The notes under the pieces: generated by a model
The model's input: the letters and a program-made list of their open reading frames with translations, nothing else
Database searches by the model: none
What the model was told of the DNA's origin: nothing
In this document: one piece after another, positions 1-54,725 of the stretch
Layout: each line of letters begins with the position of its first letter
How positions within the stretch are numbered: position 1 is the stretch's first letter
From: Minisyncoccota bacterium
Lineage (GTDB): Bacteria; Patescibacteriota; Minisyncoccia; Phycocordibacterales; XYD1-FULL-46-19
Assembly: GCA_018063065.1 (NCBI GenBank)
Contig: JAGORB010000001.1
Coordinates: 1 to 54,725, forward strand
DNA: 54,725 nucleotides
Reading direction: 5' to 3'
Made by a program: the position numbers and the translations under genes

Positions 1-1
1 C

Positions 2-94
2 AAGAATCGCAAGAAGGTAGAGCGCAAAATCGAGCTCAAGAAGTATTGTAAGTGGTGCAAGAAGAAGACTACTCACAAAGAAGCCAAGAAATAA
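2..94 (+). CDS. rpmG: 50S ribosomal protein L33, C-terminal fragment (5' end outside window)
   Basis: The frame starting at nt 2 reads KNRKKVERKIELKKYCKWCKKKTTHKEAKK-stop. This is the conserved L33 C-terminus with its CxxC knuckle. A hairpin and T-run follow. Confidence 0.8.
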   Translation, partial: KNRKKVERKIELKKYCKWCKKKTTHKEAKK

Positions 95-96
95 TC

Positions 97-127
97 AAAA
101 ACTCCCCACGATGGGGAGTTTTTGATT
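97..127 (+). terminator. intrinsic terminator after rpmG
   Basis: ACTCCCC-acgat-GGGGAGT stem-loop followed by TTTTGATTT. Confidence 0.7.
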
Positions 128-165
128 TGCCAGAAGGGTTAAAATCAGGTAGTTTTAGTGAGTTA

Positions 166-239
166 GGGCCTATAGTTCAGTGGTAGAATTTTCCTCTCCA
201 AAAGGAAAGACCGGGGTTCGAATCCTCGTGGGCCCGCCC
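166..239 (+). tRNA. trnW: tRNA-Trp (anticodon CCA)
   Basis: Hand-folded cloverleaf: acceptor GGGCCTA/TGGGCCC, D-arm GTTC..GAAT, anticodon stem TTCCT/AGGAA with loop CTCCAAA, T-arm CGGGG-TTCGAAT-CCTCG, and an encoded CCA. Confidence 0.9.
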
Positions 240-242
240 AAT

Positions 243-839
243 ATGTACGTTTATCACTCCTCTAAAACTCAGGGTTTAAAAACTATTGAGCCCAGAATCA
301 GTACTCATGAAAAATCGTGGGTCTATGCTTTAAAATCCCCTGAACACTCAATTTTATTTATGGGTAATAATCATGATCTAATCAATCAGATTGGTAATGA
401 TGTAAATGGTGAGTTATATATTTTTGAACGATTTGCTGGTGCCCTAGAACATGCCTATAAAGGAGAAGAAGGTTCAGTCTATACTTTAGATGAAAGTGAC
501 TTTAAAGCAGGGATGACTAGTTGGGACCCAGAGGTAATTTGTGAACATGCTTGTCCGGTGATTAAAGAAGAGAAGATTGATAATGTATTGGATAAAATTT
601 TAGAATTGGATAAAGCGGGTAAAATTAAAGTCTATCGCTTCCCTCATCGGCCTCCGGGAGTGCCAGCTGATAACAGTGATTTAATAGATAAAGCGGCTAG
701 ATGGGCCAGTCGTCCAGGTAAAGCGGGGGAACATGTGCTGGAAGAAATTAAAAAATACCTACCTGATTTGCTAGATAAGGTTAAGGAGAGGATGAAGCAA
801 GGAGTGACCAGTCATGGAGGCGGGGACGGGGAGATTTAA
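243..839 (+). CDS. hypothetical protein (198 aa)
   Basis: The track ORF is 180-839, but its first 21 codons are the tRNA-Trp sequence. The first ATG after the tRNA is at 243. There is no clear SD and I recognised no family. The 3' end overlaps the convergent gpmI by 69 nt. Confidence 0.5.
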   Translation: MYVYHSSKTQGLKTIEPRISTHEKSWVYALKSPEHSILFMGNNHDLINQIGNDVNGELYIFERFAGALEHAYKGEEGSVYTLDESDFKAGMTSWDPEVICEHACPVIKEEKIDNVLDKILELDKAGKIKVYRFPHRPPGVPADNSDLIDKAARWASRPGKAGEHVLEEIKKYLPDLLDKVKERMKQGVTSHGGGDGEI

Positions 840-2306
840 GAGTTTGAGAATAGTTGGCGCCAAGTCGGCGAGAGTGCCTTCATGAATTGTAAAATCGTGG
901 CTGGTGATAATCACCGGCACCGGGTTAGTGGTGTGAGCGGTGTGATTCTCACCCGTTAGCTCATCTTTATTAATCTCCGCATTACCGTGATCAGCGGTAA
1001 TGATAGCAATGCCGCCAGCCTCTTCAATAGCCTGTACCATCTTGCCTAGTGCCGCGTCGGCCGCTTCTACGGCCGTAATAATCGCCGGTACGTTGGCGGT
1101 GTGGCCCACCATGTCGGCATTAGCAATATTTACGAAGATAAAGTCCTTGCCTGCCTTAACCTGCTCCACCGTTTTGTCAGCAATGCCGGCGGCTTGCATC
1201 TCGGGGGCTAAGTCGTGAGTAGGTACATCTTTATGCGACGGCAACATAATATGCTCTTCACCATCGTAAGGTACTTCTACCCCACCGTTTAAAAAGTAAG
1301 TCGCGTGGGGGAATTTCTCCGTCTCGGCAATATGGGCTTGAGTTAAATGAGCGGCGCTAATCTCTTTAGCCAAGGTGGTCTCAATTTTAACGGGTGGGAA
1401 GGCGGCGGGGCAAGTAAGAGTGGGATCGTACTCGGTCATGGTGGCCACCTTCAAGTTAAGCTCGGCTTGTTTATTGAGCAGGTGTTTTAAAAGCATGCGC
1501 ACTCTGTCGGGTCGGAAGTTGAAGATGAAGACGCCGTCACCATTACCCACCGGCCAACCCTTGCCGTGCTCATCGAGGAAGACGAGCGGCTTCAAGTGTT
1601 CATCCAGGGCGCCAGTTCGATAAAGATTATTTACAATTTGCGAAGCTGGCTCTAGTTTACAAATTTGCCCCTCACACTTAAACATCGCTGCTTCCGCGGC
1701 CGCCAAGCGATCCCAGTTGTTGTCACGATCCATGGCATAGAAGCGTCCGGTCACACTGGCAATAGAGCCCACGCCCGCCTCGGCAATGACTGCCTCCAAC
1801 TCCTTCAAATAATTCCCGGCGCTCTGCGGCGCCGTGTCCCGCCCGTCGGTAAAGGCGTGAATAGCCACCCGCGTAATGCCCGCCGCTTTGGCCGCCTTAA
1901 GCAAGGCATGCAAGTGACTCTGATGACTGTGTACCCCGCCATCGGAAAGTAAGCCCATCAAGTGGAGGGTGGAGGCATGCTCTTTAACATGATCAAAGAC
2001 GGCGCAGACCGCCTCATTGCCAGCCAACTTATCTTCCGCCACGGCTTTATTAATTTGCACCAAGTCGGTATCTACCGCTCGGCCGGCGCCAATGGTGGTA
2101 TGACCCACCTCCGAGTTGCCCATCTGGCCCTCCGGCAAGCCCACGGCGAGTCCGGAGGCTTGTAGTAAGGCATGAGGATATTTAGCCCACAAGGCGTCAA
2201 AGTTGGGCGTGTTGGCGGCGGCAATGGCATTATCTTTAGTCTCTTCACGATAACCCCAACCATCTAAGATAATGAGAGCGACAGGTTTAACTTGGTTGGT
2301 GCTCAT
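771..2306 (-). CDS. gpmI: 2,3-bisphosphoglycerate-independent phosphoglycerate mutase
   Basis: 511 aa. N-terminal LIILDGWG, NSEVGH, and C-terminal ITADHGNAE motifs are typical of iPGM. Confidence 0.95.
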   Translation of the reverse strand: MSTNQVKPVALIILDGWGYREETKDNAIAAANTPNFDALWAKYPHALLQASGLAVGLPEGQMGNSEVGHTTIGAGRAVDTDLVQINKAVAEDKLAGNEAVCAVFDHVKEHASTLHLMGLLSDGGVHSHQSHLHALLKAAKAAGITRVAIHAFTDGRDTAPQSAGNYLKELEAVIAEAGVGSIASVTGRFYAMDRDNNWDRLAAAEAAMFKCEGQICKLEPASQIVNNLYRTGALDEHLKPLVFLDEHGKGWPVGNGDGVFIFNFRPDRVRMLLKHLLNKQAELNLKVATMTEYDPTLTCPAAFPPVKIETTLAKEISAAHLTQAHIAETEKFPHATYFLNGGVEVPYDGEEHIMLPSHKDVPTHDLAPEMQAAGIADKTVEQVKAGKDFIFVNIANADMVGHTANVPAIITAVEAADAALGKMVQAIEEAGGIAIITADHGNAEINKDELTGENHTAHTTNPVPVIITSHDFTIHEGTLADLAPTILKLLNLPVPASMTGHSLLHPLLNLI

Positions 2307-2310
2307 AAAA

Positions 2311-4454
<2,144 letters not shown>

Positions 4455-4536
4455 AATACACTTTATCTGCTATTATACAAGATGGAAGTAAGGCCGTGTT
4501 GGCTTAACAATAAAACAACGAAGAAGGAGAAGTAGA

Positions 4537-5202
4537 ATGTTTAACCGTTTGTTTGAGAACACAACAGCCTGGTTTTGCGTTGGTATCATTGTGGGGTTCA
4601 TCGGTTGTTATATCATGTGGGTGGATCCTTCCTTTGATCAGTTTCCTTGGGAAAAGAGTCAGATTCAAGCGGCAACTGATCTACAGGTCAACGAAGAGTA
4701 CCGCAACGAGTTGTGGGCACAGATGCCGGATTTTGCGGACTATAACAAGCTGTCGCCGGAAGATCAGAAGATTCTCGCTCACGCGATTGGGAAGTGTAAG
4801 GTTATGCGCCCGGATCCCGTAAATGCTTGGGAAGTTACAAGAGAGAGATTTCCCATAGCAGCGGAGTATCATAGCGGCAACCCTAACGCGCCGGGGTATG
4901 TCGTGGTTGTAGGGTCAGTTGACGATAATTCGTTGGGCAAGACCTTAGAATATGTGATCTACTACTACGATCCCAGTGGATACAGAGGTGGCGGTTACAG
5001 TTATCGCATATCCACTGACGGCAAGGCTTATCGCGCAATGGCGCTAGGCGGCTGGTCTCCCTATAATGACCAAGCCAAGATCGATGAGATCAAGAAAGGC
5101 CTCCTCGAAGTTATGGAGCCAAAGATCGTCGAGCAAGGTGATTACATCAAGCCGGAGCGCAAGACCAATCCGGATGCGGAGGAATACCTTCGACCATCAT
5201 AA
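4537..5202 (+). CDS. hypothetical membrane-anchored protein
   Basis: 221 aa with an N-terminal TM helix (WFCVGIIVGFIGCYIMWV). A strong SD (GAAGGAGAAG) lies 5 nt upstream of the ATG. Confidence 0.7.
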   Translation: MFNRLFENTTAWFCVGIIVGFIGCYIMWVDPSFDQFPWEKSQIQAATDLQVNEEYRNELWAQMPDFADYNKLSPEDQKILAHAIGKCKVMRPDPVNAWEVTRERFPIAAEYHSGNPNAPGYVVVVGSVDDNSLGKTLEYVIYYYDPSGYRGGGYSYRISTDGKAYRAMALGGWSPYNDQAKIDEIKKGLLEVMEPKIVEQGDYIKPERKTNPDAEEYLRPS

Positions 5203-5218
5203 GTTTTTTCAAAAAAGC

Positions 5219-5248
5219 GACCCCGCGGCTCATGTGAGCTGCGGGGTC
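5219..5248. terminator. bidirectional intrinsic terminator between convergent genes
   Basis: GACCCCGC-14 nt-GCGGGGTC stem, flanked by an A-run upstream and T-rich sequence downstream. Confidence 0.6.
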
Positions 5249-5257
5249 TATTCTATT

Positions 5258-5644
5258 TCAACTGGCAATTCCTAACAGTTCTCGCAACTCCGCTAATTTG
5301 GATTCTCGGTAGGAGTAACATTCCTGCAGAATTTTGCCAGGATCTTTGGTTTGAACGCGGAAGCGTTGTTGACCAAGAGAATCACGAATGAGGAGAATTA
5401 TTACGTCCTCGGCTTTAGAGATAATCTCCAAAACTCCTTTTGCCCATAATTGATCAGGGTAGAGGGTTGCCTTGTGCCAAGGGTCGGGAACGATAGATGC
5501 CTTTACTTCACTCTTCTTTCCTTCGATCACTTCTTCTTCAAGAAGACTCTTGATCCTCATGATGAAGGATTTTACCCCCGGCATGATCCGGTGTGGACCG
5601 TGGAATATCCTGATTCTTTTGTGCTTGACGGCTTGAAGGGACAT
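5258..5644 (-). CDS. hypothetical protein (128 aa)
   Basis: An in-frame ATG at 5644 is preceded by AAGGAGAAG. The longer track ORF (to 5914) runs antisense through tRNA-Leu and is rejected. Confidence 0.6.
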   Translation of the reverse strand: MSLQAVKHKRIRIFHGPHRIMPGVKSFIMRIKSLLEEEVIEGKKSEVKASIVPDPWHKATLYPDQLWAKGVLEIISKAEDVIILLIRDSLGQQRFRVQTKDPGKILQECYSYRESKLAELRELLGIAS

Positions 5645-5745
5645 GGTTGCTTCTCCTTCTTTAATACCTGAGATGTACAACGAGGCCTCTGTCTCTAGCC
5701 TAGCAAATTGCAATTTGGCTCGCAATAGGTAAAATACCCATACAA

Positions 5746-5826
5746 GCCGGAGTGGTGGAATGGTAGACACGCACGACTCAAAATCGTGTGTCGCAAGACG
5801 TGAGAGTTCAAGTCTCTCCTCCGGCA
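5746..5826 (+). tRNA. trnL: tRNA-Leu (anticodon CAA), class II with long variable arm
   Basis: Acceptor GCCGGAG/CTCCGGC, anticodon stem CACGA/TCGTG with loop CTCAAAA, variable arm GTCGCAAGACG, T-arm GAGAG-TTCAAGT-CTCTC, discriminator A. No CCA is encoded. Confidence 0.9.
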
Positions 5827-5835
5827 CAAAATGAA

Positions 5836-5870
5836 ATTGCCTGGGCTTATGCTCGGGCAATTTTATTTTT
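5836..5870 (+). terminator. intrinsic terminator after tRNA-Leu
   Basis: ATTGCCTGGGC-ttat-GCTCGGGCAAT stem (two G-U pairs) followed by TTTTATTTTT. Confidence 0.6.
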
Positions 5871-5904
5871 GGTAGCCCTGGGAGACTTGAACAGGAAAGG
5901 GGTC

Positions 5905-5959
5905 GGGAAAACACTTTGTTTTCCCGTGGAGGAAGGAATGGGAAAACCGTGGGTTTCCC
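5905..5959. promoter_or_regulatory. two adjacent GGGAAA(A)..(T)TTTCCC inverted repeats (possible operator pair)
   Basis: GGGAAAACactttGTTTTCCC at 5905-5925 and GGGAAAaccgtggGTTTCCC at 5940-5959, upstream of the large surface-protein gene. Confidence 0.3.
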
Positions 5960-5993
5960 AGGAGTTCAGTCCAAGCGCGTGCACCCCTTATCC

Positions 5994-6026
5994 CCATCTC
6001 CCATCTCCCATCTCCCATCTCCCATA
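5994..6026. repeat. heptanucleotide tandem repeat (CCATCTC) x4 plus a partial copy
   Basis: Direct reading gives ccatctc ccatctc ccatctc ccatctc ccata. The repeat sits immediately upstream of an extended -10 (TGaTATAAT, 6032-6040). Confidence 0.95.
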
Positions 6027-6070
6027 TAACGTGATATAATATTCGCAAAATCTATGGCCATGGTGTCGTT

Positions 6071-6077
6071 GGGGGGG
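6071..6077 (+). repeat. poly-G tract (G7) between an ATG and an out-of-frame signal peptide
   Basis: ATG(6054) GCC ATG GTG TCG TTG GGG GGG TAA. With one extra G the frame continues as ..GVIKSRTNALALALCLSFLFPLLSVSAQT, which is the frame of the 6137-9517 ORF. Confidence 0.9.
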
Positions 6078-6136
6078 TAATTAAAAGTAGGACAAATGCC
6101 CTAGCACTTGCCCTCTGCCTTTCTTTCCTCTTCCCC

Positions 6137-9100
6137 TTGCTCTCTGTGAGCGCTCAAACATCTTCTTGCTCATTGCCCCGCTCCCTCTACGTTGGTCTCC
6201 AAGGTGAAGATGTAACTTGTTTGCAAAAAATGCTTCAAGCCCAAGGATTCTTCTCTGTTCCGGCCACCGGTTTCTTTGGTGCTGCCACCTGGCAAGCCGT
6301 GGCCAATTTTCAACGAGCTAATAGTCTTCCGGTTATTGGTATTGCCGGTCCTCAAACCAGAGCTAAATTAACAACGACTACCACCCCTACTACCCTTAAT
6401 CCGGCCGAGCGTTTAGCTAAACTGACCCTATTGTTGCAGGAAGCCCAATCCCTGTTGGCCAAAGTATCTTCTGAATCCTCAACTCCTCCCAAGACCACTA
6501 CTCGACACCGTACCGGTGGTGCAAATGCTGTTGTGGGGGGATTAGAAAATTTTACTTTATCTGATCAAACACTTAATTTTGGTGCCTTGACTCTTGAAGG
6601 GGATGGCGGACTAATTCCTACTACTAATGGGGTTATCACTTCCGCTGCTATTATAGGAGGAAATGAGGATAGTCACTGGCAAATAGATTCTGAGACCGGT
6701 CTTATTACGCCGACCAATGATGGTGATGATGCTGATTTAGATCAAGGACCCTATACTCTCCGGCTATCTCTGGAAAGTGGGGAAGAAAGTGTTGAGGGGG
6801 AAGTAGTAATAGAGACTTCGGGAAATGATTTAGAAAATACCTACCATGTAGCCAGTGAAGAAGAGTATGAAGAATGGGCGGCACTTAAGGATGATGGAAC
6901 CGTAGCTCAATTCCGTGATGAAGAAGCTACCGCTTTTGCTTATAATCAAATAGTGTGGAAGGTTGACCAAGTTTTATCTTATACTGATAACGATTATGGC
7001 CGCTTTGTTTTAGGTGATTTTTGGGCCAAAGCCCCCTTTGAGGTAGTAGAGATTTTGCCGGCTTGGGATGGGGCACGCCATGGTGCCATGCTTGATATGG
7101 GGAATATCGCAGGACAAGGTTTTTACGATCGGTTGACGGTGGAACCGGACTATTCCGGGGGACATTTTGCCTTTGATGGATCTAATCGAGATTCAGTGCC
7201 TATTGCGATGAGTGATGATGCCACCCACTCACTTACTATGACTATTGGTAAACAAACGCCAGCGTCGGGTGGGGCTGAACAAATGCTAGAAAGAGCCGTA
7301 GTGTTCACTTCTTTACCACCAAGTGAAACTGTTGCTGTTACGGACACTACTTTTCGCCCTTCTTATATGGGGACGAAGCGATTACTAGATTGGTCTGATG
7401 CTAATACTGATTTATTGCCGGACCTATCTTTACCAGCCGGTGCTACTCTACCCACTACCGGTCAAATGGCTCAAGTTTGGCTCCATAATGGTCCCAATAA
7501 TTCTCATACAGATGGTTTACCTGGTACTTCTGCAACAATTCATCCAGATTTAAACATGCCACCTTATCCTCGTGATAGCGGTATTGTTGTATCTGATTAT
7601 GCAGCCGCGACTCTTATAAATAGTCCTGATCGTGATACTTACGCTAAAGAGCTTATTCAAGTCGGGATAGATCTTTTTGGAGTTCATAAAACGGCACCAG
7701 AGCACGTCTTTATGGGGGCGGCTGGTTATGGTAATGGGTGGAAGTTCCCAATCGTTTTTGCGGCCACATTGTTAGGTGACGAGACGATGCAGGATTTCAA
7801 TGATTTGATGCCTACCAAATTTGGAGGTAACACAGTCTACTCTTTCGGTGAAGATGGACTCACTTATCTGGGTGAAGATGAGCTTAATCTTGGCCAGCCA
7901 CGATATATGTGGGGGGCCGATGGGGAAAATATTGGTTATGAGGTACCATATTTCTTTAATCACTACTACAGGGATATCGATGGATTGACGGAAGTGGAAG
8001 CCCCAACGGGCTATAGTAACTTATCTCCCGCTGTAGTCTCTGGGGCGGCTGGTGCTTCTACGGGAGCTTATAGTGGTAACGGTTCAGGTGGAGGGACACA
8101 AACTCAAATTACCCTTCTGGGATCACCTGATCTCTCAACTATTAATGGTAATAATGAACTTTATTTAAAAATTTCAGGGACTTGGACGTTTTTTGATATT
8201 ACTGCTGTTGATAATAATACTAAAGTTGTAACGGCGGCGGAGGCACCGGGAGTACCGATTAATTCCGGTGCTTCAGCTGTGGAATGGAAAATTTCTAATC
8301 ACGGTGCTTACCGCGTATGTTGTTCATCGCGGACTTGGGTGGGTCAAAATCTCGCTCTATATCACATAGGCTCAGCAATTCAAGATGTGTGGGGTGATCA
8401 CTATGACATTTTTAGCGGCTATGTAAATCGGTGGGTGACTGATGATTATAATCCCACCGGTCTCAATCTTTATGGATCCAACTTTGTCCGTGATATGTGG
8501 TTGGAATATCCGGCTTATGATGGTACTCCACCTACAGTCTCTCTAACTAATCCGGCCGACAGCGCTACTGTATTAGGTGATGTCACTATTTCTGCTACTG
8601 CTGACGATAATGTCAATGCCGGTGTTGTGGGCGTAGAATTTAAAGTGGATGATGAACTCATCCTAGATGATCTCACCTCACCATACAGTATTACTTGGGA
8701 TTCCACGGGAGTGGCTGACGGCTCTTATGATTTAGTAGCGGTAGCACGGGATACTTCTGGTAATTATGCTACCTCGAGTGTTGTGACAGTAGATGTTAAT
8801 AACACAGAAGAATATTCAGCTGTAGCAGTAGACAATGGCGGTACTGTTTATGGAGATAAGTCCTCTTTTGCCGGTGGTAGCGCTTCTAAAACTGGCACCG
8901 TAAGCTTCTGGTTCTATGTGGATGAAGATTCTTGGCCAACGGGCAATAAGAGGATATTAGATTTGAGATCTACAGGAGTGAGTGTTTTGCAAATAGGAAC
9001 TAGTTTTAATGCCGGCCGGTTAAATTTTTCTTGGCGTAATGCAGCCAATTCATCTATTGCTGGTCGGGATACTAATACCAATATTTTCTCAGTTCGTACC

Positions 9101-9517
9101 TGGTACCATATTTTACTCAGTTATGATTTAGCCAACCTTTCTGTTCAAATATACATGACTCCGGCGGGAGGCACGGAATCGGTAGTACCAATTGCCAATT
9201 CTTCCACTAGTAATGATTTTGTTGGAGCAATTGATCGTGCGGGTGTTCTGGGGCTAGTTACCGGTTCTAGTGTTTTTGATGGGTTCATGTCTGATTTGTG
9301 GGTGGATACTCAGAATGCTCTTGATTTAAGTGTGGAGGCTAATCGCCGGCATTTTGTGGATGGTAATGGTCGGCCAGTCAATATTAGTAGTTATGGATCA
9401 CCTCAATTACGGCTTAATAACCCAGTCGGCTCTTGGTTTAATAATACTGGTTCGGGCGGTAATCTTACTCCGGGCGGAGGTAGTTTGAATGCCGCAGCTT
9501 CTAGTCCGAGTGATTAA
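6137..9517 (+). CDS. large secreted/cell-surface protein: PG-binding domain, central region, Ig-like domain, C-terminal LamG/concanavalin-like domain
   Basis: 1126 aa from the TTG at 6137. The PG_binding_1-like segment is LQGEDVTCLQKMLQAQGFF..ATGFFGAATWQAVANFQ. The Ig-like segment is PPTVSLTNPADSATVLGDVTISATADDNVNAGVVGVEFKVDD. The LamG-like C-terminus is GTVSFWFYVDE..WYHILLSYD. The same frame stays open back to 6035 and encodes a classic signal peptide with no canonical start codon, so the true N-terminus is probably upstream (see findings). Confidence 0.85.
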   Translation: MLSVSAQTSSCSLPRSLYVGLQGEDVTCLQKMLQAQGFFSVPATGFFGAATWQAVANFQRANSLPVIGIAGPQTRAKLTTTTTPTTLNPAERLAKLTLLLQEAQSLLAKVSSESSTPPKTTTRHRTGGANAVVGGLENFTLSDQTLNFGALTLEGDGGLIPTTNGVITSAAIIGGNEDSHWQIDSETGLITPTNDGDDADLDQGPYTLRLSLESGEESVEGEVVIETSGNDLENTYHVASEEEYEEWAALKDDGTVAQFRDEEATAFAYNQIVWKVDQVLSYTDNDYGRFVLGDFWAKAPFEVVEILPAWDGARHGAMLDMGNIAGQGFYDRLTVEPDYSGGHFAFDGSNRDSVPIAMSDDATHSLTMTIGKQTPASGGAEQMLERAVVFTSLPPSETVAVTDTTFRPSYMGTKRLLDWSDANTDLLPDLSLPAGATLPTTGQMAQVWLHNGPNNSHTDGLPGTSATIHPDLNMPPYPRDSGIVVSDYAAATLINSPDRDTYAKELIQVGIDLFGVHKTAPEHVFMGAAGYGNGWKFPIVFAATLLGDETMQDFNDLMPTKFGGNTVYSFGEDGLTYLGEDELNLGQPRYMWGADGENIGYEVPYFFNHYYRDIDGLTEVEAPTGYSNLSPAVVSGAAGASTGAYSGNGSGGGTQTQITLLGSPDLSTINGNNELYLKISGTWTFFDITAVDNNTKVVTAAEAPGVPINSGASAVEWKISNHGAYRVCCSSRTWVGQNLALYHIGSAIQDVWGDHYDIFSGYVNRWVTDDYNPTGLNLYGSNFVRDMWLEYPAYDGTPPTVSLTNPADSATVLGDVTISATADDNVNAGVVGVEFKVDDELILDDLTSPYSITWDSTGVADGSYDLVAVARDTSGNYATSSVVTVDVNNTEEYSAVAVDNGGTVYGDKSSFAGGSASKTGTVSFWFYVDEDSWPTGNKRILDLRSTGVSVLQIGTSFNAGRLNFSWRNAANSSIAGRDTNTNIFSVRTWYHILLSYDLANLSVQIYMTPAGGTESVVPIANSSTSNDFVGAIDRAGVLGLVTGSSVFDGFMSDLWVDTQNALDLSVEANRRHFVDGNGRPVNISSYGSPQLRLNNPVGSWFNNTGSGGNLTPGGGSLNAAASSPSD

Positions 9518-9550
9518 GTTCGGTTGTTGGATCTATGCTAAAATAATCCC

Positions 9551-10489
9551 ATGACGGAACAGTATCATGGCTCAATCTTCTGGATTGAGGTGGAGAAGAT
9601 TAAGCCCAACCCCTTCCAACCCCGACGGGAGTTTGATGAGGATCGCTTACGTGACCTCTCTGATTCTGTTCGCCAATACGGCGTGCTCCAGCCATTAGTC
9701 GTTACTCGTAAAGAGATTGTCCGCGAGGATGGTGGCATTACCAGTGAGTATGAGCTCATTGCCGGTGAGCGCCGTTTGCGCGCCTCTAAGCTGGCCGGCC
9801 TCTCTAAAGTGCCGGCCATTATCCGCACTGGCGAGGAGACAGATAAGTTGAAGTTGGAGATGGCGATTATTGAGAACTTGCAGCGCGAGGATCTTAACCC
9901 TGTTGATCGAGCGCAAGCCTTCCACCAGCTCGTGAATGAATTTGGTCTTAAGCATATTGAGGTGGCCAAGCGGGTAGGCAAGAGTCGTGAATATGTTTCT
10001 AATTCAGTCCGGATTTTAGCTTTACCACAAGAAATTATCGACGCCTTGGTCAAGAAGGAGATTACCGAGGGCCATACTAGGCCCCTACTCATGCTTATGG
10101 ACCGACCGGCCGAGCAGGCCACACTCTTCCGCGAGATTATTGCCAAGCGGATGACAGTGCGCGACGCGGAGAATATCTCGCGGCGCATTGCTTATGATAA
10201 GGTGCGCAAGAAGGAGCGCTTCATTGACCCCAATATTTTAGACATGGAGGAGAAGTTGTCGGAGCAGTTAGGGACGAGGGTGAAGGTGGAGAAGCAGCCC
10301 AACTCCGACAACGGCCGCATTACTATCGACTTCTTTAATAAAGAAGATTTGTCTAGAATTCTGGCTGGCCTAGCTGAGGGAGAGACGGGAGAGTTGGATC
10401 ACGAAGAAGCTTCCACTATTACCGAGACCGAACTTAAAACTTCCGGAGACGACACTGACTTATATTCAGTAAAGAACTTTAGTCTTTAA
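9551..10489 (+). CDS. parB: ParB/Spo0J chromosome partitioning protein
   Basis: 312 aa. Contains the ParB box (NPFQPRREFDE, LQPLVV, YELIAGERRLRASKLAGL..VPAI) and an HTH region. Confidence 0.92.
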   Translation: MTEQYHGSIFWIEVEKIKPNPFQPRREFDEDRLRDLSDSVRQYGVLQPLVVTRKEIVREDGGITSEYELIAGERRLRASKLAGLSKVPAIIRTGEETDKLKLEMAIIENLQREDLNPVDRAQAFHQLVNEFGLKHIEVAKRVGKSREYVSNSVRILALPQEIIDALVKKEITEGHTRPLLMLMDRPAEQATLFREIIAKRMTVRDAENISRRIAYDKVRKKERFIDPNILDMEEKLSEQLGTRVKVEKQPNSDNGRITIDFFNKEDLSRILAGLAEGETGELDHEEASTITETELKTSGDDTDLYSVKNFSL

Positions 10490-10490
10490 T

Positions 10491-11936
10491 TTATTTCTTC
10501 CTTTCTTCTTTTAATAAATAATTTTTGATGTGTTTGCGGGCCATGGAGGTGCGGACAATAGAGAGCCACTTGGGGCTCGGGTGAGTAGTCTTTTTAACTT
10601 CAATCTGGACTAAGTCATGACTTTTTAAAGCGGTGTCCATCGCCACAAATTTATTATTAACCGTGGCTCCGGCGGCGTGCTCGCCAATGTCAGAGTGAAT
10701 GGCGTAGGCAAAGTCGAGCGCCGTGGCGCCTTTGGGCAATTCAATAACGTCACCTTTGGGGGTGAAGGTAAAGATGCGATCTTGGAAGAAGTCATTTTTA
10801 AGATCGGCTAAGAATTGGCCTGACTCTTCAACCTGCTTCTGCCATTCAATGAGGTCTTGGAGCCAAGCCACCTTCTTGGTGGCCTTACCGCCATTCTTGG
10901 GCTTACCGGTCTCGTCGTACAAGAGGTGCGAGGCGAAGCCGTACTCGGCGGCCTCATGCATCTTCTTACTCCTAATCTGGATCTCAGCCATAGTGCCATC
11001 ACTTAAGAAGATGGCGGTGTGTATACTCTGATAACCATTCATCTTAGGATGAGCAATGTAATCCTTGAGGCGCCCTGGTACCGGCTTCCACAGCGAGTGG
11101 ATAATGCCTAAAGTTTGATAGCAATCGGGGAGCGTGGGCACAATTACCCGCAGAGCCGAGAGATCATAAATTTGACTCATGTCCATATGGTGGCGCTTGA
11201 GCTTGAGGTAGAGCGAGTACAAATATTTAATCCGGTAATCAATATGAGCGTCTTTAATATTCTGAATCGCCAACTCTTTAGACAGGGTGCGATAAATCTT
11301 CTCTAACTTCCGGAGAGATTCTTTACCTTTAGTCTTGCGCAATTTATTTACTTCTTTAAATTCTTCCGGATAAGCGTAGGGGAAGGCGGCATCTTCCAGC
11401 TGGCCCTTCAACTTCCAGATACCCAAGCGATTGGCTAAGGGAGCATAAATTTCTAAAGTCTCCACGGCAATACGCTCCTGCTTGTCGGGGCGGACATGTT
11501 CTAAGGTACGCACATTGTGCAAGCGGTCGGCTAATCTAATTAAGATAACCCGCAAGTCCTTGGCCATGGCTACAAATAATTTGCGCAGGCTCTCTACATG
11601 GCGCTCCAGACCCTGATACTTAAGCTTGCCGAGTTTGGTCACGCCATCTACCAAGAAGGCAATATTCTTACCAAACTTCTTCTCAATCTCCTCAATTATC
11701 ACTGGCGTATCCTCGACCGTGTCGTGGAGGAGAGCGGCGGCAATAGTCTCGGCGTCGGCCCGGAGCTCGATGAGGATTTGGGCCACGGCAATGGGGTGGA
11801 TAATATAAGCCTCGCCGGAGAAGCGGGTCTGCCCCTCGTGAGCGCCCAAGGCAAAGTAAAAGGCGCGTTTAATAAGCTCTTTCTGCTCTTTATTTAGATA
11901 ATCGGCGGGGGCCAAAATCTCTTCCACAGAGGTCAT
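10491..11936 (-). CDS. relA: RelA/SpoT-homologue (p)ppGpp synthetase/hydrolase, short form (HD + synthetase + TGS, no ACT)
   Basis: 481 aa. HD motif HEGQ..YIIHP..LLHDTVEDT, synthetase region YQSIHTAI, and a C-terminal TGS-like segment FTPKGDVIELPKGATALDFAYAIHSDIG. Confidence 0.9.
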   Translation of the reverse strand: MTSVEEILAPADYLNKEQKELIKRAFYFALGAHEGQTRFSGEAYIIHPIAVAQILIELRADAETIAAALLHDTVEDTPVIIEEIEKKFGKNIAFLVDGVTKLGKLKYQGLERHVESLRKLFVAMAKDLRVILIRLADRLHNVRTLEHVRPDKQERIAVETLEIYAPLANRLGIWKLKGQLEDAAFPYAYPEEFKEVNKLRKTKGKESLRKLEKIYRTLSKELAIQNIKDAHIDYRIKYLYSLYLKLKRHHMDMSQIYDLSALRVIVPTLPDCYQTLGIIHSLWKPVPGRLKDYIAHPKMNGYQSIHTAIFLSDGTMAEIQIRSKKMHEAAEYGFASHLLYDETGKPKNGGKATKKVAWLQDLIEWQKQVEESGQFLADLKNDFFQDRIFTFTPKGDVIELPKGATALDFAYAIHSDIGEHAAGATVNNKFVAMDTALKSHDLVQIEVKKTTHPSPKWLSIVRTSMARKHIKNYLLKEERKK

Positions 11937-12029
11937 ACGCTAGATACTAGCAAAAATTAATAGTTTGTGGTATTTTACTTTTGGCGTTTAGTTCTTGGGT
12001 TTAAAGTTTAACAAGAGGGGATTAGGGAA

Positions 12030-12194
12030 ATGAAAGAGAAAAAGAAGAAAGATGAGCCTCCGGGGGAATCTTGGGAAGACATCAAGCGTCGTCTTATAAA
12101 CAACTCACACACTTTCAAGCCGGATGGCGATCAACCTCGTCAAAACCGCAACTCCAATCCTTCGGCTGTCGCCGCTCCTTCTCGGCGCACATAG
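12030..12194 (+). CDS. possible small hypothetical protein (54 aa)
   Basis: An ATG is preceded by GAGGGG. The product is a charged peptide, MKEKKKKDEPPGESWEDIKRRL... It is below the ORF-track cutoff, and a GC hairpin plus T-run follows near 12210-12265. Confidence 0.3.
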   Translation: MKEKKKKDEPPGESWEDIKRRLINNSHTFKPDGDQPRQNRNSNPSAVAAPSRRT

Positions 12195-12251
12195 CCAACC
12201 CATGGCGTGGCCCCACACTAACACTTGTTGTTAGTCTCGGGCCCGCCTTTT

Positions 12252-14420
12252 TTATTTGGCCAATTTGTGGGGATTGTGGTTGGGGCACGCCTTGTTAGAG
12301 CAGCGCTCGGGGATAGTCTTGGTACCCTCCATCATTAAGGCCCCGCACTCCGGGCACAATTTCCCGGTTGGTTTGGATTTAATAATATTTTTACAATCCG
12401 GATAATTGGAGCAACCGTAGAAGATGCCAAAGCGGCCGCGCTTCTCGCGCATGGTGCCCTTTTTACAAATTGGGCATTCTACACCGGTGTCGCCGGCGGT
12501 ATTGTTCTCATCTTTTTTAATAAATTTACATTTAGGATAACGCGAGCAGGAGATAAAGGTGCCGTAGCGACCCTCGCGCTCTACCAATTTACCCTCCGTA
12601 CATTCCGGACATGGCTCACCAGTCTCCTTAGGACCCTCCAATTTTTTACCTTCTAATGTTAAAGCTCCGGTGCAGTCCGGAAAACGAGCGCACGAATAAA
12701 ATTTACCACCGCGACTAAGTTTAATAATCATTGAGCCACCGCAGATGGGACATTTCATCTCTTTAGGCGCCTCGCCGAGGTTGGTAATCTTCTCTAACTT
12801 CTTTTTATCTTTAATTGCTTTAGTAAAGGGGCCGTAAAAATCCTTTAAAGTTTTAATATACTCTCGGTCGCCGTTGGCGATATCATCGAGATTATTCTCC
12901 ATCTCAGCGGTGAAGGAGTCGCTAATGTAATCGGCAAAATGTGTTTCTAAGAAGGTGGAGACCACCTCGCCGGTGTCGGTGGGTCTTAGACTGCGTTGCT
13001 CCTTCTCTACATAACCGCGGTCAATAATCGTTTTAATAATGGCGGCGTAAGTAGATGGCCGGCCAATACCGCGCTTCTCCAGCTCTTTAACCAAACCCGC
13101 TTCAGTGTAGCGGTGAGGCGGCTCTGTCTCTTTGCCTAGAGCGGTTAAGTCTTTAAGATCCAACTTCTCGCCACTAGTAAACTTAGGCAAGATCACATCC
13201 TCACCTTTAGCCTTGGGGTCAGCGGCTAGCCAACCGTCAAAGAGGACGCGCGAGCCGGTGGCTTTAAATTCTGGCACAGTTTTCTCATTAGTCTCTGCTG
13301 TAACAGTAGTGCGCATCATTAAAGCGTCACTCATCTGGCTCGCTACCGCTCGCCGCCAAATAAGCTCATAAAGTTTTTGCTCTTGGGCCGAGTTGCCGGC
13401 GCGCAAGGTGCTAGCGTGGGTTGGTCGGATAGCCTCGTGCGCTTCTTGGGCGTTCTTACTTTTAGTCGAGAAGACGTGTCCCTCATAATATTTATCACCA
13501 AACTTTTGCTTCACCACGCCGGCAATCTCACCGAGGGCTTGCTTGCTCAAGTTGGTGGAATCGGTACGCATGTAAGTAATGTGTCCGGCCTCATAGAGTT
13601 TCTGCGCCAAGCGCATCGTAATAGACGGGGAGAGGCCAAGACGAGACGAGGCCGTTTGCTGGAGCGTGGAGGTAGTGAAGGGCGCGCGAGCTTTACGCTT
13701 CTGCTCGCTCTCTTCTACCTTAGCCACATTCCAATCAGCTTTTTTACCAGCTTCGACAATTTTATCAGCCTCGGCTTGAGACTTGGGCTCATCCACACAA
13801 GTAAATTCGATTGGTTCTCCTTCCTTACCCTTCAATAAAGCCGTGAGGACCCAAAATTTTTCCGGAATAAAGGCTTTAATCTCGCGCTCGCGCTCAACTA
13901 ATATGCGCAAGGCCGGCGATTGTACGCGGCCGGCCGAGAGGCCATAACGCAGCTTGGTCCAGATAAGCCCGGAGAGATCGTAACCAAAGAGGCGATCCAG
14001 CACGCGCCGGGCTTCTTGGGCCTCACGGAGCTTGTCATCAATCTGACGCGGATGAAGCATCGCCTCTTGCACGGCCTCTTTAGTAATCTCGTGGAAGACA
14101 ACGCGCTTGGGCTTCTTAAGTTTAAGTGCCTCGGTAATGTGCCAGGCAATCGCCTCGCCCTCGCGGTCGGGGTCGGTGGCGAGTAAGACTTCATCGGCTT
14201 TATTGGCGAGAGTTTTTAAGTCGTGCACCACCTTCTCTTTGCCTTTACTAATTTCATAATGGGGGATGAAACCGCCCTCAATATCAATGGCGTTTTTATT
14301 AGACTTAGGGAGATCACGAATATGCCCCACACTCGCGCGCACGGTGTAGGCGCCATCAAGATATTTAGAAATTGTTTTCGCCTTCGCTGGCGACTCAACA
14401 ATGAGTAACTTTTTAGACAT
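12252..14420 (-). CDS. topA: DNA topoisomerase I
   Basis: 722 aa. N-terminal Toprim (LLIVESPAKAKTI), active-site region (YITYMRTDS), and four C-terminal CxxC..CxxC zinc ribbons. Confidence 0.97.
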   Translation of the reverse strand: MSKKLLIVESPAKAKTISKYLDGAYTVRASVGHIRDLPKSNKNAIDIEGGFIPHYEISKGKEKVVHDLKTLANKADEVLLATDPDREGEAIAWHITEALKLKKPKRVVFHEITKEAVQEAMLHPRQIDDKLREAQEARRVLDRLFGYDLSGLIWTKLRYGLSAGRVQSPALRILVEREREIKAFIPEKFWVLTALLKGKEGEPIEFTCVDEPKSQAEADKIVEAGKKADWNVAKVEESEQKRKARAPFTTSTLQQTASSRLGLSPSITMRLAQKLYEAGHITYMRTDSTNLSKQALGEIAGVVKQKFGDKYYEGHVFSTKSKNAQEAHEAIRPTHASTLRAGNSAQEQKLYELIWRRAVASQMSDALMMRTTVTAETNEKTVPEFKATGSRVLFDGWLAADPKAKGEDVILPKFTSGEKLDLKDLTALGKETEPPHRYTEAGLVKELEKRGIGRPSTYAAIIKTIIDRGYVEKEQRSLRPTDTGEVVSTFLETHFADYISDSFTAEMENNLDDIANGDREYIKTLKDFYGPFTKAIKDKKKLEKITNLGEAPKEMKCPICGGSMIIKLSRGGKFYSCARFPDCTGALTLEGKKLEGPKETGEPCPECTEGKLVEREGRYGTFISCSRYPKCKFIKKDENNTAGDTGVECPICKKGTMREKRGRFGIFYGCSNYPDCKNIIKSKPTGKLCPECGALMMEGTKTIPERCSNKACPNHNPHKLAK

Positions 14421-14529
14421 TAAACTTAAGTATTACCTGTAAACTACATTTTTAGCAAATTTGTAAATTTAAAAACAAAATAAAAACCCGCCGAAACTTC
14501 CGACGGGCCTCAAGTTATTTGTGAGGAGT

Positions 14530-14757
14530 TTATTGCTTGGTAACTTCAGTGATACAGAGAATCACACCGCTAAGCGCAATAGAACCTCCTACTGCCATGA
14601 AAGCTAAGGCGATCATACTTCGAAGCATTGGCTCCGGTTTGGTAAGGGTACCATGTTTTATGGCTTGGTAAACAGTGAGGAAGCCAAATACTCCTCCTCC
14701 TACTGCCATACCCATACCGATTGCCATTATTACCGTCCCAATTTGCACAACAGACAT
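14530..14757 (-). CDS. small membrane protein (75 aa, two TM helices)
   Basis: Two hydrophobic Gly-rich helices. A terminator hairpin plus T-run lies downstream at about 14478-14512. Confidence 0.6.
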   Translation of the reverse strand: MSVVQIGTVIMAIGMGMAVGGGVFGFLTVYQAIKHGTLTKPEPMLRSMIALAFMAVGGSIALSGVILCITEVTKQ

Positions 14758-14949
14758 TCATCTCTCCTAAATTTATATACCAAGGTTTAATCCTTCTTTA
14801 TATTATCATATATTCTATAATAAGTCAATAATTCCTACATTTTGTACGGTCGTAGGTTTTGGAGGAATTGGTAGTAAAAGGCAAAATAAAAACCCGCCTC
14901 ATGGTGACAGCGGATTTTGTTTTTCGTGTCAGCGCGGCGGGAGAGTAAT

Positions 14950-15135
14950 TCAGAGATTTTGTGGGATATCTAAGTGGATATCAAACTCAAGAGGAATTGT
15001 ACAAATTAGTTTTCCGATTGCTTCCTCTTTCGTTCTGCCAGTGCAGGCATCTTTGCCGTCATTATAGATGCTTGCCGCAAACTGATCTTCCGGGTCAGAA
15101 AATTCAACTTCTCGAACAAATATTGTTCTTCTCAT
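14950..15135 (-). CDS. small hypothetical protein (61 aa)
   Basis: A very strong SD (AGGAGGAGG) lies 9 nt upstream of the ATG. The segment DACTGRTKEEAIGKL weakly resembles HicB/UPF0150-type antitoxins, but this is not verifiable here. Confidence 0.6.
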   Translation of the reverse strand: MRRTIFVREVEFSDPEDQFAASIYNDGKDACTGRTKEEAIGKLICTIPLEFDIHLDIPQNL

Positions 15136-15184
15136 GAGATTTTACCTCCTCCTGTGTGAAGGGTAACATATTACTTTTAAAAAG

Positions 15185-16054
15185 TCAAGCCAATCTAACT
15201 TCGCCCATGGTTTCTTTGATGAGACCTTTAATTTCTAGAGTGGCCAGCGTCTGGTTGGCGTCAGCGGCCGAGAGCTCACACTCCATAATTAATTCATCGC
15301 GGGGGAGTGGCTCTACTTGCAATAATTCCACAATCTTTTGCTCATTCTCGGTTAAATCAGCAAAGAGGCTGGCTTGTTTATTCTCCTCTATCTCTTCCAG
15401 TTTAAAGCCTAGCGCTTCTAAAATATCTTTACTATCAATAATCGGCGTTGCCCCTTGGCGGATTAATCTATTGGTGCCCTTGGAACCGAAGTTGAAGATC
15501 GAGCCCGGCACCGCGAGGACATCACGATTGTAATCCAGCGCCAAGCGGGCGGTAATAAGGGTGCCCGACTTCTCACCCGCTTCTATTATTAGAGTAGCTT
15601 TGGAGAGGGCAGCCATGAGGCGATTGCGCTTGGGGAAGGTGTGTATACCCGCCGGTTGAGTGGGCTCATACTCGGCCACCAAGGCCCCACCCTCATAAAC
15701 TATCTCATCGGCCAACTTCTTATTAGATGACGGGTGGATGACCGAGCGGTCCAAGCCAGATCCGGGGAAGGCGAGTGTGGGCAATTTGGCCTTGATGGCC
15801 GCCTTATGAGCGATGGTATCTATACCAATAGCGAGTCCAGAGACTATTACTACTGGGTAGCCGGCGAGGCCGGCAATAAGCTCCTCACACACTTCCTTAC
15901 CGTAGTTAGAGAACTTGCGCGAGCCAACCACAGTGAGGAAGATATATTCCTCACTCGGCCAACGGCCATCAATATATAGAGCCTTAGGTGGGTCCGGCAT
16001 CTCTAAGAAGGCTTGGGGCAAATCTTTTTTATCTATCTTTATAATCTCGTTCAT
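15185..16054 (-). CDS. dprA: DNA processing/protecting protein DprA (Smf)
   Basis: 289 aa. Rossmann-like core with VVSGLAIGIDTIAHKAAI, FPGSGLD, GALVAEY, FPKRNRL and TLIIEAGEKSG. Confidence 0.92.
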   Translation of the reverse strand: MNEIIKIDKKDLPQAFLEMPDPPKALYIDGRWPSEEYIFLTVVGSRKFSNYGKEVCEELIAGLAGYPVVIVSGLAIGIDTIAHKAAIKAKLPTLAFPGSGLDRSVIHPSSNKKLADEIVYEGGALVAEYEPTQPAGIHTFPKRNRLMAALSKATLIIEAGEKSGTLITARLALDYNRDVLAVPGSIFNFGSKGTNRLIRQGATPIIDSKDILEALGFKLEEIEENKQASLFADLTENEQKIVELLQVEPLPRDELIMECELSAADANQTLATLEIKGLIKETMGEVRLA

Positions 16055-16147
16055 AAATTAGCTAAATCTTATCAACATATTGTATCAAAAAAAATCTTAT
16101 GGTAGATTACCTTTTGGAAATTGGCCTTAATTAAGTATGGGGGTGTT

Positions 16148-16342
16148 ATGGCTAGCCTTTGGGACGAAGTTGGATCCGAATTCAGTGAGGAAACGGTCGT
16201 CACTATGCGCACCGAGGAGGAGGTTTACCAAAAACAAAGGAAAAGGGACTTATTCAAGAAGTCTGTAGATGAACGGGTTTGGATAATGATCAAGAAGGAA
16301 ACGAGGAGGGTTGCTGGCAATCCTGGAACTTTTGGAGGGTAG
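16148..16342 (+). CDS. small hypothetical protein (64 aa)
   Basis: An ATG at 16148 follows GGGGGTG. I recognised no family. Confidence 0.35.
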   Translation: MASLWDEVGSEFSEETVVTMRTEEEVYQKQRKRDLFKKSVDERVWIMIKKETRRVAGNPGTFGG

Positions 16343-16346
16343 AATA

Positions 16347-16505
16347 GTGTCTGGTAAAAAGAAACGGCTCCGCAATCAGGATGTGATCACTATTATCTCA
16401 ACCGGTCAAAGATGGCGTTATCGCGGCTGGTCCAAAAAGAAGCGTCGTTCTCGGCTCGTCGTCTTGTCTACCATCAGTCCACCACAAGTGCCGGACCCCG
16501 CATAA
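16347..16505 (+). CDS. small basic hypothetical protein (52 aa, GTG start)
   Basis: GGAGGG lies 7 nt upstream of the GTG at 16347. The product is K/R-rich, and a strong terminator follows. Confidence 0.3.
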   Translation: MSGKKKRLRNQDVITIISTGQRWRYRGWSKKKRRSRLVVLSTISPPQVPDPA

Positions 16506-16526
16506 AAATGCCGGCACTATTTCCAG

Positions 16527-16567
16527 AGCTCCCATCGCCAACCCGCGCGATGGGGCTCTTTTTATTT
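16527..16567 (+). terminator. intrinsic terminator
   Basis: GAGCTCCCATCGC-caaccc-GCGATGGGGCTC stem followed by TTTTTATTTT. Confidence 0.7.
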
Positions 16568-16593
16568 TAACCACTTTTTGCTATCCTGTTTTT

Positions 16594-17850
16594 ATGCTCG
16601 ATATTAAGTTTATTAAGGAGAATTCCGAAGTGATTAAAGAGGCTGTCCGGAAGAAGAGGCTGACAGTGGATATTGATCGACTCTTAACTTTAGATAATGA
16701 ACGCTTAGAATTACTCTCCCAAGTGGAGGCCCTGCGCGCTAAGCAGAACGAGGCCAGCGTCCAGATCCAACAAGCACAAGGTGACGAGCGCGAGACCTTA
16801 ATCTCGGCCATGAAGGAGGTTAAAGAAGAACTTCAGGCCGGCGAGGAGAAGTTGAAGGGCATTATGACCGAGTGGCGGAGTATTATGCTCCAAGTACCCA
16901 ATGTGCCAGACATGAGTGTGCCGGAGGGTGATGACGACTCCCAGAATGAAGAGACAAGAGTCTGGGGTGATCTGCCTAAATTTGATTTTGAACCTAAGAA
17001 TCATATTGAACTGTTAGAGAAGTTGGGCCTCATTGATTTTGAGCGCGGAGCCAAGGTCTCTGGCTTCCGCGGTTATATTTTGAAGGGGGAGGCGGTTAAG
17101 CTCCACTTCGCGCTCTGGCAGTGGGCGATGGATGAACTTAATAAAAAAGGTTTTGAATCGATGATTGTACCGACTATTGTCCGACCAGAGCCATTCTTCG
17201 GCACCGGTTATTTGCCACAAGGGGAAGAAGATTTATATAAAACTCAAGATGGCGATTATTTGGCTGGCACCGCCGAGGTGGCCACCATGGGCTATTATTT
17301 AGATGAAGTGTTGGAGGGGGAATTGCCTAAGAAGATGGCTGCCTTCTCACCGTGCTTCCGTCGTGAGGCGGGGAGTCACGGCAAGGACACCAAGGGGGCC
17401 TTCCGCGTGCATGAATTTTATAAAGTCGAGCAAGTGGTACTGTGCGAGGCCTCACATGAAGAGAGCGTGAAGTGGCATGAAGAGTTAACCAAGAATGCCG
17501 AGGAGTTAATGCAGGCACTTAAAATTCCTTATCATGTGGTTACTAACTGCACCGGTGATTTAGGGTTAGGTCAGGTTAAGAAGTATGACATTGAGGCTTG
17601 GTTACCGAGTGAGGGTAAGTATCGCGAGACTCACTCTATTTCTTACTTCCACGACTTCCAGACTCGCCGACTCAATATCCGTTACCGTGATGCTGAAGGT
17701 AAGCTCCGCTTCGCTCATTCCCTTAATGGTACCGCTGCTGCCACCCCGCGACTCTTCATTGCTTTAGTAGAGAATTATCAAAATGCCGATGGCACTATTA
17801 CAGTGCCTGAAGTTTTGCGACCATACTTTGGCCACGACCAGATCAAATAG
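16594..17850 (+). CDS. serS: seryl-tRNA synthetase
   Basis: 418 aa. N-terminal coiled-coil arm and class II motifs (FRREAGS, GTAAATPR). Confidence 0.96.
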   Translation: MLDIKFIKENSEVIKEAVRKKRLTVDIDRLLTLDNERLELLSQVEALRAKQNEASVQIQQAQGDERETLISAMKEVKEELQAGEEKLKGIMTEWRSIMLQVPNVPDMSVPEGDDDSQNEETRVWGDLPKFDFEPKNHIELLEKLGLIDFERGAKVSGFRGYILKGEAVKLHFALWQWAMDELNKKGFESMIVPTIVRPEPFFGTGYLPQGEEDLYKTQDGDYLAGTAEVATMGYYLDEVLEGELPKKMAAFSPCFRREAGSHGKDTKGAFRVHEFYKVEQVVLCEASHEESVKWHEELTKNAEELMQALKIPYHVVTNCTGDLGLGQVKKYDIEAWLPSEGKYRETHSISYFHDFQTRRLNIRYRDAEGKLRFAHSLNGTAAATPRLFIALVENYQNADGTITVPEVLRPYFGHDQIK

Positions 17851-18664
17851 GAAGATTTATAGACAAGCTTCACCTTGGCCCTTAATCGGCGCTGGTATTT
17901 TAGTGGGCCTTCTCATCATCATCGGCCTCGTTCTTTATCTTCCCTTCTTTTTAATTGAAGAGATTGAAGTTGAGGGAGCGCAAATTGTGAAGAGTGAGGA
18001 GGTGGTGGGGGAGGTTACCAGTTTTTTAGCCGGGAATAAATTCTTAATCATTCCGCGCCGGCACATCTGGCTGTATGCGGAGGAGGAGTTGCAAGCGCAT
18101 CTCTTTACCACCTTCTCTCGTCTCGACAGTGTGTCTGCTGTTTCTGGCTTCCCCAGCAAGCTCACCATTACCGTTACCGAGCGCTCACCGGTAATGCTCT
18201 ATTGTGAGGGTAATTTAAATTGCTTCTTTATCAATAAGCAGGGCGTGGCTTACACCCGCTCGCCGTCCTTCTCTCCTGGCGTCTTCTTGGAGTGGCGGGC
18301 CAGCAGTACGGCTATTACCGCGCCGCTGGCGGTGAGTAATGCCGCCGAGGTGGAGCGCCTACTTGATTTAAAGACCATCATCCTTCAAGTTTTAGAATTG
18401 TTAGGCTTGAAGGGTTGGCAAGTTAATTCTTTCACTAGTACGGCGGATCATGACTTTATTTTTACCGTCACGCCTGCGCGAGCCACTAGCACACAAGTTT
18501 TACCTTGGGAGATTATGGTTGATCAAGAGACCCCGGCTCTCACGGTGGGCAATAATCTCCACGCCGCCCTCTCGGCTATTCTTAAAGACAGTCAGGATAA
18601 AACTCTCCCGCCCCTACAATATGTTGATGTCCGCTTTGGCAAGAAAGTTTTTTATAAACTATAA
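17783..18664 (+). CDS. ftsQ: FtsQ/DivIB-like cell division protein (TM + POTRA)
   Basis: A TM helix (LIGAGILVGLLIIIGLVLYLPFFL) is followed by a POTRA-like segment (IEEIEVEGAQIVKSEEV..LTITVTERSPV). The start is uncertain: ATG 17783 overlaps serS by 68 nt, and the in-frame TTG at 17828 is an alternative. Confidence 0.7.
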   Translation: MPMALLQCLKFCDHTLATTRSNRKIYRQASPWPLIGAGILVGLLIIIGLVLYLPFFLIEEIEVEGAQIVKSEEVVGEVTSFLAGNKFLIIPRRHIWLYAEEELQAHLFTTFSRLDSVSAVSGFPSKLTITVTERSPVMLYCEGNLNCFFINKQGVAYTRSPSFSPGVFLEWRASSTAITAPLAVSNAAEVERLLDLKTIILQVLELLGLKGWQVNSFTSTADHDFIFTVTPARATSTQVLPWEIMVDQETPALTVGNNLHAALSAILKDSQDKTLPPLQYVDVRFGKKVFYKL

Positions 18665-18673
18665 TAAAAGAGC

Positions 18674-19063
18674 GTGCAATCTTATCTCTATTTGCCTACC
18701 TATGTCATCTGGCATTACACCGCCGGCCTTAAGGCGGCCGGCGGCTTGGCGCTCAACTTTATTCGCTTCACCGCCAACTTCTTCTCCCTTCAACTTTTAT
18801 TAAAGACTCTCTTCTCGCCGTGGCGGCGCTTGGGCGAGCATTATGTCTCGGGCTTGCATCCCAGCGAGTGGCTCTCGACCTTCTTGGTTAATACCTTAAT
18901 GCGCATTGTGGGTGCGATTATCAGATTAATTTTAATCATCGTTGGTTTACTAATGATAATGCTTACCGCTCTTGGCGGATTATTAATGCTAATCATCTGG
19001 GTGCTGTGGCCGGCCTTAATCCTCATCGCCATTAGTGGCGGCTTGTTTTTAATCTTTAGTTAA
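18674..19063 (+). CDS. hypothetical membrane protein (129 aa, GTG start)
   Basis: The C-terminal half forms two or three hydrophobic helices. It abuts the next gene (stop at 19063, ATG at 19064). Confidence 0.6.
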   Translation: MQSYLYLPTYVIWHYTAGLKAAGGLALNFIRFTANFFSLQLLLKTLFSPWRRLGEHYVSGLHPSEWLSTFLVNTLMRIVGAIIRLILIIVGLLMIMLTALGGLLMLIIWVLWPALILIAISGGLFLIFS

Positions 19064-21418
19064 ATGAACTCTCTTAATTTAATCTCTTTACCCATTCGCC
19101 TCCACTTCGCTCTTGAGCGCGTGTGGTCCCTTGCGCGTCGCGAGTGGTGGCTGCGCTTAACGGATCGCTTGTTGGTGATCACGGCCGCCTTGGCTCTTAT
19201 TTTGGAATGGTTGCCGGTTACCAATCTTAATCCCTCGCCTTACTTGTGGGGTTTGGCCTGCTTGTTCTTGGCCGATCACCTTATCATTTATGCCAGCGTG
19301 GTCTTCTCGCGTTATCACCTAAGTCGGTTGTGGAGTGATAATTATCCCACTATCGCCACCCTTCTCGGCTCGCAAGAAATTTTACTCGATCTCTTTAATC
19401 GCTTGAATATCGCGCCAGAATCTCAAATCAAATTATTATCCATCACTTTTGATTTGTCAGAGAATAATCTTAAATTACCGCTCGCTGATTTATTACTCCA
19501 CACTTATGACGCCAACCCGGAGGCTAAAGGCTTATTAGAGCGGGCCGGTCTGACCGCCGGGCAAATTAAATCCGCTCTAGAGTGGATTATTGCCGGCCGA
19601 GAGCGAGATTATTTTAGACGCGCCTGGTGGCGCTGGGAGAACTTGGCCACCATCCCGGGCTTGGCCAAGGATTGGCATTACGGCGAGACTTACAACTTGG
19701 AGCAATACGGACACTTCATTACTGTCCCCGAGAGAATGTCTGCCTTCCGCTCGCCGGCCGAAGAAGCAACGGAGCAAGTCTTGAATAAGGAGAAGGAGGC
19801 CAATGTAGTCTTGGTGGGCGAGTTGAGCGCCAACTTGCAAGTGTTGGAAGAACTGGGGAGTCGCATTAATCACGGCGTCACTTGGCCACGCTTGGAGGGT
19901 AAACAACTTTTATTATTAGAGACGGGCCGGTTGTTGGCCAACTTTGAGCATCAGGCCGGCTTGCCCGAGACCTTGCTTGGCTTGGTAACGGAGGCGGCCT
20001 TGGCCGGCAATGTGATCTTGGTAATTGATGACTTGCCTCGCCTCTCGGCTTACTTAACCCGCTTGGGGACGCCTCTCTCCGGCCTCTTGGATACTTACTT
20101 GGCCTCGGCGGCTCTCACGGTGATTGGCTTGTCGGACCCATCCTCCTTCCACGGTGTGCTGGAGCCGGATGCTGTCTTGATGAATCGCTTTGAGACTGTA
20201 AAGGTAGAAGGAGCCGTGGGCGAGCAGGTGCTTAAGTTGGTAGGGCTAAGAGTGTTGGAGTTAGAACGCCAGACGGGACTCTACTTTACTTATCAAGCCG
20301 TGCAAGCCTTGGCTCAGAGCGTGGAGAATTATTTCTCCGCCGGTACTCCGGCGGCAGAAGCGGAAGACTTAATGAGTGAATTGATCCCGGCCTTGCTCAA
20401 GAAGGGTGAGCGCATGGTGATGAAGGAAGATATCTTGAGCTTTGTTAAAAATAAAACCAAGATCCCAATGGGCGAGGTGACCGGCTTGGAGCGAGAAAAG
20501 TTATTGTCGTTAGAAAAACATTTAAGCGAGCGAGTGGTGGGCCAAGAGCGAGCGCTCGGGGCTCTCTCCAGCGCGATTAGACGCTCGCGAGCCGGGACCA
20601 GGAGTGCCTCTCGACCGATTGGCACCTTCCTCTTCCTTGGACCAACCGGCGTGGGTAAAACGGAGACCGCTAAAGCCTTGGCCCAAACTCTGTTTGGTCG
20701 GGAAGAAGATTTATTACGCTTAGATATGTCAGAGTATGCCAGTGGTGATTCCTTAGCTCGCTTAATTGGCGATGCTGGCAGTGGCACGCCGGGGATCTTG
20801 GCCAAGCTCGCCCGCGAGCATCCGTATGGAGTCCTTCTACTGGATGAATTTGAGAAGACGGAGCGCGAGGTCTTGAACTTATTCTTACAAATTTTTGATG
20901 AGGGCTTCTTCTCCGACATGGCTGGCCGACGGGTTAATATGCGCTCGCTCTTAATGATTGCCACCTCCAATGCGGGTGCGGAATTAATTTGGAAGTTGGT
21001 GGATGAGAAGGAGAATTTAGCCGACTCTTCCGCTCAGATTACTGATCACCTCATTGAGCAAGGCTTATTTAAACCGGAGTTGCTTAACCGCTTTGACTCG
21101 GTGGTCATCTTCGAGCCGCTGTCGGAGGCGGCTCTGCAAGATATTGCCAAGCGGGAATTAATGAAATTAAAAAAGAGATTAGAAGATCAAGGCGTAACTT
21201 TAGTCATTACTGATTTGTTGGTTGAGACTTTGGCCAAGCGGGGGACTAACCGCCAATTTGGCGCTCGACCACTCAAGCGCTTGTTGCAAGAGACAGTGGA
21301 GGAGGAGGTGGCCAAGGCTTTAATCGCTGGCACCCTTGTTTCTGGCCATAAAGTGAGCTTTATTCCGTCTAAGAATCCGGACGGCAATTTACTTGACCTC
21401 GACCTTCACGTAGAATAG
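19064..21418 (+). CDS. membrane-anchored Clp/Hsp100-type AAA+ ATPase with degenerate NBD1
   Basis: 784 aa with N-terminal hydrophobic helices. The NBD1 Walker A position reads NVVLVGELSANLQ (no GKT). NBD2 is intact: LFLGPTGVGKTE, LLLDEFEK, and a ClpB_D2-small-like C-terminus (ELLNRFDSVVIFEPL). Confidence 0.85.
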   Translation: MNSLNLISLPIRLHFALERVWSLARREWWLRLTDRLLVITAALALILEWLPVTNLNPSPYLWGLACLFLADHLIIYASVVFSRYHLSRLWSDNYPTIATLLGSQEILLDLFNRLNIAPESQIKLLSITFDLSENNLKLPLADLLLHTYDANPEAKGLLERAGLTAGQIKSALEWIIAGRERDYFRRAWWRWENLATIPGLAKDWHYGETYNLEQYGHFITVPERMSAFRSPAEEATEQVLNKEKEANVVLVGELSANLQVLEELGSRINHGVTWPRLEGKQLLLLETGRLLANFEHQAGLPETLLGLVTEAALAGNVILVIDDLPRLSAYLTRLGTPLSGLLDTYLASAALTVIGLSDPSSFHGVLEPDAVLMNRFETVKVEGAVGEQVLKLVGLRVLELERQTGLYFTYQAVQALAQSVENYFSAGTPAAEAEDLMSELIPALLKKGERMVMKEDILSFVKNKTKIPMGEVTGLEREKLLSLEKHLSERVVGQERALGALSSAIRRSRAGTRSASRPIGTFLFLGPTGVGKTETAKALAQTLFGREEDLLRLDMSEYASGDSLARLIGDAGSGTPGILAKLAREHPYGVLLLDEFEKTEREVLNLFLQIFDEGFFSDMAGRRVNMRSLLMIATSNAGAELIWKLVDEKENLADSSAQITDHLIEQGLFKPELLNRFDSVVIFEPLSEAALQDIAKRELMKLKKRLEDQGVTLVITDLLVETLAKRGTNRQFGARPLKRLLQETVEEEVAKALIAGTLVSGHKVSFIPSKNPDGNLLDLDLHVE

Positions 21419-21428
21419 TAGATAAATA

Positions 21429-22817
21429 ATGAAAGATTTTTGGCACTATGCTTTTTGGGTGGGCTTAACGGCCGTTTTTGCGATCTCGCTTTTTAATCTT
21501 GTGCCGGTAGCGGCGCGCGTAGGTATGGACTTTATGACCGGCAACTGGGCGTCGCAATTGCATTATCAAGTGGCGACCGCAGCCGCCACTGTGAGCTCGC
21601 CCGTTTTAAGGAGTACTGTTAATGACCCAGTCTTTACGCCGCCAACGCGCGGTAAGGCTATCCGCGCGGACTTGGCGGCGATGAAGCTCTCCTTGTATGA
21701 AGATGGTAATAATATTGCCACCTACGATATTGTCGCTAAGGGCAAGCCCGGCAGCCCGTGGGAGACGCCAACCGGCGAGTATCACGTGTTACTGAAGAAA
21801 GAGAGTCACTTCTCTTCTTTAGGAGAAGTGTGGATGCCGTGGAGCTTACAATTCTTCGGCAACTTCTTTATCCATGGTCGGCCATATGATGAAACCGGTA
21901 AAGAATTACCCGATGGTTACTCAGGCGGTTGCATCCGCTTGGCTACCGCCGATGCCGAGATGGTTTATAACTTCGCCACTAGCGACACTTTAGTATCGGT
22001 ATATGGTGGCAAGAATGAAGGCGTGGGTACTAATAGTTATGAATTGTTGTCTCAAACTTTACCCAAGGTTAGTGCCGCCGCTTACGCGGTGGTTGATTTA
22101 GAAACAGGTGAAGTTATTTTAGAACATAATCTAGACCAAGTTTATCCTATCGCCTCTTTGTCTAAACTTTTAACTGCCATTGTATCTTTAGAAATTATTG
22201 ATCAATCTGATTTAGTAAATATTAGCAAGGTAGCTATTGATACTTACGGCACGCAAGGTAATTTAAGATTGGGCGAGAATTTGCCAGCCCAAGAATTGCT
22301 TTATCCATTATTATTAGAGTCCAGCAATGACGCGGCGGAGGCGATTGCCAGGCACTTTGGCCGGGCGGAATTTATTCGAGCCCTTAACAATAAAGCCTCG
22401 GCCATTGGCCTTACCGACACCCACTTTGATGATCCGAGTGGTCTCTCGCCCAAGAATGTCTCGAGCGCTCGCGACTTGGCCAAGCTCTCGCGTTATATTT
22501 ATCAATCCAAGCGTTATATCTTTGATTTAACACGACGGGGCGCTTACGATTATGCCAATCATCATTGGGTGAATAGTAATAAATTAGTGAAGCAAGAAAA
22601 TTACTTGGGCGGGAAGAATGGCTTTATTGATGAAGCCCGCCAGACCCAAATTGCCCTCTTTGAATTGCCTCTCGGCGAATTTAGTAAGCGGCCTGTCGCC
22701 CTGGTAGTCTTGCGCAGTGCCAATCGCGAAGCGGATATTAAAACTCTGGTGGAATTTATCGACACCCACACCGTCTTTAGCGAAACTCCCAAAAACCCCA
22801 CCTTCCAGTATTTATAG
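21429..22817 (+). CDS. fusion protein: L,D-transpeptidase (YkuD) domain + serine D-Ala-D-Ala carboxypeptidase (S11) domain
   Basis: 462 aa. N-terminal TM, YkuD motif HGRP..YSGGCIRL, then S11 motifs ASLSKLLT (SxxK), ESSND (SxN) and GGKNGF (KxG). Confidence 0.85.
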   Translation: MKDFWHYAFWVGLTAVFAISLFNLVPVAARVGMDFMTGNWASQLHYQVATAAATVSSPVLRSTVNDPVFTPPTRGKAIRADLAAMKLSLYEDGNNIATYDIVAKGKPGSPWETPTGEYHVLLKKESHFSSLGEVWMPWSLQFFGNFFIHGRPYDETGKELPDGYSGGCIRLATADAEMVYNFATSDTLVSVYGGKNEGVGTNSYELLSQTLPKVSAAAYAVVDLETGEVILEHNLDQVYPIASLSKLLTAIVSLEIIDQSDLVNISKVAIDTYGTQGNLRLGENLPAQELLYPLLLESSNDAAEAIARHFGRAEFIRALNNKASAIGLTDTHFDDPSGLSPKNVSSARDLAKLSRYIYQSKRYIFDLTRRGAYDYANHHWVNSNKLVKQENYLGGKNGFIDEARQTQIALFELPLGEFSKRPVALVVLRSANREADIKTLVEFIDTHTVFSETPKNPTFQYL

Positions 22818-22820
22818 AAA

Positions 22821-22852
22821 TAAAAATGGCGGAGATCATATAGATCTCCGCC
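22821..22852 (-). terminator. hairpin cassette copy (variant GGCGGAGATC..GATCTCCGCC)
   Basis: On the minus strand: GG + a 10-bp stem + ATTTTTATTT. It abuts the stop codon of the convergent gene at 22817. Confidence 0.65.
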
Positions 22853-22919
22853 CCACGGACCAGCGAACGATACCTGGGAACGGCGGACTGTACTTGGCAG
22901 TGCAGGAAATTAATACAAC
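22821..22919 (-). ncRNA. predicted small RNA unit U12 (~100 nt)
   Basis: The promoter is TTGACT (inside hairpin 22943-22970)-N17-TATATT, and the terminator is at 22821-22852. There is no ORF or RBS. The call rests on architecture only. Confidence 0.4.
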
Positions 22920-22935
22920 TATCTTAATATAACAA

Positions 22936-22970
22936 ATAAAATAGCGGGAGTCAAGTTAATGACTCCCGCT
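22936..22970 (-). terminator. hairpin cassette copy (identical 28-mer AGCGGGAGTCATTAACTTGACTCCCGCT), terminates the helicase gene
   Basis: On the minus strand: GG + an 11-bp stem + ATTTTATTT, 56 nt downstream of the helicase stop. Confidence 0.75.
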
Positions 22971-23026
22971 CCATGGCAGACCCCACTTAAGTTTACTGCG
23001 CTGCAGTTAACCGCTCTGGGGAACGA

Positions 23027-24817
23027 CTACTTCAACAACTTCAGTGTCTCCTCCAGACACTGTTCGAAAGAACTTTCACCTTGGTACGCTGGCTTCAGCC
23101 ATTCGGGCAGTGAAGGCCGTAGGAAACGGCGGAATTGTTGGGACATGAAGATGCATACCCCCACGTCCTTAGTGCTCCGGATGTTGCGACCTCGCACTTG
23201 CAAAGCCTCAATCATCACGCGCCAATTCCACAATCGCCAACGCATACTGCCGAAACGACGCTCTTCAAATACGGAACATGGATCATTGGGCGGCGGATAA
23301 CTGGGTCGAAGAACGAAGATGACTGGCGCGATTTGTTTGGGTAAATCGAGACCTTCACCATAATTGGCTAGAGTCCCGACTAACACATCGCCTTCACCAC
23401 CTTTGAAGCGTTGAGCGGCTTCTTTGGCTTTCACGCCTTTACCGTAGCTCAACGCCTCTACCCCTTCTTCCGTTGCCATCATGAGGAACTTGTCGCGCTC
23501 CTCATTGGACACCACCACCACGAGGGAGCGTATCCCTTCATCGGCAAAGCGTTTGCTGGCCCTCGCCATCTTGCGGATGGTTTGAGTTACATCACGCTTG
23601 TTGCGGTTGTTCACCGCCAGGTTGGGTGTATCGGTGGGTAAGAAAACGCGGGTTTTGAGATGAGAGAAGTCGGAATCCAAGCTGTAGCAAGGATTACTAA
23701 TTCCCGTCTCATGGGAAAAGATCTCTGGGTCGCCAATAGTGGCCGACATCGCCAAGGTCTTTTTGCCCAGTATCCGTTTGATCAATGGTGCCACATAGTA
23801 GCACTTGATAAACAAACGATACTTGACCCGGTCATTCTCGCCACGCTCCTTTACCCAATAGGCGTAGGTGTAATTAAGCGGACCGCGCTTTCCTGCTGGG
23901 AGAGAGAAGTCGAGCGAGCGAAAGTATCGGCCCAAATCTCGGACCAACACCTGCAGCCTCTTCAAGGTTTCCATCTCCACCTTTGGATCAATCAACCCCG
24001 CTTTAACTGCCTCACCAATACTCTTGGTGATCGCGGATTTGTCGATATCTTCCAATAAATCGCGGAGAGACTCGATTTCCCATTCTTCCAAGAGGGCTGG
24101 GGCGCTCGGCTTCTTGCGTTTGATGATCTTCACCATCTCGTCAAGGAAGCCTTTAAGTTGAGGAGCTTGAGGCGAACCTACTTGCTCCAACAATTCCGCC
24201 GCTCGCTCCAAGTGCCAGTCTGTGATCTCATACGAGAGACACTGTCTGACGACTCCAGCGAGCTGATGCGCTTCATCAATAACCAAGCCCGCCGGACGAT
24301 CGCCCCACTGCTTCCCAAAGAGTTGGGTGAAGAGATAGAAGGCCATTGTAGTCACAACCTTCTCGCCTGGTTGGCGGGCTTGATACTTCTGCAACAAATA
24401 CGGACACGGCGTAGCACCATACTCCTCGGTCTCGCCAGTCTCTTGGTCTACCCGATGGGGGCAGTCAGTCAACATGGCACAGGGAATGTCGTCGGCCTTC
24501 AAATTAGCATCCTCATAATACAAGCAAGGATGTTCATTGCGACCCAAAACTACTTTGAATTCTGGGTGCAGTTGACTGACTTGCTCCACTAGGACCTTCG
24601 ATCGAACGACATAAACATTAGGTCCTTGACCCGTGTCTGATAATTGCTCGAGGAAGGTGGCCCCAATGGCCGTCTTCCCAGAGCCGGTAGGGAGCTCTAA
24701 GGTTACGTTACCTCTCGTCTTCTCGATGATCTCGAGCGCTTCCTGCTGAGCCGGTTTAATAGACCGGTACTTCTGCGGGAAGTAGGGGATTAGCCCCTGA
24801 TGTTGCGTGTGTGGCAT
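23027..24817 (-). CDS. XPD/Rad3/DinG-family DNA helicase with Fe-S cluster cysteines
   Basis: 596 aa. Walker A LPTGSGKT and a DEAH box (VIDEAHQL). Four Cys lie between motifs I and II (HPC, IPC, TDC, TPC). The C-terminal motif VI-like segment is VRGRNIRSTKDVGVCIFMSQ. SD AAAGGAGG precedes the ATG. Confidence 0.85.
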   Translation of the reverse strand: MPHTQHQGLIPYFPQKYRSIKPAQQEALEIIEKTRGNVTLELPTGSGKTAIGATFLEQLSDTGQGPNVYVVRSKVLVEQVSQLHPEFKVVLGRNEHPCLYYEDANLKADDIPCAMLTDCPHRVDQETGETEEYGATPCPYLLQKYQARQPGEKVVTTMAFYLFTQLFGKQWGDRPAGLVIDEAHQLAGVVRQCLSYEITDWHLERAAELLEQVGSPQAPQLKGFLDEMVKIIKRKKPSAPALLEEWEIESLRDLLEDIDKSAITKSIGEAVKAGLIDPKVEMETLKRLQVLVRDLGRYFRSLDFSLPAGKRGPLNYTYAYWVKERGENDRVKYRLFIKCYYVAPLIKRILGKKTLAMSATIGDPEIFSHETGISNPCYSLDSDFSHLKTRVFLPTDTPNLAVNNRNKRDVTQTIRKMARASKRFADEGIRSLVVVVSNEERDKFLMMATEEGVEALSYGKGVKAKEAAQRFKGGEGDVLVGTLANYGEGLDLPKQIAPVIFVLRPSYPPPNDPCSVFEERRFGSMRWRLWNWRVMIEALQVRGRNIRSTKDVGVCIFMSQQFRRFLRPSLPEWLKPAYQGESSFEQCLEETLKLLK

Positions 24818-24873
24818 TTAAGCCTCCTTTTGTTTGCGTACCCTGGTTGTCAAAGCCAATTAAATTACTAGCA

Positions 24874-24905
24874 TAAAAAATAGCACTCGTCAACTGACGA
24901 GTGCT
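24874..24905 (-). terminator. hairpin cassette copy (variant AGCACTCGTC..GACGAGTGCT)
   Basis: On the minus strand: GG + a 10-bp stem + ATTTTTTAT. Its 3' arm carries TTGACG, 17 nt from TAGTAA, which is a putative helicase promoter. Confidence 0.65.
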
Positions 24906-24972
24906 CCTCGGAACGGGTGGGTCCACTACAGAACGCCTTACAGCGCTAGAGTATAGGGCACCTCTCTAAGTG
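24874..24972 (-). ncRNA. predicted small RNA unit U9 (~100 nt)
   Basis: The promoter is TTGACT(25002-25007)-N17-TATAAT(24979-24984), and the terminator is at 24874-24905. There is no ORF. It shares a ~25-nt similar block (including CGTTCTGTAG) with unit U2. Confidence 0.45.
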
Positions 24973-24988
24973 TTTAAGATTATAATTA

Positions 24989-25020
24989 TAAAAATGCCGG
25001 AAGTCAAGATGACTTCCGGC
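24989..25020 (-). terminator. hairpin cassette copy (25-mer GCCGGAAGTCATCTTGACTTCCGGC), terminates the small basic protein gene
   Basis: On the minus strand: GG + an 11-bp stem + ATTTTTAT. It is identical to the copy at 25531. Confidence 0.75.
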
Positions 25021-25086
25021 CCGAGGGTTGCCTTACTTCAGCCAACGAGACGTATGCTCGGGAAGCGAAGCAGAAAAATGTTCAAC

Positions 25087-25260
25087 TTACGAATATTTAT
25101 TTACATGACTGCCACGATTCTTTCGCCGTTGCTTTTTATTCTTCCCTTTACCTTTGCGATTGACTCGCTTGCCACCAGTTTTTCCCTGAAAGTGGTTTTG
25201 GTTAACGGGGTGGCCACTTTGACCATGCTTCTTCATTCCCATCCCGCCTCTGTTGGTCAT
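25087..25260 (-). CDS. very basic Gly/Lys/Arg/Asn-rich small protein (57 aa)
   Basis: The product is MTNRGGMGMKKHGQSGHPVNQNHFQGKTGGKRVNRKGKGKNKKQRRKNRGSHVNKYS. SD AAAGGA lies 7 nt upstream. The gene has its own promoter (TGcTATACT) and its own cassette terminator. The track ORF start (25371) is rejected in favour of the SD-linked ATG. Confidence 0.55.
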   Translation of the reverse strand: MTNRGGMGMKKHGQSGHPVNQNHFQGKTGGKRVNRKGKGKNKKQRRKNRGSHVNKYS

Positions 25261-25281
25261 TGCGATTCCTTTCTTAAATTT

Positions 25282-25305
25282 GGTGGGGACCAAATGGTCC
25301 CCACC
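25282..25305 (-). promoter_or_regulatory. perfect 10-bp hairpin in the 5' UTR of the small basic protein gene
   Basis: GGTGGGGACC-attt-GGTCCCCACC, about 20 nt upstream of the SD, with no T-run. Confidence 0.4.
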
Positions 25306-25392
25306 CCTTGCCCCACAATTCAAATCTTCACGGCAGTTCAGGAAGCCCCACTGCGGCCTGCTTCTCTGCACTATCTAATTTTTAGTATAGCA

Positions 25393-25427
25393 TAAAAATA
25401 GCGGGAGTCAAGTTAATGACTCCCGCT
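25393..25427 (-). terminator. hairpin cassette copy (identical 28-mer)
   Basis: On the minus strand: GG + AGCGGGAGTCATTAACTTGACTCCCGCT + ATTTTTAT. TTGACT-N16-TATACT is embedded in it. Confidence 0.75.
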
Positions 25428-25503
25428 CCGCGGTGAACCCGTCCCTAGAATACTTGGCCGAACTGAAGTTTGCTGGGGTCAGCATGGCAAGAGCCGGCCG
25501 ATC
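25393..25503 (-). ncRNA. predicted small RNA unit U7 (~110 nt)
   Basis: A TATAAA/TATATA -10 lies at 25510-25520 and the terminator is at 25393-25427. Only a 25-codon ORF is present and it has no SD. Confidence 0.4.
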
Positions 25504-25522
25504 CGATATTTATATAATTTCA

Positions 25523-25555
25523 TAAAAAATGCCGGAAGTCAAGATGACTTCCGGC
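25523..25555 (-). terminator. hairpin cassette copy (25-mer GCCGGAAGTCATCTTGACTTCCGGC)
   Basis: On the minus strand: GG + stem + ATTTTTTAT. Confidence 0.75.
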
Positions 25556-25614
25556 CCTAGGACGGGAATAGACCACCTGGGTGGACAGGACACTACTCAA
25601 CCTTGTTGATCCTC
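25523..25614 (-). ncRNA. predicted small RNA unit U6 (~90 nt)
   Basis: The -10 is TGTAAAT (25621-25627) and the terminator is at 25523-25555. There is no ORF. Confidence 0.4.
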
Positions 25615-25627
25615 CATGAGATTTACA

Positions 25628-25658
25628 TAAAAAATGGCCGATGTCAATGACATCGGCC
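25628..25658 (-). terminator. hairpin cassette copy (variant GGCCGATGTCATTGACATCGGCC)
   Basis: On the minus strand: GG + stem + ATTTTTTAT. The 3' arm reads TTGACA. Confidence 0.7.
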
Positions 25659-25714
25659 CCGTGCTTGACTATAGGCTACCTGTCTACACTGCGCCCCACG
25701 ATGGGTAAGACGGC
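25628..25714 (-). ncRNA. predicted small RNA unit U5 (~85 nt)
   Basis: The promoter is TTGACT(25744-25749)-N17-TATATT(25721-25726) and the terminator is at 25628-25658. Confidence 0.45.
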
Positions 25715-25730
25715 TGTTTTAATATAACAA

Positions 25731-25765
25731 TAAAAATAGCGGGAGTCAAGTTAATGACTCCCGCT
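25731..25765 (-). terminator. hairpin cassette copy (identical 28-mer)
   Basis: On the minus strand: GG + AGCGGGAGTCATTAACTTGACTCCCGCT + ATTTTTAT. Confidence 0.75.
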
Positions 25766-25952
25766 CCTTGCTACGCCCTACCAGAGGGGGCTGGACAACG
25801 CTGGGGTGAACCGCAGAGAGCTCTGCCTAGTTATACCCAGAAGATACTTTTATTAATGGCAGCCCTATACTTCAGGGCTGCCCCGCGGTGTGCTCTGACT
25901 GGCGGAGCCACACCCAACCGAAGACTGGAGTAGCCTTCGATGTAGGAATCTA
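25731..25952 (-). ncRNA. predicted small RNA unit U4 (~220 nt; possibly two ~110-nt units split by the internal hairpin at 25858-25882)
   Basis: The promoter is TTGACA(25981-25986)-N16-TAATAT(25959-25964). An internal perfect 9-bp hairpin (GGCAGCCCT-gaagtat-AGGGCTGCC) is followed by ATTAATAAAAG. The terminal cassette is at 25731-25765. Confidence 0.4.
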
Positions 25953-25987
25953 TTTGTTATATTACATATTTTAATAATTTTGTCAAA

Positions 25988-26018
25988 TAAAATAGCGGAG
26001 GTCAAAGTGACCTCCGCT
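25988..26018 (-). terminator. hairpin cassette copy (variant AGCGGAGGTCACTTTGACCTCCGCT)
   Basis: On the minus strand: GG + an 11-bp stem + ATTTTATTTGACA. Confidence 0.75.
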
Positions 26019-26084
26019 CCGTGCTGGTCCAAGCTGTGCCGGGCGCCAGGATACTTCGGCCCGCGTGGCAGAGCTAAGATAATA
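25988..26084 (-). ncRNA. predicted small RNA unit U3 (~95 nt)
   Basis: The promoter is TTGACA(26114-26119)-N17-TATATT(26091-26096) and the terminator is at 25988-26018. Confidence 0.45.
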
Positions 26085-26120
26085 ATTAATAATATATCAA
26101 ATAAACGAATTATTGTCAAA

Positions 26121-26155
26121 TAAAAATAGCGGGAGTCAAGTTAATGACTCCCGCT
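26121..26155 (-). terminator. hairpin cassette copy (identical 28-mer)
   Basis: On the minus strand: GG + AGCGGGAGTCATTAACTTGACTCCCGCT + ATTTTTATTTGACA. Confidence 0.75.
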
Positions 26156-26320
26156 CCTGGGTGAAGAAAGCCTGACTGCACGGTAGGCCGGTGGACCTAT
26201 CTACAGAACGGCTGGATAGATTAATAAATGGTGGCCTAGTAATAGGCCACCCCGAGGACTAGTGTACTTACAGAGTAGAGTACGACTCATTACTGTGCCC
26301 CGCAAAGCGAGTCTACATCT
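26121..26320 (-). ncRNA. predicted small RNA unit U2 (~200 nt; possibly two ~100-nt units split by the internal hairpin at 26230-26251)
   Basis: The promoter is TTGACA(26350-26355)-N17-TATCTT(26327-26332). An internal perfect 9-bp hairpin (GGTGGCCTA-ttac-TAGGCCACC) is followed by ATTTATTAAT. The terminal cassette is at 26121-26155. Confidence 0.4.
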
Positions 26321-26356
26321 ACATTTAAGATACCAATAATTTTAAATTTTGTCAAA

Positions 26357-26391
26357 TAAAAATAGCGGGAGTCAAGTTAATGACTCCCGCT
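26357..26391 (-). terminator. hairpin cassette copy (identical 28-mer), terminates the 203-aa protein gene
   Basis: On the minus strand: 76-nt 3' UTR, then GG + AGCGGGAGTCATTAACTTGACTCCCGCT + ATTTTTATTTGACA. Confidence 0.75.
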
Positions 26392-26467
26392 CCGTACACT
26401 ACCGTGCCCATCTACACCCCACCCGAGTGGACTATAGCCAGCGGCACCCGGCAGAAATACTTTTACA

Positions 26468-27076
26468 TTACGCCGCTTCTTTCACGACGTTTTCCATGAT
26501 TTCCCAGCTCTCAATCGTGAAGCGGCCGAAGGGTCCCTTGCACGACGGACGGAAATCACCGAGACCGATGTTACCGGCGCACTTCACCAACTGCTTGATG
26601 GTGTCTGGAGACACTCCATTGCCGTCGATCGTGAGGGTGAACTCGAATCCCCACGACATAAACTTGGGCCGGACGATGCAGACCGCTGTGCCGTCCTTGA
26701 GACGTCCGCGTCGCTTGTCCACGATCCAGCCGTCGTTTTCGGGCACCAGATTTGTAAACGGCAAAAAGGTCTCTTCGACTGACAACAAGGAGTACATCGT
26801 GGTTGTTTTGGCAGTTGAGATCTGATCCTTGCCGTGCTTCACCTTGCGACCGGCCTCGGCCATGCAGGCCAAGAGATTTTCCACCGGGATCCCGATTTTA
26901 CCGGATTCGGTGCACAGTTTTCTCTGGGAGATTTCTTCGACGGGCCGGTCTTTCATGATCGGGGCGCGATTGCCGGTTCGGAGTTCGTCGAGGATGTCTT
27001 CGGTCATCGGGTTCATGAGGTAAGGGGATACCCCCTTAATCTTGACCTTTACGTTCTGGATCTTGCTGACGGACAT
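26468..27076 (-). CDS. hypothetical protein (203 aa) with RAMP-like glycine-rich C-terminal motif
   Basis: The ATG at 27076 follows AAGGGAGGG with a 7-nt spacer; the track start (TTG at 27121) has no SD. The N-terminus reads KVKIKGVSPYLMN, the middle has GIPVENLLACMAEAGRKVK, and the C-terminus has AGNIGLGDFRPSCKGPFGRFTI. I could not assign a family with certainty. Confidence 0.75.
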   Translation of the reverse strand: MSVSKIQNVKVKIKGVSPYLMNPMTEDILDELRTGNRAPIMKDRPVEEISQRKLCTESGKIGIPVENLLACMAEAGRKVKHGKDQISTAKTTTMYSLLSVEETFLPFTNLVPENDGWIVDKRRGRLKDGTAVCIVRPKFMSWGFEFTLTIDGNGVSPDTIKQLVKCAGNIGLGDFRPSCKGPFGRFTIESWEIMENVVKEAA

Positions 27077-27192
27077 TCTATGTCCCTCCCTTGCAATGTA
27101 CAGGTCTCGTTGTGAGACCAACCGGATATATTCCTAGCATGGGCTTTGGATTGTGTCAAGTATGTGTTGTTATGTTATGATAGATCCTATCT

Positions 27193-28167
27193 ATGTGTTT
27201 TTGGCATAACTTAGAGAAACCGATTATCTGTCAGGCGCCGTTATATGATGTAACGGACGCCGCTTTTAGGCAGATTATTGCTAAGTATTCTAAGCCGGCT
27301 GGCCCGGACATCTTCTTCACTGAGTTTGTGTCGGCCGATGGACTGATGCACCCCAAGGGCCGCGAGAAGTTATTGCGAGAGCTTTATTATACCGAGGGCG
27401 AGCGGCCGATTGTGGCGCAACTCTTTACTAGTCGGCCCGAGAAGATGCGCGAGGCGGCTAAACTCTGTAAGGAGCTTGGCTTTGATGGCGTGGATATTAA
27501 TATGGGTTGTCCTGACGCCACCATAGAGAAACAGGGTTGCGGCGCCAATTTAATTAAACACCCGGAGCTGGCTAAAGAGTTGATTGAAGCGGCTAAAGAG
27601 TCTGGGCTTAAGGTCTCGGTTAAAACACGCTTGGGTTATAACCACATTGATTTAGACTGGATTAAATTTATTTTAGGTTGCAAGCCGGTGGCGCTCACGG
27701 TGCACTTGCGCACGCGGAAGGAGATGAGTAAGGTCCCGGCCCATTGGGAGGTAATGCCTGAGATTATGAAGTTGGCCGAGGGGAGCGGAGTAATCATTTT
27801 AGGCAATGGTGATGTGAAGACGCCAGTGGAGGCCAGAGAAAAATGCATTCAATATAAATGCGACGGGGTGATGATTGGGCGGGGGATCTTCGGCAACCCG
27901 TGGTTGTATGCGGAAACCGTTCCAACTAAAGAAGAGAGATTAAAAGTCTTGCTCGAGCATACCAAACTCTTCGCTGATATGTACCTGCCGGGGGAGACGA
28001 ATACTAAATTATTTAACGGGCACACTAAAAGCTTCGCCGTGATGAAGAAGCATTTTAAAGCTTATATCGATAACTTCCCCGGCGCCGCCGAATTACGCTC
28101 TAAACTGATGGAAGCGAATAGTGTAGAGGAGGTAGAAGAAATAATCGATAGTTATATTAGAGATTAA
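27193..28167 (+). CDS. dus: tRNA-dihydrouridine synthase
   Basis: 324 aa TIM-barrel flavoenzyme. Motifs include APLYDVTDAAFR, VAQLF, GVDINMGCP, HLRT and GNGD. Confidence 0.9.
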   Translation: MCFWHNLEKPIICQAPLYDVTDAAFRQIIAKYSKPAGPDIFFTEFVSADGLMHPKGREKLLRELYYTEGERPIVAQLFTSRPEKMREAAKLCKELGFDGVDINMGCPDATIEKQGCGANLIKHPELAKELIEAAKESGLKVSVKTRLGYNHIDLDWIKFILGCKPVALTVHLRTRKEMSKVPAHWEVMPEIMKLAEGSGVIILGNGDVKTPVEAREKCIQYKCDGVMIGRGIFGNPWLYAETVPTKEERLKVLLEHTKLFADMYLPGETNTKLFNGHTKSFAVMKKHFKAYIDNFPGAAELRSKLMEANSVEEVEEIIDSYIRD

Positions 28168-28198
28168 AAAACACCCAATTAAAAATTGGGTGTTTTTG
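28166..28198. terminator. bidirectional intrinsic terminator
   Basis: AAAAA-ACACCCAAT-taaaa-ATTGGGTGT-TTTT between convergent genes. Confidence 0.75.
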
Positions 28199-28205
28199 GT
28201 TAACC

Positions 28206-29036
28206 TTATTTCTTTGGCCAACCAATAGAACGCTCTGGCCCACGCCGTTTTGGCGGCGGAGCTGAAAGAAAAGCCTTTAAAAAAGTTATTTTCTTACGTT
28301 TTGCGTACAGGTGTAAATAGACTGAATCAGTAGGACATATTGGTTCCCCGTTAGGGCCTCTATTCCGACAACATTTACACATTGCTTGACACCAAGGCAT
28401 TGAACACTTTTCTAATTCGCCGGGTGCTGAAATTTGACCCTGAATTGCTTGAATAGCCCTCTCTTTCCAATTACATGGAGAACATTTAAAGCGATTATTC
28501 ATTCCATGAAGGTAAAGGCGACACCCTCCACAAACATAGACTCCCTGGGCGACCATAAACTTTGCCTTATTTAATACCTTGTTTTTACACCAAGGTAGCC
28601 CACAATCGACCTCACTGTATTTTGGTGGCTTATTTTTATGCCAACCTTTCTCGGGTAATTGAGCGAAGGCTTTTTCTAAGGGTATGTTTCTTCTCTTTGC
28701 CCATTCCCAAGTAGCCTCATAGCAATTACGGCAAACATGGTGCAGACCTATATGTCTCCTGTGTTGACCCTTGTTTCCTTCCTCAAACTTTACATCACAA
28801 CCTTTTCTGGCACATTTAGTCTTGATAGCGGGGAGGGTTTTCTTGGGTGGCGGTAGGGAGGAAAAAATTTCTCCCATTTCTTTACCATCAAGTTTAGCCT
28901 GCTCCCAAACATACTGATAACAAGCTCGGCAAAGTTGTTTGCTGTTAATCTGCCTAGCAGACTGACCAGTGGAAGCAGCAGTTGGCCGATGACACCACGG
29001 TGCGGCACAGATCATATTTCTGATTTCAACCTTCAT
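28206..29036 (-). CDS. Cys-rich protein with four tandem zinc-ribbon-like modules
   Basis: 276 aa. There are four repeats of C-x4-C-x(17-21)-C-x2-C: CAAPWC..CRAC, CARKGC..CRNC, CGLPWC..CGGC, and a degenerate CSMPWC..C. Several are followed by a W/Y-rich helix and an LP..PPK tail. Confidence 0.7.
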   Translation of the reverse strand: MKVEIRNMICAAPWCHRPTAASTGQSARQINSKQLCRACYQYVWEQAKLDGKEMGEIFSSLPPPKKTLPAIKTKCARKGCDVKFEEGNKGQHRRHIGLHHVCRNCYEATWEWAKRRNIPLEKAFAQLPEKGWHKNKPPKYSEVDCGLPWCKNKVLNKAKFMVAQGVYVCGGCRLYLHGMNNRFKCSPCNWKERAIQAIQGQISAPGELEKCSMPWCQAMCKCCRNRGPNGEPICPTDSVYLHLYAKRKKITFLKAFLSAPPPKRRGPERSIGWPKK

Positions 29037-29179
29037 TTCAGTCTCCTTTTCGTCTAACTATATTAGTAACAGATAAAACTATTCGTGTCAATGTAACTAG
29101 ATTGACAAATATTTAAATAAATGATAGTAATTAGAACTGAATTTTGGTCTTACAATACAAACCTTGAAAGGGAAAGATA

Positions 29180-29917
29180 ATGTTTAGACTCATCTTTAGT
29201 TGCGTTTTGGCGGTGATAATGTGTGGTTGTGGGAAGGAGAACTCTAACTTGGTTTCTCCTAAAGAGCTTAAAGTGCCAGTTGCGTCTCCGACGCAAGTCA
29301 TTCCGGCAGAAAACGATCTGAAAAAGGTCCATTATTTTGGGGAGAAAGTTGTTTTACCTCGATTGCTCAAATTAAGAAACGGAGAGCATTATGTGCCAGC
29401 TGTGCAAAAGGTGGCCAAGGATTTGCGCGAGAGGATCATTAAGCGCTTTGGTACCGACAAGCTTGATCTTGTTTTTACCGAGAGACAAGACCCTAACACT
29501 CCGCGCGTGGCAATGGGATCGAGAGTCTCGCCAGAAGGTGTCCCTTATATAGAGGTAGTGATCCCCTTCCTTCTTAGTACTTATGAAGAATGGTTGAAAT
29601 TGGGTGCGCCACTTGAATTGGTGGACCAAGTTTTTGATAACATGGTTACAGCCGCCTTCCTCCATGAGTGTTTCCATCTAACAGATACGTCGGACCTAGC
29701 TTTAACTCAATCGGTTTCAAGAGAGGATATGATAAAAGAGGAGGCGAAGGTGATTGCTTTAACCTGTGAGCATGTCATCCTGCCCTTATCCCAAGCTAAT
29801 ACTCCTCTCTGTGATTCCGATAAGGAGTATCTTCAAGAGTGGCTCAAGCTCAAAGATTATCCAGAAAAATGGCTAGAGTCAGTGTCTAAAGAATATACGG
29901 GCTTGTATGTAAAATAA
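29180..29917 (+). CDS. putative lipoprotein with HExxH zinc-metalloprotease motif
   Basis: 245 aa. Signal peptide with a lipobox-like VIMCGC, and an HECFH motif (AAFLHECFHLTD). Confidence 0.65.
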   Translation: MFRLIFSCVLAVIMCGCGKENSNLVSPKELKVPVASPTQVIPAENDLKKVHYFGEKVVLPRLLKLRNGEHYVPAVQKVAKDLRERIIKRFGTDKLDLVFTERQDPNTPRVAMGSRVSPEGVPYIEVVIPFLLSTYEEWLKLGAPLELVDQVFDNMVTAAFLHECFHLTDTSDLALTQSVSREDMIKEEAKVIALTCEHVILPLSQANTPLCDSDKEYLQEWLKLKDYPEKWLESVSKEYTGLYVK

Positions 29918-29998
29918 CACCGCTTACCAATGGCAACAAAAACCGTTGGAGGGCGGTTTTTGTTTGTTTAAAAGGGGAGGAGCTTATATACTCAAAAC

Positions 29999-30601
29999 AT
30001 GATCTATACCTTGGATTTACTAGGTATTCTGGCCTTCGCTTTTTACGGTGCTTATTTAGCCCAAAGACAAGGTTTTGATTTGTTTGGTATTGGTGTGACG
30101 GCTTTAGTAAGTAGTTTGGGAGGAGGGACTATTCGCGATTTGTTACTAAATGACTTGCCAGTTTACTTTATAAACTACCTCTATATTTTAGCGGTAATAG
30201 GGGGAGTAGTTTTATCAATTTTAACTTATAAAAAATTTACTCAATTACAAAATGCCATCTTATACATAGATGCTATTGGTCTCGTCACCTTCGCTTTTAT
30301 CGGTGCTGAAAAGGCAAGTAATGTTGGTTTAGGTTTGTTGGGTATTTTGTTTTTTGCCACTGTGAGTGCGGTGGGAGGAGGAATTTTAAGAGATGTTATG
30401 TTGGGTCGGGTGCCAGAGATTTTTTATCAAGATTTTTATGCCACGCCAGCTTTGATCTTAGGGGCGGGATATTATTTTTTATCTAGCTATTTAACAACCC
30501 TGTTCGCAGTTTGTGTACTTTTAATATTAGTCTATTTGATTAGAATTTTAGCCATTTATTACAAAATCCAACTTTGGAAGCCCCAGAAGGCTCTGTTATA
30601 A
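29999..30601 (+). CDS. UPF0126 / TRIC-family membrane protein (YadS/YicG-like)
   Basis: 200 aa. Two repeats carry the GGG(T/I)(I/L)RD(L/V) motif: SLGGGTIRDLLL and AVGGGILRDVML. Confidence 0.8.
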   Translation: MIYTLDLLGILAFAFYGAYLAQRQGFDLFGIGVTALVSSLGGGTIRDLLLNDLPVYFINYLYILAVIGGVVLSILTYKKFTQLQNAILYIDAIGLVTFAFIGAEKASNVGLGLLGILFFATVSAVGGGILRDVMLGRVPEIFYQDFYATPALILGAGYYFLSSYLTTLFAVCVLLILVYLIRILAIYYKIQLWKPQKALL

Positions 30602-30610
30602 TCGGTTGAT

Positions 30611-31645
30611 ATGGCGGAGGCTTTATATAGGAAATATCGGCCGAGCAAGTTTAGTGAGGTGGTAGGGCAAGAGCACATTGTGCCGCTCTTGGAAGCGGCG
30701 GTGAAGAGCGGTAAGACCGCTCACGCCTATCTCTTTACTGGCTCGCGCGGCACCGGCAAGACCTCGGTGGCTCGCATCTTGGCTCGTGCCTTGGGTTGTG
30801 AGCCTTCAGACTTGGTGGAGATTGATGCCGCCTCCAACACCGGCGTGGATGATATTAGAGAGTTGCAAGAGGGCGTGCGGACCATGCCCTTCCTCTCGCC
30901 TGTGAAGGTCTACATTATTGATGAGGTGCACATGCTCTCCAAGAATGCCTTCAATGCCCTACTTAAAACTCTAGAAGAACCTCCGGCTCATGTAGTATTT
31001 ATCCTCGCCACCACCGAGGTGCATAAAGTGCCAGAGACTATTAAATCACGGTGCGAGATCCACCACTTTAAATCACCAACGATTGAGATTTTAACTAAAG
31101 TTTTAACCAAGATTGCTAAGAGTGAAGATTTGAAGTTGGGGCGCGGGGTAGCTGAATTGTTGGCCGTATTGGGAGACGGCTCCTTCCGCGATGCCACCGG
31201 CTTGTTACAAAAAGTGGCTAACTTATCGGTGGATAAAGAAATTAGTTTAGAAGAAGCGGAGAGGGTAACCAGCGCTCCGTCTAATAAGATTGTCTGGACG
31301 ATTATTGAGGCGGTGAGCAATCACAATTTAGATAATGGCTTGAAGGCGGTGCGCGAGGCCGGCGCCGCTGGCAAGGATATGCGCACCTTGCTTAAACTTT
31401 TAATTAGAGAGGTGAGAGTTACCATGCTGTATGGCTTCTCGCCCAACTTGCAGAAGGAGTTGGCAGAGGAGTTGGGTGAGGAGGTAATAGCTAAGATTAA
31501 ACCGCTGGTAGCGAGTAAAGAATTGTTGGCCCTGTGGCCCAAGGTGTTGCGAGAATTCTTAGACGCTTATTTGCACAGCCTTACCTCGGCGGTGCCCGAG
31601 TTGCCACTAGAATTGGCTTTAATTAATTTATTGACTAAAGAGTAG
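30611..31645 (+). CDS. dnaX: DNA polymerase III subunit gamma/tau (short form)
   Basis: 344 aa. Motifs include YRKYRPSKFSEVVGQEH, AYLFTGSRGTGKTS, IIDEVHMLS and SRC. Confidence 0.92.
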   Translation: MAEALYRKYRPSKFSEVVGQEHIVPLLEAAVKSGKTAHAYLFTGSRGTGKTSVARILARALGCEPSDLVEIDAASNTGVDDIRELQEGVRTMPFLSPVKVYIIDEVHMLSKNAFNALLKTLEEPPAHVVFILATTEVHKVPETIKSRCEIHHFKSPTIEILTKVLTKIAKSEDLKLGRGVAELLAVLGDGSFRDATGLLQKVANLSVDKEISLEEAERVTSAPSNKIVWTIIEAVSNHNLDNGLKAVREAGAAGKDMRTLLKLLIREVRVTMLYGFSPNLQKELAEELGEEVIAKIKPLVASKELLALWPKVLREFLDAYLHSLTSAVPELPLELALINLLTKE

Positions 31646-31681
31646 AAGATTGGTAGGAATGGGTGTGGAAGGAGGGCAATT

Positions 31682-32227
31682 ATGTCCAATAAAACAGTTC
31701 TTGGAATAGATTTTGGCTGGACAATCTGTAAAATCATTAACGGCCGGCAGAAGAACCTGGCAGCGGAGATGCAGCCCAACTTCTTAGAGAACCCGTTTGT
31801 GGACGGGGCACCAGAAGTTATTAAGGAGTTGGTAGAAGTAATCGGCGCGAAGAATATGCATATTGTGTCCAAAGCAGATCTTCTCTCCGAGATACATATC
31901 AAAGATTGGTTGCGCGTTAATGGTTTCTGGACGTTGACGGGAATGATACCTTATGACGATCACCTGCACTTCTGCCGCGAGCGTAAGGAGAAGGCGGCGA
32001 TCTGCGAGAAGCTGGGGATTACCCACTTCATTGATGACCGGCTTGAGGTTTTGTATCACCTCCGGAGTGTGCCGACACGACTGGCACTTAATCCACGGCG
32101 TGAGGATCCGGATGAAGTGCCATTCTTCCGTAAGATGAAGGATGAAGATTGGGGGAGTCCATTCCCCATTCAGATTGCTCAGAATTGGATTGAGGCCAAG
32201 CGCTTCATTTTCCTCTCGATGCTATAA
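31682..32227 (+). CDS. hypothetical protein, possibly HAD-like with degenerate motif I
   Basis: 181 aa. GIDFGWT stands where DxDxT is expected, and there is a late HFIDD motif. The assignment is weak. Confidence 0.55.
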   Translation: MSNKTVLGIDFGWTICKIINGRQKNLAAEMQPNFLENPFVDGAPEVIKELVEVIGAKNMHIVSKADLLSEIHIKDWLRVNGFWTLTGMIPYDDHLHFCRERKEKAAICEKLGITHFIDDRLEVLYHLRSVPTRLALNPRREDPDEVPFFRKMKDEDWGSPFPIQIAQNWIEAKRFIFLSML

Positions 32228-32232
32228 GCCCC

Positions 32233-32265
32233 TAAGACCCCGTTTCGGCGGGGTCTTCTTTTTTA
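32233..32265 (+). terminator. intrinsic terminator
   Basis: AGACCCCG-tttcgg-CGGGGTCT followed by TCTTTTTT. Confidence 0.7.
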
Positions 32266-32291
32266 CTTTAAATTTATTACAATACTGGTAT

Positions 32292-32834
32292 ATGAATAAA
32301 ACTTGGGTGGGCGTGGGGGTAATTATTGTGGTGGTGGCCTTAGGCTACTTCTTAATGGGTGGAGACAAGCAGGCCAATAATCCTCCCGAGACTGATACTT
32401 ATACCTCGGCCAATTTAACCTTCACTTATCCTACTACTTACAATTTAACCGAGCGGGAGATTGGTAACGCCGAGCGCCTGCATAAGCAGCTCACTTTAAT
32501 TAATAAATCTGAAGAACCGCGTGAGATGAGCGAGGGGCCAACGGCCATCACCATTGATATTTATCAGAACAACTTAGACAAGTTAACGGTGGAAGGGTGG
32601 GTGAATGGCAGCAATGACTCCAACTTTAAATTATCACCCGATGGCAAGTTGGAGAGTCTTAGCTTTGCCGGGTTTAAGGCCTTAACTTATCAGTGGGATG
32701 GCTTGTATCGCGGCGAGACGGTGGCAGTGGCGACGCCGGATTATATTTATGCCTTCGCCGTTACCACCATCACGCCGGACGATGAGATCCGACGTGACTT
32801 CTACCAACTCTTAGAAACAGTGGATATCAAGTAA
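32292..32834 (+). CDS. hypothetical membrane-anchored protein (180 aa)
   Basis: The in-frame ATG at 32292 gives MNKTWVGVGVIIVVVALGYFL (TM anchor). The upstream part of the track ORF (32142-) crosses the preceding terminator and is rejected. Confidence 0.65.
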   Translation: MNKTWVGVGVIIVVVALGYFLMGGDKQANNPPETDTYTSANLTFTYPTTYNLTEREIGNAERLHKQLTLINKSEEPREMSEGPTAITIDIYQNNLDKLTVEGWVNGSNDSNFKLSPDGKLESLSFAGFKALTYQWDGLYRGETVAVATPDYIYAFAVTTITPDDEIRRDFYQLLETVDIK

Positions 32835-32925
32835 TAGACAAATTAATCATAGGAGTATACTTAAGTTAGAGTCTCTGGGCACAGGCGTAGACAACTTTGG
32901 GCCAGCTCGGCCAGAGGGAGGGTGT

Positions 32926-33231
32926 ATGTCCGATGAGATAGATCCCCATATTCAAGCGATGATCGATGAATTTGTCGCCGATCCTAAGGTCGGTCTTTCT
33001 GCTCTCATCGCTCGATGCTCTACTCTTGAAGAAGAACAGGTATTGCGTCGAGAGTTGATGGCCGCTCTAAGTATGGAAGAGTACTTCAATTGCATTAGGG
33101 TCAACGAATCTCTTCCTAAAATCGATCTTGATCCCAAAAGAATTCTTTTGGCCGCGCTTCAGTTCGATATGGGTATGAGTATGACAAGGTCTTCAGAAAC
33201 TTTTTCTCTTTCCAGTCTTTTGCCTACATGA
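32926..33231 (+). CDS. hypothetical protein (101 aa)
   Basis: SD GAGGGAGGG precedes the ATG. The stop is TGA, followed by a strong terminator (ACGGCGCGGGGT..ACCCCGCGCCGT + T-run). Confidence 0.6.
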   Translation: MSDEIDPHIQAMIDEFVADPKVGLSALIARCSTLEEEQVLRRELMAALSMEEYFNCIRVNESLPKIDLDPKRILLAALQFDMGMSMTRSSETFSLSSLLPT

Positions 33232-33378
33232 TGCGACGGGCAACACGGCGCGGGGTCCCCACACCCCGCGCCGTCTTTTTTGTTTGGTGACTGTATTATT
33301 GACTTTTTAATTAGTTAATGTAGAGTATTGGAAGTTCTTCGAAACAAAATTAAGTCAAACCAGTAGAAGGAGAAAGAG

Positions 33379-34002
33379 ATGAAGCAGAAGATTAAGCTAG
33401 AGGCAGAATTGGTTACGACCACTTGTATGCGGTTGTTTTTGGCAGACGCAAATAGTGAGTATCGGAATCGACCTTTCTATGAGGATAGTTATTGGACTGT
33501 GTCTCTCCCTGGAAATTCTTTACCCACCCACGAGGAGGCGTTAGCCTTTATTCGCAAAAAAGGGGTCCGTAAGAAAGAACCCGGTAAGCTCGGAAAGTAT
33601 GGCCCCATCATTCGTTTTAATAAATGGGGCAATGATGTCGTGTTCGCTTACCAGCTGGTTGAAGTAACCAAGATTGTGGACAATCGAAAAAAGTGGGGTC
33701 ACGAAAACCAGTCAACCACTAAAACTTCCAAAGTTTTATCCAAGAAAGTTTTTATCTTTGGGAAAATGGTGGGAAAGAAAAAGGTTTCCAGCCTGCTCAA
33801 ATTTGTCGATTCTCAGATGAAGGCATTGTCTGATGAGCGAGAAGATCACGATCGATTCGATAAACTTGGTGTTTCTGTCTATACCCCTATGGAGGGTAAG
33901 AAATTCCTCCGTCAAAGGAAACTCAAACAAGCTATTAAAATGGGCCCCGCCAACTTCGTACCTTATTCGCCCAAGATGATGGAATTTCGTCCTTTGCGGT
34001 AG
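33379..34002 (+). CDS. hypothetical protein (207 aa)
   Basis: SD GAAGGAGAAAG precedes the ATG. The product is basic, and I recognised no family. Confidence 0.6.
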   Translation: MKQKIKLEAELVTTTCMRLFLADANSEYRNRPFYEDSYWTVSLPGNSLPTHEEALAFIRKKGVRKKEPGKLGKYGPIIRFNKWGNDVVFAYQLVEVTKIVDNRKKWGHENQSTTKTSKVLSKKVFIFGKMVGKKKVSSLLKFVDSQMKALSDEREDHDRFDKLGVSVYTPMEGKKFLRQRKLKQAIKMGPANFVPYSPKMMEFRPLR

Positions 34003-34135
34003 TCACGATCCTTCCTTCAATTCTGTTTTTCAAGCCGGGACCAACCCGGTTTTAATTTTAAATTTAATTGAATAAACCCAATAAATATGTCATATTAGGC
34101 ACATTGCCGTGTGCTGCGAAGCCTCGGCGTAGCAG

Positions 34136-34186
34136 TGCCGGATCGTCTAACGGTAGGACAGCAGCCTTTGAAGCTGTTTATCTTGG
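34136..34186 (+). pseudogene. 5' fragment of tRNA-Gln (acceptor 5' strand through the 5' strand of the T-stem)
   Basis: These 51 nt are identical to positions 1-51 of the intact tRNA-Gln at 34256. The T-loop and the 3' acceptor strand are missing. Confidence 0.85.
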
Positions 34187-34190
34187 CCCG

Positions 34191-34373
34191 CCCCGTCACT
34201 AAGTTCACCGTCAATTTAAATAAGCAGGTAAATTTAAGTAGCTCGTGAATAGAGCTGCCGGATCGTCTAACGGTAGGACAGCAGCCTTTGAAGCTGTTTA
34301 TCTTGGTTCGATTCCAAGTCCGGCAGCTCTGCGCAGGAGCACAGTATTATCAATTAACAACTTAGTGACGGGG
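34191..34373. repeat. 15-bp perfect inverted repeat pair flanking the intact tRNA-Gln
   Basis: CCCCGTCACTAAGTT at 34191-34205 and AACTTAGTGACGGGG at 34359-34373. Confidence 0.9.
34256..34326 (+). tRNA. trnQ: tRNA-Gln (anticodon TTG)
   Basis: Acceptor TGCCGGA/TCCGGCA, D-arm GTC..GAC, anticodon stem GCAGC/GCTGT with loop CTTTGAA, T-arm CTTGG-TTCGATT-CCAAG, discriminator G. Confidence 0.88.
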
Positions 34374-34449
34374 TGAAATTCCAAGTTTAGGTGTCCCGTG
34401 GTTACTGAGGGACAAGTTAAAATTTTCGAGAGCCTCAAAATTTTTATGT

Positions 34450-35280
34450 ATGGAAAAACAAAAAATTAAGATTGTGGTTGAAAATACTTTCATTCACAGC
34501 GACGCTCCTCAAACTAGTCATGGTATATCTGTCTACGAACGTGTTTTCAGTAAATTAGTTAATGAGGGTAAATCTTTAGGTAAAGTACATCCTATATATT
34601 TAACCATAGACTCAAAACAAAGAATTTTAGGAATCCTCACCTTAAATAAGGGCGGAACAACATCTCTATTCCTTGAATTGCCAGGTGAAATACAATTTGA
34701 CCACATCACTTTTGTCAAAGATCTCATTAAAAATAATCACCATTTCACAAAAGTAACAACTCAGGGGAGAGAGCGAGTTTTACCACTAAATGCTGAATTG
34801 TTAAGTAATGGTATCTACCATGCATTTACGGTTTTTGTTGGTGATCCAAAATTTTTGAAGGAGGCATCTAAAAAAGTTTTTTACCCCGAAGTTGACATAA
34901 AGCACGTCCCAAGATTAGAAGACGCTTTTCTTGCTTCGGGAACAACCTATGGTTCTTCTATTATGCAAATTGGTACAGGGGAAGGTTTACTTTGTATACA
35001 GGTGTTTCTTATTCCTAAAGATGTAGATTATAGAGTGATGAATTTTTTCCTTAGGCCCCTAGAAACTTATATACCAAATCTTGATCTAAATCTTGAAAAT
35101 GGATCTTCTGAATTTAATTTAATAATCCCACATGAGTATCAGGATGATTATGTAATAGGTTTTAAAACTATTTTTCTTAAAAAACATACAAATAAACAAT
35201 TACTTGCTATTTCATCCTCTTTGCCAAATGCGCATTATTCGAAAATAGATATTGAATGGCAGAAATCAAAAAGTGAATAA
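34450..35280 (+). CDS. hypothetical protein (276 aa), low-GC gene
   Basis: A long ORF in a markedly AT-rich segment. I recognised no family. Confidence 0.6.
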   Translation: MEKQKIKIVVENTFIHSDAPQTSHGISVYERVFSKLVNEGKSLGKVHPIYLTIDSKQRILGILTLNKGGTTSLFLELPGEIQFDHITFVKDLIKNNHHFTKVTTQGRERVLPLNAELLSNGIYHAFTVFVGDPKFLKEASKKVFYPEVDIKHVPRLEDAFLASGTTYGSSIMQIGTGEGLLCIQVFLIPKDVDYRVMNFFLRPLETYIPNLDLNLENGSSEFNLIIPHEYQDDYVIGFKTIFLKKHTNKQLLAISSSLPNAHYSKIDIEWQKSKSE

Positions 35281-35418
35281 ATAATAGCTTTCACGATACG
35301 TAAAATGATATAATCCATTACTATCGGAGGATATTATGGGGTTTGATAGATAAAACTACGAAACCGAACAGGCCAACACTTCGACTCGCTTCGCTCGCTC
35401 AGTGTCGAGGGATGATTT

Positions 35419-35703
35419 ATGTATTTTCTTTATATTTTGGAATGTGAAGATGGTTCTCTGTATACCGGCATAACTACTGATGTTGCCCGTAGGTTTAACG
35501 AGCATGTCATCGGGAAGGGAGGGCATTATACGAGTTCACAGAAAGTGAAGAAAATTGTTTACACAGAAGATTATCCTGATCGTTCTTCAGCATTAAAACG
35601 TGAAGCTCAAATTAAAGGTTGGAAGAGGGAGAAAAAATTAAGTCTTATTAATGGGCTTAGGTTCGAAAATGGTATAATATTCATCAATGCAAAATCAAGA
35701 TAA
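35419..35703 (+). CDS. GIY-YIG nuclease superfamily protein (YhbQ-like)
   Basis: 94 aa. YFLYILECEDGSLYTGITTDVARRFNEH plus REAQIKGW match the GIY-YIG / URI core. Confidence 0.8.
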   Translation: MYFLYILECEDGSLYTGITTDVARRFNEHVIGKGGHYTSSQKVKKIVYTEDYPDRSSALKREAQIKGWKREKKLSLINGLRFENGIIFINAKSR

Positions 35704-36592
35704 ATACAATAAGCAGTGGTTGGAGGATAGAGCCATAAACTCTATTAATCCTATTGCTCCCCATACGTGGGATTATTCTGATTCGTTACTTTTATACATA
35801 GATTCTGGTGTAGAAAAATATGAATCAATACAATCAACCGACACTACTTATTTTAAGCTTGTAACCAAGCCAGAACGAGAGTATTTATTATCCATAGCAA
35901 AAAGTGTAGTTGATTTGTTGCCCTCGCATTTTGAATATATTGATCTTGGCCCCGGCACTGAACACAAAGAACAATTCTTTTTTGATCAACTTAAAGAACA
36001 AGGAAAAACTTTTACCTACATTCCCGTTGACATTAGTAAATATTATTTGGAGCTAGCAGAGAAGCATGCTCTAAATCAGGGAATTCCAACTCATCCACTC
36101 CGGGCATCTTTTGAGGAATTGCCTGAACTACTTGGCGAGGCTAAAGTTCCTCGATTTGTAAATATTGGACTTACTTTTTCTAACTATCATCCCCAAGTGA
36201 TCCTAGATTTATTAAAAAAGATTGCCGGTAAGAATAGTTACTTTTTTATAAATTCTCAAATGAGAGATAGGGTAGATATGGTAGCTCTTCATAAAGTGTA
36301 TGGTGAAGATCAGCGAACTATGACAGATGATAAATTAAAATTAGTGGGGTTAAACCCAGAGACAGATATTGCTCAAAGAGACTCGGATAGTGAGTTAAGG
36401 GTGTGGTGTGAAATTGTAAATCCTTCTGAAAAGCTAAAAGAAAAAGGAGTGGTTGCCGGAGATAAGATTCTTGTATTCCAGTCCCTTAGATATTTACCCG
36501 AACAATTAGAGGAAGAGATAAAAAAAGTTTCTAAGTTCTACGAATTATTTGATACAGGATCGTCTTTTATTGCAGGCTTAATTAAAGTTTAA
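35687..36592 (+). CDS. SAM-dependent methyltransferase, EgtD/Methyltransf_33-like
   Basis: 301 aa. YIDLGPGTEHKEQFFFDQL..YIPVDIS aligns by eye with EgtD LVELGSGTSEKTRMLL..FIPFDVD. A later GLTFSNYHP matches GSTIGNL. It overlaps the GIY-YIG gene by 17 nt. Confidence 0.6.
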   Translation: MQNQDKYNKQWLEDRAINSINPIAPHTWDYSDSLLLYIDSGVEKYESIQSTDTTYFKLVTKPEREYLLSIAKSVVDLLPSHFEYIDLGPGTEHKEQFFFDQLKEQGKTFTYIPVDISKYYLELAEKHALNQGIPTHPLRASFEELPELLGEAKVPRFVNIGLTFSNYHPQVILDLLKKIAGKNSYFFINSQMRDRVDMVALHKVYGEDQRTMTDDKLKLVGLNPETDIAQRDSDSELRVWCEIVNPSEKLKEKGVVAGDKILVFQSLRYLPEQLEEEIKKVSKFYELFDTGSSFIAGLIKV

Positions 36593-36652
36593 ATTATTAA
36601 CGCTAGAAGGACCCGAACGTCGAAGATATTGATATTAAAATAATAAAAATCT

Positions 36653-37150
36653 ATGGACGAATATTTAGACTTAGTTGACGCACAAGATCAGGTTATTGGT
36701 AAGAAGCTTCGCTCAGAAATACAAGCGGAGAATTTACACAATTTCCGCGTGATCAATGCCTTCATTGTAAATTCTAAGGGTGAGCTGTGGATACCGCGCC
36801 GGACGGCTACTAAGCGTATCTTCCCCCTCGCTTTCGATATGAGTGTGGGCGGGCATGTGGAGAGTGGTGAGTCATATGACGATACCTTTAAACGAGAGAC
36901 GATGGAAGAGTTAAATATAAATGTGGACCAAGTGAAGTATCGTTTATTGGGTAAGCTTACTCCTGAAGATGGTGTATCTTCATACATGCAAGTTTATGAA
37001 ATATCTTTAGATGAGGCACCCAATTACAATCCTGATGACTTTGTAGAATACTTTTGGCTTACTCCTGCTGAAGTGCTAAAGCGGATAGAAGAAGGGGAGA
37101 AGACTAAGACAGATTTACCTACACTCATAAAGAAGTTTTACAATACTTGA
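36653..37150 (+). CDS. Nudix hydrolase (isopentenyl-diphosphate isomerase-like)
   Basis: 165 aa. The Nudix box is GGHVESGESYDDTFKRETMEELNI. The N-terminal layout (LDLVDAQDQVIG..H..RVINAFIVNSKGELWIPRR) resembles type-1 IDI. Confidence 0.8.
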   Translation: MDEYLDLVDAQDQVIGKKLRSEIQAENLHNFRVINAFIVNSKGELWIPRRTATKRIFPLAFDMSVGGHVESGESYDDTFKRETMEELNINVDQVKYRLLGKLTPEDGVSSYMQVYEISLDEAPNYNPDDFVEYFWLTPAEVLKRIEEGEKTKTDLPTLIKKFYNT

Positions 37151-37205
37151 TAATTTTTGGGCTGTATGGTATAGTTGAAAGTAAGTAAAAATTCATACAA
37201 TATAT

Positions 37206-37595
37206 ATGGCTCATTTCTCTAAAGATCGTTCCTCACGGCCCTCGTTTGGCAAGAAGCCCTTTGGTAGCAAGGGTGGCTTTAGTCATGGCCCTAAGCAGAT
37301 GTTTAAGGCTACTTGTTCCGCTTGTGGCAACTCTTGTGAGGTGCCCTTCCGTCCTAATGGGAGCAAGCCCGTTCATTGCAATGACTGCTTTGTAAGAGAT
37401 GACTCTCCACGCGCTCCTCGCCGTGACTTTGCCCCTCGTCCGTCATTCCATAATGATCGCCCAGCTCCGCGCCCCGACCAAGCCTTCAATGATTTAAAGG
37501 CTGAGCTCCGTGGTGTTAATGACAAGCTTGAGCGCTTGATTGCTCTGATGACCCCCGCTCCCAAAGCGACTAAGACTTCAAAGAAGACTTCTTAA
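37206..37595 (+). CDS. CxxC-x17-CxxC domain protein
   Basis: 129 aa. CSAC-(17 aa)-CNDC is flanked by basic, disordered R/P/S-rich sequence. Confidence 0.7.
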   Translation: MAHFSKDRSSRPSFGKKPFGSKGGFSHGPKQMFKATCSACGNSCEVPFRPNGSKPVHCNDCFVRDDSPRAPRRDFAPRPSFHNDRPAPRPDQAFNDLKAELRGVNDKLERLIALMTPAPKATKTSKKTS

Positions 37596-37726
37596 ATTTA
37601 AAAAAATTAAAGTATTTACTTTTTAATTTATCGTGTTATTATTGTGGCAGATGACTATGGCGGTAAGTTCCGTCCTCTAGTCTTGAAAACAAGCCACTAC
37701 CAAGTGGCGATACATGGGAGATTCCT

Positions 37727-38371
37727 ATGATCATCAGTCCAGTCATAATGCCAACTACGGGCGGGCAGGCTGCTCACGTACTTAGAATCATGGATGAGAA
37801 AGGTATGCATCGCGACGCCCTCTCAATTCTTGTAAATGGCGGGTTGCTCGCTGATTTCTTTGAAGCGGCAGCCCAAGGTAGCGGTATTCAAGTATCTCGC
37901 GATGATTTTCGGATGTTTTGCGGGCTCTTGCCTACAAAATTTCCCACCCCAGTCGATTACGATATTTCCATTGAAGATTTATATCTTTTGAGTGGATTCC
38001 GGGGAGGAAGTGGAATACCAGAACAACTTCCATTTTTTGACACTTTTCTAAATGAAGAGCAGAGGGGTGTTATCGAAAGGACTTTTGTTCTTGTTCCTGT
38101 TGATCCAAAGCTAGAGAATCAGGGAGATCGTCTCCGTCGTAGGCTCTACAAAGACAACCTTGAGCCGGCTGATGGACGTGAACTACTCGCGTTCGGTATA
38201 AAATGGCCGCAGGCAATGAGTCGCCATTTCGTGGTGGCCCTGTGTCCTGAAGATCGTGACGGGGAAAATCTTCGCATGACCGATGGGCAGAGTGGAATGG
38301 TTGTTTATGCGTGTATTAACCGCGATATTTCTACATATTGCCATCTTTTGGCAATAAAGAAAACCACATAG
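37727..38371 (+). CDS. hypothetical protein (214 aa)
   Basis: SD GGGAG precedes the ATG. I recognised no family. A bidirectional terminator lies at about 38385-38420. Confidence 0.6.
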   Translation: MIISPVIMPTTGGQAAHVLRIMDEKGMHRDALSILVNGGLLADFFEAAAQGSGIQVSRDDFRMFCGLLPTKFPTPVDYDISIEDLYLLSGFRGGSGIPEQLPFFDTFLNEEQRGVIERTFVLVPVDPKLENQGDRLRRRLYKDNLEPADGRELLAFGIKWPQAMSRHFVVALCPEDRDGENLRMTDGQSGMVVYACINRDISTYCHLLAIKKTT

Positions 38372-38444
38372 GAAATTTCTAAACTGAAAGCGCACCGCCG
38401 ATAAAGGGGTGCGCTTTTTCTCATCTTATTTTAATAAAATTATT

Positions 38445-38846
38445 TTAAATCTCTCTAACGCTCGTTACGCTAATGATGCCGGTGATGGGGTAGCGTTGCC
38501 ACCAATTGCTGCTAAGTTGCTCTACTGGTATCAATAATCCTTCCACTTCAATCATCGTCTCGGTGGGGAAGTTGATTGGGCCCGATGATAAGAGTTGAGT
38601 ATCGAGGCCATAATAAGTATTTTCTGAATCCACCTTCAAGCCGAAGGCACACTCCATAGTCTGGGGCCCGGTGATATCAGTGTGTGGCAAGCAGACCCAG
38701 GTGCCCTGCTTGGTTACGCGCACCGGCACATTGGTGGTGGGCGAGGGGGTAATGGGCTCGGGCGTGGCGGCAGGAGTGATAAAGGCGGCCGCTAAGAGGA
38801 GGATCAGCACGCCGACCACGATTACGCCCAAATAAATTTTATTCAT
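38445..38846 (-). CDS. hypothetical membrane-anchored protein (133 aa)
   Basis: The in-frame ATG at 38846 gives MNKIYLGVIVVGVLILLLAAAFI (signal/anchor). The track start is a TTG 27 nt upstream. Confidence 0.6.
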   Translation of the reverse strand: MNKIYLGVIVVGVLILLLAAAFITPAATPEPITPSPTTNVPVRVTKQGTWVCLPHTDITGPQTMECAFGLKVDSENTYYGLDTQLLSSGPINFPTETMIEVEGLLIPVEQLSSNWWQRYPITGIISVTSVREI

Positions 38847-39006
38847 CTTCACATTATAACGCTTTGTGACCAAGGTTAGTACTCAATACTTTAAATAATT
38901 GTCAAAAATAAGGTTTTTTAAATTTTTCATTGCCAAGTGTCTTTTCTACTGGTTTAAGGTTTTTAGATCTTGCGTCTTGGGTAGAGGAGGGTTATAACTT
39001 GGAGGT

Positions 39007-39693
39007 ATGGCCAAATTTAATAAAAAGGATACCATTGCTGAGTTTCAAAAGTTTACCTCCCTTGTGTACGGTTTACCGGACGATCGGCAGTATTCTATTT
39101 GGGATATGTTGACCCAACAACAGCGTTTTACCATGAGAGCCTTGAAGGGTATTCGCAAAGAGAATGTGGCAACTGTGAGGAATAATATTTGTATCTCTTT
39201 TGCTTGGCTGATGGGTATAGCTAATCGTCTTCATATAAATATTGAGGACGAGGTTTGGAATCGTTTTCCTTACGTCTGCTCTTATTGCGGCAAGGCCCCT
39301 TGTGCTTGTAAGGCCACTAAATTTGGAAAGAGAGCTGTAGTAAAAATAGATAATCATAAACGCCCTCATAGCTTAGGGGCTTTCCAAAAAATGTTTGAGG
39401 AGGTTTATCCATCAAAAAATCGTACCGCCTTTCAGGCTGGAGTTCATTTAGCAGAGGAGATGGGAGAGGTAAGCGAAGCAGTTCATAATTATCTTGGTCA
39501 ACATTTACAAAAGCAATTTATAGAAGTTAAGCTAGAATTAGCTGATCTAGTGTCTTGTATCTTTGGAGTTGTAAATTCATTAAATATCGATCTGGCTAAG
39601 GAATTGGAAATAATGTTTAAAGATAATTGTCACATCTGTCATAAGGTACCCTGTGAGTGTACCTTCTCTCAAGTAGCGAGTCTTAGAAGCTAA
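39007..39693 (+). CDS. MazG-like nucleotide pyrophosphohydrolase-fold protein, tandem two-half architecture with Cys knuckles
   Basis: 228 aa. The C-terminal half carries LAEEMGEVSEA..ELADLVSCIF (MazG EExxE..D signature). Each half ends in CxxC-x4-CxC (CSYCGKAPCAC; CHICHKVPCEC). Confidence 0.6.
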   Translation: MAKFNKKDTIAEFQKFTSLVYGLPDDRQYSIWDMLTQQQRFTMRALKGIRKENVATVRNNICISFAWLMGIANRLHINIEDEVWNRFPYVCSYCGKAPCACKATKFGKRAVVKIDNHKRPHSLGAFQKMFEEVYPSKNRTAFQAGVHLAEEMGEVSEAVHNYLGQHLQKQFIEVKLELADLVSCIFGVVNSLNIDLAKELEIMFKDNCHICHKVPCECTFSQVASLRS

Positions 39694-39702
39694 GTTTGAT
39701 CT

Positions 39703-39731
39703 TTGACATTACGGGGAGAGCAAGGTACACT
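39703..39731 (+). promoter_or_regulatory. putative sigma-70-type promoter of cspA
   Basis: TTGACA-N17-TACACT, leaving a ~65-nt 5' UTR as is typical for cold-shock genes. Confidence 0.5.
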
Positions 39732-39802
39732 AAGCAGGTGCCAAGTTGGAAACGGACGCAGAGTCGACTTTTCAATACATTAGTTAAACAATCAATAATC
39801 AC

Positions 39803-40000
39803 ATGACCGGAACAATTAAGACTCTTACACCTAAGGGATTTGGATTCATTTCTCGCGAGGGTGAGAGCAAGGATCTCTTCTTCCACTCTAAGGAGTTACA
39901 AGGCGTTACCTATGACGAGCTTCGTGAGGGAGATACGCTCTCCTTCGAGGTAGTTAATGGTGACAAGGGCCCTGCTGCCACCAACGTTACGCGCGCGTAA
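39803..40000 (+). CDS. cspA: cold-shock protein (CSD)
   Basis: 65 aa. KGFGFI (RNP1) and LFFHS (RNP2-like) motifs. Confidence 0.93.
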   Translation: MTGTIKTLTPKGFGFISREGESKDLFFHSKELQGVTYDELREGDTLSFEVVNGDKGPAATNVTRA

Positions 40001-40010
40001 GCCGCTAATC

Positions 40011-40050
40011 AAAAAATCGTCCTTCGCTTAACAGCTCGGGGCGATTTTTT
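40011..40050. terminator. bidirectional intrinsic terminator
   Basis: AAAAAATCG(T)CC..GG(G)GCGATTTTTT between the convergent cspA and the oxidoreductase gene. Confidence 0.65.
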
Positions 40051-40055
40051 GTTGT

Positions 40056-41306
40056 TTAATTTCTGACGGAATTGCCGGCGACGAAGCCGGTGGTCCAGCA
40101 GAGTTGGAGGGAGTAGCCGCCGGAGGGGCGGTCAATATTTAAGATGTCGCCAATCAGGTAGAGGTTGGAGTACAAGCGGGAGGTCATAGTTTTGAAGTCT
40201 ACCTCTGACAAGCTTACGCCACCACTGGTGATAATCGCCTTCTCGGCACCCAACAGCTTGTCTACCTCCAGAGGAATATTTTTAAGAACATTAACCAAGC
40301 GCAAGCGTTCTTCACGCTTGACACTGTTACACTTCACTTCTTCTTCAATCTTGGCTAACTCTAAAATAGTAGGGACTAAAGCGCTGGGGATAAGCGTACC
40401 TAAAGCATTCTTTAAATTCTTTTTATCATGCTCTTTAAATAATTTTTGAAGCGAGGCGTTTAAAACGGCGTAATCTTGAGCCGGTAATAAATCAAGACTA
40501 ATTATAACTTCCCCATATTTTAAAAGTTCCCCCACATCTTTACTCATGTTTAAAACGGTTGGGCCGCTGATACCAAAATGGGTAAAAAGGATTTTACCTT
40601 TAGATACCGTTTGCTTAACCTCATTTTGCAGTAAGGTCAGCTTAATATTATTTAAACTCACGCCGGCCAACTTCTTAACCCACTCGTTTTTAAGCGTAAT
40701 TGGCACCAAGGAGGGCGCCGGCAGGGTAATAGTGTGTCCCAAACTTTTAAGCCACTTATAACCGTCACCAGTCGAGCCGGTCTCAGGGCGCGAGGTGCCG
40801 CCCGTGGCGATAATCACATTTTTACCTTCAATTACTTTCTTATTTTTTAATCTTACGCCGGTTATTACTTCACTATTTTTAATAATCTCTACTACCTCGC
40901 TGTTAGATTTAACAGTAACCTTGTTTTTAGTTAAATATTTAACCAACACCTCCCACACCGATTGCGCCGAGTTGGAGACGGGGAAGGTCCGGAGCTCATT
41001 CTCTACCTTGGTGGGCATGCCGGCAGTGTGGAAGAAGTGGAGCGTCTCCTTGACCGCCCATTGCGAGAAGGCCGAGAAGAGGAACTTGTCACTATCTTTA
41101 AACTTGGCCAAGAGTTTGCGCGTATCAAATTCTGAATTGGTCACATTGCACCGGCCGCCGCCGGTGATGAGCAACTTCTTACCCAGAGAATTATTCTTCT
41201 CTAACAACACAACTTTCAAGCCGCGCTCGGCGGCCCGGCCGGCCGCCATCATGCCGGCCGGGCCGCCTCCCACTACAATTACGTCCCAAACAATTTCCTC
41301 CGCCAT
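40056..41306 (-). CDS. NAD(P)/FAD-dependent oxidoreductase, HI0933/YhiN (BaiN-like) family
   Basis: 416 aa. DVIVVGGGPAGMMAAGRAAERG..LLEKN..LGKKLLITGGGRCNVTN. Confidence 0.88.
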   Translation of the reverse strand: MAEEIVWDVIVVGGGPAGMMAAGRAAERGLKVVLLEKNNSLGKKLLITGGGRCNVTNSEFDTRKLLAKFKDSDKFLFSAFSQWAVKETLHFFHTAGMPTKVENELRTFPVSNSAQSVWEVLVKYLTKNKVTVKSNSEVVEIIKNSEVITGVRLKNKKVIEGKNVIIATGGTSRPETGSTGDGYKWLKSLGHTITLPAPSLVPITLKNEWVKKLAGVSLNNIKLTLLQNEVKQTVSKGKILFTHFGISGPTVLNMSKDVGELLKYGEVIISLDLLPAQDYAVLNASLQKLFKEHDKKNLKNALGTLIPSALVPTILELAKIEEEVKCNSVKREERLRLVNVLKNIPLEVDKLLGAEKAIITSGGVSLSEVDFKTMTSRLYSNLYLIGDILNIDRPSGGYSLQLCWTTGFVAGNSVRN

Positions 41307-41313
41307 TTATTTT

Positions 41314-41544
41314 TTAACCCCGCAATTGATTGGGGAGCCAATCCATAATCTTCTTCCGGTGCAGGTCCAAGGACCAAGAATCACCTTCTTTAAAGAGGCT
41401 CGCATGCTCCTCCTTGTACTTTTTAAGCAGAGGTAAAGTGGCTTTAGGGAAGCTGCCTGGGATAGTGCTGTTATAAGCCTGTAAAAAGGTGGCAAGGGTC
41501 ACCACATTCTCACTAGGGTTAGGAATTTTAGGTTTTGTGGCCAT
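41314..41544 (-). CDS. hypothetical protein (76 aa)
   Basis: It sits directly upstream of, and in the same orientation as, the oxidoreductase gene. I recognised no family. Confidence 0.5.
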   Translation of the reverse strand: MATKPKIPNPSENVVTLATFLQAYNSTIPGSFPKATLPLLKKYKEEHASLFKEGDSWSLDLHRKKIMDWLPNQLRG

Positions 41545-41604
41545 TTCTCCCTATAATACCATAAATTAGTAATTAATCAATATTAATGTTAGACTCTAGA
41601 TTAC

Positions 41605-42783
41605 ATGAACACTTTCGACGGTTTGGGCTTAGCGCCCAACTTAATGGAGCAATTAACCAAACTCGGGTTTAAGAATCCGACCCCCATTCAATTACAAGCA
41701 ATTCCACCGGCCTTGGAGGGCAAGGATGTTATTGGCGTGGCTCAAACAGGCACCGGCAAGACCCTCGCCTTTGGCTTGCCGTTGTTGCAGAAGTTATCTC
41801 ATGGCCGACAGTACGGTTTAATCTTGGTACCTACGCGCGATTTGGCCCTGCAGGTGGAAGCCGAGTTAAGGAAGATTGGTGGCTCCCATTTAAAGACAGC
41901 AGTCTTGATTGGTGGCTCACCCATGGGGGCCCAAATTAGAGCGATTAAAGCCAGGCCGCAAGTGGTTATTGCCACTCCGGGGCGTTTAAATGATCACTTA
42001 CAACAGAAAACTATTTTTCTTAATTACGTTGGCTTCTTGGTTATTGATGAGGCCGATCGCATGCTCGACATGGGCTTCTGGCCACAGATTAAGAAGGTGA
42101 TTGCTGATTTACCACTTGATCGGCAAACTCTTCTTTTTTCTGCCACTTTATCTAAAGAGATTATGGAGTTGGCTAGCAAGCACATGAAGTTGCCCACCTC
42201 CATTGAAGTGGCTCCGCCCGGCACCACCGCTGATAAAGTGAGTCAGGAATTCTTAATGGTCCGGAAGGAAGATAAATTGCGCTTATTGGCCAAAGTTTTA
42301 GGCGACCGTCGTGGCTCCACCATTGTTTTTACTCGTACCAAGCACGGCGCTTCTAAAGTAATGCGCGGGGTGAGAGAGATGGGGCACACCGCCGCGGAGA
42401 TCCATTCTAATCGCTCACTTGGTCAACGGAAGGAGGCCCTAGAAGGTTTCAAAGCTGGACGTTATCGCGTACTGGTGGCCACCGACATTGCCGCTCGCGG
42501 CTTGGATGTGAAGGGGATTGAGCTGGTTGTTAATTATGATCTTCCCAGCCAGAGTGAGGATTATGTGCACCGCATTGGCCGCACCGCGAGAGCTGGCGCC
42601 GAGGGTCATGCCATCTCCTTCGCTACTCCCGACCAACGACGTGATATTAGACAGATTGAGAATTTAATCAGGAAGCAAATCCCCGTTACCAATGCGCCCG
42701 GCTTTAATGCCAACACGGTTACCCCGCAACTTACTCCGCGACCCACTCACTCTCGGCCACCCTTCCGTCGTCATTATCGCTAA
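41605..42783 (+). CDS. DEAD-box ATP-dependent RNA helicase
   Basis: 392 aa. Q-motif (PTPIQ), AQTGTGKT, PTRDLA, DEAD-type VIDEADRMLD, SAT, HRIGRTARAG. Confidence 0.95.
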   Translation: MNTFDGLGLAPNLMEQLTKLGFKNPTPIQLQAIPPALEGKDVIGVAQTGTGKTLAFGLPLLQKLSHGRQYGLILVPTRDLALQVEAELRKIGGSHLKTAVLIGGSPMGAQIRAIKARPQVVIATPGRLNDHLQQKTIFLNYVGFLVIDEADRMLDMGFWPQIKKVIADLPLDRQTLLFSATLSKEIMELASKHMKLPTSIEVAPPGTTADKVSQEFLMVRKEDKLRLLAKVLGDRRGSTIVFTRTKHGASKVMRGVREMGHTAAEIHSNRSLGQRKEALEGFKAGRYRVLVATDIAARGLDVKGIELVVNYDLPSQSEDYVHRIGRTARAGAEGHAISFATPDQRRDIRQIENLIRKQIPVTNAPGFNANTVTPQLTPRPTHSRPPFRRHYR

Positions 42784-42932
42784 AAATTAACTTGTAACAA
42801 AAGTTAATTTTTAGCGTAGATTTAAAATAAATAAAAAATAATTTAGAGAAAAATTTCGTAAGAAATTTTTTGACCACTCGTCTATAATGTTAGGTCGATA
42901 AATTATTAGTTAGGCCAAAGGTATTTTTATTT

Positions 42933-43121
42933 ATGAAGGAAAACAATAATCGCCGCGGGGGTGGCATGAGTGAGACTACTCATGCCCGCGGCCAAGGCTC
43001 GGATCAGAGTTCCAACTCTGGGAACTCGCCTAATCGTTCGGGCCATCGGGGTAATCGCGGTGACTCCTCCCATGGTCATCGTCGCGACAGCTTCGATAAC
43101 AACGGCAGTTACGACATCTAG
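42933..43121 (+). CDS. possible small disordered Gly/Arg/Ser/Asn-rich protein (62 aa)
   Basis: The ORF has a biased composition and no clear SD. Confidence 0.3.
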   Translation: MKENNNRRGGGMSETTHARGQGSDQSSNSGNSPNRSGHRGNRGDSSHGHRRDSFDNNGSYDI

Positions 43122-43169
43122 TCGCTAACGTAAGGCCAAAAATTAAATAAAATCTAGGTTAAAAGGTTC

Positions 43170-43209
43170 GCCTGCCGGGCTAGTCAAGCAATTGACTAGC
43201 CCGGCAGGC
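43170..43209. repeat. perfect 18-bp palindromic hairpin with GCAA tetraloop
   Basis: GCCTGCCGGGCTAGTCAA-gcaa-TTGACTAGCCCGGCAGGC. Its apex shares the GTCA..TTGAC core of the cassette hairpins at 22.8-26.4 kb. Confidence 0.9.
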
Positions 43210-43274
43210 GTATTTGAAACAATATTTATATTGTGTTAGAGTGTTTTTACTTACGGCCAGGGGGCCATTTTTTT

Positions 43275-45053
43275 ATGGAGACAAGGAATATTGCGATTAT
43301 TGCCCACGTGGACCACGGCAAGACCACCCTCACAGACGCTATTTTGCGCCAGACCGGGGCGGTGACTACCGATGCCAGTATGGACTCCAACGCTCTTGAG
43401 CAAGAGCGGGGTATTACTATTTATGCCAAGAATGCCGCCGTTACTTATAAGGGGCATAAAATTAATATTGTCGACACCCCCGGCCACGCCGACTTCGGTT
43501 CCGAGGTGGAGCGGGTATTGCGCTCGATCGATTCAGTGGTTTTAGTGGTGGATGCCCAAGAGGGTCCGATGCCGCAGACCCGCTTCGTCCTTAAGAAGTC
43601 GTTGGAGATTGGCCACAAGCCGATTGTGGTTTTAAATAAAATTGATAAACCCGCCGCCGATTGCAAGCGCGCTCATGATGAGATCTTCGAGCTCTTCTTT
43701 GACCTTGGTGCGACGGAAGAGCAACTCAATTTCAAAACCGTTTACGCCATTGGTAAGGATGGCGTGGCCATGCGCGAGCTCGCCGATCCACGCGTCAACT
43801 TAGAGCCACTTCTAGATGTAATTGTGGAGACGGTGCCTCCGGCCCCGCACAATATTACCGCTCCGCTCCGGGCTCAACCCTTCAATTTAGGCTACGACAA
43901 TTTCTTGGGCCGCTTAGCGATTGCGCGCGTGTACGAGGGTGTTATTAAAGCCGGTGAGAAGGTATTTATTAAAAAGGGCGATGGTAGCGTGGCTGAAGGC
44001 CGAGTGGTTAAACTCTTCACCTTTGAGGGTATTGTCCGCAAGGAGGAGGCGATGGCCGAGGCCGGTGACATTGTCACCATTGCCGGTTTGCCCGAGATTT
44101 ATATCGGCGACACCATTTGCAGTGATGCGAGCGTAGAGAGTTTACCCTTCATTCATGTGGATGAGCCGACTATTACCCTTAACTTCTTGGTTAACAACTC
44201 GCCGTTTGGCGGACGCGAGGGTAAGTTTGTTACCGGCCGGCAAATTAAAGAGCGCTTAGAGAAGGAGTTGGAAGTAAATGTAGGACTGCGCGTAGATTTT
44301 AGTAATGATTTAATGCAAGTCTCGGGCCGCGGTGAGCTCCACATTGCCATTTTATTAGAGACCATGCGTCGCGAGGGTTATGAACTCCAAGTCTCGCAAC
44401 CGCGGGTAATTATTAAAGATGTGGACGGCGTAAAGAGCGAGCCGTTTGAAGAGGTAACCGTGGAGGTGCCGAGCGAGGCGCAAGGTACAGTCATTGAGAA
44501 GTTGGGTAAGCGTGGCGCCATTATGACCAATCTTAAGATGGAGGGCGACCGAGTGCGCATGATCTTTGAGGGGCCAACGCGTGGCCTCCTCGGTTATCGC
44601 GGGCAATTTGTGGTAGACACCAAGGGCGAGGGAATTTTTGCTAGTCGCGTGCTCGGCTTCAAGCCTTATGCCGGTGAGATTGAGAAGCGGGCCGTGGGCT
44701 CAATGATCTCGATGGCTGCGGGTAAAGCCTTGGCCTTCTCTTTAGATAACTTGCAAACTCGCGGCACGCTCTATATTGGCGCTAATACCGAGGTGTATGA
44801 AGGGATGGTAATTGGTAGTACCTCCAAGGGTGAGGAGATGAGTGTGAATCCGACTAAAGGTAAACAACTCACCAACATGCGCGCCTCTGGTACAGATGAG
44901 AATGTTCTCCTAACTCCGCCACTCGTCGTAACAATCGAGCGTGGCTTAGAGATTATGCAAGATGATGAATATTTAGAGATTACTCCCCACAGCGTGCGTC
45001 TACGCAAGCAATACTTAACCGACAACGACCGCGCCAAGGCTCGTCGGAATTAA
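43275..45053 (+). CDS. typA: translational GTPase TypA/BipA
   Basis: 592 aa from the ATG at 43275 ([19 protein letters not shown]). It has the G1-G4 motifs and an EF-G-like domain order. The upstream extension of the track ORF is rejected. Confidence 0.95.
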
Positions 45054-45100
45054 TTTATCCCAATTATCCTCTTGGTCGCTATTGCCAAGGGAGTGTATAA

Positions 45101-46327
45101 TTGAGGGATATGAAAACTTTTAAAATTTTAGGCTTTTTAGCCACTCTTATATTATTGCTCTCCGCTGGATCGGCTTCGGCTGCGGATAAATGTGTTTTTA
45201 CTCGCGACTTGGACTTAAATGTAGATGGTGAGGATGTGCGTTGCTTGCAGAAGTACCTCAACATGAGCGGCTTCGTTATTGCCAGTACCGGTCCAGGCGC
45301 GCCGGGTGGTGAGACCACCCTCTTCCGCGCTCTGACTAAAGAGGCAGTCATGAAGTGGCAAGCCGCCAAGGGCTTGAGCCCAGCTAGCGGTTACTTTGGC
45401 GCGCTCTCGCGCGCCAAATATAATTCATTGGTCACTGGCGCCACCGGCGAGGGCGCCGGCGATTTAGCGGCCAAGGCCGCCGCCCTCCAAGCTCAATTAA
45501 ACGGCTTGCAAGGCAATAGTAATTCCAACACTTCTTCTAACTCTTCTTCCAATAATTCTAGCTCCAACACCTCGACCAGTAGTGGTGAGAAGGCCGCTCG
45601 CGAGAAGATTGTGGCCGCAATGAAGATGATCAACAAGGCCGAGGATCAAGTGGATGATAATGAAGAGGGTGCCGACCTTCCTTCTGCCGAGAATAATTTG
45701 GACGACGCGCGCGAGGACTTGTTTGAGGCCGTAGACGCTTACTTTGATGCTCAATATGACGATGCCCTAGATAAGGCTAGTACCTCTCTTAGTAATGCCG
45801 AGGACGCCTTCGAGGATGCGGGTGGAGAGAGCTTTGAGGATGAGATTGATGACCTAATTGATGAGGTGGAAGATAAAATTGATTCTGCCTGGGATGAGGT
45901 AAGCAATGCCGATAATGATATTGATACGGAGGATGCCGAGGACTTCTTAGATGAAGCGGAAGATAAAATTGATCAAGCTAAGGATGCCTTGGATGACGAT
46001 GATGCCGATGGCGCTGAAGAATTGGCCAAGGATGCTGAGGACTTGGTAGACGACGCCTTGGATTCCTTAGATGAGGATAATAATAAAGAAAGTAAGGCCG
46101 AGGATGCGATTGCCGATGCCCAAGATGCGATTGATGAGGCTGAGGATGCGATTGCTGAGGCAGAGGATGATGGTGATGATGTGGACGACGCTCAAGATTT
46201 ATTAGATGACGCCGAAGATAAATTAAATGATGCCGAGGATGCCTTAGACGATGAGGATTGGGACGAGGCGATTGACTTGGCTAATGATGCTGAAGACTTG
46301 GCCAATGACGCCATCGACGAGCTCTAA
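45101..46327 (+). CDS. secreted PG-binding-domain protein with Ser/Asn linker and extremely acidic Asp/Glu/Ala repeat region
   Basis: 408 aa. Signal peptide (ILGFLATLILLLSAGSASA), PG_binding_1-like segment (VDGEDVRCLQKYLN..), an SN-rich linker, then about 200 aa of D/E/A repeats (e.g. DDAEDKLNDAEDALDDEDWDEAIDLANDAEDLANDAIDEL). Confidence 0.8.
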   Translation: MRDMKTFKILGFLATLILLLSAGSASAADKCVFTRDLDLNVDGEDVRCLQKYLNMSGFVIASTGPGAPGGETTLFRALTKEAVMKWQAAKGLSPASGYFGALSRAKYNSLVTGATGEGAGDLAAKAAALQAQLNGLQGNSNSNTSSNSSSNNSSSNTSTSSGEKAAREKIVAAMKMINKAEDQVDDNEEGADLPSAENNLDDAREDLFEAVDAYFDAQYDDALDKASTSLSNAEDAFEDAGGESFEDEIDDLIDEVEDKIDSAWDEVSNADNDIDTEDAEDFLDEAEDKIDQAKDALDDDDADGAEELAKDAEDLVDDALDSLDEDNNKESKAEDAIADAQDAIDEAEDAIAEAEDDGDDVDDAQDLLDDAEDKLNDAEDALDDEDWDEAIDLANDAEDLANDAIDEL

Positions 46328-46333
46328 AATTAG

Positions 46334-46876
46334 ATGTTAGAAAAAGCCATTTTTGGCGGCGGATGCTTCTGGTGCACCGAGGCGGTGTTTAAGATGATGC
46401 GCGGAGTGTCTTCCGTCTTGCCAGGTTACAGTGGTGGGGAGAAGGCTAACCCCACTTATGATGAGGTCTGCTCTGGCCAGAGCGGTCATGTGGAGGTGGT
46501 GCAAGTAGAATATGATCCCACTCAAGTGAAGTATCGTGATTTACTCACGGTCTTCTTTGGTAGTCATGATCCCACCACGCTTAATCGGCAGGGTAATGAT
46601 GTGGGTACACAGTATCGCTCGGTCATCTTCTACACTACCGATAAGCAAAAAGATGAGGCGGAGCAGTTTATTAAAGAGATTAACGAGTCTAATAAATTAG
46701 GCTCGCCCATCGTAACGACCGTGGAGCCTTTAACTAATTTTTACGAGGCCGAGAATTATCATCACGACTACTTCGCCACCAATCCTGGTAACCCGTATTG
46801 TGAAGTGGTGATTAATCCTAAACTAGAAAAGATCCAAAAAAACTTCGCCCATTTATTAAAAAACTTAGATAAATAA
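46334..46876 (+). CDS. msrA: peptide-methionine (S)-S-oxide reductase
   Basis: 180 aa. The active site is GGGCFWC, and GHVEVV and NDVGTQYRS are also present. Confidence 0.95.
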   Translation: MLEKAIFGGGCFWCTEAVFKMMRGVSSVLPGYSGGEKANPTYDEVCSGQSGHVEVVQVEYDPTQVKYRDLLTVFFGSHDPTTLNRQGNDVGTQYRSVIFYTTDKQKDEAEQFIKEINESNKLGSPIVTTVEPLTNFYEAENYHHDYFATNPGNPYCEVVINPKLEKIQKNFAHLLKNLDK

Positions 46877-46879
46877 TTT

Positions 46880-47269
46880 ATGAAAGAAATGCCTAAAGAT
46901 GAAGGGGAGTGGAAGGAGATGTTAACTCCCGAGCAATACGCCGTGTTGCGGGGGAGGGGGACGGAGGCGCCAGGGAGTGGTAAGTATTTATATGAGAAGA
47001 GTGATGGCACTTATAATTGTGTGGCGTGTGGTAACCCTTTATTTAACTCGGAGGCCAAGTTTGATTCTGGTACCGGTTGGCCCAGTTTTGATCAGGCCTT
47101 ACCCGGAGCGGTAGAGTCGATTGAAGATACTTCTCACGGTATGCATCGCACCGAGGTGGTATGTGCTCGCTGTCGCTCGCACTTGGGTCATGTCTTCCCC
47201 GATGGGCCTACTAGTACCGGCCAGCGTTACTGTCTCAACTCAGTGTGTTTAGATTTAGATAGAAAATAA
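46880..47269 (+). CDS. msrB: peptide-methionine (R)-S-oxide reductase
   Basis: 129 aa. CxxC..CxxC zinc site ([20 protein letters not shown]) and a catalytic RYCLNS. Confidence 0.95.
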
Positions 47270-47303
47270 AATCTTTTTCTCACGTCAGGTATAATAAGAG
47301 GGC

Positions 47304-47528
47304 ATGTCTAACTTCCTACAAATGGATATCTTCTTCATTATTGCCAGTATGGCGGTTTTGGTGGTGGGCGGGTTTATTATCTTCTTACTTTATCGTATCT
47401 GGTTAATTATTCGCTTGGTGGAGGGGTTAATTAAACGCGCCGAGAAGGAAGGTAGTCGCTTACTCTCCTTTTTATCCTTCATGAGTGGTAGTAAGAAGAA
47501 GGGTAAACGAGCGACAGATAAAGTATGA
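47304..47528 (+). CDS. small membrane protein (74 aa)
   Basis: One long hydrophobic segment and a basic C-terminus. Its stop overlaps the next start (ATGA). Confidence 0.5.
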   Translation: MSNFLQMDIFFIIASMAVLVVGGFIIFLLYRIWLIIRLVEGLIKRAEKEGSRLLSFLSFMSGSKKKGKRATDKV

Positions 47529-47890
47529 CAACTAAAAAACAACGTGTCGCCGCCGGCGTGAGCGCCGGCATCGCGGCGGGCCTGGCCGCCGCTGGGGCGG
47601 GTTACTACTTTTATGGGAGTGAGGATGCCAAGAAGCATCGCCAGAGTGCCGCCAAGTGGGCCCAGAATTTAAAGCGTGAGGTAGTGAAAGAAGTGAAGAG
47701 ACTTAAAAAGATTGATAGCAAACAAGTGGCCGGCGTGGTGGATGAAGTGGCCGGGGCCTATGCCACTGTGCGGGGCTTGAAGGCGGCCGATCTTGAACAG
47801 GCGGCTAAAGAGCTCAAAAGTAATTGGCAGAAGTTGAAGGCAGAGCTTAAACCAGCAGCTAAAAAGCGCCGGAAAGCTGTTAATAAGTAG
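47525..47890 (+). CDS. hypothetical protein (121 aa), Gly/Ala-rich N-terminal helix and Lys-rich coiled region
   Basis: It is translationally coupled to the preceding ORF. A YtxH-like character is possible, but I did not verify it. Confidence 0.5.
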   Translation: MTTKKQRVAAGVSAGIAAGLAAAGAGYYFYGSEDAKKHRQSAAKWAQNLKREVVKEVKRLKKIDSKQVAGVVDEVAGAYATVRGLKAADLEQAAKELKSNWQKLKAELKPAAKKRRKAVNK

Positions 47891-47929
47891 CTTTACAAAA
47901 GGGTCATTTAAGCCTTATAATTAAAGGAT

Positions 47930-48397
47930 ATGGAAAACAAAAATACCTATTACTTAGTGGGCGCGATCGTGATTATTATCGCTATTATTGGCGGAGCTTA
48001 TTACTACAGTCGCAGTACCGACACTGATCCGGTAGACACCCAAGTGGGAGACGTTAATCAGCCTTCCGGCGAGATTATTACCGCTCGTCACCAGTTTAAG
48101 AATGGAATTCACTTAATTGCCGGTTCAGTTAACTTACCAACCCCTTGTCACCTCTTAGTTGAGAATGTGCAGGTTAATAAGTCTTTGCCCGAGCAAGTAA
48201 CACTGGCCTTCACCGCCACTTCTTCCGCCGAGGCTTGTATCCAGGTTATTACTCCTGTCCGCTTCCGCTTTGATGTTACTGCTTCCGAGGATGCTCAATT
48301 TGACGCTACTTGGAATGGCGCGCCCGTTCGTCTCAATTTAATCCCCGTTGGTCCTAATGAAGATATTGAGGACTTCGAGATCTTCATTAAGGGTTAG
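47930..48397 (+). CDS. hypothetical membrane-anchored protein (155 aa)
   Basis: N-terminal TM helix (YYLVGAIVIIIAIIGGAYYY). Confidence 0.6.
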   Translation: MENKNTYYLVGAIVIIIAIIGGAYYYSRSTDTDPVDTQVGDVNQPSGEIITARHQFKNGIHLIAGSVNLPTPCHLLVENVQVNKSLPEQVTLAFTATSSAEACIQVITPVRFRFDVTASEDAQFDATWNGAPVRLNLIPVGPNEDIEDFEIFIKG

Positions 48398-48487
48398 TTA
48401 GCGTATGGTAGATAAGACGATCTTCTGGTGCTACTTCCCCTTACTTGCTGTTAAAGAATTAATCAAACGCCATAAATCTGATAAATA

Positions 48488-49501
48488 ATGAAAATTGCCT
48501 TCTTGGGCTTGGAGGAGTGGGAGAGAGATTATCTTAAGCAGAAGAGCGGTTTGCCCGAGGGCGAGGTGGCTTATGTTGATGGTATTTTAGACGAGGGTAA
48601 TTTGCCATCGCCGGAGGTGGCCGAGGCCGAAGTGCTCTCGGTGTTTGTGGACAGTAAGGTTAATACCGCTGTTTTATCGGCCCTGCCTAATCTTAAGCAC
48701 ATTGCCACTCGCTCGACCGGCTTTGATCATATTGATCTTAAGACCTGCGTGGAGAGGGGCATTACCGTTAGCACCGTGCCCGGTTACGGCGAGGTCACTG
48801 TGGCCGAGTATGCCTTCGCCCTCCTCCTGGCGTGGTCGCGACGAGTGTACGATGGAGTTGATCGGGTAAAAGAACAAAGTGATTTCTCTCCAGAAGGCTT
48901 AAAAGGCTTTGATTTGTTTGGTAAAACTTTCGGCATTATCGGTACCGGTCGGATTGGCAAGCATGCGGCTAAGATTGCCAAGGGCTTCGGCATGAATGTT
49001 ATTGCTTATGATGTGTATCCCAATGAAGCGGCGGCCACGGAGATTGGCTTTAAATATTTAAGTTTAGATGAATTGTTAAAAAGTTCTGACATTGTTTCTC
49101 TCCATGTGCCCTACACGCCAGAGAATCATCATCTTATAAATGCCGATAAATTAAAGTTGATGAAGGCGAGTGCGGTGTTGGTAAACACGGCTCGCGGCTC
49201 ATTGATTGACACTCCGGCTTTAGCGGAAGCACTTAAGAATAAAGTTATTGCCGCCGCTTGCCTTGATGTGTTGGAGGAGGAGGGCGTGCTTAAAGATGAA
49301 TTTGGTTATGTGAAGGGGATTAATCAGGAGGCCGATATGAAGGCGGTGCTCGCCGGACATATCCTCTTTGATTTACCTAATGTGTTGGTAACGCCCCACA
49401 ATGCTTTTAACACTCAAGAGGCATTAGAAAGAATTCTAGCCACCACGGCGGAGAATATTAAAGGTTATCTCGCCGGCACCCCCACCAATCTCGCCAAGTA
49501 A
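48488..49501 (+). CDS. D-isomer-specific 2-hydroxyacid dehydrogenase family protein
   Basis: 337 aa. NAD-binding GIIGTGRIGKHAAKIAKGFGMNVIAYD, plus LVNTARG and VTPHNAF. Confidence 0.9.
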   Translation: MKIAFLGLEEWERDYLKQKSGLPEGEVAYVDGILDEGNLPSPEVAEAEVLSVFVDSKVNTAVLSALPNLKHIATRSTGFDHIDLKTCVERGITVSTVPGYGEVTVAEYAFALLLAWSRRVYDGVDRVKEQSDFSPEGLKGFDLFGKTFGIIGTGRIGKHAAKIAKGFGMNVIAYDVYPNEAAATEIGFKYLSLDELLKSSDIVSLHVPYTPENHHLINADKLKLMKASAVLVNTARGSLIDTPALAEALKNKVIAAACLDVLEEEGVLKDEFGYVKGINQEADMKAVLAGHILFDLPNVLVTPHNAFNTQEALERILATTAENIKGYLAGTPTNLAK

Positions 49502-49503
49502 AA

Positions 49504-49540
49504 AAGCGCCCGCCACACCGATGGGGTGTGAGGGGCGCTT
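49504..49540. terminator. nested GC-rich hairpin between convergent genes
   Basis: AAGCGCCC..(CACACC-gatg-GGTGTG)..GGGCGCTT. A T-run is present on the minus-strand side. Confidence 0.6.
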
Positions 49541-49546
49541 GTATCT

Positions 49547-50905
49547 TCATTGAGCCGCGGCGCGGGCCTCCACCTTTTTGGGGAGGTTATGTATTTTAGC
49601 TGGCTTTACCTCATTGCGATTTCCTTTGCCGTTTAGGCGTTTGCGGTGATAAGACAATGGTAACACATACGCATCGTCTTGATTTTGATGATCTTCGCTG
49701 AGAATTGCCTCCACGATTTTTTCTGGAATAGCCGGTACTAAGTTCTCTTTGCCCGAGATCTTGAGAAGAGGTAAACCATCTTCCCGCCAATCTTGTATGG
49801 GCAAAAATATTTCATCGCCTACTGACCGTTTGGTGGCCTTCTTAGTTGCCCCTGGACAGTAGAACGCGAAGTGAGGACCTATCGCAAGAAGTCGTCTCAT
49901 TAGAGTTACTTTTTTGGTCAAGGTTATCTCACGATTAACTTTATTTTTCATCCTTTGAGCAATTTCTCTTTCGATTTGTTGCTGGATGTTTTGGGGCTCG
50001 CTTTCCCGTCTCAACCGATCGCTTTTTTGAAGCTGGGAGACTTGGTAACGTGCCCTTGCATAGAGGAACGAGATGATAATAATCACGATAGCTGCAATGG
50101 CGAAAGCTATGGTGATCCAGATGAATGAATCAGATGAATTATTTAAGTATGAGCCATTGTTGCCGGGAGCGATTGCTCCGGCCTTGGATTTTTTACTTTC
50201 GGCGAGCTCGCGCTCTAGCCGCTCATTTTCATCTGTTAGACTGTGGATCTTGGCTTCTTGGGTTTTAAGTACCCCAGCTTCAATCCACTCACCGCTCTGG
50301 ATTATTTTGCGGTAGCGCTCAACCTCATTTTTAAGATTGAGATTTTTTTCCTCCAGAGCGACGATTACCGACGTGTCGGCTGATTCCATGGCCGCCGATT
50401 GTGCGGCGGCCGGTTGTTCCGGCGATCGTCCTTCCTCCGGACTGATGGAAACTGTTTCGAGAGAATCTCGTTCGGGTCCGACTGCGTATCCATCTCCTTT
50501 AAATTCGAATCCGTCGTCTCCGATGGCGAGTTCTGGTCCAGGAGTGCCTGAATCAGTTCGCTCGTCATTTGCACCGATGTTGTCATCTCCCCCGTCTGTC
50601 GCATCTTCTACGTTCTCCTTCGTTTCAGTTTGGGTTACGGCTTCTTCAACTTTCTTGACTGGGAATTTGTAGATCCCCGGCTGGAGTTTGTTGATGTTTT
50701 GAGATGGATTAACCATCTCCCAAGCGGTCACGTATTCTGGCGAGTAAGGATACAGTCCCATAGCCCGAGCTTCCGGATGGCCAAAGTAGGTATGTCCTAC
50801 CGAGCCACCTTTTACTACTTCCAACTCAACAGTTTCGAACTGTTCGGCACTCACCAACAGGGCAAATGCCATCAACATCGTTACAACTACCATAAGTTTA
50901 CGCAT
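49547..50905 (-). CDS. hypothetical bitopic membrane protein (signal peptide, acidic/coiled-coil ectodomain, one TM, cytoplasmic domain)
   Basis: 452 aa. N-terminal signal (VVVTMLMAFALLVSA), a coiled-coil segment (NLKNEVERYRKII..LTDENERLERELAESKK) and a TM helix (FIWITIAFAIAAIVIIIISFLY). Confidence 0.7.
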   Translation of the reverse strand: MRKLMVVVTMLMAFALLVSAEQFETVELEVVKGGSVGHTYFGHPEARAMGLYPYSPEYVTAWEMVNPSQNINKLQPGIYKFPVKKVEEAVTQTETKENVEDATDGGDDNIGANDERTDSGTPGPELAIGDDGFEFKGDGYAVGPERDSLETVSISPEEGRSPEQPAAAQSAAMESADTSVIVALEEKNLNLKNEVERYRKIIQSGEWIEAGVLKTQEAKIHSLTDENERLERELAESKKSKAGAIAPGNNGSYLNNSSDSFIWITIAFAIAAIVIIIISFLYARARYQVSQLQKSDRLRRESEPQNIQQQIEREIAQRMKNKVNREITLTKKVTLMRRLLAIGPHFAFYCPGATKKATKRSVGDEIFLPIQDWREDGLPLLKISGKENLVPAIPEKIVEAILSEDHQNQDDAYVLPLSYHRKRLNGKGNRNEVKPAKIHNLPKKVEARAAAQ

Positions 50906-51063
50906 GACTACGTCTCCTTTTCGCTTTCGCGGTTCAATTCAGTTTATTAATATGTCAAAGGCCTAACCGGGCCTCTATAACGGTATCTATATTCAAGCCT
51001 CGCGGCTGGATCTATTTCTACCTCATTTAGACAATTTTGGCAAGTATGTTAAGGTAATGGGGC

Positions 51064-52329
51064 ATGAAGCCGCTTAAATTTGAAGTAATTAAAGAGATTC
51101 CTGGCACCCTCGGTCGTGCCGGGGTTGTTACTACGCCGCATGGGATAATTCAGACCCCAGCCTTCGTTACCGTTGGTACCAAGGCCACTGTTAAGGCGCT
51201 CACGCCCGAGCAAGTTAAGAGTTTAGGCGCGCAAGTGGTACTCGCCAATACTTATCACTTATATCTAGAGCCGGGCGAGCAAATTTTAAACCAGGCCGGC
51301 GGTTTACATAACTTTATGAATTGGCCGGGGCCAACTATGACCGACTCGGGCGGCTTCCAAGCCTTCTCACTCGGCGCCGCGTTTGGTAAAGGTGGGGTAA
51401 GTAAGGTGGCGAGAGGAGAAATTGCTACAGAATCGGATAATTCTCGCGTCTTCACCCCAGAGGGGCCCTACGCCGACAAGAATTTTCCTGATTCTCCGCT
51501 TGCTAAGATAGATGAAGATGGTGTGACTTTTAAATCACACATTGATGGCAGTGAGCATCGCTTTACGCCTGAGCGCTCGATGGAGATTCAACATCACATT
51601 GGCGCCGACATTATGTTTGCCTTCGATGAATGTACTTCACCACAAGCGAGTTATGAGTATCAGCAAGAGGCCATGGACCGCACGCATCGCTGGGCCAAGC
51701 GGAGTTTAGACTTCCATCAGCAGTCCGGCCAGGCCGATAAACAGGCTTTATTCGGCATTGTCCAAGGCGGCCGTCATCAAGACTTGCGAGAAGAGTCGGC
51801 TAAGTTTATTGCCTCCCTCAATTTTGATGGCTTTGGTATTGGGGGCTCATTTAATAAAGATGATTTAAGTACGGCCGTGGGTTGGGTTAACAGCATTTTG
51901 CCCAAAGATAAACCGCGCCACTTGCTAGGTATTGGTGAGGTGGAGGATCTGTTTAATGGCGTGGAGAATGGGGTAGATACCTTCGACTGTGTTATGCCCA
52001 CGCGCATGGCTCGCAATGGCACACTCCAAACAGCGAGTGGGCGGATCAATATTTTTAACGCTCAATATAAAAATGACTTCACGCCAATTGAAGAAGGTTG
52101 TGAGTGTTACACCTGTTCACCCCGCCATGGCGGGGCAGGTTATACTCGCGCTTATTTGGCCCATTTATTTAGGAGTAATGAGATCTTGGCCAACACTTTA
52201 GCCTCCATTCATAACTTATATTTTTTCATCCATCTGGTTGATCAAATGCGAGACCACATTTTAACCGGCACCTTCCAGGACTTCAAAAATTATTTCCTCT
52301 CTGGTATAAAGAAGGAGGAACGGGACTAA
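51064..52329 (+). CDS. tgt: queuine tRNA-ribosyltransferase
   Basis: 421 aa. Motifs include TPAFVTVGTKATVK, LANTYHL, TDSGGFQ, FDEC and GIGGS, plus the zinc site CxC..C (CECYTCS) ..H. Confidence 0.95.
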   Translation: MKPLKFEVIKEIPGTLGRAGVVTTPHGIIQTPAFVTVGTKATVKALTPEQVKSLGAQVVLANTYHLYLEPGEQILNQAGGLHNFMNWPGPTMTDSGGFQAFSLGAAFGKGGVSKVARGEIATESDNSRVFTPEGPYADKNFPDSPLAKIDEDGVTFKSHIDGSEHRFTPERSMEIQHHIGADIMFAFDECTSPQASYEYQQEAMDRTHRWAKRSLDFHQQSGQADKQALFGIVQGGRHQDLREESAKFIASLNFDGFGIGGSFNKDDLSTAVGWVNSILPKDKPRHLLGIGEVEDLFNGVENGVDTFDCVMPTRMARNGTLQTASGRINIFNAQYKNDFTPIEEGCECYTCSPRHGGAGYTRAYLAHLFRSNEILANTLASIHNLYFFIHLVDQMRDHILTGTFQDFKNYFLSGIKKEERD

Positions 52330-52349
52330 AGAGGAGAGAGGAGGATGAG

Positions 52350-52601
52350 ATGGTGGTAGCCTTATTGTGTTGGCTCGGAGCTTTTTCATGTGTTGTCCCT
52401 CTTGCTTCATGGTCCTTGGAGAATGAGGGTAAAAGAGAGAGGATCAATAAATCCGTCGTTGCCTCGTGGGGTTTGTTGATCATTCTACTCTTTGCTTTGT
52501 TTAAGTTTTGTTATGTTAATCGGCACGAGGTTGATTTCTGGTTGGAGTTGATTTGGGTCTGGTCCTGGCTGGAGATCAAGAGTTGGTTTGTGGGATGGTA
52601 G
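52350..52601 (+). CDS. possible small membrane protein (83 aa)
   Basis: A hydrophobic, Trp-rich ORF followed by the terminator at 52621-52655. There is no clear SD. Confidence 0.35.
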   Translation: MVVALLCWLGAFSCVVPLASWSLENEGKRERINKSVVASWGLLIILLFALFKFCYVNRHEVDFWLELIWVWSWLEIKSWFVGW

Positions 52602-52620
52602 TATGCTTCATCGGTCTTAG

Positions 52621-52655
52621 CCGCCCCGAGCGTAGTCGAGGGGCGGTTTTATTTT
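52621..52655 (+). terminator. intrinsic terminator
   Basis: CCGCCCC-12 nt-GGGGCGG followed by TTTTATTTT. Confidence 0.7.
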
Positions 52656-52683
52656 GCCTCAGTTTTTGCTAGATTGGAGATTC

Positions 52684-54693
52684 ATGGCCATCTTTAAATT
52701 AAAGAGTAAATACAAGCCCGATGGCGATCAGCCCAAGGCGATTAAAAGTTTGGTGGAGGGCCTTAAGAAGGGCTATCGCCACCAAACGCTTTTAGGTGTG
52801 ACCGGCTCGGGCAAGACTTACACCATGGCCAATGTGCTGGAGGAGTGGAATAAGCCCGTCTTGGTAATCGCTCACAATAAAACCCTAGCCGCGCAATTAG
52901 CTCAGGAATACAGAGATTTTTTTCCGGATGCCGCGGTGCATTACTTTGTCTCTTATTACGATTACTACCAGCCTGAGGCTTACATGCCGGTAACGGATAC
53001 TTATATTGAGAAGGATGCCGCCATTAATGAAGAGATTCAGCGCTTGCGCCACGCCAGTACGGCGGCGCTCCTCACTCGACCCGACACGATTATTGTGGCT
53101 TCAGTGTCATGCATTTATGGTCTTGGTAGTCCGGCCGAATATGCTAAAGAAAATTTATTACTTAAAGTCGGTCAAAAATTAGATCGCACTGACTTGTTAG
53201 AGAATTTGGTCCAGATTTATTACGAGCGCACCAATGCCGATTTAACGCCGGGCACCTTCCGCGCTATTGGCTCCTCGGTAGAGATTATGCCGCCCTCCGA
53301 GAAGGAGGTTTATCGTTTAGATTTATCTAGCGGCAAGATTGAAGTGATTGAGCGTATTGATGCCGTGAGCCGAGTTATTTTAAATCAGCCTAAGAATATT
53401 ATTCTCTTCCCGGCCAAGCACTTTATTACCCCCGAGCATGAGCGCGAGCGCGCTATTAAGGCGATTAAGCTAGAGATGGAGGCGCAAGTGAAGAAGTTTG
53501 AAGCCGAGGGCAAATTGCTCGAGGCTGAGCGTATCAAGCGTCGCACTAATTATGACTTGGCGATGATTAAGGAGTTGGGCTACACCAATGGCGTGGAGAA
53601 TTATTCTCGCCATCTCGCCGGCCGCGCGGCCGGCAGCCCACCCGATACCTTGCTCGACTACTTCCCCCATAAAAAGGATGGCTCACCCGACTTCCTCACC
53701 ATTATTGATGAGTCGCATGTCACCGTCTCCCAAATTGGCGGCATGTATGCGGGAGATCAGAGCCGCAAAAAAACTTTAGTTGAGTATGGCTTTAGATTGC
53801 CGAGTGCCAAGGATAATCGGCCACTCCAATTTAATGAGTTTGAAGAGCGGGTGGGGCAGGTAATTTATACTTCGGCGACGCCGGGTCAATATGAGGCCGA
53901 GCATTCTGAACAAGTGGTGGAGCAAATTATTCGCCCTACCGGTTTGGTGGATCCGGAGCTTACGGTTAATCCGGTAATTGCCGGTAAAACTTACCCTGGC
54001 CAGATTAAAGATTTTATCGCGGAAGCCAAGAAGGAGATTGAGAAGGGACACCGCGCCATGGCCACCACCCTGACCAAGAAGATGGCCGAGGACTTATCAG
54101 AATTTTTAAAACAAGAGGGGATCAAGACCGAGTATTTGCACAGCGATGTTAAAACACTGGATCGGATTACCATCCTCACCGACTTTAGACGGGGGAAGTT
54201 TGATTGTTTGGTTGGTGTTAACTTGCTCCGCGAGGGCTTGGATATGCCGGAGGTGTCATTCATTGGCATTTTGGATGCTGATAAGGAAGGATTTTTAAGA
54301 TCGGATGTATCGCTTATCCAGACCATTGGCCGGGCGGCGCGTAATGCGGCAGGTAGGGTAACGCTGTATGCTGATACGGTAACCGGCTCCATGGAGCGGG
54401 CCATCGGTGAGACTAATCGTCGACGAGCTATCCAGCTGGCTTATAACAAGAAGCATGGCATTACCCCGCAGACGATTATTAAAAAGATTCATGATATTAC
54501 CGAGAGTTTAGAGTTGGAGCGTAATCAAACGGTGCGTAACTTGTTGGCCTTAGACCGCGCCGCTTACGGTGGCAACATCAAGAAGCTCTTAAAAGAAAAG
54601 GAGAAGCAGATGAATGAAGCGGTTAAAAACCTCGACTTCGAAACCGCCGCCATTTTACGTGATGAAATTAAAGAACTCGCCACGTTAAAGTAA
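52684..54693 (+). CDS. uvrB: excinuclease ABC subunit B
   Basis: 669 aa from the ATG at 52684 (MAIFKLKSKYKPDGDQPKAI). Motifs include GVTGSGKT, the beta-hairpin region YDYYQPEAY, DESH, and a C-terminal UVR domain (FETAAILRDEIKEL). Confidence 0.96.
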   Translation: MAIFKLKSKYKPDGDQPKAIKSLVEGLKKGYRHQTLLGVTGSGKTYTMANVLEEWNKPVLVIAHNKTLAAQLAQEYRDFFPDAAVHYFVSYYDYYQPEAYMPVTDTYIEKDAAINEEIQRLRHASTAALLTRPDTIIVASVSCIYGLGSPAEYAKENLLLKVGQKLDRTDLLENLVQIYYERTNADLTPGTFRAIGSSVEIMPPSEKEVYRLDLSSGKIEVIERIDAVSRVILNQPKNIILFPAKHFITPEHERERAIKAIKLEMEAQVKKFEAEGKLLEAERIKRRTNYDLAMIKELGYTNGVENYSRHLAGRAAGSPPDTLLDYFPHKKDGSPDFLTIIDESHVTVSQIGGMYAGDQSRKKTLVEYGFRLPSAKDNRPLQFNEFEERVGQVIYTSATPGQYEAEHSEQVVEQIIRPTGLVDPELTVNPVIAGKTYPGQIKDFIAEAKKEIEKGHRAMATTLTKKMAEDLSEFLKQEGIKTEYLHSDVKTLDRITILTDFRRGKFDCLVGVNLLREGLDMPEVSFIGILDADKEGFLRSDVSLIQTIGRAARNAAGRVTLYADTVTGSMERAIGETNRRRAIQLAYNKKHGITPQTIIKKIHDITESLELERNQTVRNLLALDRAAYGGNIKKLLKEKEKQMNEAVKNLDFETAAILRDEIKELATLK

Positions 54694-54725
54694 TCTTTTT
54701 ACGTGGTTGACAAAAGTGGAATAAA

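What the first reader, a model, noticed from the sequence alone, without database searches (positions are those of the whole stretch)
22821..27190. Accessory locus built from an array of ~8-10 miniature promoter-RNA-terminator units interleaved with a 203-aa protein, a 57-aa basic protein and an Fe-S XPD/DinG-like helicase
Everything between the housekeeping genes ending at 22817 and starting at 27193 lies on the minus strand.

The cassette: I count 11 copies of one conserved cassette. On the minus strand it reads GG, then a 9-11 bp GC-rich stem whose apex is GTCA..TTGAC, then ATTTT(T)(T)AT.
- Five copies are the identical 28-mer AGCGGGAGTCATTAACTTGACTCCCGCT (plus-strand positions 22943, 25400, 25738, 26128, 26364).
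- Two copies are the identical 25-mer GCCGGAAGTCATCTTGACTTCCGGC (24996, 25531).
- Four copies are variants (22828, 24882, 25636, 25994).
- Two weaker hairpins (25858, 26230) subdivide the two longest intervals.

The intervals: they measure 100-135 bp, or about twice that. The DNA between cassettes is unique in sequence, GC-richer than the cassette flanks, and has no SD-linked ORF.

The protein genes: three cassettes terminate protein genes (26468-27076, 25087-25260, 23027-24817).

The locus therefore appears to encode many separately transcribed 60-220-nt RNAs with a constant 3' module and variable bodies, next to a helicase and two small proteins. Formally this resembles an array of individually promoted guide, decoy or antisense RNAs. 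It is not a CRISPR array, a tRNA array, or any sRNA family I recognise.
Basis: partly seen in the sequence, partly recalled or inferred. Interest (0 to 1): 0.85.

Follow-up and report, generated by a model that had tools for sequence, protein, structure and literature searches.

The report
VIPR guide-RNA array with XPD-like helicase
This 4.4-kb island in a Patescibacteria genome is a VIPR system, a CRISPR-like RNA-guided DNA-recognition system first described in 2026 preprints, made of a Cas7-like protein, 14 separately promoted guide RNAs built from 5-base repeats, and an iron-sulfur helicase.

Summary
The locus (22821-27190, minus strand) is a VIPR (Viral Interference Programmable Repeat) system.

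- **Vipr protein.** The 202-aa protein is a full-length homologue of the solved SUSP1 Vipr protein (profile E=4.7e-11). It models as a Cas7-type RAMP.
- **Guide tracts.** Each "variable body" is a tract of 11-13 pentanucleotide repeats (Y-N-N-N-S) abutting a GC hairpin with a T-run. I count 14 tracts, 11 terminator cassettes and about 11 sigma70-like promoters.
- **Helicase.** The 596-aa protein is an intact XPD/Rad3/DinG-type helicase with four conserved Fe-S cysteines. It sits beside vipr in 28 of 34 Patescibacteria loci, and in none of 32 other bacterial or 80 viral Vipr loci.
- **A decoded guide.** Read by the published two-bases-read, one-skipped rule, guide v6 matches all 26 read bases antisense to the motif FTLSGGTGDADLY of PPC domains. 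The skipped base falls on the codon wobble position.
- **Turnover.** Tails are 95-100% identical between relatives whose proteins are 77% identical, while the guides differ completely.

The kind is already described, so this is a new member. It has a variant repeat, hairpin-terminator tails and a possible triplet-mirroring fourth base. Natural targets and expression remain untested.

The parts
26468..27076 (-). vipr gene: 202-aa Cas7-like RAMP protein that should coat the guide RNAs
   Evidence: A profile of 65 homologues hits PDB 36pp 'SUSP1 Vipr protein' at E=4.7e-11 over the full length. The AF2 model has pLDDT 91. Foldseek's top PDB hits are Csm3, type VII Cas7 and Cas7-11. The G-loop GDFRP and thumb residue R136 are conserved. 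No Pfam, NCBIfam or PADLOC hit; phrog_4652 at E=1e-17.
27131..27159 (-). probable vipr promoter (TTGACA, N17, TGcTAGGAA)
   Evidence: Read from the sequence. The same arrangement is conserved upstream of vipr in L001. Prediction only.
26364..26456 (-). vrRNA v1: pentamer tract 26392-26456 plus 28-nt tail hairpin 26364-26391, in the vipr 3'UTR
   Evidence: Register shown. Terminator. Identical in six other assemblies that carry the identical Vipr.
26230..26316 (-). vrRNA v2: tract 26252-26316 (1-nt register slip) plus weak hairpin 26230-26251. Promoter at 26327-26355. No T-run, so probably co-transcribed with v3
26128..26220 (-). vrRNA v3: tract 26156-26220 plus 28-nt tail 26128-26155
   Evidence: score 19/20
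25994..26083 (-). vrRNA v4: tract 26019-26083 plus tail 25994-26018. Promoter TTGACA N17 TATATT at 26091-26119
   Evidence: The fold shows only the terminal hairpin as a shared structure.
25858..25947 (-). vrRNA v5: tract 25883-25947 plus weak hairpin 25858-25882. Promoter at 25959-25986. Co-transcribed with v6
25738..25830 (-). vrRNA v6: 13 repeats (25766-25830) plus 28-nt tail 25738-25765. The only guide with a decoded target motif
   Evidence: The pattern built from positions 2-3 of 11 repeats, with one free base between pairs, found 11 metagenome contigs against about 0.1 expected. All are antisense to FTLSGGTGDAD[LM]Y with the free base at the codon wobble. In five contigs all 13 repeats match, 26 of 26 bases. 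The motif lies in a PF04151 PPC domain.
25636..25713 (-). vrRNA v7: tract plus tail 25636-25658. The promoter -35 TTGACT lies inside the preceding hairpin (25721-25749)
25531..25612 (-). vrRNA v8: tract plus 25-nt tail 25531-25555. Promoter at 25620-25647 with its -35 in the hairpin
25400..25492 (-). vrRNA v9: tract 25428-25492 plus 28-nt tail 25400-25427. Promoter at 25514-25542
25282..25370 (-). vrRNA v10: tract 25306-25370 plus weak hairpin 25282-25305, in the 5' leader of the small ORF. Promoter at 25384-25411.
25087..25260 (-). 57-aa Lys/Arg/Gly-rich protein with a Shine-Dalgarno site; an occasional second accessory gene
   Evidence: tblastn finds it in L002 (63% over 52 aa, E=2e-13, between vipr and the helicase) and in L004 (51%, E=1e-7, next to vipr). 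No match in any family library.
24996..25085 (-). vrRNA v11: tract 25021-25085 plus 25-nt tail 24996-25020, in the 3'UTR of the small ORF
24882..24970 (-). vrRNA v12: tract 24906-24970 plus tail 24882-24905. Promoter TTGACT N17 TATAAT at 24979-25007
23027..24817 (-). 596-aa XPD/Rad3/DinG-family Fe-S helicase, the accessory (Vap-type) effector
   Evidence: Pfam Helicase_C_2, ResIII and DEAD. PADLOC typeIV_DinG at E=1.4e-35. The best PDB matches for the profile are XPD, FANCJ and CHL1, then DinG. C98, C113, C119, C138, Walker A, DEAH and motif VI are conserved in 24-26 of 26 homologues. It is adjacent to vipr in 28 of 34 Patescibacteria loci.
22943..23026 (-). vrRNA v13: tract plus 28-nt tail 22943-22970, in the helicase 3'UTR
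   Evidence: A vrRNA in the same position follows the helicase in L001.
22828..22917 (-). vrRNA v14: tract 22853-22917 plus tail 22828-22852. Promoter at 22926-22954 with its -35 in the hairpin

Best explanation
The locus is a chromosomal VIPR system of a Patescibacteria-restricted, helicase-linked clade. The steps below are marked as shown or inferred.

**Transcription (predicted from sequence).** About eleven sigma70-type promoters drive short minus-strand transcripts. Each ends at a GC-rich hairpin plus U-run. That hairpin is at once the intrinsic terminator, the constant 3' 'tail' of the guide and, in most units, the -35 element of the next promoter.

**Guide structure (shown).** Upstream of each hairpin lie 11-13 pentamers of the form Y-N-N-N-S.

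**Assembly and recognition (inferred from the SUSP1 cryo-EM structures).** One Vipr protomer binds each pentamer. It buries the scaffold bases and presents positions 2-3. Those bases pair with double-stranded DNA while every third target base is skipped.

**Targets (shown for one guide).** Because the skipped base falls on the codon wobble position, a guide specifies a short peptide motif rather than one exact DNA sequence. For v6 this motif is the antisense of FTLSGGTGDADLY.

**Effector (inferred).** The XPD-like Fe-S helicase is the effector partner. By analogy with DinG in type IV-A CRISPR it is probably recruited to the R-loop. It would then translocate 5'-3' to extend silencing, or to block replication or transcription of the invader. 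No nuclease is encoded in the locus.

**Processing (inferred).** Three guides sit in mRNA 3'UTRs, and three more end at weak hairpins (v2, v5, and v10 in the small-ORF leader). These are presumably trimmed out after Vipr binds them.
For: - Vipr homology. RAMP fold.
- Residues that hold the scaffold bases in SUSP1 (R138, D177, W178, R179; 10.64898/2026.04.26.720927) align with R136, D174, F175 and R176 here.
- Pentamer tracts in the window. In 132 units from relatives the periodicity persists to repeats -11 and -12, which were not used for selection.
- The tracts abut hairpin terminators and cluster at vipr and the helicase in most Patescibacteria loci: 20 units in L020, 15 in L016, 13 in L012, 12 in L001.
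- Helicase linkage: 28 of 34 Patescibacteria loci, 0 of 32 other genomes, 0 of 80 viral loci.
- v6 decodes under the NNx rule to a PPC-domain motif with the skip at the wobble position.
- No self-target in the window.
- Between the window and L001, tails are 95-100% identical, the genes are 72-76% identical at the nucleotide level, and the guide tracts do not align.
- The published definition of VIPR fits: Vipr, 9-16 pentamer repeats, an invariable 3' tail and a vap gene. Helicase-type vap genes and YNNNG repeats are both mentioned (10.64898/2026.04.26.720920).
Against: - There is no expression data. Promoters and terminators are consensus predictions.
- Only one of 14 guides gave a target. 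Its hits are motif-level matches in contigs of 65-73% GC, not an identified natural target.
- Exact scans for v1, v4, v7, v10 and v12 found nothing convincing.
- The repeat consensus (Y-N-N-N-S, position 4 free) differs from the characterised YNNGG, so the reading rule may not be identical.
- The tail is a plain hairpin, not the SUSP1 pseudoknot.
- The helicase's role is pure inference.
- I could not see the preprint's figures or tables, so the assignment to its helicase type (presumably type IV) is unverified.
Confidence: 0.92

Rival explanations
1. The system is a VIPR, but it acts on RNA. The guides pair with mRNAs of the target genes and the locus works as an antisense or translation-silencing system.
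For: Guide v6 is antisense to the coding strand of its motif, so it would pair with the mRNA. In the decoded frames, stops are depleted in the antisense frame only. The SUSP1 complex can form a guide-RNA duplex with single-stranded RNA (10.64898/2026.04.26.720927).
Against: The partner is an XPD/Rad3-type DNA helicase with an intact Fe-S domain. With SUSP1, RNA targets gave mostly incomplete filaments, and silencing worked on either DNA strand. Only one guide has a known orientation.
Confidence: 0.1
2. The locus is a degenerate or minimal type IV CRISPR-Cas system: a Cas7 (Csf2)-like protein plus DinG whose array has been remodelled.
For: PADLOC's typeIV_DinG model matches the helicase over its full length at E=1.4e-35. 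The 202-aa protein has a Cas7 fold. Type IV-A acts without a nuclease and needs DinG (PMC11519345, PMC10450177).
Against: There are no matches to Csf1, Csf3, Cas6 or Csf5, and no Cas match for the 202-aa protein. There is no repeat-spacer array. The guides are built from 5-nt repeats. The protein matches Vipr by sequence. The helicase keeps four Fe-S cysteines, whereas CasDinG has a vestigial FeS domain. Its closest solved relatives are XPD, FANCJ and CHL1. NCBIfam gives no Csf4 hit.
Confidence: 0.03
3. The cassettes are generic REP-like terminator or promoter elements, the intervening transcripts are ordinary regulatory sRNAs or noise, and they are only coincidentally next to a helicase.
For: The hairpins are canonical intrinsic terminators. 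There is no Rfam family and no conserved body structure.
Against: The cassette is confined to the locus within 54.7 kb. The bodies carry a 5-nt code found in every unit and in relatives. The arrangement of vipr, array and helicase recurs in unrelated genomic neighbourhoods. One body spells 13 consecutive codons of a conserved domain motif.
Confidence: 0.02

Closest known systems
VIPR systems, characterised type II (Escherichia phage SUSP1, Pseudomonas fulva prophage); bioRxiv 10.64898/2026.04.26.720920 and 10.64898/2026.04.26.720927
   Same: A homologous ~200-aa Vipr RAMP. Guides of about 100 nt made of 9-16 pentanucleotide repeats followed by a constant 3' tail. Several guides per locus, upstream and downstream of the genes. 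One accessory gene. No cas genes or CRISPR array. A guide that decodes by the two-read, one-skipped rule with the skip at the codon wobble.
   Different: - It is chromosomal in Patescibacteria rather than phage-borne.
- The repeat is (T>C)-N-N-N-(G>C), with position 4 free, instead of C-N-N-G-G.
- The residue aligned with SUSP1 H17, which reads the first G, is Asn here.
- The tail is a plain terminator hairpin, not a pseudoknot.
- Every guide or guide pair has its own promoter.
- The accessory protein is an Fe-S helicase, not a small DNA-binding protein.
- The array is larger (14 guides).
[quoted passage not shown]
   Same: Vipr plus a helicase accessory gene. The Methods mention an alternative YNNNG repeat.
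   Different: I could not see the figures or tables, so I cannot say whether this Patescibacteria clade is the preprint's type IV. The readable text does not mention Patescibacteria, hairpin-terminator tails, per-guide promoters, the Fe-S cluster or the small basic protein.
Type IV-A CRISPR-Cas (Csf complex plus CasDinG)
   Same: A Cas7-fold backbone protein on a guide RNA, working with an XPD/DinG-family 5'-3' helicase. No nuclease. Interference by silencing (PMC10450177, PMC11519345).
   Different: No Csf1, Csf3 or Cas6. No repeat-spacer array. A non-contiguous pentamer guide. The helicase retains the four Fe-S cysteines and is closer to XPD than to any DinG in the PDB.
Cas7 backbone subunits of class 1 effectors (Csm3, type VII Cas7, Cas7-11)
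   Same: The best structural matches of the model: Foldseek E=7e-7, TM about 0.5-0.6. An RRM core, G-loop and thumb.
   Different: Sequence identity is 11-18%. The protein acts alone rather than in a multi-protein complex. The period is 5 nt instead of 6 nt.
XPD/Rad3/FANCJ/DinG Fe-S helicases
   Same: SF2 motifs, a four-cysteine cluster between motifs Ia and II, and the Helicase_C_2 domain.
   Different: It is far below every NCBIfam equivalog cut-off. It is short (596 aa). It is genetically tied to vipr and a guide array rather than to DNA repair genes.

Membership tests
VIPR system | Vipr protein: a stand-alone RAMP homologue of about 20 kDa | tested here: met
   The profile of 65 homologues matches solved SUSP1 Vipr (36pp) at E=4.7e-11 over residues 2-187 of the profile and 2-191 of the chain. 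The single sequence gives E=9e-6.
VIPR system | RAMP fold with an RRM core, glycine-rich loop and thumb, and conserved RNA-contact residues | tested here: met
   The AF2 model has pLDDT 91. The top Foldseek hits are all Cas7-type RAMPs. The G-loop G171-L-G-D-F-R-P177 and R136 are invariant or nearly so. They align with SUSP1 D177, W178, R179 and R138.
VIPR system | vrRNAs made of 9-16 tandem pentanucleotide repeats (YNNGG or a related consensus) | tested here: met
   There are 14 tracts of 11-13 repeats. Position 1 is Y in 87%, position 5 is G or C in 94%, and positions 2-3 are uniform. The signal is confined to the locus. Clade-wide the consensus is Y-N-N-N-S. This is a related consensus, not canonical YNNGG.
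VIPR system | A constant 3' tail after the repeat tract | tested here: met
   Every tract abuts a GC hairpin. Five are identical 28-mers and two are identical 25-mers, and the tails are 95-100% identical to those of L001. The structure is a simple hairpin with a U-run, unlike the SUSP1 pseudoknot.
VIPR system | A minimal locus: vipr plus one accessory (vap) gene, with no cas genes or CRISPR array | tested here: met
   The locus holds only vipr, the helicase and a 57-aa ORF between housekeeping genes. PADLOC finds no Cas protein other than the DinG-type match. Rfam gives no hit in the locus.
VIPR system | Non-contiguous recognition: positions 2-3 of each repeat read the target with one base skipped, usually the codon wobble | tested here: met
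   Met for one of 14 guides. The v6 NNx pattern gave 11 metagenome hits against about 0.1 expected, all in one frame antisense to FTLSGGTGDAD[LM]Y with variable wobble bases. Five contigs match 26 of 26 bases. This is a motif-level match; the natural target was not identified. The other guides tested gave no target.
VIPR system | vrRNAs are expressed and co-purify with Vipr, and the complex binds or silences DNA | not testable with these tools
   Only promoter and terminator predictions are available.
VIPR system | Assignment to one of the preprint's seven types | not testable with these tools
   The figures and supplementary tables are not held. The text implies that a helicase type exists.
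Type IV-A CRISPR-Cas | Csf1, Csf2, Csf3 and Cas6/Csf5 proteins | tested here: not met
   PADLOC finds no family for the 202-aa or the 57-aa protein. No further ORFs lie in the locus.
Type IV-A CRISPR-Cas | A CRISPR array of direct repeats separated by contiguous spacers | tested here: not met
   The units are promoter, pentamer tract and terminator, 100-135 bp apart. Guide information is interleaved with scaffold bases.
Type IV-A CRISPR-Cas | CasDinG-type helicase (vestigial FeS domain) | tested here: not met
   Four cysteines are conserved in 24-26 of 26 homologues. The profile's best PDB matches are XPD, FANCJ and CHL1, with no CasDinG entry listed. There is no NCBIfam Csf4 hit. The PADLOC typeIV_DinG model does match at E=1.4e-35, so a family-level relationship exists.
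XPD/Rad3/DinG Fe-S helicase family | SF2 motifs (Walker A, DEAH, motif VI) and the Helicase_C_2 domain | tested here: met
   G45-x-G47-K48-T49, D181-E182-A-H184 and Q540-x-R542-G543-R544-x-x-R547 are conserved. PF13307 matches at E=1.3e-11.
XPD/Rad3/DinG Fe-S helicase family | A four-cysteine 4Fe-4S domain inserted in the first RecA domain | tested here: met
   C98, C113, C119 and C138 lie between Walker A and DEAH and are conserved. Cluster binding itself was not tested.
REP-like or generic terminator repeat | Copies dispersed behind unrelated genes across the genome | tested here: not met
   Within 54.7 kb the family occurs only in the locus, and the other terminators are unrelated in sequence. 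In relatives the units cluster at vipr and the helicase. The rest of the genome was not available.

The most novel reading that the evidence does not exclude
In this Patescibacteria-only, helicase-linked clade the fourth base of each pentamer may be an image of the target's 'skipped' wobble base. The clade would then either read full triplets (a 3-of-5 code with no skip) or make its guides by a templated process that copies target triplets into a scaffold. Together with the complete guide turnover between close relatives behind near-identical tails, that would imply an unknown guide-generating mechanism in bacteria otherwise described as nearly devoid of CRISPR.

Support:
- Across 132 guide tracts, position 4 of repeat i-1 carries information about positions 2-3 of repeat i (z=4.5, P about 0.001). 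This is as strong as for the physically adjacent pair. Other offsets give nothing.
- The antisense frame decoded with position 4 as the wobble is depleted of stop codons (P=0.005).
- Two guides from distant genomes, with unrelated tails, decode to VYLDTVGTILA and VYMDTIGTIVA.
Probability: 0.3. Interest if true: 0.8.

Novelty: new member of a known kind. Interest (0 to 1): 0.6.

Why it matters
**Where the kind stands.** VIPR is a newly reported class of RNA-guided DNA recognition with a non-contiguous code, proposed to be older than CRISPR. In the library I could search it is described only in two 2026 preprints.

**What this locus adds.** It shows what the helicase-linked branch looks like in detail.
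- It is a compact 4.4-kb chromosomal island in a Patescibacteria genome.
- Each guide is its own transcription unit.
- One hairpin serves as terminator, guide tail and next promoter.
- The partner is an intact Fe-S XPD-type helicase. This parallels Cas7 plus DinG in type IV-A CRISPR.

**How widespread it is.** The clade is widespread in Patescibacteria: 366 clusters at 50% identity score E<=1e-30 against the profile. From my own knowledge, unchecked here, this group has been described as nearly lacking CRISPR-Cas. If so, this may be one of its main sequence-specific defences.

**Testable leads.**
- A guide that spells a conserved protein motif.
- A repeat consensus with a free fourth base that seems to track the target's wobble base.
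- Repeat-versus-guide evolution that resembles CRISPR repeats and spacers.

**A practical point.** Short-read assemblies break at the repeated tails, so such arrays are under-represented in metagenome data.

Tried and rejected
- **Known RNA families.** Rfam at gathering thresholds and ARAGORN found only three tRNAs, far from the locus. The bodies have no shared secondary structure beyond the terminal hairpin.
- **Family libraries.** Pfam, NCBIfam and PADLOC gave nothing for the 202-aa and 57-aa proteins.
- **Type IV CRISPR membership.** Rejected (see the membership test).
- **Exact NNx scans of IMG/VR.**
  - v1 and v4, 10 repeats: 0 hits.
  - v7, v10 and v12, 8-repeat cores: 6, 20 and 27 hits. 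This is about the chance rate for 16 specified bases, and none extends into the remaining repeats.
  - v6, 8-repeat core: 19 hits, best 22 of 26 bases in a tail-fibre-like ORF of L072. Not significant on its own.
- **A shared guide.** A 9-repeat string shared by L001 and L015 gave one AT-rich viral hit that does not extend, so it is probably chance.
- **Local scan under seven rules.** I scanned 132 guides against about 1 Mb of the fetched loci (two strands, 2.1 Mb searched) under seven skip rules. There was no signal above shuffled guides apart from the guides' own genes.
- **Self-targets and PPC genes.** No self-target in the window; the best is 17 of 24. No PPC-domain gene in the window or in the Patescibacteria loci. 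No other guide in the fetched loci carries the GDADL motif.
- **Contiguous decode.** BLASTN of the contiguous N2N3N4 decodes against GenBank phages gave no match.
- **Other guides against the v6 contigs.** No other window guide maps to the contigs that v6 hit.

Full report
**1.

The minus strand between the PBP/YkuD gene (ends 22817) and the Dus gene (starts 27193) carries three ORFs and a family of hairpins.
- The 28-mer AGCGGGAGTCAAGTTAATGACTCCCGCT occurs five times exactly, with none expected.
- A 25-mer occurs twice, and four variants complete 11 cassettes.
- Each cassette is a 10-11-bp GC-rich hairpin followed by ATTTTT. The terminator scan picks up all 11.
- A scan of the whole window finds this hairpin family nowhere else. 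The window's other terminators are unrelated in sequence.
- Seven sigma70-like promoters with 10-11 of 12 consensus matches lie on the minus strand directly after cassettes. In most of them the -35 TTGAC(T) is the descending arm of the hairpin.

A third lies at 25282-25305, upstream of the small ORF.

**2. What the bodies are.**

Printed in 5-nt register ending at each hairpin, every body is a run of pentamers.
- Over 13 units of 12 repeats, position 1 is a pyrimidine in 87% and position 5 is G (61%) or C (33%). Positions 2-3 are uniform, and position 4 is only weakly purine-biased.
- A hairpin-independent scan puts 42 of 44 minus-strand positions scoring at least 19/20, and 12 of 12 scoring 20/20, inside the 4.4-kb locus. 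Shuffles give 0.8 positions per strand at that level.
- With the tract upstream of the small ORF there are 14 tracts. Three lie in the 3'UTRs of the three protein genes. Three (v2, v5, v10) end in hairpins without a T-run, so they are probably co-transcribed with what follows.

**3. The 202-aa protein is a Vipr.**

It has no Pfam, NCBIfam or PADLOC match and only an unannotated PHROG.
- A search of 5.8 billion proteins found 168 relatives, those with names all from Patescibacteria. The window's own protein is annotated as hypothetical, from a Candidatus Pacebacteria MAG.
- A profile of 65 of these matches one solved structure over its full length at E=4.7e-11: 36pp, 'SUSP1 Vipr protein'.
- The AlphaFold model (pLDDT 91) resembles Cas7-type RAMPs: Csm3, type VII Cas7 and Cas7-11, with Foldseek E down to 7e-7.

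Two 2026 preprints define VIPR systems (10.64898/2026.04.26.720920 and 10.64898/2026.04.26.720927).
- The components are a ~20-kDa ancestral RAMP (Vipr), vrRNAs of 9-16 YNNGG repeats with an invariable 3' tail, and one accessory vap gene.
- The NN bases recognise double-stranded DNA while every third target base is skipped. That base is usually the codon wobble.
- The residues that hold the scaffold bases in SUSP1 (R138, D177, W178, R179) align here with invariant R136 and the G-loop D-F-R. H17, which reads the first G, aligns with Asn.

**4. The helicase.**

The 596-aa protein has Helicase_C_2, ResIII and DEAD domains.
- It matches PADLOC's typeIV_DinG model over its full length at E=1.4e-35.
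- It is far below every NCBIfam DinG, YoaA or Rad3 cut-off, and there is no Csf4 hit.
- A profile of 24 orthologues matches archaeal and human XPD, FANCJ and CHL1 best (E about 1e-17 to 1e-18), then E. coli DinG.
- Walker A, DEAH, motif VI and four cysteines (C98, C113, C119, C138) between Walker A and DEAH are conserved in 24-26 of 26 orthologues.

It is therefore an intact Fe-S helicase of the XPD family. CasDinG of type IV-A CRISPR has a vestigial FeS domain (PMC10450177).

**5. The neighbourhood is conserved and specific to Patescibacteria.**

- Close and distant relatives have vipr, 1.3-2.3 kb of 'non-coding' DNA and the helicase. In L001 this is syntenic (between Dus and PBP). In L002 and L004 it sits between unrelated housekeeping genes.
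- A scan of one genome per species returned 64 loci.
- The helicase is beside vipr in 28 of 34 non-redundant Patescibacteria-type loci. Each of the six exceptions lies within 4 kb of a contig end.
- It is beside vipr in none of 32 loci from other phyla, where Vipr is at most 36% identical. It is beside vipr in none of 80 viral contigs, where the best Vipr identity is 40%.
- Units of hairpin-terminator plus pentamer tract cluster at these genes in most Patescibacteria loci, up to 20 in L020.
- Over 132 such units the periodicity persists to repeats -11 and -12, which were not used for selection, and fades by -13 and -14. The consensus is Y-N-N-N-S.
- Around viral and non-Patescibacteria vipr genes the tracts are equally enriched, but there position 1 is C in 84-87% and position 4 is G in 54-57%. 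In this clade the figures are T 66% and G 26%.

The repeat is thus a clade-specific variant. It matches the 'YNNNG' alternative mentioned in the preprint's Methods. The profile finds 6470 representatives at E<=1e-3 and 366 at E<=1e-30 among 1.84 billion cluster representatives.

**6. Tails and guides evolve differently.**

- Between the window and L001, vipr and the helicase align at 72-76% nucleotide identity and the tail/promoter modules at 95-100%. The guide tracts do not align at all.
- L021 and L022 have genes 89% identical but share only fragments of their arrays.
- Assemblies with the identical Vipr carry the identical v1. An 88%-identical relative has v1 with 3 of 18 read bases changed. 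A 74%-identical relative has an unrelated v1.

This is the repeat-versus-spacer pattern known from CRISPR arrays.

**7. A decoded guide.**

There is no self-target in the window (best 17 of 24). Most exact scans were empty or at the chance rate.

The pattern built from positions 2-3 of 11 repeats of v6, with one free base between pairs, found 11 metagenome contigs against about 0.1 expected.
- All 11 hits are in the same frame, antisense to F-T-L-S-G-G-T-G-D-A-D-[L/M]-Y-V.
- The free base falls on the codon wobble and varies among contigs.
- In five contigs the two further repeats also match, giving 26 of 26 bases.
- In L177 the motif lies in the second of two PF04151 PPC domains.

The contigs are 65-73% GC. 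They are therefore homologues of the target motif rather than the natural target, which remains unknown. Even so, a 13-codon match to a conserved domain motif cannot be chance. It shows that the published reading rule applies to this clade.

**8. An unexplained signal at position 4.**

Position 4 is compositionally free but is not independent of the next repeat.
- Mutual information between position 4 of repeat i-1 and positions 2-3 of repeat i has z=4.5 (P about 0.001). This equals the physically adjacent pair (z=4.7).
- Offsets -3, -2, +1, +2 and +3, and the pair N3(i)/N2(i+1), show nothing.
- Reading N2N3N4 as contiguous triplets, the wobble-consistent antisense frame is depleted of stops: 104 of 132 stop-free against 91.9±4.3 (P=0.005, uncorrected for six frames).
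- Two guides from distant loci (L001 and L015) have unrelated tails, and their scaffold bases agree only at chance. They share 16 of 18 read bases. My reading of the sequences takes this to 19 of 22 over 11 repeats. In the antisense frame they decode to VYLDTVGTILA and VYMDTIGTIVA, that is, conservative substitutions plus synonymous differences.

This suggests that position 4 mirrors the target's third base. Either it is read, or guides are templated from targets. The evidence is statistical and modest, and I flag it as a lead rather than a finding.

**9. Mechanism, and what is shown versus inferred.**

- Shown: homology and fold of Vipr; the pentamer code; the constant tails; the genetic linkage with an intact Fe-S helicase; one guide-to-motif decode with wobble skipping; fast guide turnover.
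- Predicted from sequence: the promoters, the terminators and hence about 100-nt independent transcripts.
- Inferred from the SUSP1 structures: one protomer per pentamer, R-loop formation starting at the tail end, and DNA as the target.
- Inferred by analogy with type IV-A: recruitment of the helicase to the R-loop, and nuclease-free interference.

The 57-aa basic protein is conserved beside vipr in two other lineages. It is a candidate extra accessory of unknown role.

**10. Novelty.**

The kind is known from the 2026 preprints, and a full-text search found no other description. The preprint states that helicase-type accessory genes and YNNNG repeats exist. Its readable text does not mention any of the following:
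- Patescibacteria;
- hairpin-terminator tails;
- per-guide promoters;
- the Fe-S cluster;
- the small protein.

Its figures and tables were not available. I therefore file this as a new member of a known kind, with variant features worth testing.

Noticed in passing
window 27103-27119 (-); L001 about 2727-2743: A small hairpin GGTCTC-ACAAC-GAGACC in the vipr 5'UTR is conserved between the window and the 77%-identical relative L001. It may be an autoregulatory or processing element.
   Followed up: no
L235-L244 (Logan contigs encoding the identical or close Vipr): Nine of these ten contigs stop 55-104 nt after the vipr stop codon, inside or just before the first repeated tail. Only L240 reads on, for 252 nt. 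Short-read assemblies break at the repeated tails, so these arrays are systematically under-assembled in metagenomes.
   Followed up: partly
132 vrRNA tracts from the window and L001-L063: Position 4 of each pentamer co-varies with positions 2-3 of the next repeat (z=4.5). Decoding with position 4 as the third base gives an antisense frame depleted of stops. Position 4 may mirror the target's wobble base.
   Followed up: partly
L001 6480-6543 (+) and L015 about 11785-11853 (+): Two guides from distant genomes have unrelated tails and are offset by three repeats. They share 16 of 18 read bases over the nine repeats scored. I read 19 of 22 over 11 repeats from the sequences. They decode to VYLDTVGTILA and VYMDTIGTIVA. 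This looks like independent guides against homologous genes.
   Followed up: partly
window 25087-25260 (-); L002 10325-10474; L004 7630-7764: The 57-aa Lys/Arg/Gly-rich protein is conserved, with the motif GH.VN..HF.GK.GGK..RKGK..KQR..NRG[ST]H.N[KR][YF]. It lies within or beside the VIPR locus in three lineages only. No family match.
   Followed up: partly
window 28206-29036 (-): A 276-aa ORF with several cysteine-rich CxxC-type modules and no Pfam match lies just beyond the Dus gene.
   Followed up: no
L035-L069 (non-Patescibacteria genomes) and L097-L176 (viral contigs): More distant Vipr homologues (25-40% identity) are common in Magnetococcales, Planctomycetota, Victivallales, Desulfovibrionaceae and 167 IMG/VR contigs. 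They never have the helicase. Their flanking pentamer tracts have the canonical C-N-N-G-G bias.
   Followed up: partly
L001 6758-7279 (+): The syntenic relative carries an extra 173-aa ORF with no Pfam hit between its last vrRNA and the PBP gene. The window has no counterpart.
   Followed up: no
L072 10464-12758 (+), IMG/VR contig: A 764-aa tail-fibre-like viral ORF contains FTLSGGTGNSEV and matches guide v6 at 22 of 26 read bases. This is the best viral near-match, but it is not significant after multiple testing.
   Followed up: partly
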